Assembly (NCBI GenBank): GCA_963837465.1
Contig: CAWINB010000001.1
Coordinates: 75,915-139,914 of the forward strand
Source of the DNA: Candidatus Doudnabacteria bacterium
GTDB taxonomy: Bacteria; Patescibacteriota; Doudnabacteria; UBA920
Reading direction: 5' to 3'
Length of the DNA stretch: 64,000 nt
Numbering within the stretch: position 1 is the first letter of the stretch; each line of letters opens with the position of its first letter. Under the pieces are notes generated by a model. The model had not been told where the DNA came from. It made no database searches and saw only the letters and a program-made list of their open reading frames with translations. This document shows, one piece after another, positions 1 to 64,000 of the stretch. Both the position numbers and the translations under genes were made by a program.

Positions 1-130
1 GCCCTTTTTTTATTGGCCGGATATTGCTAAAATATAATTAATCTCAGTTTAATCATCAATTATCCAATCTTTTATTAATTGGCTGAAAAAAATTTTAAAG
101 TACTCGCTAGTTGCCGCGGCCGCGGTTTTA

Positions 131-652
131 TTGCTGGATTTGGCCGTGGTGGTATTTTTTGGTTTTTACCGCCCGGTTATCCATCCTGCCGATGACATTG
201 TGGTTTTAGGCGCGGCGGCTAATACCCCCGCGGCTTATAACCGCAGCTTGCAGGGACTGAAATTATTTCAGGAAGGGTTAGCCCCGGCCATCGTGGTTTC
301 CGGAGGCAAAGATTACAGCCGCGGCCCCACCGAAGCCAATTATATGGAAAGGGTTATTGAGGCGAATTCATCCACCGCGGCGCCAATCATCGTGGAAGAC
401 AAATCTTATTCCACCTATGAAAATTTAAACAACACCCGCGCCATAATCGGCTACGGCAAAAGCATAATCATTGTCAGCGATACCTACCATTTAGCCCGCT
501 CCGTTTTAATGGCCGAACGTTTGGGCTTTAAGCCCGTTTACTGGAGTTCGCCATCGCCCGATTACTACGCGCCAAAAGAATTGGCCTACTACTATTTACG
601 CGAAGTTTTAGCGATGATAGATTACGTGCCAAAGTTTGTGACGGGAAAATAA
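131..652 (+). CDS. DUF218/YdcF-like (SanA/ElyC family) protein
   Basis: 173-aa ORF. The pattern VVLGAA...AIVVSGG...IIVSDTYHLAR resembles the DUF218 fold. Start is uncertain and may extend upstream of the window. Confidence 0.45.
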   Translation: MLDLAVVVFFGFYRPVIHPADDIVVLGAAANTPAAYNRSLQGLKLFQEGLAPAIVVSGGKDYSRGPTEANYMERVIEANSSTAAPIIVEDKSYSTYENLNNTRAIIGYGKSIIIVSDTYHLARSVLMAERLGFKPVYWSSPSPDYYAPKELAYYYLREVLAMIDYVPKFVTGK

Positions 653-703
653 AGCAAAAATCCAGACAAGGTTCCCCTTGTTTAAGCTCAAAAGACTTAA
701 ATT

Positions 704-732
704 TGACGGATTTCAAAGCTTCCGGTATAATA
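704..732 (+). promoter_or_regulatory. sigma70-type promoter upstream of rplJ-rplL
   Basis: TTGACG (704-709), 17-nt spacer, TATAAT (727-732). Seen directly in sequence. Confidence 0.5.
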
Positions 733-734
733 AA

Positions 735-925
735 GTTAATTTCCGCCAAAAGCGGATCCGCCCTGGCGGAAAATATCTAAAGACAGTTGGCGGCTGAGAA
801 GCCTTAATTATCATAAAACAATGATTGCCCACCGAGGAATAACGATCAAATTTTTTATTTGATATGTTTCGTACTCGGGAAAACCCGGGTTTTATTTTCG
901 CGATATTTACAGGCTAAATCGGTCG
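735..925 (+). promoter_or_regulatory. rplJ (L10) leader region with attenuator-like hairpin
   Basis: 190-nt untranslated leader before rplJ. Hairpin CGGGAAAACCCG followed by GGTTTTATTTT at 876-899. L10 leaders are known autoregulatory elements. Confidence 0.4.
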
Positions 926-970
926 ATGCTAGCCATTAACCCCTATTCACTAACCCTTATTCCCCAACTT

Positions 971-1486
971 ATGTCCAAACCCAAAATTCAAAAGACCAAA
1001 GACTTGGAAGAGCTGACGGCCAAACTGGCCCAGGCCAAAGGCGCGGTATTTTCCGATTACCGCGGCACAACCGTTAAGGATCTGGATAAATTCCGCAAAG
1101 AATTGCGCAAGGAAAACGTTTTTTCCAAAGTCTACAAAATTACTTTGCTGAAAAAAGCCATGGAGCAAAACGGTATGGATGCTTCGTCCGTTAACTACAA
1201 GACGCCGGTAATTATGGCAATGTCCAACGAAGACGAAGTTGCCGCCGCCAGGATTATCAGAAACCTGTCCAAAGAACTTAAGACCATAAATATTTTAGAG
1301 GGCATTGTAGATAAAAAAGTTATCGGCAAAGCCCAGGTGCTGGCTTTGGCGGAATTGCCGGGCAAACAGCAGTTGCTCAGCCAGCTTGTGGGAGCTATCA
1401 ACGCCCCTGTATCCGGTTTTGTCAACGTTCTGGCAGGCAATATCAGAGGCTTGATAAATGTGTTTAACGCCATAGCGGCGAAGTAG
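971..1486 (+). CDS. rplJ: 50S ribosomal protein L10
   Basis: MSKPKIQKTKDLEELTAKLAQAKGAVFSDYRG... is typical L10. ATG at 971 preferred over the track start at 926. Confidence 0.9.
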   Translation: MSKPKIQKTKDLEELTAKLAQAKGAVFSDYRGTTVKDLDKFRKELRKENVFSKVYKITLLKKAMEQNGMDASSVNYKTPVIMAMSNEDEVAAARIIRNLSKELKTINILEGIVDKKVIGKAQVLALAELPGKQQLLSQLVGAINAPVSGFVNVLAGNIRGLINVFNAIAAK

Positions 1487-1602
1487 AATTATGATCCATG
1501 AATCAGGATCACAGATCCATCCATATTTCATAACCCATGATTTCCAATTCAATTAACAATAATTAACCGAGATTTAAATCTCTGAAATTAAAGGAAAAAT
1601 TT

Positions 1603-2010
1603 ATGTCCGATGAAGTAAAAGTTGAAGTTCCCGAAAAGTTTAAAGCTTTGGTGGAACAAATTGAAAAGCTTTCCGTTTTGGAGCTTTCCGAATTGGTAAA
1701 AGTTTTAGAAGGTAAGTTTGGCGTTTCTGCCGCCGCTCCCATGATGATGGGGGCCATGCCTGCCGCGGGAGCCGCCGCGGGAGCCGCCGCCGAAGAAAAA
1801 ACCGAATTTACGGTTGAGCTGACCGAAGCAGGCGCCAATAAGATTAACGTTATTAAAATTGTAAGAGAAGTAACGGGCCTGGGCCTTAAAGAAGCCAAGG
1901 ATATTGTGGACGCCGCTCCCAAAGTAGTTAAGGAGAACGTTGCCAAAGCCGATGCCGAAGCCATGAAGAAAAAGATTGAAGAAGCGGGCGGTAAAGCAGT
2001 TCTGAAATAG
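1603..2010 (+). CDS. rplL: 50S ribosomal protein L7/L12
   Basis: Ala-rich hinge ([24 protein letters not shown]) and C-terminal domain [19 protein letters not shown]. Immediately downstream of rplJ. Confidence 0.95.
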
Positions 2011-2069
2011 CTTTGCTGAAATAAATTATTTCGAACTGTACCGGAATTTTTTACGCCCAAGGGTTTTCA

Positions 2070-3095
2070 ATGGTAAATTTCTGGCAACAATTCAACAAAC
2101 CCTTTTTCTGCCTCGCTCCCATGGAAGAGGTTACGGATTTCGCGTTTCGGGAAATGTTCGCGCGTTACAGCGGCAGGCAAGTTGCGAGTAGCGGGTCGCG
2201 GGTATCCGGCGGTAACAATTTTGTCATGTTTACCGAGTTTGTTAATGTAGATGGTTTGTTGCACCCGGAGGGTTTTAAAAAATTATCCATAGATTTAAAA
2301 TATTCGGAAATCCAAAGGCCCGTTGTGGCGCAAATTTGGGGAAGGGATCCGGAAAAATTTTACCGCGCCGCGCAACTCATCAGGGAGTTAAAATTTGACG
2401 GCATAGACATTAATATGGGCTGTCCGCAATCCAGGGAAATCCAGATCGGCGCCTGCGCGGCTTTAATCCGCGAGCCGAAATCAGCCCAGGAGATAATCAG
2501 CGCCACAAAAAAAGGCGCGGGTAATTTGCCCGTATCCGTTAAAACAAGAATCGGTTACGGTAAAACCGACGAAATGGGGGATTGGCTGAAAGCGCTTTTG
2601 GAAATGGATTTGGCCGCCATAACTTTACACTGCCGCACCAAGCAGGAAATGTCCAAAGTTCCGGCGCATTGGGACAAGATTACGGAAGCGGTTGTGATTA
2701 GGGATAAGGAGTTAGGCGTTGGGGCTAAGGGCGGCGGCACTTTGATTATCGGTAACGGCGATATTAAAAGCAGGGAAGATGGTTTGCAAAAAGCCCGGGA
2801 AACCGGAGCCGATGGTGTTATGGTTGGCCGTAGCGCTTTTGGCAATCCCTGGTTTTTCCAGGGCGGTATCATTCAGCCCAATCCCATAGAGCGCTTGCGG
2901 GTAATGCTGGAACACGCCGAACTGTTTGACCAAACTTTAGGCTCCGTAAAATCATTTTTTATTATGCGCAAGCACTTTAAGGCCTATTGCGGCGGCTTTG
3001 GCGGCGCGTCGGAACTGCGCGCCAAGCTTATGGAGGCGAAAAATTTGGAAGACGCCACGCAGGCCGTAAGTATTTTTTTGAAAAAATTTCCCTGA
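2070..3095 (+). CDS. dus: tRNA-dihydrouridine synthase
   Basis: CLAPMEEVTDFAFR is the Dus N-terminal motif, plus a TIM-barrel FMN-binding region. A possible 13-aa GC-rich insertion lies at nt ~2168-2215. Confidence 0.85.
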   Translation: MVNFWQQFNKPFFCLAPMEEVTDFAFREMFARYSGRQVASSGSRVSGGNNFVMFTEFVNVDGLLHPEGFKKLSIDLKYSEIQRPVVAQIWGRDPEKFYRAAQLIRELKFDGIDINMGCPQSREIQIGACAALIREPKSAQEIISATKKGAGNLPVSVKTRIGYGKTDEMGDWLKALLEMDLAAITLHCRTKQEMSKVPAHWDKITEAVVIRDKELGVGAKGGGTLIIGNGDIKSREDGLQKARETGADGVMVGRSAFGNPWFFQGGIIQPNPIERLRVMLEHAELFDQTLGSVKSFFIMRKHFKAYCGGFGGASELRAKLMEAKNLEDATQAVSIFLKKFP

Positions 3096-3108
3096 ACACC
3101 GCTTTCAG

Positions 3109-3143
3109 AGCTTAGTGTCAAGGGTCACCCTTGACACTAAGCT
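3109..3143. terminator. palindromic hairpin (16-bp stem, 3-nt loop) between convergent dus and CYTH genes; repeated element
   Basis: AGCTTAGTGTCAAGGG-TCA-CCCTTGACACTAAGCT. The 25-bp core AGTGTCAAGGGTCACCCTTGACACT recurs identically at 22359-22383. Confidence 0.6.
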
Positions 3144-3712
3144 ATCCTGTCAAAAGTGAAGTATCTTAAATGACCGGCCGGAATATTGTAATCTTTTTCC
3201 AGGACGTAACCCGCGCTTTCCGTTCTTCTTCGCGCCCAGTCAAGGTCAAGTTTTTCAGCCGTAAGTTTTAAGCTGGCTTCGTCCGGGCCCTCAATTTCCA
3301 AATAAGTCGGCGCTTTGGGCCAGGTGTCCAAATCCAGCGTTACTTCTCCCAGCTTAAACGAATGGCGCTTTTTTTCCTGGAAACGGTAGGCCACCAAGCC
3401 CAGTTCCTCCAGAAAACTTCTAGCTTTTTCCATATCGTCAACTTTAAATTCAATTTCCTTGACGCCGATTTTTTGACCGACTACGCGGTATTTATAGGTT
3501 AAAAAAATGCCGGCGCGGTTTTTCCTCAAACGCGCCAGCTGGAAAACGGTGTTCCTGTTTTCCAGCCACTCCAAATTTTTATCGTAAAAAATTATTTCCG
3601 CGAGAAAGTCCTCGCCCAAATCTTCCGCGCCCAGCTTTTTTAAATCCGAGCGGATTTTGTCTTGGTCAACTTCCAGGAACTTAACCTCGATTTCCCTATT
3701 TGAATCGTTCAT
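3137..3712 (-). CDS. CYTH-domain protein (triphosphate tunnel metalloenzyme / class IV adenylate cyclase-like)
   Basis: N-terminal EIEVKFLEVD is the ExExK signature of CYTH. 191 aa. Confidence 0.7.
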   Translation of the reverse strand: MNDSNREIEVKFLEVDQDKIRSDLKKLGAEDLGEDFLAEIIFYDKNLEWLENRNTVFQLARLRKNRAGIFLTYKYRVVGQKIGVKEIEFKVDDMEKARSFLEELGLVAYRFQEKKRHSFKLGEVTLDLDTWPKAPTYLEIEGPDEASLKLTAEKLDLDWARRRTESAGYVLEKDYNIPAGHLRYFTFDRIA

Positions 3713-3723
3713 ATTGATTGACG

Positions 3724-3742
3724 ATATCCGGATCCCGGATAT
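3724..3742. promoter_or_regulatory. 19-bp near-palindrome immediately upstream of the CYTH gene start (candidate operator)
   Basis: ATATCCG-GATCC-CGGATAT. Seen in sequence only. Confidence 0.25.
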
Positions 3743-3814
3743 TTTAACAGCCCTTCCGCCTTCACTTCGCCAAAATCACGCCTCACGCCCTAAAAATTCC
3801 GGGATGGGCAGACT

Positions 3815-3919
3815 TACTGACCTTTAACACATAGCTTAATAATCAGATGTGTCGCAAACTCTATAAAATCAAGCAGTTTTGATTAACATCTCTATTAACT
3901 TAAGTGTTAAAGGTCAGTA
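3815..3919. mobile_element. 105-bp MITE-like repeat, copy 1
   Basis: Terminal inverted repeats TACTGACCTTTAACAC / GTGTTAAAGGTCAGTA. Near-identical full copy at 34198-34302 and 3' half at 59455-59497. All are intergenic. Confidence 0.6.
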
Positions 3920-3954
3920 GATTCTGCGGTTTTACGTGGTGTCCGCAAGCTCTG

Positions 3955-6030
3955 TTAAGGTAAAGCCACTTTCAGCAGATTACCATCATTGAGCACAAAT
4001 ATGGTCTTGCCGGGCTCGTTAACCGCAAAATCCATAAGTTTGGTAAACTGTGATGACTTAAGCGTTTCCTGCAGGTTACCGGTTTTATCCATAACCAAAA
4101 TTTGGTTATTGGCCACATCCATCAAATAGATATTGTTGAAGCTTTTTTGGGTATAGATTTTATCGCCCGGCGCAAGGGGGGTTGAAAGGCCGGAGTCGGC
4201 AAAGGCGGCAGGCCCGCCGGCAAAGAATTTATTGACGCCGTTTTGGCCGAGGGCAAAAATACTGCCGTCAACAGCCAGGCTTTGGGCCTGCGCCAGGCTT
4301 GGACCCTGCGTCGAGACCACCGGTTTTGAAATAGTATTTTTTGTAACCAGGAAACTCAGAACCTCGGCCGCGCTTTTATCTATTAAATAGACGCGGTTGT
4401 TGAGGCCATAAAAACTTATGCCGCCGAAACTGCTTTTGGCAGGCACGTTTTGGGTAAAAGCCGGACCCAGGGTACCGGATAAAAAATTCCAAACGTACAA
4501 ACTCGTTCCATCGTAAACCACGGCCGAAGAGTCGTTTACATCCACACTGGCCACAATGCCCACAGGACAGCTAAGCGCGCCGTCGGCTATTTGACCGCTT
4601 TGCAGGTCGTAACTGATAATATCACCAACAGCCTGGGTGCCCAAAAATTGCGGCAAACTTATCAGGCTCAATCCTTTGCCCAAATTACCCAAATCGCTTA
4701 CCTTGACCTGCGTGACTTTTTGTATCTGCTGCAGCAGCGTTTGATATTGGGAAGAAATTTGGCTGTAAAGGATTTTGTCGGCGGACGGTACGTTTTTGGC
4801 CGGCGGTAAATCCGTTCCGGCCTGCTTTATAAGACCGGCGGCCTGGCTGTCGTCTTTATACAGGATTAAAGATTGGGCGTTGGCCAAAAGGCTTTTGGCG
4901 TTTTGCAACTGGCCGCTGATTTGGTCTTGTACCGCACGGCTTTTCTTTAAGTGCGCGGCTATTATAATATTGGCGGCCACGGCCAGCAGTAAAATAAGCG
5001 CCGAAGCCAGAAAGAATTTTTTTTGCCGGCTGAGGGAGCGGAAATTTTGCGGATTAACCGAAGTCTTAACGGCCTTGGCCGAAGTTTTGGCTTTCTGCCA
5101 GATTTTATTGCCGCCTGCCATTAGGCTCCGGGTATTTTGTGGTAAATTTTTCAGCCTTTGGCCCAAAGCCGCCCCGCCTCCATTAATGGATTTTGGCAAT
5201 CCGGCGGAGGGTTGGCTGGACGGCAAAAAAGCTTTGACATAATCCAGAGTCCGCGTTATAACGGTTTTGTTGGTTAAACCAGCCGGGACTGAGTAACCCG
5301 CCGTTGCCGTTTCCTGCTCCCGGGCTTGTCCTTCCGGAACCTGCAAATTCAGCAAAACCCCAAAAGACGCCTCGCCACCCGAGTTTTGTTTCAACAGTCC
5401 GATAATTGTTTTTACTCCGAGCAAAAAATCGCCGCTCATAATATCTTTAAGCCTGTCCAGCGATAAGTAATTCAGCAGTTGGGTGGTAGAGAGGATAATA
5501 AGGTCGTTTAGCCGGATTTTGCCGATGGCGTAGTTTTGGAAAGTTTTTAACGGATGAGTTTGGTCCGATGAGCAGGAGATATCGGTAAACTCGCCGTTGC
5601 GAAATAAGAAAGCCGCCACTTTTCCGGTGCTGGCCATGCTTAACTCAAGTCCCTGCCTGACGCCCAGCACGCAGTTAAGCTTATCTATCCACTGTGTTTG
5701 ACCCAGGGAGGCCAGCTTGCCCAGTTCCTCGTTTATTTGGCCAATGGCCGTTTCAAAAGTGTTTTCCGAAAGCGGGGCAGTTTTATAAGCCCTTCTAAAG
5801 GCCGAACCTATAGCCAGACAAATCCTTTGGCAATCTTCCGTTGCCGCCGGCGTTAGTATGGGCAGTTCGGCCACGGCGTACAGTTCCGCGGAGCCGGCGG
5901 TTTCCGCCATCAAATAAACATAACTACCAGGCGCCTTATTGTTTCCAAGTTGGATTTTTGCTATCTGTGACTCTAATTCTTCCATGAAAATACGATTGGA
6001 TAAAATGAATTCCCGGTTATTATACAACAA
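3955..6030 (-). CDS. large membrane-anchored hypothetical protein (weak PP2C/SpoIIE-like N-terminal region, central TM, C-terminal beta-propeller-like repeats)
   Basis: 691-aa ORF with one hydrophobic span (FFLASALILLLAVAANIIIAA) and repetitive C-terminal segments. Domain calls are weak. Confidence 0.55.
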   Translation of the reverse strand: MLYNNREFILSNRIFMEELESQIAKIQLGNNKAPGSYVYLMAETAGSAELYAVAELPILTPAATEDCQRICLAIGSAFRRAYKTAPLSENTFETAIGQINEELGKLASLGQTQWIDKLNCVLGVRQGLELSMASTGKVAAFLFRNGEFTDISCSSDQTHPLKTFQNYAIGKIRLNDLIILSTTQLLNYLSLDRLKDIMSGDFLLGVKTIIGLLKQNSGGEASFGVLLNLQVPEGQAREQETATAGYSVPAGLTNKTVITRTLDYVKAFLPSSQPSAGLPKSINGGGAALGQRLKNLPQNTRSLMAGGNKIWQKAKTSAKAVKTSVNPQNFRSLSRQKKFFLASALILLLAVAANIIIAAHLKKSRAVQDQISGQLQNAKSLLANAQSLILYKDDSQAAGLIKQAGTDLPPAKNVPSADKILYSQISSQYQTLLQQIQKVTQVKVSDLGNLGKGLSLISLPQFLGTQAVGDIISYDLQSGQIADGALSCPVGIVASVDVNDSSAVVYDGTSLYVWNFLSGTLGPAFTQNVPAKSSFGGISFYGLNNRVYLIDKSAAEVLSFLVTKNTISKPVVSTQGPSLAQAQSLAVDGSIFALGQNGVNKFFAGGPAAFADSGLSTPLAPGDKIYTQKSFNNIYLMDVANNQILVMDKTGNLQETLKSSQFTKLMDFAVNEPGKTIFVLNDGNLLKVALP

Positions 6031-6113
6031 TTATCCCCAAACTCCAAACTTTCTTACGGCAATAATACCTGGCCTCGCAAACAAATGCTTCCAATATATG
6101 CTATAATTTCCGT

Positions 6114-6683
6114 ATGTTACAGGAAATAATAGATTCCAAAATTGATTCCGAAGCTTTAAGCTTTTTTTTGTCAGCGCCTCAAAGAAGTTTTTCGGTTGTG
6201 GAAATTTCCAAACGACTGGGCGCTCCCAATTTAAAAGCGGCGCGCAGTTTAAACAAGCTGGCCGCTGCCGGCATTTTAAAAAATTTTGCCAAAAAAGGCA
6301 AAAAATATTACCTGCTGGATTCCCGTTATAAGCTGTTGCCGGAGATAACCAAACGCTGGTCCCCGGGAGGAGCCAAATACGAGGATGAGCTTTTTTTTGC
6401 CATCAAGCGCCTGGGCAAAATTGAGGCCGCGTTTTTAAGCGGTATCTTTTCCGGCGAGCCGGAATTGCCCGTGGACTTGCTGCTTGTCGGCAAAGTCAAC
6501 CTAAAAAAACTTTCGGATTTTTTAAAGTCCGCGGAAAAAATGATGGGCCAGGAAATAAATTACAGTATCATGAGCGTGGAAGAATTTTTGCTGCGCCGCG
6601 ATACTTTTGACAAATTCATTAAGGATATTTTTGACTATCCGCACTTGAGAGTCGTGGATAATCTGGCTAAGTCAAAACGATAG
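6114..6683 (+). CDS. hypothetical protein with N-terminal winged-helix-like region
   Basis: 189-aa ORF divergent from the large minus-strand gene. No strong motif. Confidence 0.4.
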   Translation: MLQEIIDSKIDSEALSFFLSAPQRSFSVVEISKRLGAPNLKAARSLNKLAAAGILKNFAKKGKKYYLLDSRYKLLPEITKRWSPGGAKYEDELFFAIKRLGKIEAAFLSGIFSGEPELPVDLLLVGKVNLKKLSDFLKSAEKMMGQEINYSIMSVEEFLLRRDTFDKFIKDIFDYPHLRVVDNLAKSKR

Positions 6684-6776
6684 AACGAATCTTTGATATT
6701 CCGCGAGGAGCCACGGCCGGCAGTAGCCTCGCGCCTCCTCTTTTCAACAAAAAATAAGATGTTATAATCAAGATAG

Positions 6777-7019
6777 ATGTCCTTATCCGATTTACAAAGC
6801 TTATACCTGCAGTTTTTGGCCAACTTTCCACCCAGCCTTCAGCCGCTTATTTCCATTGGCCTGGCGTTATTGATAATTTACTCTATTTTTAAAGTCATAA
6901 GAAAAGACTGGATTTTTCTTATCGCTTTGCTTATTTTGCTCCCGGCCAGCAAGCCTATTTTGGAAAGCGTTTGGCAGGGGATTGTGGTGTTCATAAAGTT
7001 TTTGCTCAACACAAAATAA
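6777..7019 (+). CDS. small hypothetical membrane protein
   Basis: 80 aa with two hydrophobic helices. Confidence 0.3.
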   Translation: MSLSDLQSLYLQFLANFPPSLQPLISIGLALLIIYSIFKVIRKDWIFLIALLILLPASKPILESVWQGIVVFIKFLLNTK

Positions 7020-7245
7020 AATCAGCAACTAATCCCATAACCCTCGTTTGAGGATTTTTTGTTATTTGATGGCTTTCTTGCTGTGAGGGGGTAGTTCCCA
7101 TATTATCTGTGGATAACTTAAAATACCGCCTAGTCTTTTTCTTGGCGGATGCCGCGGAGTTTTAAAGGGTTGTTTTTGCCTCATAGATAAAGTATTTTTT
7201 CGCTTTTTTTGTACCCAAAATTTTTGCCGAAAATACTAACCTAAC

Positions 7246-7274
7246 TTGACATCAGGTGAACGAAGGTTTACTAT
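7246..7274 (+). promoter_or_regulatory. lexA promoter with overlapping Cheo-box-like motif
   Basis: TTGACA (7246-7251), 17-nt spacer, TACTAT. Spacer contains GAACGAAGGTTT (7258-7269), resembling the Gram-positive LexA box CGAACnnnnGTTCG. Confidence 0.4.
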
Positions 7275-7306
7275 ACCTATATCAACAAATTAATCATCAA
7301 AATTTT

Positions 7307-7924
7307 ATGTCCAAAGAAATAACTTCCAGGCAGAAAGAGCTACTCCAATTTATAATAAAACAAGTTCGCGATTATAGCCTTCCCCCCAGCATTTCCGAGA
7401 TGGCAGAATTTTTAAAAGTTAAATCCAAAAACGGGGTGGCCAAACTTTTGGACGCGTTGGAAGTGGCTGGCTATATAAAAATTTCTGGCAAAGCGCGGGG
7501 AATTGAAGTTTTAAACTCTTTGGGCGAAAGTTTGCAAAAAGGTTTGGTCGCTGTGCCGCTTTTAGGCAACATCCAGGCCGGAGCCCCAACTCTGGCTGAA
7601 GAGCATATAGAGGAATGGATAAACCTGCCGCAGACTCTTATAAAAAACCGGCGCGATGTTTTTTTGCTGCGGGTCCGGGGCGACAGTATGATTAACGCGG
7701 GCATTTACGAAGGTGATTTGGTTATTGTGCGACCGACCAAAGACGCGAGGAATAATGATATTGTAGTCGCTTTGCTCCATGATGAAGCCACGGTAAAGCG
7801 GTTTATACAAATTAAAAACCGAGCTTATCTTAAAGCTGAAAATCCGGATTATAAAAATATTTACCCAAAAGAAGACTGGATGGTACAGGGGAAGGTTGTT
7901 GGGGTTATCAGGAATTTGGAATAA
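7307..7924 (+). CDS. lexA: LexA repressor (S24 peptidase)
   Basis: N-terminal wHTH. C-terminal motifs AG (cleavage site), GDSM (Ser nucleophile) and VKRF (Lys). ATG at 7307 preferred because the track start at 7256 overlaps the promoter. Confidence 0.85.
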   Translation: MSKEITSRQKELLQFIIKQVRDYSLPPSISEMAEFLKVKSKNGVAKLLDALEVAGYIKISGKARGIEVLNSLGESLQKGLVAVPLLGNIQAGAPTLAEEHIEEWINLPQTLIKNRRDVFLLRVRGDSMINAGIYEGDLVIVRPTKDARNNDIVVALLHDEATVKRFIQIKNRAYLKAENPDYKNIYPKEDWMVQGKVVGVIRNLE

Positions 7925-8375
7925 CACTCCTAATTTTTGCCTAAAGGCTATCCACTAAATACTATTTATTATGTCCGAACTTCAAAAAATCAAACAAAAT
8001 ATAGTTACCCAACTTTCCGGGTTATGCGCGCACTGCGCTTCGGGAACCGGACGCCCACATAGCTGCCCGGTCCAGGAAATTTCCGCCCGTGTCCGGTGTT
8101 TACGGGGCGTACCGCTCATAGTTAACTCTGAATTCAGGGGAGTTTTATTCGCGGGCGTAAGAGCGGGAGAAATTAAATAGCTTGCTGTTTAATTTCCGGG
8201 TCGAAGGAGTCTTAATACAGATTCAATACCGCGGAGCTCCGCTCCGAAAAGATAGCCGCTCCCGCGTTAATACCTCGTCAGCTCTGCCGCGGGGAACCTT
8301 TATTTCCCAGAGTGTAAAAAAGCGGCGATTCTTAAAAAATTAGGAGTTTTTTCAAAACAATGCTAAAATTATTTA

Positions 8376-9161
8376 ATGGAAAACGATACTAAAAATCCTA
8401 TTATTTCTAGCCCTCCTGTTGTTGATTTGTCCGGTCCGGGTCCTGAGTCAGATAAGCCCGTAAAAAGAGTTAAACCTTTGGTGGAAGGGATAAATGCCCC
8501 AAAATCCCTCAATGATATTGTTTTTACAAAACCAAAAGCAGCTCCCTCCACTCTTACACCTGGCGAGCAGGAGTTAATCGTAGAATCTCCGGATTTTAAG
8601 GAAAATCACACATTTTTTCCGGGAGCGCCGGAAGGTTTAGTAAAAAAATCCAACCGTTTGGCTAAATTTATGTGGTTTGCCATAGTGTTTTTAATTTTGG
8701 TTCTTGCCAGCTACGAAGTTTATGGCTGGTATTTGGGTAAAAATAAAGTGGTTTATTCAGGCACCCGTAATCCATACCAGGCAGTTTCTTCATTAGGTGC
8801 TCCCACAGGGTTTTCCACAACTTCCAGCAGCACTCTGGTTACGGCTACCACAACCATTTCGGGCACAAGCACAAGTTCGCTTGCCAGTTCCACTGTCCCT
8901 ATGGGCAACCCGCTTTCCACCAGCTCAACATCTTCAGCCCCAGGGGTGGTTACACCTCAAGCCCCAAAACTCACAGTCAATAAAACCCCGACCGGGTATC
9001 TGAATGTCCGCTCCCAGCCGTCAACTTCGGCTTCAATTATTACCAAAATCCACCCGGGAGATGTCTATCCTTACGCAAACACCCAAAACGGATGGTATGA
9101 CATAATCCTGCCGAGCGGTATCCAGGGTTGGGTAAGCGGTCAATATGTTACTGTCCAATAA
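8376..9161 (+). CDS. membrane protein with Ser/Thr-rich linker and C-terminal bacterial SH3 (SH3b) domain
   Basis: TM helix FMWFAIVFLILVLASY, an S/T-rich low-complexity region, and C-terminal GYLNVRSQPS...GWYDIILPSGIQGWVSGQYV typical of SH3b. Confidence 0.55.
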   Translation: MENDTKNPIISSPPVVDLSGPGPESDKPVKRVKPLVEGINAPKSLNDIVFTKPKAAPSTLTPGEQELIVESPDFKENHTFFPGAPEGLVKKSNRLAKFMWFAIVFLILVLASYEVYGWYLGKNKVVYSGTRNPYQAVSSLGAPTGFSTTSSSTLVTATTTISGTSTSSLASSTVPMGNPLSTSSTSSAPGVVTPQAPKLTVNKTPTGYLNVRSQPSTSASIITKIHPGDVYPYANTQNGWYDIILPSGIQGWVSGQYVTVQ

Positions 9162-9246
9162 GGCGATTTTAAGCGGGCCGCGTAGTTTATATTTTGTGCA
9201 ATAACATGAATCTAAATTACTTTGAGCGCCGTAGTATTATGTAAAT

Positions 9247-10192
9247 ATGGCCAGGCGCATTGTTTCAAAAGTAAAGGTGTTTTGGGCGGGGAAAAACAAC
9301 TACGATAAATTCATTATAGGCGCATCGCTTATTTTTTTAGGTGTCGCGGCTTTTTTTATTATCCTGCACCAGGTATTTTTTACCCCTGACCAGTTTTACG
9401 TTTTAGGTTTTGTGTTCGCGCTTATTACGGGACAGGCTACGGCTTTTTTATGGGACTGGACGCCGCTGGTGCTGCTGATTTTTTCTTATGAATATCTCAG
9501 GGGCCTGATACCGCTGGTGAACCATCATATCCATTTTGATCTAATGCCCAATTTTGACAAGCTTGTATTCGGCTTTATCCCCTCGGCGGTGCTGCAGACA
9601 AAAATTTTACACGCCGGGACATTTGCACTGGTATGATTACACAGCCGTAATTTTGTATTTAATGCACTTTGTGGTGCCCATGATAACCGGTTATATTTTT
9701 TGGGAAACCGACCGGGATTACTTCAGGGAATACGCCGCGGCCATTGTGGCTTTATCTTATCTTACTTTTTTAACTTACCTTATTTTTCCAGCCGCTCCGC
9801 CGTGGATGGGCTCGCAGCAGGGGATTATCCCTTCGGTACAGCATATAACAACAGTTATCTTGGGACATTTGTTTAACTATGTTTCCATTCCCACAGTTTA
9901 CCGCTATTTCGGCGATAACATTACCGCAGCCGTGCCGTCTTTGCATGCCGCGTATCCTTTGCTTAGCGCCTTGTATATAGGCAAAAAATGGCCCAAAGTC
10001 TGGCCGATTCTGGCTGCTTATGTTCTGGGGGTATGGTTGGCGGTAATGTACCTGGGCGAGCATTATTTTTTTGATGTCACCCTCGGCGCCATTTACGCCA
10101 TGTTTGTTTACGTCGCGGCCCAGCGCGTCAGGCAGTATCTGGAAAAAAGAAAAGCCGGAAAATTAAGCCGCCATCCCGCGGTTGCCGCTTAA
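9247..10192 (+). CDS. PAP2-family membrane phosphatase, apparently interrupted by a +1 frameshift near 9600-9636 (or two adjacent genes)
   Basis: Frame-1 ORF 9247-9636 and frame-2 ORF continuing to 10192. The downstream part has PAP2-like PSLHAAYP and EHYFFDV motifs. Shift region contains A5/T4 runs. A possible internal ATG at 9662 would allow two separate genes. Confidence 0.45.
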
Positions 10193-10322
10193 AACCCGAC
10201 AGTGGAAGTTTGCTTTAAAAAGGGACAGGATCCGGGTATCGAAAAACCGGGATCGCTTTCGGGCGCGAACCGTTACAAATCTGCTTTGCGGCAACTATTT
10301 TAAAATCAGCGGGTTCTGGAGT

Positions 10323-10347
10323 AAAACCGCGCCAGCGGTTTTTTTTC
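10323..10347 (+). terminator. intrinsic terminator after the PAP2 gene
   Basis: AAAACCGC-GCCA-GCGGTTTTTTTT. Confidence 0.55.
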
Positions 10348-10399
10348 TTGGCGGCACCTACGCTTGCCGTTTGGCCGTGGAGTAACGCGGGCTGTCAGC

Positions 10400-10428
10400 G
10401 CCCGTAGGTTTTACGGCCGGGCTTTTTT
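10400..10428 (+). terminator. second tandem intrinsic terminator
   Basis: GCCCG...CGGGC stem followed by TTTTTT. Confidence 0.4.
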
Positions 10429-10560
10429 CAGCCACGGCAACCGGTCAAGGCGCAAATAATGAGGCGGCGGAATATGCCCGGGAAAAACTCCGCTATTTCT
10501 GTCCCGGCGCCTTTCGTGATATGATACAGTCAGATTATTAAGATCCAACTTTAAAAAATA

Positions 10561-10974
10561 ATGTTATCAAAATTCCGACACCCGGATCTGGGTTTATTGC
10601 TGATCCGCTTGGGCTTGGCTTACGAATTTATTACCCATGCCTGGCAAAAATTAAGCCATTCGCAAATGACCATCAGGTTTTTTGGGCATTTGGGTTTGCC
10701 GTTTCCCCATTTTACAATGTATTTGGTTTGCGGAGTCGAACTGCTGGGCGGAACAGCCATGCTAATCGGTTTTTGGACCGAAATTCTAGGCCTGCTTTTA
10801 GCAGCGGACATGCTGGGAGTAATTCTCACGGTACGCGTGGGGCCAATGGCTCACACATTGCTTGCTGGCCATGATTTTGAATTTATGCTGCTGCTGATGT
10901 CCGTGGGCATTGCCCTTATAGGCAGCGGCAGATACGCCGTGGACAGGCCCAAACGACAGCAGATACTGGTGTAA
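10561..10974 (+). CDS. DoxX-family membrane protein
   Basis: 137 aa, four hydrophobic helices. LLLIRLGLAYEFITHAW is the DoxX N-terminal pattern. Confidence 0.7.
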   Translation: MLSKFRHPDLGLLLIRLGLAYEFITHAWQKLSHSQMTIRFFGHLGLPFPHFTMYLVCGVELLGGTAMLIGFWTEILGLLLAADMLGVILTVRVGPMAHTLLAGHDFEFMLLLMSVGIALIGSGRYAVDRPKRQQILV

Positions 10975-11053
10975 AATTCAGAACCTGTATTAAATAATTG
11001 CTTCCCTAAAATTGGAGCGGTTGCACTTATGCTAAAATCAATCTACATACACC

Positions 11054-11941
11054 ATGACTGAAACCAGAAAAGGAGAGATGGCAATTATTGCGGAAGCTTT
11101 GCTGTGGAGTGTTTTCCCCGTTCTCACTATCATTTCATTCGCCGCGCTTAATCCGATAACATCTTTGGCTTGGAGCACCTTGTTCGCCGCAGTATTTTTT
11201 GGGTTAATGGTGGCAATAAAAGGTAGAGTCCGCCAAATTTTTGACCCAAAAATTTGGCCGCTTACATTTGTGCCGATTTTTTTTGTCGGATGGATGTACT
11301 ACGGTTTGTATTTTTTGGGGCTGAAATTTACCACCGCAGGCAACGCCAGTATCATAGCTCTTATGGAGCTATTTTTTAGCTACCTGTTTTTTAATGTCTG
11401 GAAAAACCAGCAATTTTCCAAAGCTCATACTTTAGGAGCAGCTTTGATGCTTTTTGGCGCAGTTATTGTTTTATTTCCAAAGTATGGTTTTGCCTTTCAT
11501 GGCGGCGATTTTTTAGTTTTGCTGGCAACTGCTTTCGCTCCCGTGGGTAATTACTATCAGCAAAAACTCCGTAAAATAGTCAGCAGTGAAAGCATCCTAT
11601 TTTTACGTTCTTTATTTACTTTCCCGTTCGCTTTTTTACTGGCCGCTTTTTTAAAGGCGGATACGGGTCTGGTTTCTGTTGAGAAATATTTTTGGCTTTT
11701 GCTCTTAAATGGTTTTGTTGCTTTGGGTTTGAGTAAATTATGGTGGCTGGAGGGCATTCATCGCATTTCAGTGACCAAAGCCAATGCATTGTCCGTTGTT
11801 GCCCCGTTATTTACTTTACTATTCGCTTATATTTTTTTACGCCAAGCGCCGACAGTTTGGCAGTTTTTATCTTTTATCCCCATGGCAGCCGGTCTGATAC
11901 TTTTGACTTACCAAAAAAATCCAAGCATCGCGCAAAATTAA
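11054..11941 (+). CDS. EamA/DMT-superfamily transporter
   Basis: 295 aa with ~10 TM helices. Two repeated 5-TM halves are typical of DMT. Confidence 0.55.
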   Translation: MTETRKGEMAIIAEALLWSVFPVLTIISFAALNPITSLAWSTLFAAVFFGLMVAIKGRVRQIFDPKIWPLTFVPIFFVGWMYYGLYFLGLKFTTAGNASIIALMELFFSYLFFNVWKNQQFSKAHTLGAALMLFGAVIVLFPKYGFAFHGGDFLVLLATAFAPVGNYYQQKLRKIVSSESILFLRSLFTFPFAFLLAAFLKADTGLVSVEKYFWLLLLNGFVALGLSKLWWLEGIHRISVTKANALSVVAPLFTLLFAYIFLRQAPTVWQFLSFIPMAAGLILLTYQKNPSIAQN

Positions 11942-11975
11942 AAATCCGCAGGCGGTATCCGAGATTTAATTTATG

Positions 11976-12017
11976 TTCCGTTTGCGCTAGCGTACTAGTA
12001 CGCTAGCGCAAACGGAA
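11976..12017. terminator. 42-bp perfect palindrome after the DMT gene
   Basis: TTCCGTTTGCGCTAGCGTACTAGTACGCTAGCGCAAACGGAA followed by a T-rich tract. Confidence 0.5.
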
Positions 12018-12102
12018 ATGGTTTATTTTATAAAACACGCGGCCAAAGCGTGTTTTGCGCTTTGGTCCAGTTCTTTTTGTGCCATTATTTTTCAAATAGA
12101 TT

Positions 12103-12516
12103 TTGGCAAAAATTATGGAAAAAATCAAACATTTCTGCTATAATGCCTGTATGGAAAACTCCAATTACATGGAAAACCGCCCATGGGGCAAGTTTGAGAT
12201 ATTATCAAAGTTTGATGTCGAAGGCGGCAATGTTTGCGTAAAAATAATCACGGTACTGCCCAAAAAAAGACTGTCTTACCAGTCCCACAAAACGCGCGCC
12301 GAGCACTGGACTTTTGTCCAGGGCAGGGGAGAGGTTACTTTGGACGGCGATGTCCAAACCGTAGTCGCCGGCAGCGGCATAAATATTGCCGTGGCTGCCA
12401 AACACCGCGTTGCCAACATTTCCGAAAACCAGGAGCTGGTATTTATAGAAATTTCCACCGGACATTTTGACGAGAATGACATCGAGCGGTTTGAGGATGA
12501 TTTTGGCAGGAAGTAA
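12103..12516 (+). CDS. cupin-domain protein (mannose-6-phosphate isomerase type II C-terminal-like)
   Basis: WGKFEIL...SYQSHKTRAEHWTFVQGRGEV...GSGINIAVAAKHRV is the cupin-2 two-motif pattern. Alternative starts at 12151 or 12169. Confidence 0.65.
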   Translation: MAKIMEKIKHFCYNACMENSNYMENRPWGKFEILSKFDVEGGNVCVKIITVLPKKRLSYQSHKTRAEHWTFVQGRGEVTLDGDVQTVVAGSGINIAVAAKHRVANISENQELVFIEISTGHFDENDIERFEDDFGRK

Positions 12517-12547
12517 AAGTCGCATAGGATGCAAAGACTGTATAAAA

Positions 12548-12590
12548 CAAAAGCCGTCCCGGGTCTGCCAAAGGACGGCTTTTGTTTTTT
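12548..12590. terminator. bidirectional intrinsic terminator between convergent cupin and glutamine synthetase genes
   Basis: 12-bp perfect stem CAAAAGCCGTCC / GGACGGCTTTTG flanked by an A-run and a T-run. Confidence 0.7.
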
Positions 12591-12604
12591 TGATTACCGG
12601 ATAA

Positions 12605-13720
12605 TTATTTCATGGGGTTGGGTACCTCGGGCGCGGATTGGGAAGCTTTTTCTTCCGGGAATTCAAAGTTGCCCCAGCCGTATTTGTCGGGGTTAAAACC
12701 ATCGCCGCAGGTGGTTTCAATCAATGCGGTGCAGATTTGGTAAGGGTCCAAATTGGCGGCCGGGCGGCGGTCTTCCAGATAGCCTTTGCCGGCGTTGGCC
12801 GCGGCCATCGGAATCCTAATAGAAGCGCCGCGGTCGGACACGCCGTAGCGGAAATCTTTGTAACTGCAAGTTTCGTGCTTGCCGGTTAAGCGCTCTTCGT
12901 TTCCCGCGCCATAAACGCGCATATGCTGTTTGGCAAACTGGCTTAATTTTTCGCAGGTTTTTTTAATAACTTCCATACCGCCGGTTTCGCGCATAGGCAG
13001 AGTGGAAAAATTGGTGTGGCCGCCGGCGCCGTTCCAATCCCCGGTCATAGGTTTGGGGTCAAGCTTGGCATAGGCGCCAAAATCTTCGCCAAGACGGTAC
13101 AAAAGCCATCTCGCCAGCCATAAGTGGTCGGAGACTTCCAAAGGCGCCAATGTGCCTACCTGGAATTCCCACTGCGCGGGCATAACTTCGGCATTAATTC
13201 CGGTAATGCCCAAGCCAGCCTCTAAACAGGCTTTAAGATGGGCTTCCACCAAAGGACGCCCGTGGACTTCGTCAAAGCCTACGCCGCAGTAGTAGCGGCC
13301 CTGGGGATGCGGAAAGCCGTGGAGCGGCCAGCCAAACGGCCAGTCATTTTTACCGTAAAGCGTATACTCCTGCTCAATGCCGAACCATGGTTCCTGGTCA
13401 TTGTATTTTTCAGCTACATCCACCAAAATGTGGCGAGTGTTGGTTTTGTGAGGCGTACCGTCGGCGTTCAGCACTTCGCACATTACCAAAAGGTTGTCGC
13501 CTTTGTTGATCGGGTCCGGCACATAGTAAACCGGCTTTAGCTGGCAATCGCTAAAATGCCCTTCGGCTTGTTCGGTGCTGGAGCCGTCAAATCCCCACAT
13601 AGGAATATCGTCCAGCTTCCTAACGGGTCCGTTTATAATTTTGGTTTTGCTTCTTAACTTAGCCGTTGGCTTCCTGCCGTCCAGCCAAATGTACTCGGCC
13701 ATTACTTTACCGTTTGTCAT
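12605..13720 (-). CDS. glnII: glutamine synthetase, type II (eukaryote-like GSII)
   Basis: MAEYIWLDG N-terminus, FDGSS, and KPMTGDWNGAGGHTNFS signature. 371 aa. Confidence 0.85.
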   Translation of the reverse strand: MTNGKVMAEYIWLDGRKPTAKLRSKTKIINGPVRKLDDIPMWGFDGSSTEQAEGHFSDCQLKPVYYVPDPINKGDNLLVMCEVLNADGTPHKTNTRHILVDVAEKYNDQEPWFGIEQEYTLYGKNDWPFGWPLHGFPHPQGRYYCGVGFDEVHGRPLVEAHLKACLEAGLGITGINAEVMPAQWEFQVGTLAPLEVSDHLWLARWLLYRLGEDFGAYAKLDPKPMTGDWNGAGGHTNFSTLPMRETGGMEVIKKTCEKLSQFAKQHMRVYGAGNEERLTGKHETCSYKDFRYGVSDRGASIRIPMAAANAGKGYLEDRRPAANLDPYQICTALIETTCGDGFNPDKYGWGNFEFPEEKASQSAPEVPNPMK

Positions 13721-14063
13721 ATTATTTTTTCCCTTTCTTTTGAAGTCGTTAATGCTTTGTAAAAATTTTTGTATTTTCGCGTCATCTTATTTGTATCAAG
13801 AAAAAATAATAAGTTTATCATTGACGCTTAGCGCATTAATTTTTTGCCTTAAAAAATTAAAAAACACCTTTTACGCGCGCTGCTTTTTTATCCAAAAAAG
13901 CAATTAGGGTGTTTTTTTTAACTTTATATTTATTTGTATACGGTTATGTTACCAGATTTTAAAACGATGTCAAATAGGTCAAAATAAAGCTTATTTTAAG
14001 GGATTTTTGCATTTCCCAAAGTTTTCCACAGTATAAAATATCGGATGAATAAAAATGCCCCGC

Positions 14064-15014
14064 CTAAAAATCCGTTTGACTTTTAAAATCCTTAAGTCTT
14101 TGCTTAATATCTATGACTCTGATTTTTTGTAGTCGTCTGGTGCCAAGTCTTTCACAACAAAAACTGGCCAGTGCAGAGCCGTAAGCGCAGGCTTTTTTTA
14201 GGTTCTTCCACGAAGTATTATTTGTCTTTGCCAAATACCCCATAAACCCTCCCGCGAAGCTGTCGCCGGCGCCGGTGGGGTCGATGACTTTTTCCAGGGG
14301 GTAGCCGGGGAGATGAAAAATTTGGGATTTTTGGAACATCATCAGGCCGTATTCGCCGCGTTTGATGATGAGTGTAGGGGCTGGCTTTAGCCGCCCGTCA
14401 TCATTGGAAAGCGGGCGGGCAAGCCCGGCCCCTACAGTTCGCATAATCTTTTTGGCGGCTTTAATTAAATTATGTTCTCCCGATAGCTGTCGTGCTTCGG
14501 AATCGTTGATAATAAAAACATTTACCAGTTTTAAAACTTTGGCCAGCTGTTTGGGCGCGCTTGATATCCAAAAATTCATTGTATCCAGCCCCACAAATTT
14601 TGGTTTATTTATCTGGCTTAAAACTTCCAGCTGCAAAGAGGGGTGGATGTTGCCCGAAAAAATGTAGCCGGCTTTGGTGTGGCGGGGGAGTAGTCGGGGT
14701 TTAAAATTTTCAAAAACATTTAAGCGGGTAAATAAAGTTTCGCGGCTGTTTAAATCAAAACTGTACTCGCCGCCCCAGGCAAAGGTTTTGCCGCTTTCGG
14801 TTTGCAGGCCCGAAATATCCGCGGCGCCTCCAAGAATTTTTTTATCGGCCGCCGCAAAATCATTCCCCACTACCGCTACAAGCATCGGCTTTATAAAAAA
14901 CCTTGCGGCCAAAGAAAAATAAGTGGCGCTGCCGCCCAGCGCTCTCTTAACTTTGCCAAAAGGGGTTTTAATGCTGTCGTAGGCTACGGACCCGACGATT
15001 AAAAGGTTATTCAT
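14064..15014 (-). CDS. PfkB-family carbohydrate kinase (ribokinase-like)
   Basis: N-terminal GSVAYD and C-terminal DPTGAGDSFAGGF PfkB signature. Contains the in-frame palindromic insert at 14374-14435. Confidence 0.8.
   Translation of the reverse strand: MNNLLIVGSVAYDSIKTPFGKVKRALGGSATYFSLAARFFIKPMLVAVVGNDFAAADKKILGGAADISGLQTESGKTFAWGGEYSFDLNSRETLFTRLNVFENFKPRLLPRHTKAGYIFSGNIHPSLQLEVLSQINKPKFVGLDTMNFWISSAPKQLAKVLKLVNVFIINDSEARQLSGEHNLIKAAKKIMRTVGAGLARPLSNDDGRLKPAPTLIIKRGEYGLMMFQKSQIFHLPGYPLEKVIDPTGAGDSFAGGFMGYLAKTNNTSWKNLKKACAYGSALASFCCERLGTRRLQKIRVIDIKQRLKDFKSQTDF
14374..14435. repeat. GC-rich palindromic element (RPE-like) inserted in-frame in the PfkB kinase gene
   Basis: 24-bp arms GTAGGGGCTGGCTTTAGCCGCCCG / CGGGCGGGCAAGCCCGGCCCCTAC around a 14-bp centre. 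Same left arm and similar right arm at 38180-38263. Confidence 0.7.
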
Positions 15015-15239
15015 AAAATCAAGCTAAAATACAGACCCAAACCGCGTGGTGATTTGGGTCTGGGTCTGCGTCCTGGTAAGTCCCAGGACGCAAGTTCATA
15101 AAGCTCTTCCTCCAGATCGTAATCCAGAGGCCAAAACTTTTTTCGATTCATCCGCTACCTCCGAACTAATCATAGGAGTAAGAGTATGTGATGTCAATAT
15201 ATAAAATTAAAGGTTTTTTGATGTTATCATTAATTGAGC

Positions 15240-16757
15240 TTACCCCATGCTGTGCCTAAGAACAGCAGCCTGCTCAATCAGGTTCGTTAATCCGCGGCCG
15301 GTTTTTAAGTTTTGGTGGATTTTCGCGGAAATTAACTGGTGTTCCTGTTCGTTTAGGTATTTGGGCTTAAGCGGTTTGCCCAGGTATTTTTCTATTTCCT
15401 CCACGTCGCGCAAAATCTCTTTCCAAGCCGGGGATTTTTTGGCCAGGTTTATAAGCCCGGGTTTGTATAAAAATTTTCCCGCGAAATATAAATCGTGTTT
15501 CAGATTAATGTAGTATTTTTCCATAAGATGCAATTGTCCGGCTTCGCGCGCGGCCGCCAAACCCCGTCCGGTGCCTATAAGCTCCGGCGGCACGCCCAGC
15601 GAATAAAGCGCGGCGGTAAAGCTGATGGCGCGCGGCAGTTTAACTTTGCCCATGCCCCGGCTGTAGCCGAACAGGCCGATGTGCTGGACGCGTTCGCGGC
15701 GTTTGGGCAAATGTCTGGCCAGCTCATTTATCGTTGGGGCGATTTTTTCCACGCTGCCGCGGTAAGCGGCTTCAAATGGCTTTATGGTTTTAACCAAATC
15801 CGCCTCTTCGCCCGCGGTTATGTCCGCCGCCTGTCCTTTGGGCAACCCCGCCTCCAGAATTTTTATCGCTTTTATCACAACGGCTTTGGGGTAATCATAA
15901 CGAAAAGCGCTTTGAATAGTTACCGTCCTTATGCCTTTGTACTCCTGTAAAAATCTTTCGGGCCTTAAAGGATACAAACCGCCGCGAAAAGGCAAAGCCC
16001 CGCAGCCAATTACCGGGTAAAGTTTGATGTTATGCTTTTTGGCGAATTTTTTGTAGCGAGAAAGCGCGATTTTAATGGCCAGCACGGTCGGAACCAGACC
16101 GGAATTTAGCGCCGGATCCGAACGGGCCACGTAAGGTCTTAAATACGGCGTTGAGGATTTGAATTTTCGTCCGCGCAGCCGCAAGTATTTTTCCAAAATC
16201 CGGTCGGAGTTGATAATCGTGCCGACCTGTTCAAATAAAGGAACTATCAGCACTCCGTCCAGCAGCTGTTTTTCAAACCGGTTTAAAGGGTGTTTAAGCG
16301 ACGCGATTTCCGCGAAAGCTTCCTGGATATCTATCATTTCCTCCGCGCTTTCCGTCATCGGTAAAATCACCTCAAACAGCGGGGGGCTGTGCATGCCGAC
16401 CTGCTTGGCCAAACCGGCGGCGCTTAAAATCCCCATAAGCGCGCGTCCCATCCTGAATTCCGTTTCCACCTTGGGGTTCGGTAAACGGAAGGTCAAAAAT
16501 TTTTCTTTGCCTATTGGATGCTTTTTAAAAAAGTCGTATTTTTCGCTGAACAATCTTTCCAATACGGACTCGTCCACTAACTTGCCTTCCCAGTCCCACT
16601 TGTACTCCGAAATGCCCAAATCTTTAAAAGATAAAAACAATTCCCCGGCTTCGTCCATAGTGGAAATAAAAGCGTCTTTTTTCCAAAACGGCGGGCCGGC
16701 GTGATCCGGATGCTGCGTGGCCATGGTGGCCGGAATTTTTCTGTGTGCTTTTTTCAT
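15240..16757 (-). CDS. ppcA: archaeal-type phosphoenolpyruvate carboxylase
   Basis: N-terminal IPATMATQHPDH matches the archaeal-type PEPC MSTQHPDN motif. ~505 aa, typical for this family. Confidence 0.8.
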   Translation of the reverse strand: MKKAHRKIPATMATQHPDHAGPPFWKKDAFISTMDEAGELFLSFKDLGISEYKWDWEGKLVDESVLERLFSEKYDFFKKHPIGKEKFLTFRLPNPKVETEFRMGRALMGILSAAGLAKQVGMHSPPLFEVILPMTESAEEMIDIQEAFAEIASLKHPLNRFEKQLLDGVLIVPLFEQVGTIINSDRILEKYLRLRGRKFKSSTPYLRPYVARSDPALNSGLVPTVLAIKIALSRYKKFAKKHNIKLYPVIGCGALPFRGGLYPLRPERFLQEYKGIRTVTIQSAFRYDYPKAVVIKAIKILEAGLPKGQAADITAGEEADLVKTIKPFEAAYRGSVEKIAPTINELARHLPKRRERVQHIGLFGYSRGMGKVKLPRAISFTAALYSLGVPPELIGTGRGLAAAREAGQLHLMEKYYINLKHDLYFAGKFLYKPGLINLAKKSPAWKEILRDVEEIEKYLGKPLKPKYLNEQEHQLISAKIHQNLKTGRGLTNLIEQAAVLRHSMG

Positions 16758-16896
16758 CTGCGATTATTTTTTCATACTCTTCTGTTAATGTCAAAGATTT
16801 GTTATGATTATCGGGTAATGCATCCTGCGGCGCTCCTGATTTATTGGGCTGTATTTGGGTAGCTTGATGCGGCTCTAAAATCATTACTTAAATTTC

Positions 16897-16970
16897 GCGG
16901 GATTAGTACAATGGCAGTATGAGACCTTCCCAAGGTTTAGACACGGGTCCGATTCCCGTATCCCGCTCCA
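16897..16970 (+). tRNA. tRNA-Gly (anticodon CCC)
   Basis: Manual cloverleaf. Acceptor GCGGGAT/ATCCCGC, anticodon loop TTCCCAA, T-loop TCCGATT, discriminator T, encoded CCA. 74 nt. Confidence 0.8.
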
Positions 16971-17110
16971 GCCTTCGCCCCTAAAGGGGCTACGGCTGGC
17001 TTACGCCCGCAAATTTAAATTAACAACCAAATTAGATTCAATAATGGCGGAGGCTGCGACGCCGAAGTCCCGCAGAGCGGGACGAAGGCGGGCTAGTTTC
17101 CAGCAAAACG

Positions 17111-17356
17111 ATGTTCTACGTATATATCCTAAAAAGTATTAATTTCCCCAAAGAACATTATGTAGGCTATTCCAAAGATTTAAAATCCCGCCTCAAAGCC
17201 CATGACTGGGGCGACTCAACCCATACTAAAAAATTTAAACCCTGGAAACTTATTTGCTATCTAGGCTTTGAAAATGAAAAATCAGCCAAAGAATTCGAGT
17301 ATTATTTAAAAACTGGTTCTGGTAGAGCATTCTTGAAAAGACATTTATTGAAGTAA
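17111..17356 (+). CDS. GIY-YIG nuclease-domain protein (small UPF0213-like)
   Basis: FYVYILKS...HYVGYSKDLKSRLKAH matches GIY-YIG. 81 aa, AT-rich. Confidence 0.7.
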   Translation: MFYVYILKSINFPKEHYVGYSKDLKSRLKAHDWGDSTHTKKFKPWKLICYLGFENEKSAKEFEYYLKTGSGRAFLKRHLLK

Positions 17357-17643
17357 AAAAAATACTCCGTTTCTTGGAGTGATTTTTGATATAAAAATCC
17401 ATTAAATTGGCCTTGTGTTCAAGGTCATTAATCGCTAGAAAAAATAATTTTAAATCGTAGTCTGAAATTTCTGAAAAATTGCGGAGCATAAGGCTACATT
17501 ATACCAAGATAAGCCGGAATTAGGGAAGTGTTTCAAGTGGGCAGACAAAGGGGTACGGCCAAAAATAATTGGGGTTGCTTAATGGGTTTATTAAATGATA
17601 TAATCGCCTTATAATTACTGACGCCAAAAAAACTCATCGCAGT

Positions 17644-18678
17644 TTGTTATCAATTAAAGGAATTTTATATTTAATAATATCAATTATGTTTAAAAATTTA
17701 AAAAAACTCCGACCATTATTTTTAGGCGCGGCGGCAATCTTTGTATTGAGCTTTAATCCGGGACTCAGCTTAACAACTCAAGCCGCGACTTTAACCATAT
17801 CAAATGTACAGGTATCCACCACCTACACTACCGCGACAATAACATGGACAACCAATTTACCGGCAGATTCCGAAGTTGGCTACTTATGGTTTTTGTCCAA
17901 AACAAATATGGTACAGTCTGAATTAACAACCAGCCATTCCATAACTTTAACCTCGCTCTTGTCAGGGGCAAATTATAACTATACAATAAAATCTATCAGC
18001 CAGGACGGGCAAACCGCCTTTCAAGACTACAAGCCTTTTACCACAAAGGTTCAACCAGGATCTTCGTTAACCACAAGCGAGCCTGTATCGGAAACTGACC
18101 CAGCAGGCACAAATATCATCTCCAGCGGCACGGTATATCTGATAACCGCCAGCGGCCAAAAGCGGCCATATACCTCTGCGGGAGCTTTCTTGTCGTACGG
18201 CTTTAACGCTTGGACCAACGTAGTTCAGGCCGGTTCCGCCGACTTAGCATTGCCAACCGGCAACTTTATCCCGCCCAGGGACGGCAAAATTATCTGCTCA
18301 AACAAAGGCTCGGACACGGGCACTTGTTACCTTATTACGGATAGTAAAAAAGCCGCCTTTACCAGCGCGGCCGTATTTACCGGTTTGGGCTTTAGCTTTT
18401 CCGACTCTTTAAGCGGCGATGTGTCATTTTTGCCGCCCGCTCCAAATATCAATTCTGTTAGCCAAGCGCACCCCGCGGGAGTTTTAATAAACAAGGGCGG
18501 CACAATTTACCTTGTGGGCGATAATGGCCTGCTCGGTATACCTAATATGGGAACACTAACATCTTGGGGATACTCTTTAACCGATTCCGTTCCCGCCAAC
18601 GCCGCTGATTCAGCCATGGCGCAAGCCGGCGTTATGTCCGCGCGTACGGCCGGCGCTTTAAGCCCGTTTGGGAATTAA
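17644..18678 (+). CDS. secreted protein with fibronectin-III-like domain and three ~60-aa tandem repeats
   Basis: Signal peptide, then TATITWTTNLPADSEVGY (FN3/purple-acid-phosphatase-N-like), then three repeats starting G[TK][IV]YL. Likely start at ATG 17686. Confidence 0.5.
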   Translation: MLSIKGILYLIISIMFKNLKKLRPLFLGAAAIFVLSFNPGLSLTTQAATLTISNVQVSTTYTTATITWTTNLPADSEVGYLWFLSKTNMVQSELTTSHSITLTSLLSGANYNYTIKSISQDGQTAFQDYKPFTTKVQPGSSLTTSEPVSETDPAGTNIISSGTVYLITASGQKRPYTSAGAFLSYGFNAWTNVVQAGSADLALPTGNFIPPRDGKIICSNKGSDTGTCYLITDSKKAAFTSAAVFTGLGFSFSDSLSGDVSFLPPAPNINSVSQAHPAGVLINKGGTIYLVGDNGLLGIPNMGTLTSWGYSLTDSVPANAADSAMAQAGVMSARTAGALSPFGN

Positions 18679-18971
18679 AGTTTTACTAAGAACCTATCCA
18701 TTGCGTGGTTACAAAACTCATTGGAGCCGCTGATTTTATTGGATCAAGCTATAGTTTTGGAACCGCCACCATCTGCTTTGTGGCGCAAGCGTAGTTTCCG
18801 ATTATTTATCCCAATCCGCAGTTCCATAATCGGATTTGCGGATAACCGTGCCATCGATAATCAGCCAGCCGTCTGACAGCTTGCCGAAGACGCAAAAAAT
18901 TATCCAAGCGGCAAGGTTATCGCGTTAATGGAGGTAACAAGAAAGAAGTCAAAGCAGTCAAAAATCGTTTT

Positions 18972-19427
18972 ATGAAAATTACCATCTGCGGCAGCACCGC
19001 TTTTATTCTGGAGATGGAAGCGGTTGCCAAACAACTGGAGGCCCTGGGGCACGAGGCGCAATTTCCACCGGTTTGGTTTACGGACGGCGGCGGAAAAAAG
19101 TGGCACACGCTGGACTATTATAAATTTAAAAAAACCAAGCCCTTTAGTAATCCCGAATTTTTAAAGAACCACACCCAAAGAATCCGCGACCACTTTGGGC
19201 TTGTGGAATGGTCGGACGCTATTCTTGTTACCAATTACGAAAAAAACAGCGTTGCCGATTATATCGGCCCCAATACTCTGATGGAAATGGGTTTGGCATT
19301 CCATCTCGGCAAAAAAATCTATCTGCTGAACCCGGTTCCGGATGTGGCGTGGAAAGAAGAGATTTTAGGTCTGCGGCCTGTGGCGATTAATGCCGATTTA
19401 TCGGCGATCGCTGATAAGAAGTTGTAA
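18972..19427 (+). CDS. nucleoside 2-deoxyribosyltransferase-like protein
   Basis: MKITICGS... and SDAILVTNYEKNSVADYIGPNTLMEMGLAFHLGKKIYLL fit the NDT/DNPH1 pattern ADxVxAxLDG...GTAFEIGYA. Confidence 0.45.
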   Translation: MKITICGSTAFILEMEAVAKQLEALGHEAQFPPVWFTDGGGKKWHTLDYYKFKKTKPFSNPEFLKNHTQRIRDHFGLVEWSDAILVTNYEKNSVADYIGPNTLMEMGLAFHLGKKIYLLNPVPDVAWKEEILGLRPVAINADLSAIADKKL

Positions 19428-19475
19428 ATTAGGCTGATTTTAGTTATAATTAAGGCGTTACAAGCCTTATTTTTT

Positions 19476-20711
19476 ATGGAAAAAAATACAAAAAAACTTT
19501 CTTTGGAACCTTACAAAGGCACGCGGGATTTTTATCCCGGGGAGCAGTTCGAGCAGGATTATATTTTTGGCGTTTGGCGCAAAGTGGCGCGGGCTTACGG
19601 CTATTTGGAATACGGCGCTTCTATTTTGGAAGAAACGGATTTATACCGCCAAAAAAGCGGCGATGAAATAGTTAACGAGCAAACTTACAGCTTTACCGAC
19701 CGCGGCGGCCGCGATGTAACCATCCGTCCTGAAATGACGCCCACGGTGGCCCGTATGGTCGCCCAAAAACGCCGCGAACTCAGTTTCCCCCTGCGCTGGT
19801 TTTCCATCCCCAACCTTTTCCGCTACGAACGCCCCCAACGAGGCCGCCTGCGCGAACACTGGCAGTTAAACTGCGACATTTTTGGCGTGGACAACATACA
19901 AGCCGATGTGGAAATAATTTCCCTGGCCTATGACATTATGAAGGCGTTCGGGGCGAAGGATGAAAATTTTATCATCAAAATAAATAACCGCCGCGCTTTA
20001 ACCAAAGTTTTTAGCGAACTGGGACTGGATGAAGAAAAGCAAAAAACTTTTCGCAGATTGCTGGATAAAAAAGATAAAATAGATGATTTTGAACATCAGG
20101 CAAAACTGGTTTTAGGCAAACCTTTTAACGCCAATCCGGATCCCGACCCGGAAACATCCGCAGTCATCAATGGGCTCAAAAAGCTGGGAGTTTTGAACAT
20201 AGTTTACGAACCTTATTTGGTCCGCGGCTTTGATTACTATACCGGCACGGTGTTTGAAATGTATGATACCAACCCCAAAAATCCCCGCGCGTTATTTGGC
20301 GGCGGCAGGTATGATGATCTTGTGGGAATCTTTGGCGTTGAAAAAGTTTCGGGAATCGGTTTTGGCTGGGGCGATGTTACTACCAAAGATTTTTTGGAAA
20401 CTTATAACCTTTTACCCGAATACAAACCGCAGGTACAATTATATATTTGCCATCTTGAAGGTTTTATGGAAGAAGCCAATAAATTGGCGCGCTACCTTAG
20501 GGAGCGGGGGATTAACGTGGAAGTGGATTTAACCGACCGCCAGGTATCCAAGCAAGTTAAAACCGCCGACCGCGAAAAAATTCCGTTTGTGGTAGTTGTT
20601 GGCGAAGAGGAAGTTAAAAGCGGAAAGTATAAAGTTAAAGGTTTGTCACAGTCAAAAGAAGTCGCCTTAGAAAAAAAAGATCTGCCGTATTTTTTTAAAA
20701 ATAATGAATAA
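19476..20711 (+). CDS. hisS: histidyl-tRNA synthetase
   Basis: Class II aaRS motifs plus HisRS-specific TRDFYPGE and GGRYD. Confidence 0.9.
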   Translation: MEKNTKKLSLEPYKGTRDFYPGEQFEQDYIFGVWRKVARAYGYLEYGASILEETDLYRQKSGDEIVNEQTYSFTDRGGRDVTIRPEMTPTVARMVAQKRRELSFPLRWFSIPNLFRYERPQRGRLREHWQLNCDIFGVDNIQADVEIISLAYDIMKAFGAKDENFIIKINNRRALTKVFSELGLDEEKQKTFRRLLDKKDKIDDFEHQAKLVLGKPFNANPDPDPETSAVINGLKKLGVLNIVYEPYLVRGFDYYTGTVFEMYDTNPKNPRALFGGGRYDDLVGIFGVEKVSGIGFGWGDVTTKDFLETYNLLPEYKPQVQLYICHLEGFMEEANKLARYLRERGINVEVDLTDRQVSKQVKTADREKIPFVVVVGEEEVKSGKYKVKGLSQSKEVALEKKDLPYFFKNNE

Positions 20712-21006
20712 ACCTAAACTTGTCAGAGATAAAGTCCCTTCTATTCTTCTAAAACTTGGCAAAAGACCTGTTTTTCATATTGCTTCAAAAAAAGAATATT
20801 GGCTTAGATTGAAAGATAAGTTGTTGGAAGAAGCCCGGGAATTTCATAAGTCGGGTAATACGGAAGAATTGGCGGATGTTCTTGAGGTGCTTGACGCTAT
20901 TTTGATTTTTAAACTTTATTCAAGGAGTAAAATAAACGAAGTTAAATCAAAAAAGGCAAAGCAAAGAGGTAAGTTTGTAAAAGGTATTATTTTAGAAAAA
21001 GTTTAA
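20704..21006 (+). CDS. MazG/HisE-like all-alpha nucleotide pyrophosphohydrolase
   Basis: EELADVLEVLDAI motif. 8-nt overlap with the hisS stop. Confidence 0.5.
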   Translation: MNKPKLVRDKVPSILLKLGKRPVFHIASKKEYWLRLKDKLLEEAREFHKSGNTEELADVLEVLDAILIFKLYSRSKINEVKSKKAKQRGKFVKGIILEKV

Positions 21007-21009
21007 TTT

Positions 21010-21423
21010 ATGGAACTTCAGGTTGGCGTTAAAATTTTGCTTAAAAACTCAGAAGGTGAATACTTGCTGCTCAGGAGGAATCCAAAAAAATATCCCGAGG
21101 TTGGGGCAAAGTGGGATATTGTCGGAGGCCGGATAGTCGCCGGAACATCTTTGCTGGAAAATTTAAGGCGGTAAATTAAGGAAGAGACGGGCTTGGATTA
21201 CAAAGAGTCGCCAACGTTGGTCGCCGCTCAGGATATTTTGAAAGCCGAGGATAAACATGTAGCCAGACTTACTTATACAGGCAATCTTGATGGCAAAGCA
21301 AAAATAGGCGAAGAGCATGTGGAAGCAAAATGGATGACCGGAAAAGAACTAAAAAATTTACCGCCTGAACAGCTCGATTCTTATTTTAGGGAATTAATCG
21401 ATAGACAGATTATTATTCTGTAA
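21010..21423 (+). pseudogene. Nudix hydrolase interrupted by an in-frame TAA at the catalytic Glu codon of the Nudix box
   Basis: Single frame reads GGRIVAGTSLLENLRR-TAA(21172-21174)-IKEETGL. The stop occupies the E of REx2EE. The downstream part is the track ORF 21193-21423. Confidence 0.6.
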
Positions 21424-21430
21424 CTCTGAA

Positions 21431-22144
21431 ATGAAAAAACGCATTGTGGCCCACAGGGGCGCTTCCAATTTGGCCCGCGAAAATACCTTGGAGGCTTTTG
21501 CCAAAGCTATTGAAATTGGCGCGGATATGGTGGAGCTGGACGTGCGACAAACCCGTGACGGGGTTTTGGCTGTTTTCCACGACGCTAAAATTGAGAACAA
21601 AAAAATCAGTAAGCTTGCTTTTACGGAGATTAGCGCCATAGGTTACGGCAGGGGTTTTAAAATTCCGACTTTAGAGGAAGCACTGAGTTTGATAGCCGGC
21701 AAAATCCCGGTACAGATAGATATTAAACAGGCAGGCTACGAGAACCATACGGCAGAGGTGGCTAAAAAATACCTTCATCCTTCACAATTTATAATTATTT
21801 CCTTTCATGCCAAGGTTCTGAAAAAAATAAAGGCAGCCCATCCCGAAATTAAACTCGGTTTTTCTTTGGGTGGAAGCTTTAGGCATTGGTACGAGCTGGG
21901 ACAAGTTTTTTGGGGACGAAAAAAAATTCTTTCCACGGCGGACGAGTTTACGGTAAAATGGCAACTGGCCGCGTTAGGCCTACTTAAGCTTATCCCCGAA
22001 GGCTATCCGATTACGCTTTGGACTTTGGACAACAGCCACGTTATTAAAAAATTTTTAAACCACAGCCGGATTTCGGCCATTACATCCAATCGCCCCGGTC
22101 TTGCCATGGAATTAAGGGAGGCCTATGGCAGCCAGCCCCGGTAA
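21431..22144 (+). CDS. glycerophosphodiester phosphodiesterase
   Basis: VAHRGAS...ENTLEAF...VELDV is the GDPD signature. Confidence 0.85.
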   Translation: MKKRIVAHRGASNLARENTLEAFAKAIEIGADMVELDVRQTRDGVLAVFHDAKIENKKISKLAFTEISAIGYGRGFKIPTLEEALSLIAGKIPVQIDIKQAGYENHTAEVAKKYLHPSQFIIISFHAKVLKKIKAAHPEIKLGFSLGGSFRHWYELGQVFWGRKKILSTADEFTVKWQLAALGLLKLIPEGYPITLWTLDNSHVIKKFLNHSRISAITSNRPGLAMELREAYGSQPR

Positions 22145-22349
22145 ACTTTACTTCGCTTTATTTTTGGTGTTTTTTGTGGCTATTATTGTGCTGTTGATAA
22201 TTAGCCATACACAAAAAAATCCGCTGGCTAATATCCAGAATTTTGACGATTGCGTAAAAGCCGGCTATCCGGTTTTACAAAGCTACCCGGAGCAATGTAC
22301 TTTGCCCAACGGTAAATTTTTTGTCAGCCAGACTATGCCTGGCCATTAA
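22125..22349 (+). CDS. small hypothetical membrane protein
   Basis: 74 aa, one TM helix. Overlaps the GDPD stop. Confidence 0.3.
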   Translation: MAASPGKLYFALFLVFFVAIIVLLIISHTQKNPLANIQNFDDCVKAGYPVLQSYPEQCTLPNGKFFVSQTMPGH

Positions 22350-22358
22350 TCGGCAGTT

Positions 22359-22383
22359 AGTGTCAAGGGTCACCCTTGACACT
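22359..22383. terminator. second copy of the 25-bp palindromic terminator element
   Basis: AGTGTCAAGGGTCACCCTTGACACT, identical to 3114-3138. Confidence 0.55.
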
Positions 22384-22403
22384 GGGGTTTACGATTAAAA
22401 TAT

Positions 22404-22973
22404 ATGGATATAAATCGCCAGCGGGCTCATGAATTATTAACCCAATGGGTTGGATCGGAAAGCTTGCGCCGTCATATGTACGCCGTGGAAGCGGCTATGC
22501 GCGCTTACGCCGCAAAATACGGGGAAGATCCGGAGCTGTGGGGGATTGCCGGACTGCTCCACGATTTTGACTATGAAAAATATCCCCAAGCCGACGCGGA
22601 AGCCAAAACAGGTCATCCGTTTGAAGGGGTCAGACACATGCGGGCTTTGGGCTATCCCGACGAAATTATCCAGGCTATTTTGGGCCACGCTCTTTACAGC
22701 GGAGTGCCCAGGCAAAGTCAAATGGCAAAGACCTTGTTTGCCTGCGACGAGTTGTGCGGCTTTATTGTGGCCGTCGGCAAAATGCGGAGCGATAATTTGC
22801 AGACTCTGGAAGCGAAATCGGTTAAGAAAAAGCTTAAAGACAAAGGTTTCGCGGCCAAAGTCAGCAGGGAAGACATAGCTTTGGGTTTAAGCGAAATTGG
22901 CTTAAGCGATGACGAGCACATAGATTTTGTAATCGCGGCGTTAAAGCCGGTTGCAAAGGAATTGGGGTTTTGA
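22404..22973 (+). CDS. HD-domain phosphohydrolase
   Basis: H...HD motif: RRHMYAVEAAM ... GLLHDFDYEK. Confidence 0.75.
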   Translation: MDINRQRAHELLTQWVGSESLRRHMYAVEAAMRAYAAKYGEDPELWGIAGLLHDFDYEKYPQADAEAKTGHPFEGVRHMRALGYPDEIIQAILGHALYSGVPRQSQMAKTLFACDELCGFIVAVGKMRSDNLQTLEAKSVKKKLKDKGFAAKVSREDIALGLSEIGLSDDEHIDFVIAALKPVAKELGF

Positions 22974-23067
22974 TGGTCACAGCTTGTTCCATTTTCCTTT
23001 CGATAATCTTGTGGCGAAAAATTCCGGGATGACGGACATTTAATCCACATCTACACCAATCAACTAT

Positions 23068-23940
23068 ATGAAAAAATGGATCGGTTCGGCAATTTGTATT
23101 TTGGCGGCGCTGGCGATCTGGCGTTTATTAACTCTGCCTCAAAAACAGGCCAAGCAAATTCCAAATCAAGTAAAAAATTTTGCCGGCAACGCTTTGACCA
23201 GCTTAATCAGCGCCCAGCCCAAGGTTTCCCTCCCGCCGCCGCTTCGGCAAATGCTGGGGCAAGGCTCGCCTTTAACGGACGCCGGGGTCATCTCCCTGAC
23301 CAACCAAAACCGCCAGCAAAACGGCGACCTGCCGCCGCTGCGGGAAAACCAGACTTTGGATCAGGAAGCATCAGCCAAACTTGCCGATATGTTTAAGCAG
23401 CAGTATTTTGAACATATAAACCCCCAGGGCCGGGGACCGGCGGATTTGGCCAAAACTTACGGTTACGCCTACGTCAGCATCGGTGAAAATTTGGCTTTGG
23501 GGAATTTTAACGGCGACCGGGATTTGCTTACCGCCTGGATGAACAGCCCGGGCCACCGCGCCAATATTTTAAATTCGCGCTATAAACAAATCGGCGCGGC
23601 CGTGGGCAAGGGTTTGTATAAAGGCCAGAGCGTTTGGATGGCGGCGCAGGAGTTCGGCGAGCCTGCCTCCGCCTGCCCGAGTGTGGACACCGATTTAAAA
23701 TCGCAAATAGGCTCCCTGCGGCCCCAGGTTGACCAAATGCAGGCTCAATTAAGCGGAGACAAAAGCCAGATGGATTCGCAAAACCCCCAAAGCCAGAGCC
23801 AGTACGATGCCTACAACGCGGAAGTGGCCAACTATAACAGTTTAGTGGCAATTTATAACAATAAAGTTGACCAGTTAAAATTAATCACCGCCCAATATGA
23901 CGCCGAAGTAAGCGCTTATAACGCTTGTTTAAAATCTTAA
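23068..23940 (+). CDS. secreted CAP/SCP-domain protein with C-terminal coiled coil
   Basis: Signal peptide and CAP motifs GENLALGNF...WMNSPGHRANILNSRYKQIGAAV. Gln/Asn-rich coiled-coil tail. Confidence 0.65.
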   Translation: MKKWIGSAICILAALAIWRLLTLPQKQAKQIPNQVKNFAGNALTSLISAQPKVSLPPPLRQMLGQGSPLTDAGVISLTNQNRQQNGDLPPLRENQTLDQEASAKLADMFKQQYFEHINPQGRGPADLAKTYGYAYVSIGENLALGNFNGDRDLLTAWMNSPGHRANILNSRYKQIGAAVGKGLYKGQSVWMAAQEFGEPASACPSVDTDLKSQIGSLRPQVDQMQAQLSGDKSQMDSQNPQSQSQYDAYNAEVANYNSLVAIYNNKVDQLKLITAQYDAEVSAYNACLKS

Positions 23941-24030
23941 TCGCGCGCCGCGCGGTAAAAATTCTGGAATTTTTTTGCGCTATGGGCTATAATGACTGGG
24001 TATAATTTATAAATTAATTTTTACTCGTTT

Positions 24031-24309
24031 ATGGGATTCATGGACAAATTGAAAGATATCAACGAAATGCGCAAGCAAGCCAAAGTTATGGAAGCCACGC
24101 TGGCCACGGAAACAGTTACCGGCAAAAGCGGCGGCGGAAAAATCGTATTGACCATAGACGGCAACCAGAACATAAAAAGCGTGGAAGTGGACAGCTCTAT
24201 TGTCGGCGATAAAAGCGAAATCGCGCGGCACATCCGTTCGGCTTTGGAAGACTTGTTTAAACAGCACAAAAAAATGCTGCAATCAAAGTTTGGAAGCATG
24301 CTGCGGTAG
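24031..24309 (+). CDS. ybaB: YbaB/EbfC nucleoid-associated protein
   Basis: 92 aa, typical YbaB pattern. Start may be ATG 24040. Confidence 0.8.
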   Translation: MGFMDKLKDINEMRKQAKVMEATLATETVTGKSGGGKIVLTIDGNQNIKSVEVDSSIVGDKSEIARHIRSALEDLFKQHKKMLQSKFGSMLR

Positions 24310-24367
24310 CGTCATGTTTTCGCATAAATTGTAGATGGGGTCGAAATAAACAGCAATAAATTGTAAA

Positions 24368-25333
24368 ATGCCAAACAAAAATTTTTTAACAGCTTTTATC
24401 CTGATTTTTCTGCTTTCGCCGCTTTCGGCTTTCGCGCTGGAAATTCCCGGTTTGTCGATGCCCGCCAATGGCAATGACTTGGCCGACATGACGGGCTTAA
24501 GCGCCCAGGCTTATTTTGTCCAGGATGTTGATACCGGCCAGGTATTGATAAACAAAAATCAGAACCAGCCCTGGACCCCGGCGTCCCTGACCAAACTCGT
24601 AACCGCCCTGGTGGTTTTGGATACCAAGCCCAATCTGAACAAAGCCGTAACCATGACACAAGCCGACCAGGCAGCCGGTGCCTGCTCCGATGGCGGATCA
24701 TGCATTAAATCCAAACCCGGAATTAAATTTACCGTGGATGGTTTATTTCACGCCGCGCTTTTGCCCTCGGCCAACAACGCGGCCAACGCCCTGGCCAGGA
24801 GCACGGGACTTTCGCGAGCGGAGTTTGTGGCCAGGATGAACCAAAAAATGGCCGAGCTTGGCGCGAGCGGCAGCACCCATTTTAACGAGCCTACCGGGAT
24901 GGATCCGACCAACCAAATTACGGCCGGGGATTATGCCAAAGTAGTAACCGCGGCTTTTTCCAATATCTACCTTCGGCAAATCGCGGAATTAACCAGCTAT
25001 CCGTTGCGCTCCGTCAACAATTACCGCTATAATCAAACTATAAAAAATACCGACAAGCTTTTGGCCGATAGCGGCGGCGTAACGGTTCTGGGCGCCAAGA
25101 CCGGCTATTTGGGAAGCGAGTCGGGATACAATTTCGCGGCCCTGCTTAAAAACAGCGACGGCGATGAGCTGGCTGTGGTGGTGCTCGGCGAACAGCATCT
25201 GTACACGGCTTTTGATGAAACCGAATTACTGGCTTCTTTGGCCGGCGAAGCGCGGCAGCTGGCTATGCTGAATTCGGGCGGGATGGTTTTGGGGACGAGC
25301 ACGCGAAACTCACAACTCACACCTAATAATTAA
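24368..25333 (+). CDS. D-alanyl-D-alanine carboxypeptidase (peptidase S11, PBP5-like)
   Basis: Signal peptide. SxxK active site (PASLTK), SGN-like PSANN, and KTG. Confidence 0.75.
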   Translation: MPNKNFLTAFILIFLLSPLSAFALEIPGLSMPANGNDLADMTGLSAQAYFVQDVDTGQVLINKNQNQPWTPASLTKLVTALVVLDTKPNLNKAVTMTQADQAAGACSDGGSCIKSKPGIKFTVDGLFHAALLPSANNAANALARSTGLSRAEFVARMNQKMAELGASGSTHFNEPTGMDPTNQITAGDYAKVVTAAFSNIYLRQIAELTSYPLRSVNNYRYNQTIKNTDKLLADSGGVTVLGAKTGYLGSESGYNFAALLKNSDGDELAVVVLGEQHLYTAFDETELLASLAGEARQLAMLNSGGMVLGTSTRNSQLTPNN

Positions 25334-25344
25334 AAATTTAACCT

Positions 25345-26070
25345 ATGGCCAGTAACATGTCACACGGAGACGGTTCCGCGTCGGGCGCGAAAAAAATTGC
25401 TACCATTGTAATTATAGTTTTAGTGGTCTTGGGTTTTGGCTATTATTTATTTAAAATTTCCCCTTCCACCCAGGACAGCTCAACTACCGGCTATAATTCC
25501 AGCCTGAATTTAAGCGATTTTAAACCAATTTCCGGGCCGCCGGCTTTTGACCCGTCCACGGACCACTACCTTGGAAGTCCCACGGCCAAGAACGTGTTTA
25601 TTGAATATGGGGATTTGGAATGCCCGTACTGCGCGGCTTACAATAGCATGCTGGAACAGATTCCTTCCCAATTTCCGGATACCGTATTTGTGTTCCGCTA
25701 TTTCCCGCTGGTGGAAATCCATCCCAACAGCGTGGAGGGAGCGCTGGCCGCGGAAGCTGCCGGAGCCCAGGGCAAGTACTGGCAAATGCACGATATTTTA
25801 TTCCAAAAGCAGGCTGACTGGGAAAGTTTAAGCGACCCGCTGGACCAGTTTGCCCAGTACGCGCAGTCGGTGGGAGTGGCCAATATTACCCAGTTTAAAA
25901 GCGACATAACCGGTAAAAAATATCTGCCCGCCATCCAAAACGACAACAACCAGGCCTTAGGCCTAAACCTGCAGGGTACCCCGTCCTACTTTTTTAACGG
26001 CCACCCCCTGCAAATTGCCACTACCATTCAGGGGCTGGAGCAGGAAGCGCGGCAGTACTTAAACAAATAA
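25345..26070 (+). CDS. DsbA-like thioredoxin-fold oxidoreductase
   Basis: N-terminal TM anchor and CPYC active site. Confidence 0.75.
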   Translation: MASNMSHGDGSASGAKKIATIVIIVLVVLGFGYYLFKISPSTQDSSTTGYNSSLNLSDFKPISGPPAFDPSTDHYLGSPTAKNVFIEYGDLECPYCAAYNSMLEQIPSQFPDTVFVFRYFPLVEIHPNSVEGALAAEAAGAQGKYWQMHDILFQKQADWESLSDPLDQFAQYAQSVGVANITQFKSDITGKKYLPAIQNDNNQALGLNLQGTPSYFFNGHPLQIATTIQGLEQEARQYLNK

Positions 26071-26130
26071 CCACCATTAACCATTAACCATTAACAATTT
26101 ACGATTAACAATTTACGATTTACGATTGAC
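26071..26130. repeat. compound short tandem repeats (CCATTAA x3; CAATTTACGATT x2-3)
   Basis: Seen in sequence between the DsbA-like and IMPase genes. Overlaps the putative TTG start of the IMPase gene. Confidence 0.6.
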
Positions 26131-26887
26131 TTTTGTGAACCCCAAAACCTTCGCCCTTAAAATTGCCAAGCAGGCCGGGAAAAATATCCGTGATAATTTT
26201 GCTTTAGGCATGGCCAAACAGTACAAATCCGACTATTCGCCGGTAACGGTAACAGATTTAAAAAACAACAAACTCGTTATTGACCAAGTGGCGAAACATT
26301 TTCCCGGCCACAGCGTTTTGGGCGAGGAAGCCAGCAATATCATCAAAGGCAGTCGCCAGACCTGGGTTTGCGACCCGGTTGACGGCACGGTGCCGTTTTC
26401 ACATGGCATTCCGACCTGCGTATTTTCTCTGGCTTTAGTGGATGACGGCCGCCCGATTTTAGGCGTAATTTATGATCCTTTTATGGATAGGATGTTTTTC
26501 GCCGAAAAAGGCAAAGGCGCTTTTTTAAACGGCGGAAAAATCAAAGTCAATAAATCCAATATGGACAGGGCGGTAGTGGGCTGGAGCAATAAGGGGACCA
26601 CGGAAATGAGGAAACAGTTTCCAAATGTTCCGGTAGTTACCTTGTGGAGCATTTGCTACGAAGGAATACTGGTGGCAAGCGGCGAGCTTAACGCCTGTTT
26701 TTACGACCATATCAACGCCCACGACATCGCGGCCCTAAAAATTATCGTGGAAGAAGCCGGCGGTAAAGTCACCGACAAATTCGGCAGGGAACAACGCTAT
26801 GACGGTAGAATAAACGGCGCCTTGGTCAGCAATGGGGTGGCGCATAACGAGTTGTTAAAGTTTATAAAAAACACCGTGGTTAAGTAG
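26126..26887 (+). CDS. suhB: inositol monophosphatase-family protein
   Basis: GEE...WVCDPVDGT...VDDGRPILGVIYDP are IMPase metal-binding motifs. TTG start assumed. Confidence 0.75.
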   Translation: MTFVNPKTFALKIAKQAGKNIRDNFALGMAKQYKSDYSPVTVTDLKNNKLVIDQVAKHFPGHSVLGEEASNIIKGSRQTWVCDPVDGTVPFSHGIPTCVFSLALVDDGRPILGVIYDPFMDRMFFAEKGKGAFLNGGKIKVNKSNMDRAVVGWSNKGTTEMRKQFPNVPVVTLWSICYEGILVASGELNACFYDHINAHDIAALKIIVEEAGGKVTDKFGREQRYDGRINGALVSNGVAHNELLKFIKNTVVK

Positions 26888-27010
26888 CATACAATCCAAG
26901 ACGCGCAATAGGCACGTTGACAACGGCGCCTGTTGTTTTAAAAATACAGTTGAAAAGGGCGGCCAAAATTACAGCCGCCCTGCTTGTCCGCGCCGGAGCG
27001 AGTCTTTATT

Positions 27011-27433
27011 TTACTGAAGATGCGTATTTTTCTCCGCCATTCTTAATTTAAAAAGGCTGGAGAATTCTTTTTGGACCACTTGGGCGTATTCTCCATTTCT
27101 GGGCCAGGAAGTCCCGGTTGATGCCCATAAGATTCTCTGGTTTTTTTCGTCCTCTATGTATATCCAGCCGAGAAAGCCGTTAATATACACGGCGTCCACC
27201 AGCCCATCCGCGTCGCAGTCAGCGAATAAACCTCCCCTTTTGTCAGCTATGATAAGTGGCCGTATCGTTTTTAGGCACGGCGACTCAGGACGATCACCAG
27301 ACCCCAGCTCTAACTGGGTTTGCGAAGATAATTCTACCCATAACTCAGCATCCGTCGAGGTAAGAACTATCTCTGCTTGAAAAGATATTATAACAATAAA
27401 CCACAACATAATATGGGCAGGCCTAAGCGCCAT
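27011..27433 (-). CDS. hypothetical secreted/membrane-anchored protein
   Basis: 140 aa with N-terminal hydrophobic helix. DCDADGLVD resembles an FG-GAP-like Ca-binding loop. Confidence 0.35.
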   Translation of the reverse strand: MALRPAHIMLWFIVIISFQAEIVLTSTDAELWVELSSQTQLELGSGDRPESPCLKTIRPLIIADKRGGLFADCDADGLVDAVYINGFLGWIYIEDEKNQRILWASTGTSWPRNGEYAQVVQKEFSSLFKLRMAEKNTHLQ

Positions 27434-27494
27434 TTATCATATCCTCCTTGCCGAAACTTTACAGTAACGGAGGTTTTGTGTCAAAATATGTGGT

Positions 27495-28613
27495 ATGGCA
27501 AAAAGCAGGAAAAAAGTATTGATTGCTCTTTCCGGCGGAATCGATTCCGCGGTTTCGGCGTATTTGCTGCTTAAACAAGGCTATGAAGTGGAGGCCGCGT
27601 TTATGAAGAACTGGTCCAAGACGGCAGGTTTGCTTAAGAGCGATTGTCCCTGGCTGGTTGACCGGCAGGATGCTTTGCGCGTAGCGGCTTTTTTGCGCGT
27701 CCCTTTGCGTACGCTGGATTTTGAAAAGCAGTACCAAAAAAACGTTATGAGATATTTTTTTGACGAATACAAAAAAGGCCGGACGCCGAATCCGGATGTT
27801 ATGTGTAATAAGGAAATTAAGTTCAAACTTTTGTATAATTGGGCAATTAAGAACGGGTTTGATTATTTGGCGACCGGGCATTACGCCAGAATCGGAGGAT
27901 TGGAAAATCGGGGCCGTAGCGGGCCGATTTATAGGCGGCTTGGATATAATGGGCGCGCCACATTGGAGCGCGGCGCTGACGAATTCAAGGACCAAACCTA
28001 TTTTATTTACAACATAAAGCCCCGGCAGCTGCCGCATATTTTGTTTCCTGTCGGCGGCATGAAAAAATCCGCGGTGCGAGCTTTGGCGCGCAAACTTAAA
28101 CTGCCCAACGCGGAAAAAAAAGAAAGCATGGGTTTGTGCTTTGTGGGAAAAATCAGGCTAAAAGATTTTTTGGAGCAAAAGCTAAAGGAAAAGCCCGGGG
28201 ATATTCTTGACCTGAACCGCAAAACCATCGGCCGCCACCGGGGCCTGCATAACTACACCATCGGCCAGCGCCAGGGTATTAACATAGGCGGTTCGGCGCC
28301 ATATTATGTAACGAAAAAAGACCTGAAAACCAACAGGTTGTATGTGACCAATAACCCGGAGGATAAAAATTTGCTTACTAAAGAAATTCAAATCCACTCG
28401 GTAAATCAGCTGATCAGCTGGCCAGCTGATCAGCTGACCGGCCTGCGAGGACGCTATCGCCACCAGGGAGATTTAGTCCCGCTGACCATAAAAAAATTAG
28501 ACAAAATACATTATCAGGCAACCTTTAAAATCCCACAAAAAGCTATAGCCAGCGGACAGAGCCTGGTGCTTTATGAAGGCAAAACCTGTATAGGTGGCGG
28601 AGTAATAGCTTAA
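27495..28613 (+). CDS. mnmA: tRNA-specific 2-thiouridylase MnmA
   Basis: SGGIDSAV PP-loop and conserved catalytic Cys region. Carries a 32-bp palindromic in-frame insert at 28406-28437. Confidence 0.9.
   Translation: MAKSRKKVLIALSGGIDSAVSAYLLLKQGYEVEAAFMKNWSKTAGLLKSDCPWLVDRQDALRVAAFLRVPLRTLDFEKQYQKNVMRYFFDEYKKGRTPNPDVMCNKEIKFKLLYNWAIKNGFDYLATGHYARIGGLENRGRSGPIYRRLGYNGRATLERGADEFKDQTYFIYNIKPRQLPHILFPVGGMKKSAVRALARKLKLPNAEKKESMGLCFVGKIRLKDFLEQKLKEKPGDILDLNRKTIGRHRGLHNYTIGQRQGINIGGSAPYYVTKKDLKTNRLYVTNNPEDKNLLTKEIQIHSVNQLISWPADQLTGLRGRYRHQGDLVPLTIKKLDKIHYQATFKIPQKAIASGQSLVLYEGKTCIGGGVIA
28406..28437. repeat. 32-bp perfect palindrome inserted in-frame in mnmA
   Basis: TCAGCTGATCAGCTGG|CCAGCTGATCAGCTGA encodes QLISWPADQLT. 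The same peptide appears in the antisense ORF 28182-28463. Confidence 0.7.
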
Positions 28614-28852
28614 TTATCGCAGAAGGTAAATATCTACCGCCCCTTCCCTGGTTTCGACACTGTATTCGACGATCGGCAGCTTTTTTTTGGCCAAACTGCT
28701 GGCCGGAAAGCCGAATAACATCGCGTACAAAAAAACAACAACCGTTGGTTTAATCATTTAACCCTCGTCTAAAGTTGGAATAAAAAGATTGTATCACACT
28801 TCCCGTAATAAAAAAATCCCCCGAACATCGTCGAGGGATTTTTAAATATATT

Positions 28853-30907
28853 TTACGGTTTCAGGAACTTTACCAGCAGCAGCGCCACGATGTTGATTAT
28901 TTTAATCATAGGGTTAATGGCAGGGCCGGCGGTGTCTTTGTAGGGGTCGCCGACGGTGTCGCCGGTGACCGCGGCTTTGTGGGCGTCACTGCCTTTGCCG
29001 CCGTAGTTGCCTTCTTCAATGTACTTTTTGGCGTTATCCCAGGCCGCGCCGCCGGTGGTCATGGAAATACCAACGAATAATCCGGTAATAATAGTTCCAA
29101 CTAACAGGCCGCCCAAAGCCTCGGCTCCCAAAAGCAGGCCGACTAAAATAGGAACAACAACCGGAATCAAAGCCGGTACGACCATTTCTTTAATGGCGGC
29201 TTTGGTTACAATGTCCACGGCGCGGGAATAATCGGGTTTGGCGCTGCCGTCCATAATTCCTTTAATTTCCCTAAATTGCCTGCGCACTTCTTCCACAACA
29301 GCTTTGGCGGCGTTACCCACGGCTGACATGGCAATGGAAGCGAAAAGATATGGCAAGAGACCGCCAATTAACAGCCCCACCAAAACTTTGCTGTTGGAAA
29401 GGTCAAATACAGCAGGAATGCCGCGCGCCTGCAGCTCTTGGGTATAAGCGGCAAACAAAACCATGGCCGCAAGTCCTGCCGAGGCAATGGCGTAACCTTT
29501 GGTCACGGCTTTGGTGGTGTTGCCAACCGCGTCCAGAGGATCTGTCACGTCGCGCACGCTTTTATCCAAGCCGGCCATTTCCGCAATGCCGCCGGCATTG
29601 TCCGTAATCGGACCAAAGGCATCAATAGCGACCACAATTCCCGTTAAAGACAACATGCTCATTACGGCCAAAGCAATGCCGTACAATCCCGCCAGGTTAA
29701 AGGCCGTTAAAATTGCCAGCACGATCACCAAAACAGGCATGGCCGTGGCTTGCATGCCGACTGCCAAGCCTTTAATAATGTTGGTGCCATGGCCGGTGGT
29801 GCTTGCCGCGGCAATGTCCTTAACAGGGGAAAAAGATTTGGAAGTGTAGTATTCGGTAATTATGGTTATTAAACCGGTAACCACCAGACCGGTAATAGCG
29901 CACCAGAAAAGATTCATGACCGGGTATAAACCGTTGTTGGCCATGAGTTTGTAAGTGATGGGGTAAAAAGCAATAGCCGATAAAATTCCTGTCACCGCGA
30001 ACCCTTTATACATAGCGCCCATAATGTTGCCGGATTTACCCAGGCGCACAAACCAGGTGCCAATTATAGTGGTCACAATGGAAACCGCGCCAATCAGCAG
30101 GGGATAGGCTAAGGCGTTTAAGTAGATGTAGCTGTTGGTAACCACGTTGCCGAAAGCGTCTTCGGTGACAATGGTGGTTTTAAACACAAAGCTGCCGAGC
30201 AGGATAACGGCAATGGTGGAAACCACGTAGGTTTCAAACAAATCCGCGGCCATGCCGGCGCAGTCGCCGACGTTGTCGCCGACATTGTCGGCAATTACCC
30301 CTGGGTTTCTCGGATCATCTTCCGGAATATTATTTTCCACTTTGCCTATCATATCCGTTCCCACATCCGCGCCCTTGGTAAAAATGCCGCCGCCTAGGCG
30401 GGCGAAGACGGAAATTAAGGAGGCGCCAAAAGCCAAGCCTGCCAGGGCTGTTAAATCTTTAGTAAAAAAATAAAAGCTTGTGACGGCTAACAACCCCAGA
30501 CCTGCCACAAATAAACCTGTAACCGCGCCGCCTTCAAAAGCCAGGGACAGTGCCGGCTCCAAACCTTTTTTGGCGGCTTGGGCGGTGCGCGCGTTGGCCC
30601 TTACTGAAACATTCATACCCACAAAACCGGCTACGGCCGAAAGTACTGCTCCGATAATGAAGCCTAAAATCGTATGCCCGGAAAAATGCGCCAGCCACAT
30701 TAGCAAAACAATTACAACGGCCACTATGCCCACGGTTCGGTACTGCCTGGCTAAATAAGCCTTGGCTCCATCCTGGATGGCCGCGGCAATTTCCAGCATT
30801 TTTCCTTCGCCGGGAGATTGCTTTAAAATTTTAACAATTAAAAATACGCCGTATAAAAGCGCCAAAATCGCGGCCGCGACGGCCCACCACAAATAACTGT
30901 CTATCAT
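28853..30907 (-). CDS. hppA: membrane-bound proton-translocating pyrophosphatase (H+-PPase)
   Basis: 684 aa, ~16 TM helices. Signature motifs [29 protein letters not shown] and [18 protein letters not shown]. Confidence 0.9.
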
Positions 30908-30983
30908 ATATATTTTGACCTGAGATTAATACTATTGTATAATTCTTGTACAATTATAGAGATTTTTTTAAATATTGGCAAAT

Positions 30984-31157
30984 ATGAAATTTAACACCAC
31001 AAGATTTTACGCTTTGTTTACGGGCGGAATTTTATTTGCCTTTGGGTTTTTTGGCTTTGCTTTTAAGGGCATATTTAACGTATCCGACGCCTACTTATTT
31101 TTTAGTTTGGTTTTGGGTTTTTGGGGGGTTGTCGTCGGATCGGCCAATAAGTGAAAG
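30984..31157 (+). CDS. small hypothetical membrane protein (57 aa, not in the track)
   Basis: ATG ORF MKFNTTRFYALFTGGILFAFGFFGFAFKGIFNVSDAYLFFSLVLGFWGVVVGSANK with two TM helices. Coding potential is judged by eye only. Confidence 0.25.
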
Positions 31158-31205
31158 AGATAAGGAAATAAGGAAATACAGGACTCCAATCCGTGCGAGG
31201 ATTTT

Positions 31206-31233
31206 AAAGGGCGCCCCTTAAGGGGCGCCCTTT
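31206..31233. terminator. 28-bp perfect palindrome (bidirectional terminator)
   Basis: AAAGGGCGCCCCTT|AAGGGGCGCCCTTT. Confidence 0.5.
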
Positions 31234-31309
31234 AGTTCAAAAAATAGTTTGCAGGCGGAATTGCGGTAATTTCCGGTAGATTGACCCAAATAAATTTTTA
31301 AGGCAGGTT

Positions 31310-31870
31310 CTAGTTAAACTTCACCGAATGTACCAGGCCGTCAAAATCCGGCACCAGGCTCATTGACCAGCCGACATCAAAAGTATAGTAAAGACCATTT
31401 GCTTTGATGCCGTATAGGGCGTTGCTGACATTTGAAGCCGTTTGGCCATCTATGGTTTCGCTTGTGGCTGGCAGGTCATCCATGGCGTAAAATTGCGCGG
31501 GGCTTATATAAATTTTTATATTATAGTATCTTATGCCGGGATCAACCTGCAATACGGTAAAACCTTTGGACTGGACGGCGGGTAAAACTTTCCAGCCGGG
31601 TTTGTATTGGAAGCTGAAGCCGTATTCGCTGTTGGTATAAACCGGCCAGCCGGAAACGTTTACCGGCGGCTGGGGCTTGGCGGATGGAACAGCGGCCGGA
31701 GCGGCAGAGAAATTGCCGTAGGAAATTACGCGGTAGTTGCTGCCATAAACAGAAGCGGAATGGGGAGTGGAAAGCAACAGCAGCCACATGGTTAAACAAA
31801 GGTACGAGCTTATAATAATAAGGCTGAACAAAATAATGAAACTTTTTGATTGAGGGGAAATTTTTGGCAT
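31310..31870 (-). CDS. hypothetical secreted protein
   Basis: 186 aa with signal anchor. No recognised domain. Confidence 0.4.
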   Translation of the reverse strand: MPKISPQSKSFIILFSLIIISSYLCLTMWLLLLSTPHSASVYGSNYRVISYGNFSAAPAAVPSAKPQPPVNVSGWPVYTNSEYGFSFQYKPGWKVLPAVQSKGFTVLQVDPGIRYYNIKIYISPAQFYAMDDLPATSETIDGQTASNVSNALYGIKANGLYYTFDVGWSMSLVPDFDGLVHSVKFN

Positions 31871-32458
31871 TTTTGTTTCAAAACTATTTTACCGTTGAAT
31901 TTATTTTAGGATTTTTAAGGCAGGATGTCAACTTTAAACGAAACTACAGTTTATTCCTAACCCCCGAACAATTTGTCCAAACCGGCGTCGTTGCCGCAAT
32001 AATAAATATGGGGTGCCATATTAACGCAGTATCCCGGGTTTTTGCTGATGAACGAATACTTGGGTAAAAACCAATATAAAAAGGCGATAACCAGAATTAC
32101 CAAAATATAAAACCCGATTTTTAATGCCTTGAGCATTTGGTTTCCAAGAAGATGCTTAAACATCTTCTAAACAGCCTAAACATCAATGATTTATGATACC
32201 ACAAAGCAGGCAATTGTAAAATGCCAAATGCCAAAATATGGCTTATCTATAATATATTATCCACAGGCCCAAGTTGACAACAAATAATTATTTAATTAGT
32301 ATAAATCGCCAGACTTGAGCAAGGACAGGAAAATATGCAGCTTAAAGTGGACAGTTTGGCTCCAAATTTTGAAGTCAAAGTACTTGAAAAATCCCCCAAT
32401 AATTGGTAAAATATCAAAAGTCAATCGTTGACGTTAATTGTCAATTGTTGCTCATCAT

Positions 32459-32532
32459 TGCCCGGTAGCCAAGCGGTAAGGCAGAGGACTCTGAATCCTC
32501 CATCGAAGGTCCGAATCCTTCCCGGGCAGCCA
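32459..32532 (+). tRNA. tRNA-Gln (anticodon CTG)
   Basis: Manual cloverleaf. U1-A72 acceptor TGCCCGG/CCGGGCA, anticodon loop CTCTGAA, T-loop TCCGAAT, discriminator G, encoded CCA. 74 nt. Confidence 0.8.
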
Positions 32533-32558
32533 TCAACACTTTTTATCGAGTGACCGAG

Positions 32559-32870
32559 ATGCCTACAAAATCGATAAAATTCAAGCAAGACAAATTCCGC
32601 CGCTCGCGCGGAGGTTATTCAAGATTACTTGAAATAAAGTGCGAAAAATGCGGCCAACTACTTTGCTATTATCAAAAAGATGGCCCCGGTCCATTAAAAC
32701 GGATGTACATAGACAGGATTATTAAATCGTACGCAAAGGCTCGCAAAAATCTAGTCTGTAGAAACTGCGGGCATATACTTGGCGTTCGTTATACCTACGA
32801 AAAAGAAAAAAGACCGGCTTTTAGAATGTTTGAGGGGTCTGTGATAAAAAAGGTTACAAAGAAGAAATGA
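32559..32870 (+). CDS. zinc-ribbon protein (CxxC...CxxC)
   Basis: CEKCGQ...CRNCGH. AT-rich. 4-nt overlap with the next gene. Track start 32550 is GTG. Confidence 0.45.
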   Translation: MPTKSIKFKQDKFRRSRGGYSRLLEIKCEKCGQLLCYYQKDGPGPLKRMYIDRIIKSYAKARKNLVCRNCGHILGVRYTYEKEKRPAFRMFEGSVIKKVTKKK

Positions 32871-33388
32871 AGAAGATTTACATTACCGGCGTATCCGGCA
32901 CGGGCAAATCCGCGATTGCAAAAGAATTAAAAAAGAGGGGCGTTTTTGCATTCGACATAGAAGAAGTTGAGGGGATGTGCTACTGGGTGGATAAAAAAAC
33001 TCAAGAACAGGATATTAATTATAGTCCTACAATGGATTGGTTAGAAGCGCACGATTGGATTTGTGATACAAAAAAATTAAAGGAGTTATTAGCAAGTGAG
33101 AAGGATATAATAATAGCTACAGGAATCACTGGCAATCAAGATGAGTATTTAAATTTGTTCGATAAAATTTTTTTACTACAAAGCGAAGAAGAAACATTTA
33201 CAAACAGAATGGCCTCGCGGCATTTACAACCTGGAGAAAATAGTTATGGGCAATATCCTGCCGAAAGAGAATTTGCAATAAGGAATTATAAAAATTTTGA
33301 AAATAAAATGATTGCACTTGGCGCAATCCTTGTAAATGCTGAGCTTTCTCTCAGTGAAGTTGCTGATCAAATTCTTTCAAAAATCTAA
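32867..33388 (+). CDS. P-loop NTPase (nucleotide/nucleoside kinase-like)
   Basis: Walker A GVSGTGKS near the N-terminus. 173 aa. AT-rich. Confidence 0.6.
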   Translation: MKKIYITGVSGTGKSAIAKELKKRGVFAFDIEEVEGMCYWVDKKTQEQDINYSPTMDWLEAHDWICDTKKLKELLASEKDIIIATGITGNQDEYLNLFDKIFLLQSEEETFTNRMASRHLQPGENSYGQYPAEREFAIRNYKNFENKMIALGAILVNAELSLSEVADQILSKI

Positions 33389-33407
33389 ATAAACTAGCCT
33401 GACCGAG

Positions 33408-33944
33408 GTGTCTATGATACAAGAAAAAAAATTAGCCCAGTATCTAGTGGTTATAATGCCAATATTAATTTCAATAATTGCTCTTGGGTTGTCTGGTTAT
33501 GCAGTTTATATTTCCTATAAACAACTTCAGTTTAGTTCGCGTCCATACGTTTTTGTTGAAAATTTTGGCTACTTGAATAAAGATAATCTGTTAGTACAGG
33601 ACATACAAAGTGTCCTTATCAAACCCTTAAATAGCCCCAGTAAAATTTTACAGGGCCAATTTGTATATTCCCTTTTCCAAAATGGTAAATTAATAAAAAC
33701 CCTTGATTCTCAAGGCTATCCAAGTTATATCCTTTACCCTACTGATGGAGATCAGCACACGCAAACTACGGGAATCGACCTTATCAGCCTGTTAAAAAAT
33801 CTTGGCAACGGGCAAGAGATTAGAAGATCAGTCAGCGTAAGCTATAAAGGCTTATCTGATAATAAACAGTATTTTTTTCAGGGTTCGTGGAAATTAGATC
33901 CAATAAGTAAAACTTGGCAAGTTATTGATACAAACGCTGACTAG
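33408..33944 (+). CDS. hypothetical membrane-anchored protein
   Basis: 178 aa with N-terminal TM helix. AT-rich. Confidence 0.4.
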   Translation: MSMIQEKKLAQYLVVIMPILISIIALGLSGYAVYISYKQLQFSSRPYVFVENFGYLNKDNLLVQDIQSVLIKPLNSPSKILQGQFVYSLFQNGKLIKTLDSQGYPSYILYPTDGDQHTQTTGIDLISLLKNLGNGQEIRRSVSVSYKGLSDNKQYFFQGSWKLDPISKTWQVIDTNAD

Positions 33945-34112
33945 ATTTAAAAATTTAGCCCCCGACCGAGGTGCATCAACGGGCCTCTGGCAAAACGTTC
34001 CGAAACCCCTTACAATACCCCTAAGAGTCAGGTGGGTATCCGTGCCACACAGCCACTAATTCTGGTTCCTGGAGACCTATCGACCCTCAATCAAAGGTCT
34101 AGAATCTATAAT

Positions 34113-34153
34113 AAAAAAGAGCGTGGATTTTTGCATCCATGCTCTTTTTTTTG
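34113..34153. terminator. strong bidirectional intrinsic terminator
   Basis: A6-AGAGCGTGGAT-TTTTGC-ATCCATGCTCT-T8. 11-bp stem with one G-T pair. Confidence 0.7.
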
Positions 34154-34197
34154 TCTAAACTACTTTAAGTAATGTTTTACTTGGTTCGGTTACATTC

Positions 34198-34302
34198 TAC
34201 TGACCTTTAACACATAGCTTAATAATCAGATGTGTCGCAAACTCTGTAAAATCAAGCATTTTTGATTAACATCTCTATTAACTTAAGTGTTAAAGGTCAG
34301 TA
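34198..34302. mobile_element. 105-bp MITE-like repeat, copy 2
   Basis: Near-identical to copy 1 (2-3 substitutions). 17-bp terminal inverted repeats CTACTGACCTTTAACAC. Confidence 0.6.
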
Positions 34303-34477
34303 GGATGGGGAAATGCGTACTACGAGCGCAAATTCTAATCTGAAGTGCAATCGCCGGCCCAGCCAATTAAAACTGTTACCAAGACTTTAGCGGGTAGCTC
34401 ATAAATGGGTTACTTATTAAGGGGTGGTTCAATTCGGCCATGTTTCTTATTTTTACTATCTTTGGTATAATAAACTC

Positions 34478-35503
34478 ATGCAAATGGCAATTCTTTATGG
34501 AATAATAGTCTTTCTTTTGGCTGGCTTTGGCGTGTTTTTTTATTTTTTGATGGGTTTAAAAAATAAAGCCGAAAAACCCGTCGATGACGGCAATATGAAG
34601 ATAATGCTGGAATGGATGAAGGAGATGAAGCAGAGTACGGAGGCGACCCGGGAAGGCATGCAAAAGTCCATAGATTCGACCAATAAAGCCATTAACGAGA
34701 GGCTGGATAACGCGGCAAAAGTTATCGGGGCTTTGTCCAAAGAGCTTGGCGGGGTATCGCAAATCGGGCCGGACATTCGGCGATTATCAGAAACCCTGGC
34801 TTCTCCCAAAATGCGCGGCAACTTTGGCGAAGAGATGCTGGAAAATATGCTGGGACAGATTTTGCCTAAAAATAATTTTAAAATCCAGTACCGTTTTAAA
34901 AACGGCGAAACAGTTGATGCCTGCATATTTATTGGCGAAACGATTTTGTCCATAGACAGCAAGTTCTCCTTAGAAAACTTCCGTCTATATAAAGAGGCCA
35001 AAGACGACGAAACGGCGGAAACTTTAAAGAAAGCGTTTTTAAAGGACGTAAAAAAACGGGTGGACGAAATTTGCAAAAAATACATCCTGCCGCAGGAGGG
35101 CACTTTTGATTTCGCGCTAATGTATGTGCCGAGCGAAGGAATTTACCAGGAAGTTATTGAAGCTTCTGATATCATCGAATACTGCCGAAGCAAAGCTGTT
35201 ATTCCCGTTTCCCCGAACACGATGTACATTTACCTGCGCAACATTATGCTGAGTTTGCGCGGCCAGGAAATAAACAAAAAGGCCCAAGAGATTCTTAAAA
35301 TGATCAGCGGCATAAAAACCGAAAGCGAAAAATTCGGCAAAAACCTGGAAGTTTTAGGCACCCACATAAAAAACGCGGGCAACACAATGGGAACCGTTGT
35401 GAATGACTTTACTCGCCTCCGCGGCAACATCCAAAACGCGGCGAATTTGGAATTGGAAGCGGAAGAAATTAAAGTTATAAAAGAACCCCAAAAGTTAATA
35501 TAA
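34478..35503 (+). CDS. rmuC: DNA recombination protein RmuC
   Basis: N-terminal TM and coiled coil. RGNFGEEMLENMLGQ matches the RmuC motif. ATG 34478 preferred over the track start 34424. Confidence 0.8.
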   Translation: MQMAILYGIIVFLLAGFGVFFYFLMGLKNKAEKPVDDGNMKIMLEWMKEMKQSTEATREGMQKSIDSTNKAINERLDNAAKVIGALSKELGGVSQIGPDIRRLSETLASPKMRGNFGEEMLENMLGQILPKNNFKIQYRFKNGETVDACIFIGETILSIDSKFSLENFRLYKEAKDDETAETLKKAFLKDVKKRVDEICKKYILPQEGTFDFALMYVPSEGIYQEVIEASDIIEYCRSKAVIPVSPNTMYIYLRNIMLSLRGQEINKKAQEILKMISGIKTESEKFGKNLEVLGTHIKNAGNTMGTVVNDFTRLRGNIQNAANLELEAEEIKVIKEPQKLI

Positions 35504-35507
35504 TTGT

Positions 35508-36164
35508 ATGCCCAAAAATCCAGAAATAATATTAGGAGGTGGCGGAGAAAAGCAAGTTTACGAAGATAAAATTGATCCTTTAAAAGTCACCGCTGAATTT
35601 CCAGATGCAGTACAAGATTTAAATACTGGAAATTCGGATTATAAACCAAATCAGATTAAAGGAGCTTACTATTTGGGTAAAATTGCCAAGTTGCTATTTC
35701 CTGATGCTGTCGCCGAGCATTATGCCGCCGGTATGAAACCGTTGCCATTTTTAAGGATATCAAAATTGGAATTAGATTCTGACCATGTCGAATATCAAGA
35801 GTCTTTGAGAACACCGACGGAGCTTGCTGAACGTTTAGAAAATCGATTACCGGGCATTCAGGCATTAACAAAAACAATGAATAAGGCCGGATTAAGAATT
35901 GATGACATGCCGCATAATTTTTCTTACTCACCGGAAGGGCATTTGCAATATGTGGACGCCAAATTACCATGGAGGGTTGAAGTTATGGACCCATTTACCA
36001 AAAAGCAGAGTGTTGAGCTACATTTTTCTCCAACTAAATTAAAACGAGCAATTGAAAATCTACCTCAGCCCCAACAGAAAATTGCGATGCGATATTATGA
36101 ACGGTTAATAAAATTACATAGTGAAGAGAAAAAAATAATCAAACAAGAAAATAGAAAAATATGA
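35508..36164 (+). CDS. hypothetical protein, possibly a minimal kinase-like fold
   Basis: Gly-rich LGGGGEKQVYE, catalytic-loop-like IDDMPHN and YVDAK about 19 aa later. 4-nt gap after rmuC and 4-nt overlap with the NYN gene. Interpretation is inference. Confidence 0.45.
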   Translation: MPKNPEIILGGGGEKQVYEDKIDPLKVTAEFPDAVQDLNTGNSDYKPNQIKGAYYLGKIAKLLFPDAVAEHYAAGMKPLPFLRISKLELDSDHVEYQESLRTPTELAERLENRLPGIQALTKTMNKAGLRIDDMPHNFSYSPEGHLQYVDAKLPWRVEVMDPFTKKQSVELHFSPTKLKRAIENLPQPQQKIAMRYYERLIKLHSEEKKIIKQENRKI

Positions 36165-36682
36165 GTATTAGAAACCCAGACCAGCGCGTCGGTGTGTTTG
36201 TGGATGTACAGAATTTGTACTATTCCGCCAGAAATATTTATCAGGCCAGAGTGAAATTTAATGAGGTTTTGGAAGCGGCTGTGGCCGGACGTAAGCTAAT
36301 TCGCGCCATTGCTTATTGCGTTAAAGCGGATATGCCGGAAGAACATACTTTTTTTGAGGCTTTGGAAAAAGCCGGCTTTGAGGTAAAAATGAAGGAACTG
36401 CAAACTTTTGCCGGCGGCCATCAAAAAGGGGATTGGGATGTCGGGATTGCCATGGATATTATTAAGCTTATGAACAAGCTGGACGTAATAGTCTTGGCCA
36501 GCGGCGACGGCGACTATCTTCCTTTGCTGGAGTACCTGCAAATGTCCGGTCAATTCACCGAAACCCTGGCCTTTGGCAAATCCTGCTCGGGAAAAATTAA
36601 GGAAGTCACGGATTATTTTATAGATCTCGACGAAAATCCCCGCAAATTCCTGATGCCTATCAAGAACGGGAAAAACAGATAG
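36161..36682 (+). CDS. NYN-domain (LabA-like, PIN-fold) ribonuclease
   Basis: VFVDVQNLYY ... GDWDVGIAMD ... VLASGDGDYLPL are NYN-domain motifs. Confidence 0.75.
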   Translation: MSIRNPDQRVGVFVDVQNLYYSARNIYQARVKFNEVLEAAVAGRKLIRAIAYCVKADMPEEHTFFEALEKAGFEVKMKELQTFAGGHQKGDWDVGIAMDIIKLMNKLDVIVLASGDGDYLPLLEYLQMSGQFTETLAFGKSCSGKIKEVTDYFIDLDENPRKFLMPIKNGKNR

Positions 36683-36697
36683 GAAGGAATTGCACGG

Positions 36698-37135
36698 ATG
36701 AACACGGATAGGAAACAGATTAACACGGAGTTGCTGCACGAAGATTTGACGTACCAAATCCGGTCGGCAATTTTTGAGATAGCTAATAAGTATGGGAAGG
36801 GTTTTAAAGAGAGTATTTACCAGGCGGCGTTAGCCGAAGAGTTCGCCAAACGCAGTATTCCTTTTGAGTCACAAAAACGCATCACAGTTTATTCTTTAGA
36901 TACTGGCAAACCCCTGGGTTATTATATCCCGGATTTTATAGCTTACGAAAAAATTATTATAGAGATAAAAGCCACAGATTTTACGACAGACCAAAATATT
37001 GAGCAAGAGCTGTCTTATCTGCGAATAAGTACTTACGAGATTGGGATTTTAGTTAATTTTAATGCCCGCAAACTGGACATCCAAAGACTCATATTTACCA
37101 ACGACCGCAAGCTATTTTTGAAAAAAATACTCTGA
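36698..37135 (+). CDS. GxxExxY-family protein (PD-(D/E)xK nuclease-like)
   Basis: GFKESIY is the GxxExxY motif. 145 aa. Bounded by 18-bp terminal inverted repeats. Confidence 0.7.
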   Translation: MNTDRKQINTELLHEDLTYQIRSAIFEIANKYGKGFKESIYQAALAEEFAKRSIPFESQKRITVYSLDTGKPLGYYIPDFIAYEKIIIEIKATDFTTDQNIEQELSYLRISTYEIGILVNFNARKLDIQRLIFTNDRKLFLKKIL

Positions 37136-37154
37136 TCCGTGTTAATCTGTTTCT
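36712..37154. mobile_element. GxxExxY nuclease gene cassette bounded by perfect 18-bp terminal inverted repeats
   Basis: GAAACAGATTAACACGGA at 36712-36729 and its reverse complement TCCGTGTTAATCTGTTTC at 37137-37154. Shorter AACACGGAT / ATCTGT units flank both sides. Confidence 0.55.
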
Positions 37155-37193
37155 TATCTGTGTTTATCTGTTACAAATACATTATATTGTCCT

Positions 37194-37637
37194 ATGAAAA
37201 TTGTTCTAGATACCAATGTCCTAATAAACGGGTTTAAAGATGAGTATTCTTACGAAAAAAAGATTATAGGTGCCGTGATTTCGGGCGAAATAGAAGCTTA
37301 TGCCAACAGGCAGACTTTGCGGGAAAATAAATTAATCGCAGGACAGTTAATTGACAACGACGACTACAGGCACGACCTGGATAGTTTGTTCGCCCAAATA
37401 AACTGGGTGGTTAACCGGCGGCAAATCCGGGTGGTCAGCGATCCCGAAGACAATAAAATCCTGGAAAGCGCCGTGGAAGCGAAAGCGGATTTTTTAGTCA
37501 CCAGCGACAACGATTTACTGCAACTTGATAACTATCAACAAGTCCAAATAGTCAATCCAAGCCAATTTTGGCTAAAGCATAAAGACGACGGTATGGATTT
37601 GTGGAAACAGTGGGCCAGCTTTATCAGTAAAAAATAG
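37194..37637 (+). CDS. PIN-domain protein (putative toxin/RNase)
   Basis: IVLDTNVLI ... ADFLVTSDNDLL acidic PIN motifs. 147 aa. Confidence 0.7.
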   Translation: MKIVLDTNVLINGFKDEYSYEKKIIGAVISGEIEAYANRQTLRENKLIAGQLIDNDDYRHDLDSLFAQINWVVNRRQIRVVSDPEDNKILESAVEAKADFLVTSDNDLLQLDNYQQVQIVNPSQFWLKHKDDGMDLWKQWASFISKK

Positions 37638-37642
37638 CACGG

Positions 37643-40600
37643 ATGGAAAAACTGCTGGACAATCTCAATAAAGAACAGCTTTCCGCGGTTACCCATAGGG
37701 ACGGGCCGCTTTTGATAGTGGCGGGAGCCGGGACGGGAAAGACCACGGTTATTACCCGGCGGATAGCTTATTTAATAGAACAGGGATTGGCCAAGCCCGA
37801 TGAAATTTTGGCGCTAACGTTTACGGACAAAGCCGCCGGGGAAATGCAGGACAGGCTGGCGCAGTTGTTGCCTCTGGGCTATTACGATATGTGGATTTCC
37901 ACGTTCCACAGCTTTTGCCAGCGAATTTTGGAACAGCACGGGCTGGATATCGGCCTGCCCGGGGACTTTAAACTGCTCAATAAGGCGGGCGCCTGGATAT
38001 TAATTTACAATAATTTGCAGAAATTTAATTTAAATTACTACAAACCGCTGGGCAACCCCAATAAATTTATTTCCGCTTTGCTTAAGCATTTTAGCCGGTG
38101 CAAAGACGAGCTGATAACTCCGGAGGCCTATTTGGAGTACGCGCGGGAACTGAAGCTGTCTACAGATGTAGCCGAAGGTGTAGGGGCTGGCTTTAGCCGC
38201 CCGCCTCCTGATGACGGGCCGCGCGGATCTTCTTTACGGGGCGGGCAGGCAAGCCCAGCCCCCGCGGATCCCAATATGGATCCAGCCGAAACACTTCGAA
38301 TAGAAGAAATTGCCAACGCTTTCCATATTTACGAAAAACTCCTGCTGGACGGCAACTTTTTGGACTTTGCCAACCTGATTAATTACACAATAAAACTTTT
38401 TGAAAAACGCCCGCAAATTTTAAAACACTACCGGGAAAAGTTTAAATATATTATGGTGGATGAGTTTCAGGATACCAATTTGGCGCAGTACGAGCTGATT
38501 AAAATGGTTGCCGGCGGCGGATTACGCAGCGTTCCCGCTTACGGGGCGTCCCCGGATGCCGATAAATCCGCGCGCCACACCCCATCTGCCAACCTCGTAG
38601 TCGTGGGCGACGACGACCAATCCATTTACAAATTCCGCGGCGCGTCCGTTTCCAATATTTTAAAATTCCAGGAGGACTACAGCCCACTCAAACAAACCAG
38701 TTTGGTGGAAAATTACAGAAGCGGCCAGGAAATTTTGGATTTGGCTTATGACTTTATCCAGTCCAACAATCCCGAGAGGCTGGAAGTTAAGTTAAAAATC
38801 AATAAAAGACTTAAAAGCCAAACGAAGGAAAAATCTGTTATTGAGGTTTTGGAAGGCAAGGATTTGGTTGAGGAACTTAATTTTGTCGCCAAAAAAATTA
38901 CGGAACTGAAATTGCAAAGCCAAAAAAGCACCTGGAACGATTTTGCCGTTTTAATAAGAAGCAATTCCGCGGCCCGCGAACTGTTGCCGGTCCTGGAAAA
39001 GCACGGCATCCCGCACACGTTTGTGGCCAATACAGGACTCTACAACAAGCCTTTTATTTCATTGCTGATTGCTTATTTGGAATGTCTGGACAATTTTCAC
39101 GACTCTTTTGCCTTGTATCGCGTGCTTTCGTTTGGCGAATTTAATATGCCGCCGGAGGACTTGGCGCAGGTTCTGGCCAATTCCGAAAGAAAAACCTTGT
39201 CTTTATACGAAATGCTCGGCAAAGCCGAAACTTTGCCGCAAATAGGGGGGAAGTCGCAAAAAATAATTCAAAATATTATTTTGCTTTTAAACCGGCACGC
39301 CGCGGTGGCCAGAGAAAAAGCGGCTAATGAAGTCTTTATCCAGATTATCCGTGATTTAAAACTCGACCAATGGCTGGAGGAGGATAATTCGCAAAACGCG
39401 GAAAACCGCGAGCTTTTGGAGCAGTTTTATAAAAAAATTGAAACTTTTGTGGCGGAGAATGTCGATAAAAGCCTGCATAATTTTTCGCATCTGCTCAATT
39501 TGGAAATAGAAGCCGGTGACGAAGGGCAGATTAAATTTGACCCGAACTTAGGCCCCCAAAGCCTTAAAATCCTTACCGTGCATTCGGCCAAGGGCTTGGA
39601 ATTTGAATATGTTTTTATACCCAACATGGTTGACCAGCGCTTTCCCACGCGGGCGCGCGGCGAACAAATAGAAATTCCGGCGCCGCTTATAAAAGATATC
39701 CTGCCGGAAGGGGATTTCCATCTCCAGGAGGAGAGGCGGCTGTTTTACGTGGCCGTAACCCGGGCAAAATCCCATTTATACTTGTCCTGGAGCAAGGATT
39801 ACGGCGGCGCCAAAACCAAAAAGCCTTCGCTGTTTTTGCAGGAGACCAAACTGGTGCCCGGGGAACATACTTCCCGGGCCACGGGAAAAGTATTTTTTCG
39901 GGGCAGCTCGAAAAATCAGGTGGTTTACAAATTTTTACCCGCGACTTTTTCTTTTTCCGCTCTCAAAGCTTTTGAAAACTGCCCGTTCCAATACAAATAC
40001 CAGTACTACCTAAAATTGCCCTGCCCCGGCAGCGCTTATTTCAGCTTTGGCCAGACAATGCATAAAACCTTTGAGTTGTATTTGAAAGATTACGCGGCCA
40101 GAAAAAGCCAGAGCCAGCGGGATTTATTCGCCAAGACATCCGCCCAAGCCGAGCCGGGCGATTTTAAATTTTTGGAAAAACTTTACCAGGACAGCTGGGT
40201 GGATGAGTGGTATAAAGATAAAAAGCAAAAAGAAGATTACCGCGAAAGAGGCCGCCGGCTTTTAAAGATTTTTTACGAAATTTCGCGAAAAAACCCGCCG
40301 AGCCCCAAATACCTGGAAAAGTCTTTTTACCTGCCTCTGGGGAAATATAAATTTACCGGCAAAATAGACAGAGCGGATTTTGTAAACGGCGCCCTGGAAA
40401 TCATTGATTACAAAACCAGCGAAAAAATACCGAAGCAAAATGACAAGGACGGACTGGACCAGTTGTATGTTTATCAGTGGGCGGCCCAGGAATTTTTGGG
40501 GGAAAAAGTTTCTGCCCTAAAGTACTGGTATTTGAACGAGGATAAGTTTCTGCCGGAAAAAATCGCGTCGGACCCGGAAATCCGGGAATTAAAGCAAAGG

Positions 40601-40735
40601 CTTTTAAAAAGCATTGAAAATATCGCGGAAACCATCAAATACGACCGTTTCGCCCAAGCGCACGAAAATACCAGGGAACACCAATGCCAATTTGAACATT
40701 GGGAAATCCATGGTTTGAATTTAAAAATAAACTAA
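37643..40735 (+). CDS. UvrD/PcrA-family SF1 helicase with C-terminal RecB-like PD-(D/E)xK nuclease domain (AddA-like)
   Basis: Walker A GAGTGKTT, DEFQDT, VVGDDDQSIY and the helicase C-domain. C-terminal CPFQYKYQYY and IIDYKTS nuclease motifs. In-frame GC-rich palindromic insert at 38180-38263. Confidence 0.85.
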   Translation: MEKLLDNLNKEQLSAVTHRDGPLLIVAGAGTGKTTVITRRIAYLIEQGLAKPDEILALTFTDKAAGEMQDRLAQLLPLGYYDMWISTFHSFCQRILEQHGLDIGLPGDFKLLNKAGAWILIYNNLQKFNLNYYKPLGNPNKFISALLKHFSRCKDELITPEAYLEYARELKLSTDVAEGVGAGFSRPPPDDGPRGSSLRGGQASPAPADPNMDPAETLRIEEIANAFHIYEKLLLDGNFLDFANLINYTIKLFEKRPQILKHYREKFKYIMVDEFQDTNLAQYELIKMVAGGGLRSVPAYGASPDADKSARHTPSANLVVVGDDDQSIYKFRGASVSNILKFQEDYSPLKQTSLVENYRSGQEILDLAYDFIQSNNPERLEVKLKINKRLKSQTKEKSVIEVLEGKDLVEELNFVAKKITELKLQSQKSTWNDFAVLIRSNSAARELLPVLEKHGIPHTFVANTGLYNKPFISLLIAYLECLDNFHDSFALYRVLSFGEFNMPPEDLAQVLANSERKTLSLYEMLGKAETLPQIGGKSQKIIQNIILLLNRHAAVAREKAANEVFIQIIRDLKLDQWLEEDNSQNAENRELLEQFYKKIETFVAENVDKSLHNFSHLLNLEIEAGDEGQIKFDPNLGPQSLKILTVHSAKGLEFEYVFIPNMVDQRFPTRARGEQIEIPAPLIKDILPEGDFHLQEERRLFYVAVTRAKSHLYLSWSKDYGGAKTKKPSLFLQETKLVPGEHTSRATGKVFFRGSSKNQVVYKFLPATFSFSALKAFENCPFQYKYQYYLKLPCPGSAYFSFGQTMHKTFELYLKDYAARKSQSQRDLFAKTSAQAEPGDFKFLEKLYQDSWVDEWYKDKKQKEDYRERGRRLLKIFYEISRKNPPSPKYLEKSFYLPLGKYKFTGKIDRADFVNGALEIIDYKTSEKIPKQNDKDGLDQLYVYQWAAQEFLGEKVSALKYWYLNEDKFLPEKIASDPEIRELKQRLLKSIENIAETIKYDRFAQAHENTREHQCQFEHWEIHGLNLKIN
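38180..38263. repeat. GC-rich palindromic element (RPE-like) inserted in-frame in the helicase gene
   Basis: Left arm GTAGGGGCTGGCTTTAGCCGCCCG is identical to 14374-14397. Right arm is GGCGGGCAGGCAAGCCCAGCCCCC. Encodes VGAGFSRP...ASPAPA between helicase motifs. Confidence 0.7.
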
Positions 40736-40763
40736 ATTTGTGTTATAATATATTGTAATAAAG

Positions 40764-41138
40764 ATGTCTTCAAACCCAAAAGGCCAGGTATCTTTAATAG
40801 TTTTTAGCACAGTATTGGCGGGGTTTTCGCTTGCCTCTATAATTACTTTTACCAGTCCCGTGGGAGCTTCAACCGTTACCCTAGGTTTTTTTTACGCCAG
40901 TTTGTTTTTGCTGGCCCTGGGAATTTTTACCCTTTTGGGATTGGCCTTAAGGCAGCTGTTGATGCCGGGGCGTTACGTAATTAACCTCGGTAACAGTTTC
41001 AGACAGGCATTTCTTTTGGCAGTTTTAATGTCCGTATCCTTTTTTTTGCTATCCCAGCGTCTGCTGTTTTGGTGGGTTGAGTTTAGCCTGATATTATTCT
41101 TCGCTGCCGTGGAAGGATTTTTAAATTTAAAAATATGA
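40764..41138 (+). CDS. small hypothetical membrane protein
   Basis: 124 aa, four hydrophobic helices. 4-nt overlap with pheS. Confidence 0.4.
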   Translation: MSSNPKGQVSLIVFSTVLAGFSLASIITFTSPVGASTVTLGFFYASLFLLALGIFTLLGLALRQLLMPGRYVINLGNSFRQAFLLAVLMSVSFFLLSQRLLFWWVEFSLILFFAAVEGFLNLKI

Positions 41139-42151
41139 CCGGGATTCAGGATATAAAAATACAGTTTGAAGCCGATACAAAAGGCGATTTTGATGTTGAG
41201 CAGGTAAAAAATAAATTTTTAAGCCGGAAACGCGGCCTTATTACCCAAGCCTTTGAGCAGCTTGCCGATCTGGATCTGGAAAGCAAAAAAAAGATCGGCC
41301 GGGAATTAAACGAGCTCAAAATTGAGGTTGAAGCCAAAATAGCTTCTCCTGGCGGCAAACGAAGGCCCCAGGCCGGATCTCTTGATGTTACCCTGCCGCC
41401 GCTGAATAATTTCCGCGGGCGCCTGCATCCGATAACCCAGACGGAAAAACAGCTGGAAGATATATTTAAATCAATCGGGTTCGGCGTTCGGCCGCTGCCT
41501 GAAATAGAAACCGATTGGTATAATTTTGAGGCCTTAAACATGCCCAAATTCCATCCGGCCAGGGATACGCAGGATACTTTTTACGTCAACAAGGCTTCTT
41601 TGGCAAATCCGCCCAAGGAAGAAGTGGTCTTAAGGACGCATATATCAACCGTACAGAGCAGGACCCTGGAAACTTGTCAGCCACCCTTTGCCCAGATATC
41701 TTACGGAAGAGTCTACAGGAACGAGGCTACCGACGCTTCCCACGAGCATACATATAATGAAATCGAGGGTATTGTGGTCGGTAAGGACGTAAGGTTTTCC
41801 AGTATGGTGTGGACGCTTGATTTTGTTCTAAAGAAATTTTTCGGCGGGGAGATTAAAACCCGGCTGGTACCGTCTTATTTCCCGTTTACCGAGCCCAGCG
41901 CTGAAATGGCCATCTCCTGCCTCAACTGCATGGGCAAGGGCTGCCCTGTTTGTAAAAAAACCGGCTGGGTGGAACTTTTGGGCTGTGGGATGACCCATCA
42001 AAATGTTTATGCCAATCTTGGTTATAAAAAGGGCGAGCTGCAGGGCTTCGCGTTTGGCATGGGCACCAGCAGGCTGGCGCTGATGAAATACAAAATACCC
42101 GACATCCGCTTATTTAATGAAAACAACCTGCAATTTTTAAACCAGTTTTAG
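41135..42151 (+). CDS. pheS: phenylalanyl-tRNA synthetase alpha subunit
   Basis: Class II core motifs: FHPARDTQDTFY, GRVYRNE, GFAFGMG. Confidence 0.9.
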   Translation: MTGIQDIKIQFEADTKGDFDVEQVKNKFLSRKRGLITQAFEQLADLDLESKKKIGRELNELKIEVEAKIASPGGKRRPQAGSLDVTLPPLNNFRGRLHPITQTEKQLEDIFKSIGFGVRPLPEIETDWYNFEALNMPKFHPARDTQDTFYVNKASLANPPKEEVVLRTHISTVQSRTLETCQPPFAQISYGRVYRNEATDASHEHTYNEIEGIVVGKDVRFSSMVWTLDFVLKKFFGGEIKTRLVPSYFPFTEPSAEMAISCLNCMGKGCPVCKKTGWVELLGCGMTHQNVYANLGYKKGELQGFAFGMGTSRLALMKYKIPDIRLFNENNLQFLNQF

Positions 42152-42172
42152 CCAAGCCAGGAAAATTCCATT

Positions 42173-43669
42173 ATGGATGAACAAACCCAACCAGAATCTC
42201 CCACCCAACAGCCGAGCTCTCCCCGGCAGGATTACGTTTTTTTTAACGTCATGCCCAAAGTTAAGTCGGCGGAGCTTGTCCAGCCTTTAATTAAAGTGGA
42301 ACAAGCTGTTGACTCTTCCCCGGGCGCTCCCGAAAGCAAATTTAAGGAGAGCTTAAAAAAATACAAATGGTACTTTATTATAGGGGCAGTTGTTCTTGTC
42401 GGCGGAGCCCTTACTTACTTTGCGATACTTAAATTCGGGGTTCAGTCTTATAAAACCAGCGGCCTCCTGCCGCCAGTTCCCGCGCGCTCCCTGGTTAAGT
42501 CGGCCAGCGGCACGGCCCAGAGCGCGGCGGCGCTCGGCGCTGATTTTACCACGCCCCAAGCCTGGCGCGACAAATATTTTCCCGGCTGCGCCGATCCCAG
42601 CATTTGCGGCGACAACGCCGATCCGGACCATGATGGCTTAACCAACCTTGAAGAATACAAGCTGGGTACGGATCCCAACAATCCCGACTCAGATCAGGAT
42701 GGCATAGCGGACGGCGATGAGGTCCATGTGTTTGGCAGCAACCCCTTAAACTCGCGTACCTCGGGCAATCCAAAATATTCGGACAGCGACTATATTAAAG
42801 GCAGTTACAATATCATAAGCGGCAAAAAAATGAACGCCGCCGACATTGCGGCCATAACCGCCAAAATGAAAACTTTTGGCCTGCACCAGCCGACGCTGAC
42901 AACTTTAGGCGACATTTTAAACACCGTTTATAACTTCAGTCCGCCTTCGGGCTCAGGATTGCCCGCGCCGCCCCCAATTCAGGGAGCGACATCCACAGCC
43001 AGCTCAACGGCTACGTCGACCGCTTTAAGCGGCGGCAGTGTAGATGAGTCGGTTGAAGCCAAGCAGTCCCGCGACGCGCGAAGGTCCGATACCATACAAA
43101 ATATAGAAATAGCCCTGGTCCAATATCAAAGCGCCAATAACAGCTATCCGGCTACAAACGATTTTAATACCATGGTCGGCGAGGTTAAACCTTATCTGAA
43201 AATAGCCACCGATTCCACGGATCCCATTAACCAGCCTCCGTACGTTTATTCCTATGTTTCCAATGCCAGTTCCTCGGACTTCGCGCTGTCTTTTTACAGC
43301 GAAGTCGCGGCTCAGATTATAACCAAGAACGCGGCCGATGCCCAAAAAGACGCGGCCGCCGCGCAGGCGGCAGTCTATGACAACCAAAGGGAGATGGATC
43401 TGCAAAGTCTGCGCCAGGCTTTATTGCTTTATTCCGACAATAATGTAGCCGGCGGACAGACCTATGTTTTCCCTTCGGCTGCCAACTATCAAACCGCCCT
43501 GGTTCCCAATTATATAGAGTCCATTCCCAAAGACCCGAAGACCGGCTCCGATTATGCCTACAATGTCTCCTCCACTTTTAATACGTTTACCTTAAAATCT
43601 GTGCTTGATGACCCTCCGCCAGGCGCTGCCGGCTATACGTGCGACCAGGACGGGTGCCAAAATTATTAA
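42173..43669 (+). CDS. membrane-anchored protein with Asp-rich Ca-binding-like repeats and pilin-like C-terminal repeats
   Basis: TM helix. DPDHDGLTNLEEYKLGTDPNNPDSDQDGIADGDE is thrombospondin-type-3-like. Two C-terminal repeats resemble pseudopilin domains. Confidence 0.45.
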   Translation: MDEQTQPESPTQQPSSPRQDYVFFNVMPKVKSAELVQPLIKVEQAVDSSPGAPESKFKESLKKYKWYFIIGAVVLVGGALTYFAILKFGVQSYKTSGLLPPVPARSLVKSASGTAQSAAALGADFTTPQAWRDKYFPGCADPSICGDNADPDHDGLTNLEEYKLGTDPNNPDSDQDGIADGDEVHVFGSNPLNSRTSGNPKYSDSDYIKGSYNIISGKKMNAADIAAITAKMKTFGLHQPTLTTLGDILNTVYNFSPPSGSGLPAPPPIQGATSTASSTATSTALSGGSVDESVEAKQSRDARRSDTIQNIEIALVQYQSANNSYPATNDFNTMVGEVKPYLKIATDSTDPINQPPYVYSYVSNASSSDFALSFYSEVAAQIITKNAADAQKDAAAAQAAVYDNQREMDLQSLRQALLLYSDNNVAGGQTYVFPSAANYQTALVPNYIESIPKDPKTGSDYAYNVSSTFNTFTLKSVLDDPPPGAAGYTCDQDGCQNY

Positions 43670-43708
43670 AAGGTTAGAAGTGACCAGCCGATTAGTCCCA
43701 TTCTTTCC

Positions 43709-46141
43709 ATGAAATTTTCCCTGAACCTTTTAAAACAGTTTGTAAAAATTGATATGGAGCCGGAAAAACTCGGACAGCTTTTAACCGAGAAGGCTTTTGA
43801 AGTGGAAGAAGTAACCGCGGTTGGCGGCGGGGATTTTGGAAATATTACGGCTGCGAAAGTTTTGGAAGTTGCCAAGCACCCCAACGCCGACAGGCTCAGG
43901 GTTATTAAACTTGATGTCGGCGGGGGGAAGATTGTTTATCCGGTCGTCTGCGGAGCTTTTAATTTTGGCCCTGGAGACATAGTGGCTCTGGCGCTGCCCG
44001 GCGCCAAAATCGCCCAAAATATCCACTCCAAAAGCCGCGAAAGTTTTATTCTGCGAAAAGCCACTATAAGGGGCGTGGAAAGCCAGGGAATGATTTGCGC
44101 CGCTTTTGAACTTGGTTTGGAAAATCAGCCGGGGGAGGGAATTATGCTGCTGAAAAAATCCGTAGCGGCCGGCGCGGCCCTTGCCGAAGCCCTTGATACC
44201 GGCAGCCGGGACCGCGTGCTGAACATCTCTCTGCCGGCCAACAGGAGCGATTTATATTCCCATTTGGGAGTGGGGAGGGAAGTGGCGGCGGTGACCGGGG
44301 CAAAGTTAAAAGTTGAAAATAAAAAGTTGAAGCTTCCCAAAACGTCCGAAAATTTTAAAATTATTGTCAGGAGCAAACAACTCTGCCCAAGGTATTATGG
44401 CGTAAGGATGTCGGTAAAAATTGGGCCGAGCCCCGGGTTTATCCAGGACGTTCTTTCGGCTGTGGGCATGAGGCCGATTAACAATGTCGTGGATGTAACC
44501 AATTACGTAATGATGGAATTGGGCAACCCCACCCACGCCTTTGACGCTAAATTCGTTAAGGGGGATATTGTGGTCAAGACCGCCGCTGAGAGTGAAAAAT
44601 TTTTGGCTTTAAACCATAAAGAATATAAGCTAAGCTCTGATGATTTGGTCATTGCCGACAGCGAGAAAACTTTGGGCCTGGCCGGAATTATCGGCGGCAA
44701 GGAAAGCGAAATCAGCGAAACTACGGCTGAAATAATTTTGGAAGTGGCCAATTTCCAGGCACAGGGGATTAGAAAAACTTCCAAGAGGCTTGACATAAAC
44801 ACGGAAGGCGGCAGAATGTGGGAAAAAGGAATTCATCCCAGACTTGCCGAGCTTGCGCTTGCCCGCTGTCTTGAGCTGCTGCAAAAATATGCCGGCGCTG
44901 ATGTTTTGGAATTCGCCAAGTTTGAATCGCCGGTAAAACCCGCGGCCGCGATAAAATTCAGCGCCTCCGACATCAACAACCTCCTTGGGACGGGATTTAG
45001 CGCCAAAGAAATTCAAAAATATTTGCTGCGTTACGGAATTATCTCCAAAATTGTAAATTCTAAATCCGGAGTTTTAAACAGCGCTCCTCCCTGGTGGCGG
45101 ACCGATGTCGGCACGGTTCCCGATTTGGCCGAAGAAGTCCTGAAGCTTTACGGGTACAACAAGGTCAGGCCGGCGGCTTTGGCAATAACAGGATCATCAA
45201 TCAAGCCGGCAAATCCGGAAGACGGAGTTTACGAAACAAAAAACTTTTTCGCGCTGCTTGGTTACGCCGAGGTCCAGAATTATAATTTTGTTTCCCAAAA
45301 GGATATTGCCGCTTTTGGCGCCGGCATTAAAGATCATGTGGAAATCCGGAACCCGCTTTCCGAAGACCAGCGCTATTTAAAAAAATACCCGCTGATTTCG
45401 ATCTTAAAAAATATTGAGCTTAACCAAAAGCATTTTAGCGGCTTTAAAATTTTTGAAGCGGGAAAACAATATTTTGATTTTGGGAAAGAACCCCGAGTTT
45501 TACTGGCTGCCAGCTTTAGTAAGCTGGAGGCCGCTGAAAAACTTTTAATGAAAATCAAGGGCGACGTTTTGGAATATCTTAAGTCTTTGGGCATTAACGA
45601 TGTCCAATTCAAAACGGACGAAAACCCCGCCCGGCTGAGTTTAATAACAGGGGGTGTTTATGCCGGTGGAATTGGTTACGCCAGCGAAGAGCTGAAAAAA
45701 AACTTTGGGGTAGAGGGTCAGGTTGTTTTTGCGGAACTGGAGCTGGAACAAATTCTGCCTTTAAAAAAGGCCGTGGTTTATGAACCAATCAGTAAGTTGC
45801 CAAGTGTTGAGAGGGATATTTCCATGGTAGTCGACGAAAAAGTTAAATGGTCAGACATCGGAGTTGCGGTCAGCCCATTTATGGGCTCATTAAAAGCGAA
45901 AACTGATGATAAGTCCGGCGGTTATAACCTTGAGTTATCCCTTTTTGAGGCCCCATTTTTGGCCCACGACAAAGAGACGTTAAAATTCCATCAGGAACTG
46001 GCTAAACAGGGCAAAAAGAATTTAGGCATAAGGCTTTTATTTAAGCCAATAAACCGCACCATGACAGACCAGGAAATTGCTGGAATTTTAGACCAAATTG
46101 TGCTAAAATTACAGCAGGAAATAAAGGCAGAAATTCGCTAA
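43709..46141 (+). CDS. pheT: phenylalanyl-tRNA synthetase beta subunit
   Basis: N-terminal tRNA-binding domain (KHPNADRLRV), B3/4 and B5 domains. 810 aa. Confidence 0.9.
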   Translation: MKFSLNLLKQFVKIDMEPEKLGQLLTEKAFEVEEVTAVGGGDFGNITAAKVLEVAKHPNADRLRVIKLDVGGGKIVYPVVCGAFNFGPGDIVALALPGAKIAQNIHSKSRESFILRKATIRGVESQGMICAAFELGLENQPGEGIMLLKKSVAAGAALAEALDTGSRDRVLNISLPANRSDLYSHLGVGREVAAVTGAKLKVENKKLKLPKTSENFKIIVRSKQLCPRYYGVRMSVKIGPSPGFIQDVLSAVGMRPINNVVDVTNYVMMELGNPTHAFDAKFVKGDIVVKTAAESEKFLALNHKEYKLSSDDLVIADSEKTLGLAGIIGGKESEISETTAEIILEVANFQAQGIRKTSKRLDINTEGGRMWEKGIHPRLAELALARCLELLQKYAGADVLEFAKFESPVKPAAAIKFSASDINNLLGTGFSAKEIQKYLLRYGIISKIVNSKSGVLNSAPPWWRTDVGTVPDLAEEVLKLYGYNKVRPAALAITGSSIKPANPEDGVYETKNFFALLGYAEVQNYNFVSQKDIAAFGAGIKDHVEIRNPLSEDQRYLKKYPLISILKNIELNQKHFSGFKIFEAGKQYFDFGKEPRVLLAASFSKLEAAEKLLMKIKGDVLEYLKSLGINDVQFKTDENPARLSLITGGVYAGGIGYASEELKKNFGVEGQVVFAELELEQILPLKKAVVYEPISKLPSVERDISMVVDEKVKWSDIGVAVSPFMGSLKAKTDDKSGGYNLELSLFEAPFLAHDKETLKFHQELAKQGKKNLGIRLLFKPINRTMTDQEIAGILDQIVLKLQQEIKAEIR

Positions 46142-46171
46142 ATTATAAGTAAAATCGACCTTAAAATAACC

Positions 46172-48244
46172 ATGGCAAAGAAAGAAGAGATAAAAAAAGC
46201 ATCCGGCGAGTATACCTCGGAGAATATTACTGTTCTTGAGGGTCTTGAGCCGGTGCGCAAGCGCCCGGGGATGTATATCGGGTCTACTTCGGTAACAGGG
46301 CTGCACCACCTTGTTTGGGAAATTGTGGACAACGCGGTTGACGAGGCCATGGCCGGCCACGCGGACAAAGTTTGGGTGCTAATGCAAAAAGACGGCGGCG
46401 TCAGCGTTTTGGACAACGGCCGCGGCATTCCTGTGGACGTGCACAAGACCACCAAGAAATCGGGTCTGGAAACAGTTTTAACCGTGCTTCACGCCGGCGG
46501 AAAATTCGGAGGCGAAGCCAGCGGCTACAAAGTTTCAGGCGGACTGCACGGCGTGGGCGCGTCCGTGGTTAACGCGCTGTCCACCAAGCTGATTGCCCAG
46601 GTTTACAAAGACGGCAAAATTTACGAGCAAAGCTTTAAAATCGGCAAACCGCAGAGCCAGATAAAAATTATCGGCAAACTCGGCAAAGACGAGCCCATCC
46701 AGCACGGCACCAGAATTACTTTTTACCCGGACGCCAGTATTTTTGAAACCATCAAATTCAATTTTAAAACTGTCCTGGAGCATTTGCGCAGCCAGGCGTA
46801 TTTAACCAAGGGCCTGCATTTTGTTATTACGGATGAAGCGGAAAATTTAACTTACCAGTATTATTTTGAGGGCGGGATTTTAAGCTATCTTAAACAGTTT
46901 AACCGCAACAAAAAAACCAAATCCCAGGCCGTTTATATTGCCAGGCAGGTGGAAGATGTGGCGATTGAAGTTGCCATCCAGTACACGGACGACTATGAAG
47001 AGCGCATTCTTTCTTACGCCAACAATGTTTACACTCCGGAGGGCGGTATGCACGTTACGGGTTTCAGGACGGCGCTGACCCGGGTAATCAACGGCTACGC
47101 CACAAAAAATAATTACGTCAAAGAAAGCGAAAAGCTGACCGGGGAAGACATGCGAGAGGGACTCAGCGCCATTATTTCGGTTAAGCTGCCGAATCCGCAG
47201 TTTGAAGGGCAGACCAAGGCCAAGTTGGGAAATCCCGAAGTCAGGACCGCCACGGAATCGGTGGTCGGAGAGGCTTTGGAAATTTATTTGGAGGAGCATC
47301 CTCAGGAAGCGGGGAAAATTATAGAAAAAGTTATTCTGGCCGCCAAAGCCAGAATCGCGGCCCGCGCGGCCAGGGACAGTGTTATCCGCAAAGGCGTTTT
47401 GGAGGGTCTGGCATTACCCGGCAAGCTGGCCGATTGCTCGGAGTCCGACCCAACCAAATGCGAAATGTACATTGTAGAGGGCGAAAGCGCCGGCGGTACG
47501 GCCAAGCAGGGCCGCGACAGGCGTTTTCAGGCTATTCTCTCCATGCGCGGCAAAATTTTAAACGTTGAACGGGCGCGGCTGGACAGGATGCTCGGCAACC
47601 AGGAAATAAAAAATATTATTATTGCTTTGGGCGCGGGCATTGGCGATATGTTTGATGTCGCGAAGCTTAGATATCATCGCATAGTTATTATGACAGATGC
47701 CGATGTAGACGGTTCACACATTCGTACGCTTTTACTGACCCTTTTTTACCGCTACTTTCCGGACATCATAAAAAATGGCTACGTTTACATTGCCCAGCCG
47801 CCGCTGTTTAAAGTCCAGGTCGGCCGCGATTCCAAATACGCTTTTTCCGACGAAGAGCGCGACAAAGTTTTAAAGGAGTTGGTGGCGGGAGCTAAAGAAA
47901 AAAAATCAGCTTCTAAATCATCCAAAGGCGGAAAATCCGCTGTAGCGCAGGCCCCCGGCCTGCCCGCCGAGGAAGAAGAGCAATCCACCGTGGAAGAAAC
48001 TACCGGCGGCAGTATGGATGGTTTTAAATACGGCATCCAGCGCTACAAAGGTCTTGGTGAAATGAACGCGGAACAGCTTTGGGAAACCACAATGGACCCA
48101 GCTAACAGGGTAATGCTCCAGGTTACCATTAAAGACGCGGAAAAAGTATCGGAAATTTTTGAAGTGTTAATGGGCGACGAAGTCGCCCCCAGAAAACGCT
48201 TTATAACCACACACGCCAAGGCGGTAAAAAATTTGGATATATAG
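46172..48244 (+). CDS. gyrB: DNA gyrase subunit B
   Basis: GHKL ATPase and TOPRIM motifs: LEGLEPVRKRPGMYIGST, YIVEGESAGG, PLKGKILNVE-like. Confidence 0.95.
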   Translation: MAKKEEIKKASGEYTSENITVLEGLEPVRKRPGMYIGSTSVTGLHHLVWEIVDNAVDEAMAGHADKVWVLMQKDGGVSVLDNGRGIPVDVHKTTKKSGLETVLTVLHAGGKFGGEASGYKVSGGLHGVGASVVNALSTKLIAQVYKDGKIYEQSFKIGKPQSQIKIIGKLGKDEPIQHGTRITFYPDASIFETIKFNFKTVLEHLRSQAYLTKGLHFVITDEAENLTYQYYFEGGILSYLKQFNRNKKTKSQAVYIARQVEDVAIEVAIQYTDDYEERILSYANNVYTPEGGMHVTGFRTALTRVINGYATKNNYVKESEKLTGEDMREGLSAIISVKLPNPQFEGQTKAKLGNPEVRTATESVVGEALEIYLEEHPQEAGKIIEKVILAAKARIAARAARDSVIRKGVLEGLALPGKLADCSESDPTKCEMYIVEGESAGGTAKQGRDRRFQAILSMRGKILNVERARLDRMLGNQEIKNIIIALGAGIGDMFDVAKLRYHRIVIMTDADVDGSHIRTLLLTLFYRYFPDIIKNGYVYIAQPPLFKVQVGRDSKYAFSDEERDKVLKELVAGAKEKKSASKSSKGGKSAVAQAPGLPAEEEEQSTVEETTGGSMDGFKYGIQRYKGLGEMNAEQLWETTMDPANRVMLQVTIKDAEKVSEIFEVLMGDEVAPRKRFITTHAKAVKNLDI

Positions 48245-48251
48245 CCAAAAG

Positions 48252-48665
48252 ATGATCACTAAAAAATCCAAAATTTTAATTATTTTAATAGGATTAGTGT
48301 TCTTATTATTTGGCTCATATAACATATTTTCAACTATAATAAAAATTCGTGGTTTTACCCAAGCGTCTGGCCAAGTTACAAATATAATCCACATCCAGCA
48401 AATAGGACAAAGGGTTAATAATTATTACTACCCTGAAATCACATTTAAAACTACAAGCGGGCAAGTAACCAATTTTATTTATTATAAATCATTTGATCCC
48501 ACAGGTTATCAAATTGGAGAAATTGTTCCGGTAATATATAACCCTCAGAACCCGACAAATGCTTTAATAAACAGCCTCTTTGATTTATTCTTTTGGCCCT
48601 CTATCAGTTTCATAATTGGAATAGCCAGCATTATACTTATACTAAAAGTGAAGGCAAAAAGTTAA
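48252..48665 (+). CDS. hypothetical membrane protein
   Basis: 137 aa, AT-rich, two TM helices. Confidence 0.4.
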   Translation: MITKKSKILIILIGLVFLLFGSYNIFSTIIKIRGFTQASGQVTNIIHIQQIGQRVNNYYYPEITFKTTSGQVTNFIYYKSFDPTGYQIGEIVPVIYNPQNPTNALINSLFDLFFWPSISFIIGIASIILILKVKAKS

Positions 48666-48841
48666 TATTTAAATTTACCTACGATGGTCTGGTTTACCTT
48701 AAAACTTTAACATTGACATAAAAATAATTTTCACGTATCATATACGAAGTCTATTTATATTATAAAATAATCCACCATGCCTTGGCGTCATTCTGAACAT
48801 GAATGCATCTGAGGGTGGAGAATTTCTTATCTAAGGTCCTT

Positions 48842-49303
48842 ATGTCCAAAAAATATTTGCTCACGCAGGAAGGTTTGGTTAAGTTAAACGACGAGTTAAA
48901 GGAACTGATTAACAAAAAACGTCCGGACGTGATTGAACGCATCCGCGAGGCGGCCAGCCATGGCGATTTAAGCGAGAACGCGGATTACGCCCAGGCCCGG
49001 GAAGAGCAAAGTTTTATAGAAGGGCGTATTCAGGAAATTGAGGATATTGTCAAGAACGCGGAAATTATTACCACCCAAACCCACGGCAGCACGGTGACCA
49101 TCGGTTCAACCGTTACCGTAAAAAATTCCGGCACGGACCGCAAATATACCATCGTCGGCAGCAACGAGGCCAACCCCAAGGAAGGCAAAATCAGCAACGA
49201 GTCCATGGTTGGCAAATCTTTGCTGGGGCGCAAAGTCGGCGAAAAGTTCAATGTTACCACTCCGGGCGGCGAAATGGCCTACGAAATAATAAATATAGAA
49301 TAA
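48842..49303 (+). CDS. greA: transcription elongation factor GreA
   Basis: LTQEGLVKLNDEL...GDLSENADY is the GreA N-terminal coiled coil and signature. Start at ATG 48842. Confidence 0.85.
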   Translation: MSKKYLLTQEGLVKLNDELKELINKKRPDVIERIREAASHGDLSENADYAQAREEQSFIEGRIQEIEDIVKNAEIITTQTHGSTVTIGSTVTVKNSGTDRKYTIVGSNEANPKEGKISNESMVGKSLLGRKVGEKFNVTTPGGEMAYEIINIE

Positions 49304-49381
49304 TTTTACGGTTTTCGTTTTTATGATGCATTTGTCAGCCGCCCTTTGTAAAAAAGGGCGGTTTTTGTTATACTTTAGGGT

Positions 49382-50869
49382 ATGAGCGAACGACTTGAAG
49401 ACATTTTGGATAATCGTAAAAAGAAGCTGGAAGCCATAAAACAGTCGGGGACAGACCCTTACCCTTCGTCAACCATCCGCACCCATACAAACAGGCAGGC
49501 GTTGGATGATTTTGATAATTTGCAAAACCTAACTGTTACCTTGGTCGGACGCGTTAGAAGTTTCCGCGATATGGGAAAAATTATTTTTATCCATATTGAA
49601 GATGGAACGGCCAAAATCCAGGTTTTGCTTAAACAGGACGAAATCGGTAAAGACGCGTTTGACTTTTTCCTCAAAAATTTTGACAGCGGAGATTTTATAG
49701 AAGTTTCCGGTACGCTGTTTAAAACTAAGACCGAAGAAAAAACCTTGCAAGCCGCATCCTACAAGCTCTTGGCTAAATCTTTGCTCCCGCTTCCAACCGA
49801 GCATTTTGGCATTCAGGATGAAGAAACCAAACTGCGTAAGCGTTATTTGGATATTTTAACCAATCCGGAAACTAAAGACATCTTTATAAAAAAGAACAAG
49901 TTTTGGTCTTCAATGCGCAAATTCCTGGTAGATCGTGGATTTTTAGAGCTTGAGATGCCGGTTTTGGAAGCTGTACCCGGAGGAGCTGAGGCCGATCCTT
50001 TCATTACGCATCATAACGCCTTAGGCCGGGATTTTTATTTGCGTATATCTCTTGAATTACCGCTTAAAAAAATGCTGGTGGCCGGTTTTGAAAAAGTTTT
50101 TGAAATCGGAAGGATTTTTCGCAACGAAGGCATCTCAACCGAACATTTGCAGGACTACACGCAAATGGAATTTTACTGGGCTTACGGCGACTTTGAAAAG
50201 CTGATGGATTTTTGCCAGGAAATGTATCAATATGTTATAAAGGAAACTTTCGGCACGCTGGAAATCCCGTCATACCAGGGCAACGTTATAAACTGGGACG
50301 GAAGGTGGCCGCGACTGGATTATTTCCAATTGTTTTTAAAGCATACAGGCCTAGATTTAAACAGCGCGACAGAAGACAATCTCAAGGAATATGCTGATAA
50401 AAAAGGAATAAAGTACGAACCGTTCGCAGGCAAAGGAAGGCTGATTGACCTTATCTTTAAAAAAACTATACGCACGCTCCCGCAAGTAGCATCACAGCCG
50501 GTGTTTTTGGTCAACCAGCCGGTGGAGCTGGAACCTTTGGCCAAGCGTGACCCCAAAAATCCTAAAGCTGTGCAAAGGATGCAAATTTTGGCCTGCGGCT
50601 CTGAATTGGGAAAGGGTTTTGGAGAACTTAACGATCCGATTGAGCAAAAATCCCGCTTTAACGAGCAGATGAAGCTTAGGCAAGCGGGTGACAGCGAAGC
50701 GCAAATGATAGACGAAGACTACGTGGAAGCCATGGAATACGGTATGCCCCCGGCCGCGGGTTTTGGCCTGTCCGAAAGGCTGTTTGCCGTTTTAATGGAT
50801 AAATCAATAAGAGAAACTGTTGTTTTTCCGCTTATGAAACCCTCCGACAGTAATCAAAAAAGTAAATAG
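49382..50869 (+). CDS. lysS: lysyl-tRNA synthetase (class II)
   Basis: OB-fold N-domain and class II motifs (FRNEGISTEH, MEFYWAY, GLSERLF). Confidence 0.9.
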   Translation: MSERLEDILDNRKKKLEAIKQSGTDPYPSSTIRTHTNRQALDDFDNLQNLTVTLVGRVRSFRDMGKIIFIHIEDGTAKIQVLLKQDEIGKDAFDFFLKNFDSGDFIEVSGTLFKTKTEEKTLQAASYKLLAKSLLPLPTEHFGIQDEETKLRKRYLDILTNPETKDIFIKKNKFWSSMRKFLVDRGFLELEMPVLEAVPGGAEADPFITHHNALGRDFYLRISLELPLKKMLVAGFEKVFEIGRIFRNEGISTEHLQDYTQMEFYWAYGDFEKLMDFCQEMYQYVIKETFGTLEIPSYQGNVINWDGRWPRLDYFQLFLKHTGLDLNSATEDNLKEYADKKGIKYEPFAGKGRLIDLIFKKTIRTLPQVASQPVFLVNQPVELEPLAKRDPKNPKAVQRMQILACGSELGKGFGELNDPIEQKSRFNEQMKLRQAGDSEAQMIDEDYVEAMEYGMPPAAGFGLSERLFAVLMDKSIRETVVFPLMKPSDSNQKSK

Positions 50870-50870
50870 T

Positions 50871-51293
50871 ATGCCTCAAAATCAACTTACCATTGTTGTC
50901 GCGTTAATCAGAAATGAAAAAAACGAAGTCCTTTTAGCTCAAAGAAATGAACCCGCGACGCCGCAAGTTCATAATATGTGGGAGTTCCCCGGAGGTAAAA
51001 TAGAGTTTGGTGAAGATCCAGAAACTGCGGTAATAAGGGAGGCCAGAGAAGAAACGGGGTTGGAAATAAAAATAAAAAGGCTTTTGCCGAAAATTTACAC
51101 TCATGTTTGGGATAATACCGAAAATGTTTATCAAGTTATCATTTTAGCATATGAATGCAAGGTTGTCGGTTTAACAATTACAAGTAACGACCCTAAAATT
51201 AAAGCATTAAAGTATTTTAAACTACCAGAAATTAATTACGATGATTGTTTGCCAAGGATGAAAGAAATAATTGATTTATTAAAAGCTAACTAA
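50871..51293 (+). CDS. Nudix hydrolase
   Basis: Intact Nudix box GGKIEFGEDPETAVIREAREETGL. Confidence 0.75.
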   Translation: MPQNQLTIVVALIRNEKNEVLLAQRNEPATPQVHNMWEFPGGKIEFGEDPETAVIREAREETGLEIKIKRLLPKIYTHVWDNTENVYQVIILAYECKVVGLTITSNDPKIKALKYFKLPEINYDDCLPRMKEIIDLLKAN

Positions 51294-51362
51294 ATGTAGC
51301 GTGCCGATTTATCGGCGTTATTAGAATAGCCCATAAATGGGCGCGCTACGAGCTCGCATCAT

Positions 51363-52709
51363 ATGCTCGACATAAAATTTATCCGTGAAAACGCGGACAA
51401 AGTAAAAAAAGCCATAACAGACAAAAGGATAGTCCTGGATCTTGATGAACTTCTCAACCTGGACGCCAAACGGCGCGACCTTTTAACGGAACTGGAGGGC
51501 CTGCAGGCGGTTAAGAATCAGGCTTCCCGGGAAATCCCGTCATTACCCGCAGAAGAAAAAAAGGTTAAGCTTTTGGAAATGAAGGAAGTGGACGAAAAAA
51601 GCACGGCTTTAAAAAAGCAGGTTACAGAAGTGGAGACGGAGTATGTAAGGCTGATGTATTTGGTGCCAAACATACCGAGCCCCGAAACCCCCATTGGAGA
51701 AGACGAATCCAAAAATATCGCGTGGCGCTACTGGAGCCAGGCGACAGGAATTATTGATCCTTTTAAGGACGGTCAAAAAGTGAAAGATGTGCCGGCAAAA
51801 TTCGATTTTCAAATAAAAGACCATATTGCCCTGGGTAAAGATTTGGATTTGATAGACACCGAAGCCGGGGTAAAAACTTCGGGCTTTAGGGGCTATTACC
51901 TAAAAAACGAAGCGGTACTTATGCAGTATGGGCTTATTTGGCTGGCCTTGAAAAAAATGCAGGAAAAAGGCTTTGGGTTAATGATCCCGCCGATTTTGGA
52001 CCGCGAATTCGCCTTTTACGGGAGCGGGCATTTCCCATTTGGCAAAGGCGACCAATATCAGGTACTGACTGAAGACGAAAAGCAAAAAGGGGATTCGGAG
52101 CCTCTTTATCTGGCCGGGACTTCGGAACCTTCGCTCCTGGCTTATTACTCCGACAAAACTTTGGAAGAAAAAGATTTACCCGTAAAAGTTTGCGGCGTCA
52201 GCCCGTGCTTTAGGGGAGAAATCGGCTCTTACGGAAAAGACGCGCGCGGAATTTACAGGGTGCACGAATTTATGAAAGTGGAACAAGTTGTTTTGTGCCG
52301 GGCGGATATAATAGAAAGCGAAAAATGGCTTGAAGATATGCGGGAAATAGCCGAGAGCCTGCTGCAGGATTTGAAACTGCCGTACAGAGTCTTAAATATT
52401 TGCACCGGGGATATGGGCGCGGGCAAATATAAAATGTACGATATTGAAACCTGGATGCCTTCACGCAACAGCTTTGGAGAAACCCACAGTGATTCCAACT
52501 TAACCGACTGGCAGGCGCGCCGCTTAAACATTAAATACAAAGCGGCGGACGGTAGAATTAAGCATGTCTACACGCTTAATAACACCGTGGTCGCCTCACC
52601 CCGAATTTTAATCGCCATTTTGGAAAATTACCAGCAAAAAGACGGCAGCATAACAGTGCCGGAAGCTTTACGGCCTTACGTGGGTAAGGATTTAATTAAA
52701 AAGAATTAA
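51363..52709 (+). CDS. serS: seryl-tRNA synthetase
   Basis: N-terminal coiled-coil arm and class II core (FRGE, GAGKYK...). Confidence 0.9.
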   Translation: MLDIKFIRENADKVKKAITDKRIVLDLDELLNLDAKRRDLLTELEGLQAVKNQASREIPSLPAEEKKVKLLEMKEVDEKSTALKKQVTEVETEYVRLMYLVPNIPSPETPIGEDESKNIAWRYWSQATGIIDPFKDGQKVKDVPAKFDFQIKDHIALGKDLDLIDTEAGVKTSGFRGYYLKNEAVLMQYGLIWLALKKMQEKGFGLMIPPILDREFAFYGSGHFPFGKGDQYQVLTEDEKQKGDSEPLYLAGTSEPSLLAYYSDKTLEEKDLPVKVCGVSPCFRGEIGSYGKDARGIYRVHEFMKVEQVVLCRADIIESEKWLEDMREIAESLLQDLKLPYRVLNICTGDMGAGKYKMYDIETWMPSRNSFGETHSDSNLTDWQARRLNIKYKAADGRIKHVYTLNNTVVASPRILIAILENYQQKDGSITVPEALRPYVGKDLIKKN

Positions 52710-52857
52710 CACGGATATACTGATTGGCCGCGGATCTACGGATATCTACTGATACTAAACTGCTACGGCGGATGTGAATAATTACCGCGTCTGATTATTG
52801 GAGTCCGTAGGCATCAGCAGATCCGTACCCCATCCGTAAACCCGTGTTTTATTATGT
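52705..52857 (+). promoter_or_regulatory. conserved structured intergenic module (copy A) upstream of the ftsQ-like gene
   Basis: Starts with ATTAACACGGAT overlapping the serS stop. CGGATCTACGGATATCTACTGATAC ... AGATCCGTACCCCATCCGTAAACCCGTGTTTTATTATGTATG. Paralogous to 59431-59554. Confidence 0.5.
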
Positions 52858-53841
52858 ATGTTCGGAAACAAAAAGAAAACCGACTCAAAAGTTCGCTTCC
52901 AAAACCGCGGTTTCCGGCGGCAACTGCGAAAGGCCAGAAACTATAAGCGACCTTTAAGGAAACTGCCGGAAACCCGCTGGCAGTTATTTTTGTCAAAAAT
53001 CGGCTTGGGCTCCTGGCTGTCCAGGATCCTGACTTCGGCGGTTTTTTTTGCCCTAGTTTACGTGGTTTTTATTCCCAATGTATTTTTCGTAAAGCAAATT
53101 AGCATTAACGGGGCGAGCCAGGATGTTTACGGGGATATTTACAACATTACCAACTCCTACCTGAGCCGGGAAACTCCCTGGCCGCAAAGAAATCTGCTTT
53201 TACTTTCCGAAAGCGGACTGAAAAGTTACCTCCTCGGCAATGACCAGAAAATTTTAAATGTAACCCGGATCAGCAAAAAATTTCCTTCCGCTTTGGTTAT
53301 AGATGTTACGGCCCGGGTCAATGAGTTTGTTGTTCAAACGGCCAGCTCAACCAATTACGCGCTGTCATCCGACGGCTTGGTTACGGGCGAAATCCAAACC
53401 GACGCCTCCGGCACCTTGCCAACCGGGCTGATTTTAATTAAACTTACGGATGACAACAATGTCAGCGTCGGCTCAAACCCGCTCCCGAAAAGCAGCCTGG
53501 ATTATATTTCCGGAATACAGGGCAGTCTGCCGGGGGTTGCCGGCTCAACGGTCAACTACTACGAGATGTCGGATTTGTCCAGCCCGGATTTGGATGCTTA
53601 TTTAAAAAACGGCCTCCTGCTTAAATTGAGCCTGAGTTCCGATTTAAACCAGACACTGGGCAGATTAAAGTTATTATTGTCGCAGTTTAGCCCGGCCGAA
53701 CTGAGAAGCCTTCACTACGTAGATATGCGCTTTGCCGACCGGGCTTATGTTTGCTACCAAGGCGCTCCCTGCGCGCAAAATATCACGGTTCCCCAAAGCT
53801 CGGCCACTTCAACAGCCAGCTCTACAATTACCGGCGATTAA
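52858..53841 (+). CDS. FtsQ/DivIB-like cell-division protein (POTRA domain)
   Basis: Basic N-terminus, single TM, and FVKQISINGASQ at the POTRA start. Assignment is moderate. Confidence 0.45.
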   Translation: MFGNKKKTDSKVRFQNRGFRRQLRKARNYKRPLRKLPETRWQLFLSKIGLGSWLSRILTSAVFFALVYVVFIPNVFFVKQISINGASQDVYGDIYNITNSYLSRETPWPQRNLLLLSESGLKSYLLGNDQKILNVTRISKKFPSALVIDVTARVNEFVVQTASSTNYALSSDGLVTGEIQTDASGTLPTGLILIKLTDDNNVSVGSNPLPKSSLDYISGIQGSLPGVAGSTVNYYEMSDLSSPDLDAYLKNGLLLKLSLSSDLNQTLGRLKLLLSQFSPAELRSLHYVDMRFADRAYVCYQGAPCAQNITVPQSSATSTASSTITGD

Positions 53842-53855
53842 AAAATTATAAAAGC

Positions 53856-54537
53856 ATGAGTAAACTTTTTGTTGTTTCCCTCGGAGGTTCTTTGATTAAT
53901 CCGGGGCAAGTTGACGCGGTTTTTTTAAAAAAATTCCGGACTTTGGTGTTGGAGCAGGTAAAAAAAGGCAATCGGTTTATTTTAATAACGGGCGGCGGAA
54001 AGCCAGCCAGGGATTATCTGGCCGCCTTAAAATCCGTAGCCAAGTCATCCAGCAATGAGCTGGATTGGATGGGAATTTTCGTCGACCAGGCTTAACGCCC
54101 AGCTGGTGCGGCTAATGTTCGGCAAACTTGCCCATGGCGGAATTGTAGAGGATCCCAATATCAAATTAAGTTTTAAAGAAAAAATTCTGGTCGCCGGCGG
54201 CTGGATGCCGGGCCGGAGTACGGATGACGACGCGGTAAGGCTGGCCAAAATTTACGGCGCGGGTACCGTAATAAATTTAAGTAATATCGATTATGTTTAC
54301 ACAAAAGATCCGCGAAAATTCAAAGACGCCAAACTAATAAAAGACATTTCCTGGAAAGATTTCAGGAAAATCGTGGGCAACAAATGGGATCCGGGCAAAA
54401 ACCTGCCCTTTGACCCGACTGCCGCCAAGCTGGCCGAGCAGCTTAAGCTAAAAGTTATAATCGCCAACGGAAAAAATTTGGGAAATCTGAAAAATATTTT
54501 GGAAGGCAAAAATTTTAAGGGGACAACAGTACGCTAA
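53856..54537 (+). pseudogene. pyrH: UMP kinase (archaeal-type amino-acid-kinase family) with +1 frameshift near 54070-54092
   Basis: Frame A MSKLFVVSLGGSL...ELDWMGIFVDQA stops. Frame B continues STRLNAQLVRLMFG...VAGGW... through the C-terminal kinase domain. Combined ~228 aa. Confidence 0.6.
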
Positions 54538-54575
54538 AACACGGAAGACACGGACAAGAAACGGAGGAGGACGTG

Positions 54576-56186
54576 TTAGTTGACCCTGTACTCATCCACA
54601 TAAATAATAGTACCCAAATAAGGACGGACTTCGGCGTACTGCTGTTCATCCACCTCGGTCCAGTTAAGCGGCATTTGGGGTTTATTGGAGCCAAAGGCGT
54701 AGGTCCAAACAAGCCATTCGGTATCGCCCGGATGAGCATATTGGGCAAATGTGGGGGCTAAATCCGAGTTGGATAAAAGCGCCGAACCCTCGACCGAAGA
54801 TATCTGGCTGACGTTTGACCTGCCGCCGGTAAAAAGCAGCGGGGGATTGGGAGTCGGGTAGTAAACGAGCTCGTAGTATTTGTAATTAAAAAATTCAAAG
54901 CTGGTGCCAACAAACACGTGCTGGCCTGAAGCTACGTTTTCACCCAAAAATTTAGCGGCCGCGTTCATTCCCGGCCTGGTGGAAATATCCAAACCTGACC
55001 AGTAGTTGTAAAAACAGATTAAGTTAAGAACGCAATAAATCCCAAACAGGCTGTAAGCCAAAAACGCGGCCTTTATTTCACTCAGCCACGCGGCCAACGC
55101 TATGGAATAAAAAACGGCCGCGAACAAAAAGTAACGGTCTTCGTAAACCGAACGGCCGTGGCAGACTAAAGAGCCGCCGCCGTGGACGCAACTGATGCTC
55201 TTTAGGTAAAACAGAACGGAGCCTATAAACGGCATCGCGACGCAAAGCAGCACCAGCCATTTTTCAAACTTATCCGTCCCGCGGATAAATCTCCATAAAA
55301 AGTAAATTGTAAACAATGTTACGGCCAGCAGCCACAGCTGAGTGGAAAATTTTGCGGTGTCGTCGGCAAAACCAAGCAAGATTGACCACAGCGTGGAGGG
55401 AATGCTCCACCAGGTCATATCCGGAATCCAGTAACTTTGGCCTACGGATTTAAGCTGGCCTAAAAACTGGCGGAACCAGGGAAGGAAGCAAACCAGCGAC
55501 AGGAAACAGGCGACAAGAAACGGAAGGTAATTTCTGTAGTTTTTACGATAGTGGGCGATGCAAAAAAATAACCCATACAGCATCAGTGCCGCTGCCGTAA
55601 ACAAAAGGTAGTAGTGGGTAAGGATAATTATGGCCGTGCAAACAATAAAACCAACGTAATTCCAAATAAACTTTTTTTTAAGCTTGATATCCCGCGGCAG
55701 GTTCGGCATGTTCATTTTCTGATCGCCGGCGTATTTTTTTTGTTCACGCAAGGCTTTGACTAAAAAATAAGCGGCCAAAACCGCGAAAAAAGCGCCAAAG
55801 GTATACATACGGGCTTCGGTTACGTACTGGAGCTGGAAAGGATTTATGGCCACAAACACCGCGGCCCAAATGGCCATCTTTTCATCGTCAAAAGTTTCTT
55901 TAACAAACAGGTAAACCGCCGGTATGGTTAATACCGCGAACAAAACAGAAAATCCCCGCAGCGACCACATGCCGTCGCCAAAAATATAATACCAAAACCG
56001 CAAAGCGATATAATACATTGGCGGATGGACATCCAAAGCCAGCCGCCGGAACATTTCCCCCCAGCTATACCTAATCATCAAAGCCGAAAAAGCCTCATCA
56101 TGCCAAAGCGAAATATCCGTATTATGATAAACTCTCAAAGCTAAACCGACTAAAATAATTAAAAAAAGTGGCCAGTATTTTTTCAT
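54576..56186 (-). CDS. GT39/ArnT-PMT-like membrane glycosyltransferase
   Basis: 536 aa, >10 TM helices. N-terminal loop RVYHNTDISLWHDEAFS (DE motif). Confidence 0.65.
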   Translation of the reverse strand: MKKYWPLFLIILVGLALRVYHNTDISLWHDEAFSALMIRYSWGEMFRRLALDVHPPMYYIALRFWYYIFGDGMWSLRGFSVLFAVLTIPAVYLFVKETFDDEKMAIWAAVFVAINPFQLQYVTEARMYTFGAFFAVLAAYFLVKALREQKKYAGDQKMNMPNLPRDIKLKKKFIWNYVGFIVCTAIIILTHYYLLFTAAALMLYGLFFCIAHYRKNYRNYLPFLVACFLSLVCFLPWFRQFLGQLKSVGQSYWIPDMTWWSIPSTLWSILLGFADDTAKFSTQLWLLAVTLFTIYFLWRFIRGTDKFEKWLVLLCVAMPFIGSVLFYLKSISCVHGGGSLVCHGRSVYEDRYFLFAAVFYSIALAAWLSEIKAAFLAYSLFGIYCVLNLICFYNYWSGLDISTRPGMNAAAKFLGENVASGQHVFVGTSFEFFNYKYYELVYYPTPNPPLLFTGGRSNVSQISSVEGSALLSNSDLAPTFAQYAHPGDTEWLVWTYAFGSNKPQMPLNWTEVDEQQYAEVRPYLGTIIYVDEYRVN

Positions 56187-56202
56187 TTCAAAATTAGTTA
56201 AA

Positions 56203-56445
56203 TTAATTTGTAAATTTAAATGTTGAATTTACTTTTATAATAGTTGGATCATTGCCACAGGTGGGGTCCAAAAAAGTATATGCGTAACCTTCATGGATTA
56301 TTACAAAAAAATTTTCGGTACAGCCACCTTCAGTAATTGGATCACTTACATACAGAACAGGGTTGCCAAATTGCCTGCCCAGAATTTTGGCAGGCAACAA
56401 TGAAGGATCTCTAGCGGCGTACTGATTATTAAACCAATCATCCAA
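56203..56445 (-). CDS. small hypothetical protein
   Basis: 80-aa ORF. No motif. Low coding confidence. Confidence 0.2.
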   Translation of the reverse strand: MDDWFNNQYAARDPSLLPAKILGRQFGNPVLYVSDPITEGGCTENFFVIIHEGYAYTFLDPTCGNDPTIIKVNSTFKFTN

Positions 56446-56638
56446 ATTAGAATAACTAGTCGGTGCGATTGAAATGTAATAATCAGCCCCTCCCTCTGAT
56501 AGAGGAGAATTGTTATTTAAAGATTAAAGTTGGCCGCTTGACAAATTTTTTAAAACTGCTAGTATACATATACAAATGGCCATGTGGCCTCCGAGACCCC
56601 TGCATTTCCGCAGGGGTCGATTTGTTATTATTGTTATT

Positions 56639-57025
56639 TTAGAGCATTTCTTTAACCTTGTGCCTTATGCTATTAAATATTTCGCTATCCATTGAGTATA
56701 TTTTTCTCCGCAGACGCTTAGTGCTTATTAGACGCAACTGGGAAATAATAGCGGAAAATTGTGTGTCGTTGTGGGTAAACTTTAAAAAATACTTATTATC
56801 TTCTTTTATTTTTGAAGTGAGCGGTATAACAAGTACCATATCGCGACTAAATTTTTTTAATACCAAAACCGGCCGTTCAAAAAATTCATGTTTTCCGTCC
56901 TGTTCAAAACCGATATTTATCCCTAACGAGCACCACCAAACTTCCCTGGTATGCACAAAGTTGTCAAAAATATCCTTATTAATTTGCTTTTTCTTTTGGT
57001 TCCATTGATCAAAATTTTTATCCAT
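56639..57025 (-). CDS. PemK/MazF-family toxin-like protein (no adjacent antitoxin)
   Basis: REVWWCSLGINIGFEQDGKHEFFERPVLVL resembles the MazF/PemK N-terminal strand-loop. AT-rich. Sits between two GT39 genes. Confidence 0.5.
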   Translation of the reverse strand: MDKNFDQWNQKKKQINKDIFDNFVHTREVWWCSLGINIGFEQDGKHEFFERPVLVLKKFSRDMVLVIPLTSKIKEDNKYFLKFTHNDTQFSAIISQLRLISTKRLRRKIYSMDSEIFNSIRHKVKEML

Positions 57026-57045
57026 ATTTCTAGAGCTGGTTTTTA

Positions 57046-58848
57046 CTATCTCGCTTCATACACCCCCATCACAATTTGATTAAACTGGTCGCGGATTTCC
57101 AGGCGGAGTTGGGCTTCGGGGTGGTTGGCCGTGAATTTGCGGGCGTCAAACAGGGTGGATTCCGCGAAAATTACCTGCTGGCCGGGTTTTAACGGCGGGA
57201 GTTTCCAGGAACTGGCAGGGTCTACTACCTGATAGGGAACGTTGCAGGGACTGTTAAAGTTGCCTTTGGGGTCGGATGTTAAATAATCCGGCGTTTGTTC
57301 GGAGTAGGAATCCAAAACCAAAAAAGTGGAATTTTTTGTGGAACCTTTGCCTGCGGTTAAAGATTGCTGACAGCGCTGGACCAAATATTGGCTGGTCGGA
57401 GTTAAATCGGAACGGAAGGAATAAAAATATTCCGGGCTGGAGGCCGCGTAGACAAAATATAAAATGTAGGTTTGCGAAATAAGCGCCAGGCAAAAACAAA
57501 CCGCCACAAATTTTAGGCAACCGGTTATGAATTTATAACGCGCGGGGTGACGATCGTATATTGACTGATAAGGCGATCCATCCTGTCGCGCCAATCTCGT
57601 TGACCATATCTTTTTATGTATCTTTGCGATCCACTCCCCAACGACGTATAAAGACACGGCGGCGATTATAAAAGTAGGAGCGATTGCTCCGGCGCTGCGT
57701 AATCCATGGGGAATACCTTCGGCTGTAGCCATTTCAGGCAACAGCATGCCCCAAAACCATCCGGTCAGCAAAAAGTACTTCCAATAGCCGGGCTTTTTTA
57801 AAGGCCGGAAAAAATACCAAATTCCCAATACTGCGATTACGGCAAGCCCGAAGCCAAAAAACGGACTGATTAAAGGCGATAAAAACGGATAGCCGGAAAT
57901 ATTCTGGCGCCAGTTTAAGTCGCCGTGGATAAAAAACCCGCCGACAGCCGCCTTCAGCACGGTCCAAAAAACAGCCAGCACCACGGAAAGCGGAGGACGG
58001 TAAGTAAGCTGCTGGCCGTTGACCAGGTACAAACTCTGGTTAAAAATACTGACCTGGCCGCTCCTGCCGATGAAAAAATCAAAGTTGTGGTAAAAATAGT
58101 CGGTAATCCAGGCTACCGAGGCGCAAAAAGAAACAAAAAATATCGCGAAAGCGGCCCGATATTTTACCACTGTGGTCTTAAGCTCCTTCTTTTTGACAGC
58201 GGCAAGCAAAGGCCACGCCACAACCATAAACAAAATCGGAGCCATTATCCGATAGGCAATGTAAGTGTAAAATCCCAGGCCAAAACTTAAACCCAGCAAA
58301 ATTGAAAACCAGTTCCTGGCTTTGGAGCTTTGCGCCTGGTAAACGCGCAGCAAAAAATATAAAGTCAGCGCGCCAAACAGGGGAGTGAGGTTGGCTCTTA
58401 AAGCGGTGCGGGAAAGCACCACATGCCAGGTGGAAACAGCCATCAGGAACGAAGCTAATAGCCCTATGTGAATTGCCCGATTTTTTTTACGCTCATAATC
58501 GTCAGGATTCCCGGATTCATCGGCATCCATCAAAAATAATCCGTAAGCCACAAAATAAACCATTGCCACGGCCAGCACGCCAATTAAAGCCGAGGTAATA
58601 TGTAATTGCCACTGGCCCTTGCCAAAAATAGCCGTGCTGGCCCACTCCATATAAAAGAACAGAGCTTCGCGCCCGTTGCCCCGCTGGTAAAACGGCTGGA
58701 GCTGTCCTTGTTGCATAAGGTTAATATCAAGGCCGTTGGCAGCTTCGTCGGGGAATAAACCTCCGGGCATTTGCCGGATCTGGTAAAACCTGAAAAATAT
58801 AGCCAGTAAAATAATCGCCAGGAACAAAGACTTTTGTTTTGATGTCAT
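57046..58848 (-). CDS. GT39/ArnT-PMT-like membrane glycosyltransferase
   Basis: 600 aa, many TM helices. RFYQIRQMPGGLFPDEAANG N-terminal loop motif. Confidence 0.65.
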   Translation of the reverse strand: MTSKQKSLFLAIILLAIFFRFYQIRQMPGGLFPDEAANGLDINLMQQGQLQPFYQRGNGREALFFYMEWASTAIFGKGQWQLHITSALIGVLAVAMVYFVAYGLFLMDADESGNPDDYERKKNRAIHIGLLASFLMAVSTWHVVLSRTALRANLTPLFGALTLYFLLRVYQAQSSKARNWFSILLGLSFGLGFYTYIAYRIMAPILFMVVAWPLLAAVKKKELKTTVVKYRAAFAIFFVSFCASVAWITDYFYHNFDFFIGRSGQVSIFNQSLYLVNGQQLTYRPPLSVVLAVFWTVLKAAVGGFFIHGDLNWRQNISGYPFLSPLISPFFGFGLAVIAVLGIWYFFRPLKKPGYWKYFLLTGWFWGMLLPEMATAEGIPHGLRSAGAIAPTFIIAAVSLYVVGEWIAKIHKKIWSTRLARQDGSPYQSIYDRHPARYKFITGCLKFVAVCFCLALISQTYILYFVYAASSPEYFYSFRSDLTPTSQYLVQRCQQSLTAGKGSTKNSTFLVLDSYSEQTPDYLTSDPKGNFNSPCNVPYQVVDPASSWKLPPLKPGQQVIFAESTLFDARKFTANHPEAQLRLEIRDQFNQIVMGVYEAR

Positions 58849-59036
58849 AGAGATTTTAAATTAACAGCGGGAACTAATTAATAATGCGGTTAGCCGATTT
58901 ATCGGCCGTCAGTATCAAATACTGTTAACAGCCGATGATGTCTGTCCCGTACCGGATGCGGGACCTGCTGACTACAGACATTGCCGGAAGTCCTATAGCA
59001 AAAGCCGTATGTTTTTGCTATACTCTAGCAAGATAA

Positions 59037-59435
59037 GTGGTTTGTGTAAACTTTTTATTCCCTTATTTAAAGCAAAAAATGAACCGGGAAGATTTATTAA
59101 AATTTAAATTTGATGTGGATAATGTTTGGTTTCTTTGGGGTTTATGCCTTATTTTAAATATTATAACATTTTTATTCCTGTTTTTCAAAATCCATCCGGG
59201 AAGTAAAATTTTGGCCCTGCATTATAACGTCCTGCTCGGGGTGGACTGGTACGGGGCCGGCAGGAATTTATACTTTATTCCGGGGGTGGGATTTTTAATT
59301 TCAGCCGTAAATTTTACCCTTTACCGATCGCTTGGCAACAATGAAGCCTTCCTTTCTTCTTTAACCGCTTTTGTGAGCTTGTGCGCGCAGCTTATATTAC
59401 TGGTCGCGGCGCTGTTTTTGGCTAAAGTCAATTAA
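59037..59435 (+). CDS. hypothetical membrane protein
   Basis: 132 aa, three to four TM helices. Confidence 0.4.
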   Translation: MVCVNFLFPYLKQKMNREDLLKFKFDVDNVWFLWGLCLILNIITFLFLFFKIHPGSKILALHYNVLLGVDWYGAGRNLYFIPGVGFLISAVNFTLYRSLGNNEAFLSSLTAFVSLCAQLILLVAALFLAKVN

Positions 59436-59554
59436 CACGGATCTACGAATACTATTTTGATTAACATCTCTATTAACTTAAGTGTTAAAGGTCAGTAAGA
59501 TCAGTAGGTATCTGTAGATCCGTTTTCAATCCGTATACCCGCGTTAAATTTATT
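59431..59554 (+). promoter_or_regulatory. conserved structured intergenic module (copy B) containing a partial MITE copy (59455-59497)
   Basis: AATTAACACGGATCTACGAATAC ... [MITE 3' half] ... GTATCTGTAGATCCGTTTTCAATCCGTATACCCGCGTTAAATTTATTATGTAT. Flanking inverted repeat CGGATCTAC / GTAGATCCG. Confidence 0.5.
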
Positions 59555-61213
59555 ATGTATAGAAAAAGAACCGCCAGCGAAAGATTTTGGGAAATTTTAC
59601 CCGGGCTCCAGTTTTGGGCGGTTTTTTTTGGCGCCATAACGCTTTCTTACTACCAACCCATTTGGGCCGCTCTGTTTATTATTTGCTTCGATTTGTACTG
59701 GGTACTGAAGGCCGTAAATGTAGCCACGCACCTGGTATCCGCCTATAATAAATTTCGCCTTTACGTAACCATGGATTGGATGGATTTTACCAAACGGCTG
59801 GGCGACCTAAACAGCTTTGCCGAGTTTTTAAGCCAAAAACAAAAAGAAAGTCAAAGCTCGGCCGCCAAAAACTTTTTTAAAAAGGAAGCCCAAAAAATTC
59901 AAAGTATCTTAGCCGGAGGCAAAGCAGGCACCAGTTACCTTAATTTTTACCAGCTGGTTTTAATCCCTTTTACCGATGAAAGTTTTATGGTGCTTGATTC
60001 CACCCTGCAGGCCTTGTCAGGCAGCGATTACCCCAAAGACAAAATAATGCTGGTCTTGGGCAGTGAGCAGCGCGCCGGGGCCGCGGCCAAAGATGTGGCG
60101 CAAAAAATCCGTGAAAAATACCAAAGCGTATTTTTTAAATTTTTTATCACTGTCCATCCGGACGGCTTGCCGGGGGAAATAAAAGGCAAAAGCGCCAACG
60201 CCAGTTTCGCGGTTAAGGAAATTTTGCCGGAACTGCGAAAGCTTGGAATCGGCACGGACCAGGTACTGGTTTCCAACTTTGATTCGGATACCATCATCCA
60301 TCCCCAGTATTTTGCCAGGGTCATGTATGAATTTTTGACCGTTAAAAATCCTTACCGCGCCAGTTACCAGCCGATTGCCATTTACAATAACAACATTTGG
60401 GACACGCCTGCCATTGTGCGCGTAGTCAGCGTTTCCAATTCTTTTTTCCAGTTTACGGAAAGCAGCCGTCCCAACCGCCTGCGTACTTTTTCTTCCCACA
60501 CCATGACCCTGCGCGCGCTCTTGGACGCGGGTTTTTGGAAAAAAGACATTGTCAACGAAGACGGGTACATTTACTGGCAATGTTACCTGCGCTACAATGG
60601 CGATTACCGCGTGGTTCCCTTGTTTATCCCCATCAGCCTGGATACCTGTCTGGCCCACAATACCTGGCAGACCCTGATAAACCAGTACAAGCAAAAACGG
60701 CGCTGGGCTTACAACGTGGAATATTACCCCCAGCTAATACCCAGACTGATTAAATCCCGGGCGCCCTTTTGGGACAAAGCTTACAAACTCTACCAGTACG
60801 TGGAAGGCAATTTCAACTGGGCTACGGCCAGCATTTTAATTTCTTCCCTGGGCTGGCTGCCGCTGTTTTTGGGCGGCGGTAATTTTGGGCAGAGCGTGAT
60901 TGGTTATAATTTGCCGTTTGTGACCAAAATTTTAATGACCATCGCCACCTGCTTTTTAATCTTCAGTGTTTATATTAATTTGATTCTCCTTCCGCCGCGC
61001 CCGAAAAAATACAGCGCCTGGCGCAGCGCGGCCATGTATTTGCAGTGGTTTTTGGTGCCGTTAACTTCGGTTATTTTTGGCAGCCTGCCGGCCGTAGAAG
61101 CCCAAACGCGCCTGATGTTCGGGCAATACTTGGAATTCTGGGTGACGCCGAAAGCCCGAAAAGGCGAAAATACCGGCCTGACAATGAAGGAAATGCAAAA
61201 AGTTCATCCTTAA
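59555..61213 (+). CDS. processive family-2 glycosyltransferase (membrane; cellulose/chitin-synthase-like)
   Basis: DSD (DxD) at ~aa 231 and QKRRW (QxxRW) motif. N- and C-terminal TM helices. Confidence 0.55.
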   Translation: MYRKRTASERFWEILPGLQFWAVFFGAITLSYYQPIWAALFIICFDLYWVLKAVNVATHLVSAYNKFRLYVTMDWMDFTKRLGDLNSFAEFLSQKQKESQSSAAKNFFKKEAQKIQSILAGGKAGTSYLNFYQLVLIPFTDESFMVLDSTLQALSGSDYPKDKIMLVLGSEQRAGAAAKDVAQKIREKYQSVFFKFFITVHPDGLPGEIKGKSANASFAVKEILPELRKLGIGTDQVLVSNFDSDTIIHPQYFARVMYEFLTVKNPYRASYQPIAIYNNNIWDTPAIVRVVSVSNSFFQFTESSRPNRLRTFSSHTMTLRALLDAGFWKKDIVNEDGYIYWQCYLRYNGDYRVVPLFIPISLDTCLAHNTWQTLINQYKQKRRWAYNVEYYPQLIPRLIKSRAPFWDKAYKLYQYVEGNFNWATASILISSLGWLPLFLGGGNFGQSVIGYNLPFVTKILMTIATCFLIFSVYINLILLPPRPKKYSAWRSAAMYLQWFLVPLTSVIFGSLPAVEAQTRLMFGQYLEFWVTPKARKGENTGLTMKEMQKVHP

Positions 61214-61217
61214 TTTC

Positions 61218-63516
61218 GTGAAAAAAAACTTTTTTCTTAAAGCGAAAATTTACTTTAAAGCCCACCCCACCAAGGCAGTTTCGGCTGTTCTGTGTTTTTT
61301 AATTTTGGTTTTTATCTCTCCCGCGTTTTTTCAAGGACGATTTTTGGCGCCGGTTGACACTTTGCATTTTGTGGCTCCATATTTGGATATTACCACCCAA
61401 ATGCTGCCGTGGTGGAAACTGTCCGGCGAAATTATCCGTTCCGGGCATTTTCCCTTTTGGAATATTTACTCCGGTTTGGGTCTGCCGCTGTTTGCCAATA
61501 TGCAATCCGCGATGCTGTTTCCATTAACCTGGCTGTTTTATATTGTTAACGCGAGACTGGCGCTTTTGGCTTACGCTTCTTCAAAACTTTTTTTGACGGG
61601 GCTTTTTACCTACTTCTACCTGCGGGAACTGAAATTAAGTTTTTATCCCCGTTTGCTCGGAGCGATTTTATTTGCTTTTGCCGGGGTCAATGTCATTTGG
61701 TTTTTATGGCCGTTGACCAGCGTGATTTTAATTTTGCCCCTGGCGTTTTTTTTAATTGAGAGATATTTTAACAGCCGCGACTTAAAAACGGCCCTGTGGC
61801 TGGCTCCGGTTACGGCCCTGGGATTATTGGCGGGGCACCCGCAAACTTTTTTTTACGTTTTTTGCCTGATTTACGCTTACACCATTTTTAAAATCCTCGC
61901 CTCCGACCGACCATTTAAAAAAAATTTTACGGATTTTACAACCTTGTCGCTGGTTTATTTTTTAGGCGCCCTGCTTTCCGCGGTAGCCGTAATACCTTTT
62001 TTGCAGTACCTGAAACTGAGCGCCAACCTGGGTTACCGCTCGGGGTTTTCTGAAAATCCGTTTTATTTGCCGCCGCTTTTATTCTTAGCCAATTTAATTC
62101 CTGACTTTTACGGCAATACCGGGGTTAAAAATTTCAGCTACCTTTTGGCGCCAAACTACGGAGAACTGGCTTTGGGGTATATTGGCATCAGTAGCCTGCT
62201 GTTAAGCCTGTTCGCGTTCGGCAAAAAATCGGCAAAGCAGGTTTGGTTTTTTTTGGCCGCGGCGATTTTCTGCTTGGCGCTGATTTACCACGCGCCTGTC
62301 ATCTATCACCTTATAAACAAGCTGCCCGGTTTTAGCTTAAACTACAACAATCGACTATTGTATTTATGGGCTTTCTTTGGATCTGTTTTGGCAGCTTTTG
62401 GTTTGGAGAGATTCCTACGCGGAGAGATCGGTAAAAAACAAATTCGATGGACGTTCTCCTCCTTTGCGGTTTTTGCGGCAATCTTAATTATCGCCAATAA
62501 AGCTGTTACCAAACACTGGGAGTTTGGCCATAACTTAACCTGGCGCACAGTAAGTTTGTGGCAAGATGCCCCTGATACTGGCTTTTGTTGTTAATTTGAT
62601 TGCCGCTTATCTTATTTTTAAAAATTTACCAAAAAAGTCCGCGGTGATTTTGCTTTTGGCCCTGGTTTGCCTGGAAACGGCTGTCCACGGCATGGTATTT
62701 TTAAAGACTTCAAGGCCGCAAAATTTTTACCCTCCCACTCCCGTTTTTATGTATCTTCAAAAGCAGTTCCCGAACGGCTACTTCCGGACATTTACTTACG
62801 GCGACAATCTGCTGCCCAACATCGGCACGTGGTACCATATTAACGAGCTTAACGACCACGACACCATATATCTGCAGAGCGATAAAATATTAAAGCAGGC
62901 GGTGGCCAATTATAATTATTCCCCGGAATATACTTTCGATAACCCAAACTTAAACGCCCTGCGTTTTTTGAGCGTAAAGTACCTGCTTTACCCGGCCGGG
63001 GGACAGGGGAGTGACTTTTTATCCGGCCACCCCGGGGACTTATCATTGGCTTACAGGGATCCGGGTTACGATGTTTATGCTTTAAGCAACCCTTTGCCAC
63101 GCGCCTACTTGGTAAGCGCCGCCAATTTCCAGGATCTGCAAAACACTCTTTCTCTAATGATAAAAAATCCGAGCGTGGCGGCCGTTACCCCTGTCGGCGA
63201 TTTCCGGATCGCCGAAAATGGGACGGAAAATTTCAGCTATTCATCGGACGGCGGAGATTACCTGGTTACGGCCGATAATTATTACCCCGACTGGTTCGCG
63301 CGAATTGACGGCCAAAAAATTCCCCTTCAGGATGCCATGGGTCTTCGTGTCGCCAAGGTACCGGCCGGTAGCCATTCGGTCGTAATTTTTTACCAATCCA
63401 AAAGTTTTGAGTACGGACTGTTTGTTTCTCTTTTGGCGTTTTTATTGTGGCTCGGGCTATTTTTTGGGATTAAAACTTTTAACGGCCGCTCCAAACAAAA
63501 TCAAAATACAGATTAA
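61218..63516 (+). pseudogene. YfhO-family membrane protein split by a +1 frameshift near 62554-62594
   Basis: N-terminal 458-aa polytopic part and C-terminal 316-aa part (..DGQKIPL....VPAGSHSVVIFYQ) lie in different frames. The downstream frame opens only at 62554. Combined ~770 aa, matching YfhO. Confidence 0.55.
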
Positions 63517-64000
63517 ATGCATTACTCCTATTTTTTTATTCTGGCCGTGCTGCTGGCGCTGATTCTTACCCCTGTTATTAAAAAACTGGCGGCGCGTTTT
63601 AAAATTTTGGATATCCCGGACCAAAAGCGCAAGCTGCACACCGCGGCAATGCCCTTGCTCGGAGGAGTGTCTTTGTATTTAAGTTTTTTACTGGCTTTAC
63701 TGGCTTACCTGAACTCCGGGGAAGTAAATTTTAATGTCGTTCCTTTAAAATTTTTTTCGGGAATTATATCCGGCGGCCTGATTTTAATCATCGGCGGCAT
63801 CCTGGACGATAAATTCAGCCTGCCGCCCAAAATCTTATGGCTGTTCCCGGCCCTTGCCTCGGCAATCGTGGTTGCCTCAGGTATTGGCGTGGGTATTACC
63901 CATCTCAGCAACCCCTTTGGCCATTCAATTTACATTGGCTATACCTTAAAGCTGTCAGCTGTCAGCTTTAAGCTGTCAGCTGTCCTGGCTTGGCTCTGGA
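63517..64000 (+). CDS. polyprenyl-phosphate N-acetylhexosamine-1-phosphate transferase (WecA/TagO-like, GT4 family), 5' partial
   Basis: ILDIPDQKRKLHTAAMPLLGGVSLY matches DxPxxRKxH....P..GG of the WecA/MraY superfamily (WecA-type). Runs off the window end. Contains the AGCTGTC tandem repeat at 63945-63990. Confidence 0.65.
   Translation, partial: MHYSYFFILAVLLALILTPVIKKLAARFKILDIPDQKRKLHTAAMPLLGGVSLYLSFLLALLAYLNSGEVNFNVVPLKFFSGIISGGLILIIGGILDDKFSLPPKILWLFPALASAIVVASGIGVGITHLSNPFGHSIYIGYTLKLSAVSFKLSAVLAWLW

Follow-up and report, generated by a model that had tools for sequence, protein, structure and literature searches.

Our analysis of a 64-kb window (the whole stretch of DNA under study) suggests that the small nuclease gene lying between an NYN and a PIN gene belongs, on balance, to a widespread type of small gene cassette bracketed by repeat arrays, that it represents an old insertion into a conserved operon and that its arrays function as cis-acting ends. 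We directly observed the anatomy of the cassette and its recurrence at other loci, polymorphic insertion, a recent array-bounded duplication, remnants of decay and constraint acting on the arrays, and sequence comparison supports the view that array, gene and array together act as an insertable module. We found no description of a cassette class with such arrays in the searchable literature.

The gene (36698-37135, plus strand) is 438 bp long including its stop codon and encodes, in an intact reading frame, a protein of 145 residues. Its assignment to the PD-(D/E)xK-like GxxExxY nucleases, made in a preliminary description of this DNA, was borne out by profile searches in which the product scored 100.4 bits against PF13366 PDDEXK_3 (cut-off 22) and 106.3 bits against TIGR04256 GxxExxY (cut-off 35; residues 16-132). 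The GxxExxY motif reads G35-F-K-E38-S-I-Y41 and the catalytic PD-(D/E)xK residues are P78-D79 and E89-x-K91, with G35, E38, D79, E89 and K91 invariant across 39 homologues. The protein has the restriction-endonuclease-like PD-(D/E)xK fold, and a search of solved structures by sequence gave T7 endonuclease I as the sole match, a marginal one (E = 0.05). This nuclease is the only product of the cassette, in which no DDE, HUH or recombinase domain was found. A defence-system or phage origin of the gene was considered and rejected, as PADLOC and PHROGs gave 0 matches and relatives were absent from viral contigs. The array encodes residues 1-9, which are disordered. This matters for annotation, since the unusual tails at the N and C termini of such proteins (MNTD..KQINTD and ..IRVNP) are repeat arrays that have been translated and not protein features. 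The surrounding operon is tight, as originally described, and extends from RmuC (from 34424) to a helicase ending at 40735, with the NYN gene (36161-36682) as upstream and the PIN_3 gene (37194-37637) as downstream neighbour of the nuclease gene. A search of the whole window with Rfam found two tRNAs and nothing else.

A perfect 18-bp inverted repeat, GAAACAGATTAACACGGA, lies at 36712-36729 with its exact reverse complement at 37136-37153; the preliminary description had located the left copy exactly and had placed the right one a single base off, at 37137-37154. With up to 3 mismatches allowed, the 18-mer has 3 matches in the window against 0.04 expected by chance, a count reached in 0 of 100 shuffles. 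The repeat extends to 36-nt arms (36694-36729 and 37136-37171), 406 nt apart and complementary at 32 of 36 positions; it is longer than any other inverted repeat within 1.2 kb in the whole window. All four mismatches set G opposite T and would be G:U pairs in sense RNA. The shorter tandem units noticed earlier on both sides resolve into four units of about 10 nt per arm, with ACGGAT/ACAGAT cores spaced 10-11-10 on either side. In the upstream array (36692-36730, plus strand) the units are GCACGGAT, GAACACGGAT, AGGAAACAGAT and TAACACGGAG, with left-arm cores starting at 36694, 36704, 36715 and 36725; the downstream array (37135-37174, plus strand) consists of the inverted units ATCCGTGTTA, ATCTGTTTCTT, ATCTGTGTTT and ATCTGTTAC, with right-arm cores starting at 37135, 37145, 37156 and 37166. 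The repeats had been said to frame the gene, but the left arm lies inside it, covering the ATG region and encoding residues 1-11, and the right arm starts one base past the TGA stop. Ahead of the left array a degenerate unit-like stretch, AAGAACGGGA AAAACAGATA GGAAGGAATT (36663-36691, plus strand), spans the 3' end of the NYN coding sequence with its stop codon (TAG, 36680-36682) and a Shine-Dalgarno-like site (GGAAGGA, 36682-36688) 9 nt ahead of the ATG; relatives with an empty junction show that the native NYN 3' end is already unit-like. The whole inserted segment from NYN stop to PIN start (36683-37193, plus strand) measures 511 nt, compared with 2-24 nt in those relatives. An intrinsic terminator or promoter role of the arms was rejected, since no terminator-like sites and no promoter-like sites above background were found at the arms.

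Within the 64-kb window neither the GxxExxY gene nor the 18-mer occurs a second time; the window does contain one gene-less array pair and one solo array. The pair (59434-59538, no strand assigned), made up of AACACGGAT CTACGAATAC, 55 nt and GTATCTGTAGATCCGTTTTCAATCCGT, belongs to the same unit family as the cassette, begins at the stop codon of the ORF at 59037-59435 and folds with a z of -3.5; between its arrays lies one half of an unrelated hairpin repeat of 105 nt. The solo array (54539-54570, plus strand) has three units, ACACGGAAG ACACGGACAAG AAACGGAGG, directly past the stop of the ORF at 54055-54537, and no inverted partner was found for it.

The architecture recurs across several phyla. 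Inverted arrays, commonly of four units spaced 10-12-10, occur in the flanks of 62 of 80 homologous GxxExxY loci, counted where the flank-to-flank inverted repeat exceeded the 95th percentile of shifted controls from the same loci; the median score was 12 versus 7 in shifted controls (80 loci). A strict count of arrays with at least 3 units in the expected orientation found them on both sides in 35 of 78 loci and on at least one side in 63 of 78, although this count took its core 7-mer from the flanks themselves and so favours flank arrays, a bias of which the shifted-control test is free. Against a background array density of 0.057 per kb, arrays are enriched about 100-fold adjacent to GxxExxY genes compared with the remainder of those loci. 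The dominant geometry on both sides is four units with 10-12-10 spacing, seen in 17 upstream and 14 downstream arrays. Rather than the simple terminal inverted repeats first envisaged, the ends are structured four-unit arrays in which conservation is confined to the cores of 7-8 nt: within one cassette, the cores of its two arms are 90-100% identical, the degenerate middle position 40-60% and the spacers 30-60%, against 20-30% between loci. The cores vary between lineages (CACGGAT, CACAGAT, CACGAAT, CACTAAT, CACTGAC) yet are matched on both sides of a gene. A copy on a Spirochaete plasmid carries CACACGGAT and ATCCGTGT, 429 nt apart.

Comparison of NYN-PIN junctions in relatives, as proposed in the preliminary description, showed the junction of the RmuC-NYN-PIN-helicase operon to be empty in seven (L095, L097, L099, L103, L108, L111 and L112) and occupied in others. 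It is filled by GxxExxY cassettes in the window, L082, L007, L025, L087, L126 and L091, by a gene-less array pair in L119, and in L114 and L162 by cassettes of the PF05635 (23S-rRNA-IVS-protein) family with their own inverted arrays, whose arms are 27-31 nt long and about 400 nt apart. The recent duplication was found in L017, where a truncated copy with an internal deletion is 100% and 98.8% identical to the full cassette from the outer edge of the upstream array to 12 nt beyond the last downstream unit, the flanks being unrelated. Duplicate cassettes are also present in L018, members of one cassette clade are found in differing contexts in L003 and L083, and L034 and L037 share 86% identity, their right flanks being unrelated. 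Decay is visible in L087 (in-frame stop), L025 (frameshift) and L017 (the internal deletion), and gene-less array pairs remain in L018, L022, L052, L056, L042 and L119 as well as in the window (59434-59538).

The empty and filled junctions, the array-bounded duplicate, the varied contexts and the decay series speak for the minimal mobile cassette of the preliminary description; against it, neither the junctions in the window nor the two L017 copies nor the comparison of filled with empty sites revealed a target-site duplication or direct repeat, and nothing recognisable as a transposase or recombinase was found with the cassette. Paralogues with the same flanks, absent from the 64-kb window, are represented by the duplicates in L017 and L018. 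The claim that the gene itself is what moves goes further than these data: PF05635 cargo, which is not a nuclease, has the same architecture, and the nuclease therefore need not be the mobilising enzyme. The cassette shares terminal inverted repeats, multiple copies with matching ends and polymorphism of filled and empty sites with TIR-bounded DNA transposons and MITEs, but shows no target-site duplication.

At the window locus, the cassette is shared with L082, L007, L025, L087 and L126, and the syntenic copies form one clade except for two intruders; the locus therefore shows inheritance and not recent movement. At 59-64% aa, the divergence of the GxxExxY protein from relatives falls inside the span set by its neighbours RmuC and helicase, and replacement of the cassette is therefore not demonstrated. 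We make no claim of replacement: identity, lower than that of NYN, is in line with the other neighbours, and the syntenic copies are close to monophyletic. Compared with L082, the window gene has a pN/pS of 0.07 with synonymous sites saturated, and the arms of the two are still 80-87% identical. As parts of the overall explanation, and with the same somewhat better than even confidence, we take the insertion to be old and mostly vertically inherited, the nuclease at the NYN-PIN junction to be kept intact through purifying selection and the arrays to be kept through sequence constraint.

In the mechanism that we propose, a gene for a PD-(D/E)xK nuclease of about 125 residues would insert together with its inverted arrays, typically of four units, into the few bases that separate one gene's stop codon from the following start within an operon, in the orientation of that operon; 61 of 73 cassettes run in the same direction as both flanking genes. 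The arrays would be cis-acting protein-binding ends, their conserved cores lying about one helical turn apart, and would most probably be recognised by the nuclease that the cassette itself encodes, or by an oligomer of that enzyme. By cutting or synapsing both ends, or by cutting vacant sites, the nuclease could allow the module to be copied without a target-site duplication. The arms can also pair in mRNA because the cassette is transcribed by read-through, and the predicted 36-bp stem would bury the ATG and be a candidate substrate for RNase III as in 23S rRNA intervening sequences; this stem is probably a side effect or a secondary function of the arrays and not their primary reason.

An explanation at the RNA level, which we consider unlikely, would put that stem first: paired arms in the read-through transcript would be cut by RNase III, which would excise or silence the cassette mRNA (its ATG being in the stem) and separate the two halves of the operon, with mobility incidental or historical. 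Its appeal lies in the likeness to the ORF-bearing 23S rRNA intervening sequences (IVSs) of Coxiella burnetii and Leptospira: both kinds of element are about 430-480 nt long, have terminal inverted repeats able to form a 28-36 bp stem about one small ORF and are considered selfish or once-mobile, decayed ORFs being common (PMC4990558); the Coxiella IVS, of 428-444 nt with a 28-bp terminal stem and an internal ORF, undergoes RNase III cleavage (PMC4990558). Consistent with it, the stem predicted in the window encloses the whole ORF with 4/4 mismatches as G:U and a fold z of -4.3, the arm duplex energy is -70.2 kcal/mol in the sense against -53.4 kcal/mol in the antisense direction, PF05635 IVS-protein cassettes occupy the same NYN-PIN junction in relatives, and the cassettes mostly run in the direction of the operon (61 of 73). 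Family-wide, G:U-compatible arm mismatches are in slight excess over A:C (115 vs 81, p = 0.018). Across 79 loci, however, the arm-pairing energy has no sense/antisense asymmetry (42 vs 36, p = 0.27), transversions that break pairing make up 358 of 554 arm mismatches, complementarity sits in the repeated cores with spacers matched weakly, and the fixed 10-12-10 spacing of four units is not accounted for by a simple stem. In L021 and L067 the upstream array even lies 40-50 nt ahead of the start codon, beyond a terminator-like hairpin. The window element also differs from the 23S rRNA IVSs in residing in a protein-coding operon and not in helix 25 or 45, in carrying a PD-(D/E)xK nuclease instead of the four-helix-bundle S23p, and in having arms with conserved cores where IVS ends are plainly complementary; a direct rRNA link was rejected because universal 16S/23S motifs are absent from 80/80 GxxExxY loci and from the window. 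In view of the weak G:U excess, the preponderance of transversions and the lack of a family-wide energy asymmetry we rejected the strict RNA-stem model and kept it as a secondary reading; the evidence across the family favours arrays that act as protein-binding sites.

The arrays could alternatively be autonomous host intergenic repeats akin to REP/REPIN sequences or MITEs, dispersed through recombination or by an enzyme encoded elsewhere, with the genes as passengers or as a domesticated, RAYT-like single-copy partner, a view that seems to us improbable. REPIN-RAYT systems likewise combine a nuclease-type gene between short inverted repeats with gene-less intergenic pairs of the same repeat and long vertical persistence (PMC3337134, PMC3116915), and the gene-less pairs and solo arrays in the window and elsewhere, together with the inheritance of conserved arrays, fit this picture. 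So do the two unrelated cargo families with one architecture, which in L021 share the same unit, an ACGGAT-type array preceding the PF05635 gene as it does the GxxExxY cassette. The enzyme here, however, is a PD-(D/E)xK protein and not an HUH Y1 (IS200/IS605-like, Y1_Tnp) enzyme, the repeats are tandem units of about 10 nt where REPs are single palindromes of 20-40 nt, and the GxxExxY gene is multi-copy in L018, L019/L044 and L091; no HUH or RAYT-like gene was seen in the DNA examined. The empty NYN-PIN junctions lack any arrays, and the arrays therefore come or go together with the gene; the enrichment of arrays beside GxxExxY genes described above likewise speaks against autonomous repeats. 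Different units accompany different GxxExxY subfamilies within one genome, those of two subfamilies on one contig in L091 having different cores, which argues against a single host-wide repeat family; a host-specific unit was rejected for L091 and L017, each with two unit types, but not for L021, whose two cargo types have a unit in common. The gene-less pairs are MITE-like, and Neisseria Correia elements are similarly short, intergenic, bounded by inverted repeats and co-transcribed, their RNA hairpins being open to binding or cleavage by RNase III (PMC2649163); they differ in having a TA target duplication and no ORF, where the element described here has no visible duplication and in its full form a gene. 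Very improbable, in our estimate, is that the arrays are operators for autoregulation of a resident, non-mobile gene, with the protein or a host regulator binding both sides and looping the DNA. The spacing of the cores, close to one helical turn on both sides, and the constraint on the arrays in a stably inherited locus would suit such a role, which leaves unexplained the empty and filled junctions, the array-bounded duplicates, the gene-less pairs and the unrelated cargo family.

The insertable cassette favoured here also shares traits with two further kinds of element. Like free-standing homing endonuclease genes, it places a small nuclease gene in a conserved gap with presence/absence variation and a series from intact through stop or frameshift to absent; the known homing endonuclease families (LAGLIDADG, HNH, GIY-YIG and a few PD-(D/E)xK) have no bracketing inverted arrays, whereas the architecture here is shared with non-nuclease cargo. 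Like integron cassettes it is a promoter-less, co-oriented single gene with imperfect inverted-repeat sites built of paired cores of about 7 bp, but attC lies on the 3' side only and needs an integrase and attI, whereas here arrays stand on both sides, in ordinary operons with no nearby integrase.

Both the GxxExxY (PDDEXK_3) and the '23S rRNA IVS protein' families are large and widespread, with no function assigned in the searchable literature, and how ORF-bearing intervening sequences of rRNA arose is a question that has stood since the 1990s (PMC4990558). We tentatively speculate that GxxExxY proteins might be the mobilising or homing enzymes of phylum-spanning mini-elements and read four-unit ends at helical spacing, that PF05635 cassettes might be sister or non-autonomous members, and that ORF-bearing 23S IVSs could be the same elements landed in rRNA. 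If our hypothesis were correct it would account for the large paralogous expansions of both orphan families as well as for the origin of ORF-bearing IVSs. The presence of both families in one kind of array-bracketed insertable module, interchangeable at a single operon junction, provides a concrete and testable model with a defined cis element (four cores spaced 10-12-10), a candidate for the enzyme, and alleles that occur naturally in filled, empty or decayed form.

In the window, the GxxExxY gene lies between NYN (36161-36682) and PIN_3 (37194-37637), within a tight operon that starts with RmuC (34424-35503) and continues through a 218-aa ORF (35508-36164) to a UvrD/PDDEXK_1-type helicase-nuclease (37643-40735), a placement on which we agree with the preliminary description. 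The perfect 18-bp repeat reported there was recovered as GAAACAGATTAACACGGA at 36712-36729, but its exact reverse complement is at 37136-37153, one base to the left of the position claimed. The window contains 3 matches to this 18-mer with at most 3 mismatches against 0.04 expected, and zero shuffles reached 3. The complete inverted-repeat arms measure 36 nt (36694-36729 and 37136-37171; 32 of 36 positions complementary, 406 nt between them) and are the longest inverted repeat of the 64-kb window for arms within 1.2 kb. Each arm is built of four tandem units, as the earlier mention of shorter units on both sides had implied, with ACGGAT/ACAGAT cores starting at 36694, 36704, 36715 and 36725 on the left and mirror-image cores at 37135, 37145, 37156 and 37166 on the right, both at a spacing of 10-11-10. 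The gene (36698-37135, 145 aa) is framed by these arms on the right, where the arm begins one base past the TGA stop, but the left arm lies inside the ORF. Array sequence supplies its ATG and codons 1-11 (MNTDRKQINTE), and a Shine-Dalgarno-like GGAAGGA is found 9 nt 5' of the ATG.

Profile searches matched the ORF to PF13366 PDDEXK_3 (100 bits) and TIGR04256 GxxExxY (106 bits) over residues 16-132; there was no match in PADLOC or PHROGs. An AlphaFold model based on 39 homologues has high confidence (pLDDT 91.5), with the array-encoded residues 1-9 disordered. G35, E38, D79, E89 and K91 are invariant across homologues, and comparison with the closest syntenic relative, L082 (86% aa; L-numbers are handles of loci from other genomes), gave a pN/pS of 0.07 with saturated synonymous sites, so that the gene encodes a working protein. 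Many homologues begin MNTD..KQINTD and finish ..IRVNP or ..IRVNQ. The INTD codons ATTAACACGGAT are the reverse complement of the IRVN codons ATCCGTGTTAAT, so the protein tails are arrays in translation.

Arrays belong to the GxxExxY family as a whole and not to the window locus alone. We fetched 80 homologous loci from species-representative genomes, mostly Patescibacteria but including Planctomycetota, WOR-3, Omnitrophica, Bacteroidia and Methylomirabilota. Between the 110-nt flanks, the highest-scoring ungapped inverted repeat reached a median score of 12 compared to 7 in same-locus shifted controls, and exceeded the control 95th percentile in 62 of the 80 loci. Flank arrays share a conserved core of 7-8 nt, in sense orientation upstream and inverted downstream, that varies by lineage (CACGGAT, CACAGAT, CACGAAT, CACTAAT, CACTGAC, CACGGAC) and is identical on both sides of any given gene. 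Four units at 10-12-10 are the commonest geometry (17 upstream, 14 downstream), and a second class is spaced 11-10-7. Within a cassette, arm-versus-arm identity is 90-100% in the cores, 40-60% at the degenerate middle base and 30-60% in the spacers, against 20-30% between loci; beyond the arrays the two sides are identical only at random level. A strict count over 78 loci, for which the core 7-mer was picked from the flanks themselves, scored arrays in both flanks for 35 and in one flank or more for 63, over a same-locus background of 0.057 arrays per kb. The same core flanks a 40% identical GxxExxY gene on a plasmid of the cultured Spirochaete Treponema saccharophilum, as TTGTCACACGGATTCG and CGAATCCGTGTTATAA 429 nt apart. 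Fusobacteria plasmid CP102406.1 (L166) departs from the inverted layout: the gene there sits between 52-nt direct repeats (1413-1464 and 1870-1921, 83% identical) that both contain ATCCGTGT in the same orientation; this direct repeat is possibly two adjacent element ends.

Occupancy of the NYN|PIN junction was followed in a metagenome scan with the NYN protein, which returned 80 loci, many retaining the RmuC-NYN-PIN-helicase order. Empty junctions, proposed earlier as a comparison, were found in seven relatives with NYN 84-91% identical in amino acids (L095, L112, L111, L097, L099, L103, L108), where 2-24 nt without an array separate the two genes. The GxxExxY cassette with its arrays occupies the junction in the window, L082, L007, L025, L087 and L126, a distant GxxExxY gene with ACCCGAAT-type arrays in L091, a gene-less pair of CTACGAA arrays in L119, and a PF05635 gene (E = 2e-27) between inverted arrays of 27-31 nt built from a different unit in L114 and L162. 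Variability of this slot extends beyond array cassettes, as L084-L086, L096, L100, L109 and L140 carry small ORFs (120-303 aa) that are unrelated, array-free and without Pfam match. GxxExxY cassettes also occur at the RmuC|NYN junction (L090, L091, L093, L100, L101, L107). The 218-aa ORF found there in the window has no Pfam, NCBIfam or PADLOC match and is missing from most relatives, L007 having a 12-nt gap and others a GxxExxY cassette in its place, which makes RmuC|NYN a second variable slot. The native 3' end of NYN resembles one array unit, both in the window (36663-36682) and at the empty sites of L095 (AAAAACAGATGA), L097 and L108 (GACACCGATAA), and this might make the NYN|PIN junction a preferred target.

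Other loci record duplication, changes of context and decay. L017 contains a recent duplication: a copy with a ~290-bp internal deletion lies 1 kb from the full cassette and is 100% (145 nt) and 98.8% (80 nt) identical to it, from the outer edge of the upstream array to 12 nt past the last downstream unit, where the next gene has its ATG. No target-site duplication (TSD) accompanies this duplicate, and its flanks are unrelated. L034 and L037 share 86% identity across the cassette and have unrelated right flanks, and the cassettes of the related loci L022, L023 and L024 are more alike (93-96% identity) than their flanking genes (77-91%). Decayed genes carry an in-frame stop (L087), a frameshift (L025) or the internal deletion of L017, and gene-less head-to-head array pairs are present in L018, L022, L052, L056 and L042. 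Cassettes are co-directional with both neighbours in 61 of 73 cases, and the arrays usually adjoin the upstream stop and downstream start codons. In L022 three elements occupy separate intergenic gaps of a pyruvate:ferredoxin oxidoreductase-like operon (1363-4470): a gene-less array pair (1968-2035), a degenerate PF05635-like ORF (2406-2645) and a GxxExxY cassette (about 3933-4468). GxxExxY (TIGR04256) is a family with large paralogous expansions; in our loci we counted no more than two or three copies within 8 kb (L018, L019/L044, L091), and the paralogue anticipated earlier was not found within the 64-kb window.

At the window locus the cassette is an old resident. The same-junction copies of the window, L082, L007, L025, L087 and L126 are nearly monophyletic; in a distance tree those of the window, L082, L087, L007 and L126 fall in one clade that also holds L083 and L003 from other gene contexts. 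Cassette divergence (59-86% aa) is within the range of neighbours such as RmuC and the helicase, and we therefore make no claim of cassette replacement. The window arrays are nevertheless under constraint: although synonymous sites between the window and L082 are saturated (pS 0.65-0.91), identity stays at 87% in the left array and at 80% in the non-coding right one. In the outer part of the right arm, the units ATCTGTGTT.ATCTGTT do not vary across five aligned loci.

Units of the same family recur elsewhere in the window, as a gene-less inverted pair of ACGGAT/ACGAAT-type arrays (59434-59538) starting from the stop codon of ORF 59037-59435, and as a solo three-unit array ACACGGAAG ACACGGACAAG AAACGGAGG (54539-54570) directly past the stop of ORF 54055-54537, flanked by convergent genes and with no inverted partner up to 56700. 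The pair encloses 55 nt of another family, a ~105-nt palindromic repeat CTACTGACCTTTAACACATAGCTTAATA ... TATTAACTTAAGTGTTAAAGGTCAGTAG with near-identical copies at 3815-3919 and 34198-34302 and a half copy (its 3' half) at 59453-59497. This repeat folds as a single long hairpin (-46.7 kcal/mol, z = -9.2), has no Rfam family above threshold and resembles a MITE-type element or else a hairpin RNA of unknown kind. Three perfect palindromes with loops of 0 or 1 nt, at 11976-12017 (21+21), 28406-28437 (16+16) and 3109-3143 (17+17 nt), are unrelated to the arrays.

The arms could act as RNA or as DNA. For the sense transcript of the window, folding predicts an unbroken 36-bp stem, four of its pairs G:U (z = -4.3), that closes the ORF and buries the ATG; its duplex energy is -70.2 kcal/mol versus -53.4 for the antisense, and RNase III could plausibly cut it. 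The family as a whole gives only a weak RNA signal. G:U-compatible arm mismatches outnumber A:C (115 versus 81, p = 0.018), 358 of 554 mismatches are transversions, and pairing shows no family-wide sense/antisense asymmetry (42 versus 36, p = 0.27), both strands pairing far better than controls (p = 4e-6). It is the recurring cores and the distances between them that are conserved, not an unbroken complementarity, and this pattern would be expected of recurring binding sites for a protein, set about one helical turn apart. We therefore rank a putative DNA-level cis role first, with RNA pairing its likely secondary consequence.

Such sites would be read by the cassette's own nuclease, and the same core around GxxExxY genes of very distant hosts, the different cores of different subfamilies on one contig (L091) and the different units of GxxExxY and PF05635 cassettes in L017 all count for this. 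Two observations speak against recognition by the nuclease, however. PF05635 cassettes lack a nuclease and nevertheless have flank repeats, scoring at least 13 for 10 of the 12 such genes in the fetched loci (control 95th percentile 9), and in L021 an ACGGAT array stands ahead of a PF05635 gene and has the type and geometry seen at that genome's GxxExxY cassette. Perhaps the L021 copy is non-autonomous; alternatively, the two cargoes may both be carried along by a repeat that something else spreads. Any part of the nuclease in mobility is putative.

Taken together, it is the array-gene-array module that genomes gain, lose, duplicate and erode, and the minimal mobile cassette first proposed is thereby partly supported; however, its ends are structured arrays, no TSD or transposase is evident, and at the window locus it is an old resident. 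We classify the cassettes as IVS-like or REPIN-like small elements, and four known kinds of element come closest to them. The window anatomy matches the Coxiella intervening sequence (IVS; 428-444 nt, 28-bp stem, S23p ORF, cleaved by RNase III; PMC4990558), and ORF-bearing 23S rRNA IVSs are alike in size, terminal stem and orphan ORF but unlike in where they lie, what they carry and how their arms are built. REPIN-RAYT systems share a gene between inverted repeat copies, gene-less repeats and vertical persistence (PMC3337134, PMC3116915) but differ in enzyme fold and repeat type. MITEs such as Correia elements, whose hairpins are processed by RNase III (PMC2649163), differ in having a TSD and no ORF, and free-standing homing endonuclease genes show a similar filled, empty and decayed series but have no arrays. 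Arrays around GxxExxY / PDDEXK_3 / PF13366 / TIGR04256 genes are undescribed in the searchable full-text literature, which is no proof of novelty, and the sole statement there on GxxExxY function is 'unknown'. The cassettes give a way to test ideas about two orphan protein families and about how ORF-bearing IVSs arose.

Follow-up and report, generated by a model that had tools for sequence, protein, structure and literature searches.

Two protein-coding genes of the window, by which we mean the whole 64-kb stretch of DNA that was analyzed, carry related GC-rich palindromic segments: a gene for a sugar kinase and a gene for a helicase with the Pfam domains UvrD-helicase, UvrD_C, and PDDEXK_1 (Table 1). 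The closest proteins to the helicase are found in metagenome genomes of Patescibacteria/Candidatus Doudnabacteria. In the window scan, the 24-nt sequence GTAGGGGCTGGCTTTAGCCGCCCG occurs without mismatch in both genes, each time on the + strand, and the 64 kb contain no third match with three mismatches or fewer (shuffled sequences lead to an expectation of 0). The preliminary description had given the left arms as identical over 24 nt; the identity even reaches 26 of 26 nt, starting at 14372 in pfkB and at 38178 in the helicase gene. It had also mentioned a related right arm. Inverted partners are indeed present in both genes, but the helicase partner shows three differences from the arm pattern and has lost its terminal CTAC. 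The pfkB element is intact and has the 62 nt first attributed to it. For the helicase element, two values have to be corrected: the arms are separated by 38 nt (38204–38241) instead of 34, and the element, with the layout GTAGGGGCTGGCTTTAGCCGCCCG/38-nt center/CGGGCAGGCAAGCCCAGCCCCCGC, spans 38180–38265 instead of ending at 38263.

Table 1. Host genes in the window and parts of the two palindromic elements
Feature	Position	Strand	Remarks
PfkB-family sugar kinase (316 aa)	14064..15014	-	Insert at residues ~194–214; loop short in most orthologs
Intact sister copy in pfkB	14374..14435	+	Arm A 14374–14397, spacer TCATCATTGGAAAG, inverted arm B 14412–14435
UvrD/PcrA-type helicase fused to PD-(D/E)XK nuclease (1030 aa)	37643..40735	+	Insert at residues 180–211; from Pfam and the PcrA alignment
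Putative REP arm A	38180..38203	+	GTAG followed by hairpin GGGC-T-GGCT-TT-AGCC-GCCC-G; read as VGAGFSRP; from the exact 24-mer and hairpin covariation
Spacer CCTCCTGATGA	38204..38214	+	Matches the canonical family spacer (approximately TTTCCGATGA or CTTACTGATGA)
Possible decayed third arm CGGGCCGCGCGGATCTTCTTTAC	38215..38237	-	Tentative assignment
Putative REP arm B-prime	38242..38265	-	GCGGGGGCTGGGCTTGCCTGCCCG on the minus strand; tag GTAG changed to GCGG; one stem pair broken

In the helicase center, CCTCCTGATGA adjoins CGGGCCGC, the opening of an inverted arm; after it lie about 15 degenerate bases, GGGG, and the B-type arm. The first 8 nt of CGGGCCGCGCGGATCTTCTTTAC match the start of an inverted arm, and TGATGACGGGCCGC agrees with TGATGACGGGCGGC of the pfkB copy at 13 of 14 positions. 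Judging from these matches, the helicase copy may be composite and partly decayed, with a doublet whose second arm has degenerated and a further single arm. As RNA, the pfkB copy is predicted to fold very stably (-48 kcal/mol, z = -6.2); for the helicase copy, the fold does not surpass those of shuffled sequences (z = -1.3).

Searched with a generic arm pattern, the window yields only the four known arms, and the remaining matches with 3–4 mismatches looked like chance. Four GC-rich islands (1716–1810, 15530–15607, 42452–42575, and 44155–44230) were considered as further copies and rejected as ordinary coding sequence; an alanine-rich stretch in one of them presumably corresponds, by eye, to a hinge of the ribosomal protein L7/L12 type. 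A scan of the whole window at Rfam gathering thresholds gave only two tRNAs and no family matching the element.

The inserts at the protein level

Both copies lie within open reading frames. The pfkB copy is read on the minus strand, within the sugar kinase ORF, as VGAGLARPLSNDDGRLKPAPT. The helicase copy is in frame and encodes VGAGFSRPPPDDGPRGSSLRGGQASPAPA, with VGAGFSRPPPDDGPR as the predicted insert-derived peptide. Such peptides are rich in Gly, Ala, Pro, and Arg, follow the form VGAG(F/L)(S/A)RP...G(R)..APT, and are predicted to be disordered loops. The helicase insert had been placed between the ATP-binding and DEFQDT regions, and it does lie between the Walker A region and DEFQDT. In the alignment with PcrA (1pjr), helicase residues 167–221 correspond to PcrA 165–171, so that ~48 residues are extra; a second extra segment, residues 290–317, corresponds to PcrA 240–245. 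Among 120 helicase orthologs, the number of residues ahead of DEFQD varies from 152 to 212, and the spacing from DEFQD to GDDDQSIY is 27 residues in most of them (range 25–78).

In the AlphaFold model of helicase residues 1–686, pLDDT falls below 50 at 177–188 and 191–208, which covers the insert, and again at 294–313, which covers the second one; both segments are flanked by confidently modeled helices and strands. The PfkB model has a mean pLDDT of 94.3; over residues 192–213, modeled as coil, the block means are 82 and 60. Both inserts are therefore predicted as low-confidence coil amid parts modeled with confidence, which we read as a floppy surface loop.

Architecture of the arm and of the doublet

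The 24-nt arm has the form GTAG-GGGC-N-NNNN-TT-NNNN-GCCC-G, or, as a pattern, GTAGGGGC-N5-TT-N4-GCCCG. It consists of a GTAG tag, a conserved outer stem (GGGC/GCCC), a 1-nt bulge, an inner stem of 4 bp whose sequence varies while its strands stay complementary, and a TT loop. The search pattern imposed no complementarity, and partner arms were retrieved with the inner positions left free. Over 34 distinct arms, the GTAG columns (1–4) are conserved at 90% or more. In the same 34 arms, 91.5% of the cells are paired, and double-sided changes number 42, against 17.3 +/- 3.0 in shuffled sets (0/500); when the partners are slid by 1–3 columns as a control, pairing falls to 30–52%. The inner stems observed are GGCT/AGCC, GGGC/GCCC, GGCC/GGCC, GCGC/GCGC, GAGC/GCTC, AAGC/GCTT, and GACT/AGTC.

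With few exceptions, the arms converge in pairs whose GTAG ends point outward, with 4–21 nt of spacer between them. We collected 38 distinct convergent pairs, mostly with spacers of 4–15 nt, and both window copies are of such form. The inner stems usually differ between the two arms of one pair and the stem of each arm covaries on its own; hence the single hairpin is taken as the structural unit and the pair as the mobile one. For the same reasons, and with the helicase fold no better than shuffles, one long palindrome was set aside as the primary structure. A spacer motif (approximately TTTCCGATGA) recurs beside an A-like arm in unrelated genes and genomes. This shared motif, together with the asymmetric pairing of the arms, argues that the doublet would travel as one piece. 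The 6-nt flanks of the 38 doublets contain no direct repeats indicative of a target-site duplication; often, a T precedes GTAG and an A follows CTAC, which lengthens the palindrome.

Distribution of the family

In a scan of a genome collection, the exact 24-mer occurs in six other species-level genomes labeled Doudnabacteria, Patescibacteria, or Saccharibacteria, and the degenerate arm pattern identifies 40 metagenome loci. Beyond the window, the family thus comprises 46 loci, in Patescibacteria-type genomes and metagenomes, and mostly intergenic: ~28 of ~44 nonduplicate units lie outside long ORFs. The two window copies, being intragenic, are exceptions of a sort that PMC3733652 describes. 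There are two doublets in the 64-kb window and two to three on each of three short contigs (L005, L014, and L024). Viral contigs scanned with the family pattern gave zero matches and, therefore, no sign of a phage vector.

The remaining ~16 of the ~44 units fall within long ORFs, invariably in the frame GTA-GGG-GC.; this number includes host ORFs without Pfam confirmation, at least one of which (L007) looks spurious. Hosts confirmed by Pfam are LepA, ValRS, ATP synthase gamma (with two copies within the one gene), a GT4 glycosyltransferase, RF2, Lgt, Der/EngA, and GatB. At locus L001, the host is orthologous to the window helicase, as recognized from its sequence and not through Pfam, and the host protein of L030 and L036 has no Pfam match. 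The insertion site is the same within the pair of GT4 orthologs (L019/L043) and within the pair of proteins L030/L036.

The preliminary description spoke of a mobile, frame-preserving palindromic element. The presence of the same element in unrelated genes, in intergenic DNA, and beside RAYT genes agrees with mobility, but the element is a doublet and not a single palindrome, and the preservation of the frame appears, from the sequences, to be mainly an effect of survivorship. GTAG gives a TAG stop in the second frame, and the CTT-TAG of the A arm gives a stop in the third. Because these stops close the other frames, and since unit lengths (52–63 nt) are not multiples of three and most units are intergenic, the frame would act mainly as a survival filter. 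The 59-nt length class is overrepresented in genes, with nine of 14 coding copies against three of 21 intergenic copies (Fisher p = 0.004), and the T or A that often flanks the element brings the length to 60 nt.

Recurrent use of one site in the helicase

The signature VG(A)(G/A)(L/F)(A/S)RP is present in 6/120 helicases, including that of the window, and always at the same codon; the L001 helicase additionally carries the element at that codon. In PfkB it is found in 2/120 orthologs. Neither PcrA nor 114/120 helicase orthologs have the insert. Conservation in homologous helicases, which would speak against an insertion, is thus seen in part, since five of the 119 others and L001 have the element at that codon. 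On a neighbor-joining tree of the conserved columns, the carriers fall into at least four separate clades, and the nearest relatives of the window helicase (71–77% identity) are without the element.

In the DNA of three carrier helicases, the doublet begins right after the same Gly codon (GAA/GAG-GGT/GGC), and the arms differ: A ... B-prime in the window, a GCGC-like arm plus A in L001, and a GCGC-type arm plus a GGCC-type arm in L051. With at least four clades and differing arm subtypes at an identical codon, the distribution speaks for repeated insertion and against an ancestral segment. In other orthologs, unrelated GC-rich palindromic peptides occupy the same two helicase loops and two PfkB loops. 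The simplest reading of these sequences is that helicase and PfkB loops tolerate insertions and that old inserts may be overwritten. Occupation of the same codon might also stem from an old insert being replaced or gene-converted, and not from fresh insertions, and it is possible that the helicase site is a sequence-specific target; a GTAG already present in the host codons (E-G-V-G) may be such a target.

RAYT genes flanked by the same arms

A RAYT gene flanked by the same arms is a hallmark of REP–RAYT systems. A RAYT profile, for which the RAYT/TIRYT alignment of PMC3733652 (Additional file 5) served as the source, matched four of the 1,941 six-frame ORFs of the window and related loci, and none of the four is in the 64-kb window. 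The RAYT-like ORFs are bracketed on both sides by arms of the family (L024/L029/L047–L049, L046, L016, and L050). The protein of L024/L029/L047–L049 (P0241) scores 30.3 bits with Pfam Y1_Tnp (cut-off 23); its HUH motif reads NHFHG, and its catalytic Tyr falls within REYICNN; the L016 copy is without the catalytic Tyr. Distant homologs of P0241 (34–45% identity) bear the JGI name "REP element-mobilizing transposase RayT." In L047–L049, one doublet lies 35 nt upstream of the RAYT ATG, a second overlaps the stop codon, and a further arm follows downstream. In L050, single inverted arms are present at both ends of the gene, and L046 and L016 are similar.

The RAYT genes have housekeeping genes as neighbors (for example, SHMT, Sua5, SecA, and GatCAB) and occur as one copy per contig wherever seen. 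Close RAYT homologs are mostly on short contigs. The RAYT-bearing contigs belong to organisms other than that of the window, and among the 120 matches listed (102 further matches exist) no RAYT homolog shares the 699,532-bp contig with the window helicase. Since the window contains no transposase gene, the helicase copy may no longer be mobile. The genome of the window itself may hold only relics.

Origin of the helicase segment

Given the covarying, GTAG-tagged arms and the RAYT genes bracketed by them, the helicase segment is, with good probability, an intragenic GTAG-tagged REP doublet, REPIN-type and non-autonomous, of a family dispersed in Patescibacteria/CPR genomes. By analogy with the characterized REP/RAYT systems, a Y1 HUH transposase (RAYT), supplied in trans, would recognize the hairpins on single-stranded DNA, and the association with RAYT suggests that the doublet would be cut-and-pasted or copied as a unit. 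Insertions in genes would survive only where a tolerant surface loop, a net length that is a multiple of three, and a frame avoiding the TAG stops (GTA-GGG-GC.) combine. The helicase copy would be older or compound, with an intact A arm, a canonical spacer, possibly a decayed arm, and a B-type arm minus GTAG. No pair of empty and filled sites within one population was recovered.

Several other origins can be weighed against the REP doublet. That the segment is an ancestral, vertically inherited helicase loop with a function at the protein level, its likeness to pfkB being convergent or due to low complexity, has in its favor the related peptides at the same codon in five other orthologs and L001, as well as the wide conservation of "EGV" just ahead of the insert. 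We consider it highly improbable: the 26 identical nucleotides are in an unrelated gene and read there on the opposite strand, intergenic copies exist, the closest orthologs have no insert, arm subtypes and order vary among orthologs, and the region is predicted disordered. Selection for the in-frame hairpin as an mRNA device (translational pause or RNase target), or for the peptide as a module, would account for the stability of the pfkB fold and for the recurrence of copies in translation-related and other housekeeping genes; the poor fold of the helicase copy, the sporadic occupancy among orthologs, the unrelated palindromic families filling the same loops, and the lack of an Rfam match leave very little room for it. 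A classical MITE, with terminal inverted repeats, a DDE transposase, and target-site duplication, is likewise short, itself non-coding, dispersed, and ended by inverted repeats. Here, however, each such "terminal repeat" is itself a covarying GTAG-tagged hairpin, the flanks of the 38 doublets show no direct duplication, and the associated gene is Y1 HUH and not DDE, which makes this origin very unlikely.

Spread or homogenization could also have needed no dedicated transposase (recombination, gene conversion between copies, or hairpin-driven template switching would do), or a RAYT could have been domesticated together with hairpins serving the host, with coding copies as by-products. Such roles would be, for example, in mRNA stability, termination, or supercoiling. 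The window without RAYT, the predominance of intergenic copies, and the host roles of REPs discussed in PMC3733652 are compatible with this explanation, and the different arm combinations, in both arm orders, at one helicase codon are what conversion would give. The conserved spacer and the asymmetric arm pairing across unrelated loci imply, on the contrary, movement of the whole unit, and the RAYT genes have these arms on either side; we hold this explanation to be unlikely.

Beyond the REP doublet itself, the evidence is evenly balanced on whether Patescibacteria/CPR have an active REPIN–RAYT system that, alongside at least two or three further families of GC-rich palindromes, repeatedly remodels the same permissive surface loops of essential housekeeping proteins. 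The proteins in question are the helicase, PfkB, ValRS, RF2, ATP synthase gamma, LepA, Der, and GatB. If it does, a process like that of the Rickettsia RPEs would operate in a second, unrelated group with reduced genomes and would be a general source of lineage-specific insertions in CPR proteins. CPR bacteria have very small, streamlined genomes. The parallel with Rickettsia suggests that scarce intergenic space in reduced genomes pushes elements into tolerant protein loops. REP/RAYT in CPR, with copies read through in essential genes, would extend the known range of such elements and account for odd Gly/Ala/Pro/Arg-rich inserts in CPR alignments (e.g., VGAGLARP...GRLKPAPT). The element could serve as a strain-typing marker, and it flags insertion-tolerant loops. 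With RAYT homologs mostly on short contigs, it may also explain fragmented assemblies.

Comparison with known systems

The architecture of the doublet has the characteristic features of GTAG-tagged REPs and REPINs (PMC3337134, PMC3733652). With the GTAG REP/REPIN–RAYT systems of Pseudomonas, E. coli, and other bacteria (PMC3116915, PMC3337134, PMC3733652), it shares a short, GC-rich hairpin that is imperfect, has a T-rich loop of 2 nt, and bears GTAG at its base. Also shared are the inverted pair with GTAG outward, the short spacer, copies dispersed over related genomes, and, in related contigs, a Y1 HUH gene flanked by the same hairpins. Unlike in those systems, the host here belongs to Patescibacteria/CPR, about a third of the recovered copies are intragenic, the inner stems mostly differ between the two arms of a doublet, and the DNA of the window is without RAYT. 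In the library searched, we found no literature linking REP, REPIN, or RAYT with Patescibacteria or CPR.

GTAG REPs, their head-to-head (HH) dimers, and intragenic dimers encoding 20–30 aa are already published, and many of the intragenic dimers are in repair genes, UvrD/Rep helicases included (PMC3733652). The intragenic GTAG REPs of, for example, Opitutus terrae and Pseudomonas putida (Di Nocera et al. 2013, PMC3733652, Additional file 3) are, like ours, read through in frame over ~20–30 residues, with VGAG... peptides in P. putida. The hairpin family and the phylum differ, and here orthologous loops are hit repeatedly, also by other palindromic families.

Two other classes of mobile elements are less close. 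IS200/IS605 elements share the Y1 HUH transposase acting on single-strand subterminal hairpins and the lack of target duplication, but they are autonomous, with tnpA between the ends, whereas the doublets here are non-autonomous. Bacterial MITEs (Correia/NEMIS, RUP) share the small size, the dispersal, the non-coding nature, and an occasional fusion to ORFs; their terminal inverted repeats, target-site duplications, and DDE transposases were not seen here.

The Rickettsia RPEs are likewise palindromes that sit in frame in functional and often essential genes of a bacterium with a reduced genome, and they are translated into additional surface peptides. To our knowledge, no dedicated transposase is known for them. 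Part of the RPEs, RPE-4 and RPE-6, have been equated with CGTC-tagged REPs, and RPE-1 is a longer palindromic insertion (PMC3733652); as to the tag, RPE-4 and RPE-6 have CGTC versus GTAG here, so that, going by the published tag types, the likeness is one of behavior. The element of the helicase gene is thus a lineage-specific addition to a known kind, that of the intragenic GTAG REPs, analogous to the Rickettsia RPEs, and the lineage is new.

Inserts in the helicase and PfkB loops

The helicase that carries the REP doublet (37643-40735, + strand) contains a second GC-rich insert with inverted repeats, placed between DEFQDT and GDDDQSIY and encoding GGGLRSVPAYGASPDADKSARHTPSA. At this insert, the protein has ~22 residues more than PcrA (1pjr), with low pLDDT; no further copy occurs within the window. 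Related peptides (RSVPIYG...ADKSARY) are found in loops of the PfkB orthologs P0152, P0183, and P0196 and, therefore, the insert belongs to another palindromic family. Protein alignments of orthologs of the helicase and of PfkB (14064-15014, - strand) contain, in the same loops, at least two more families of palindromic-looking in-frame inserts (TSPRPSP.KGRE in one; ...RRHSE.V....DPSAALGMTP / LAPRND in the other). In both proteins, the loops concerned seem to be hot spots of a general kind.

Other elements of the window

Upstream of the helicase, a PD-(D/E)XK_3 ORF, tightly enclosed by inverted repeats, is flanked by NYN and PIN_3 genes. In L051 (the contig of another carrier helicase), Pfam recognizes no PD-(D/E)XK gene in the NYN–PIN_3 interval, and none at the corresponding position of the related contig L052, where just one unannotated ORF (85 aa) is present. 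Since both contigs are without a Pfam-recognized counterpart there, the ORF and its repeats may constitute an inserted cassette.

An AT-rich 106-nt repeat with inverted ends of 27-32 nt (TACTGACCTTTAACACATAGCTTAATA ... TATTAACTTAAGTGTTAAAGGTCAGTA) is unrelated to the GC-rich REP element. It occurs twice at full length, with 98% identity between these copies, and a third time as a half copy. The 27-nt hairpin could be a shared terminator or another small repeat.

Coordinates of the additional features
Feature	Sequence	Position	Strand	Remark
Inverted repeats	window	36694-37171		36 nt, 89% complementary
PD-(D/E)XK_3 ORF	window	36698-37135		145 aa
Second helicase insert	window	38510-38595	+	
AT-rich repeat	window	3815-3920, 34198-34303, 59455-59501		106 nt
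Perfect hairpin	window	3114-3140, 22357-22383		27 nt, TTAGTGTCAAGGGTCACCCTTGACACT, identical at both sites
REP doublets	L014	1841-1901, 2021-2079		ATP synthase gamma-subunit gene
RAYT homolog	L016	360-936	-	REP arms on its flanks

The REP family on related contigs

On L014, a single gene contains two REP doublets, both in frame and separated by 120 nt. In the RAYT homolog of L016, the catalytic Tyr is replaced by Asn (TRENIVNN vs. REYICNN in the homolog P0241), and this homolog may be an inactivated copy.
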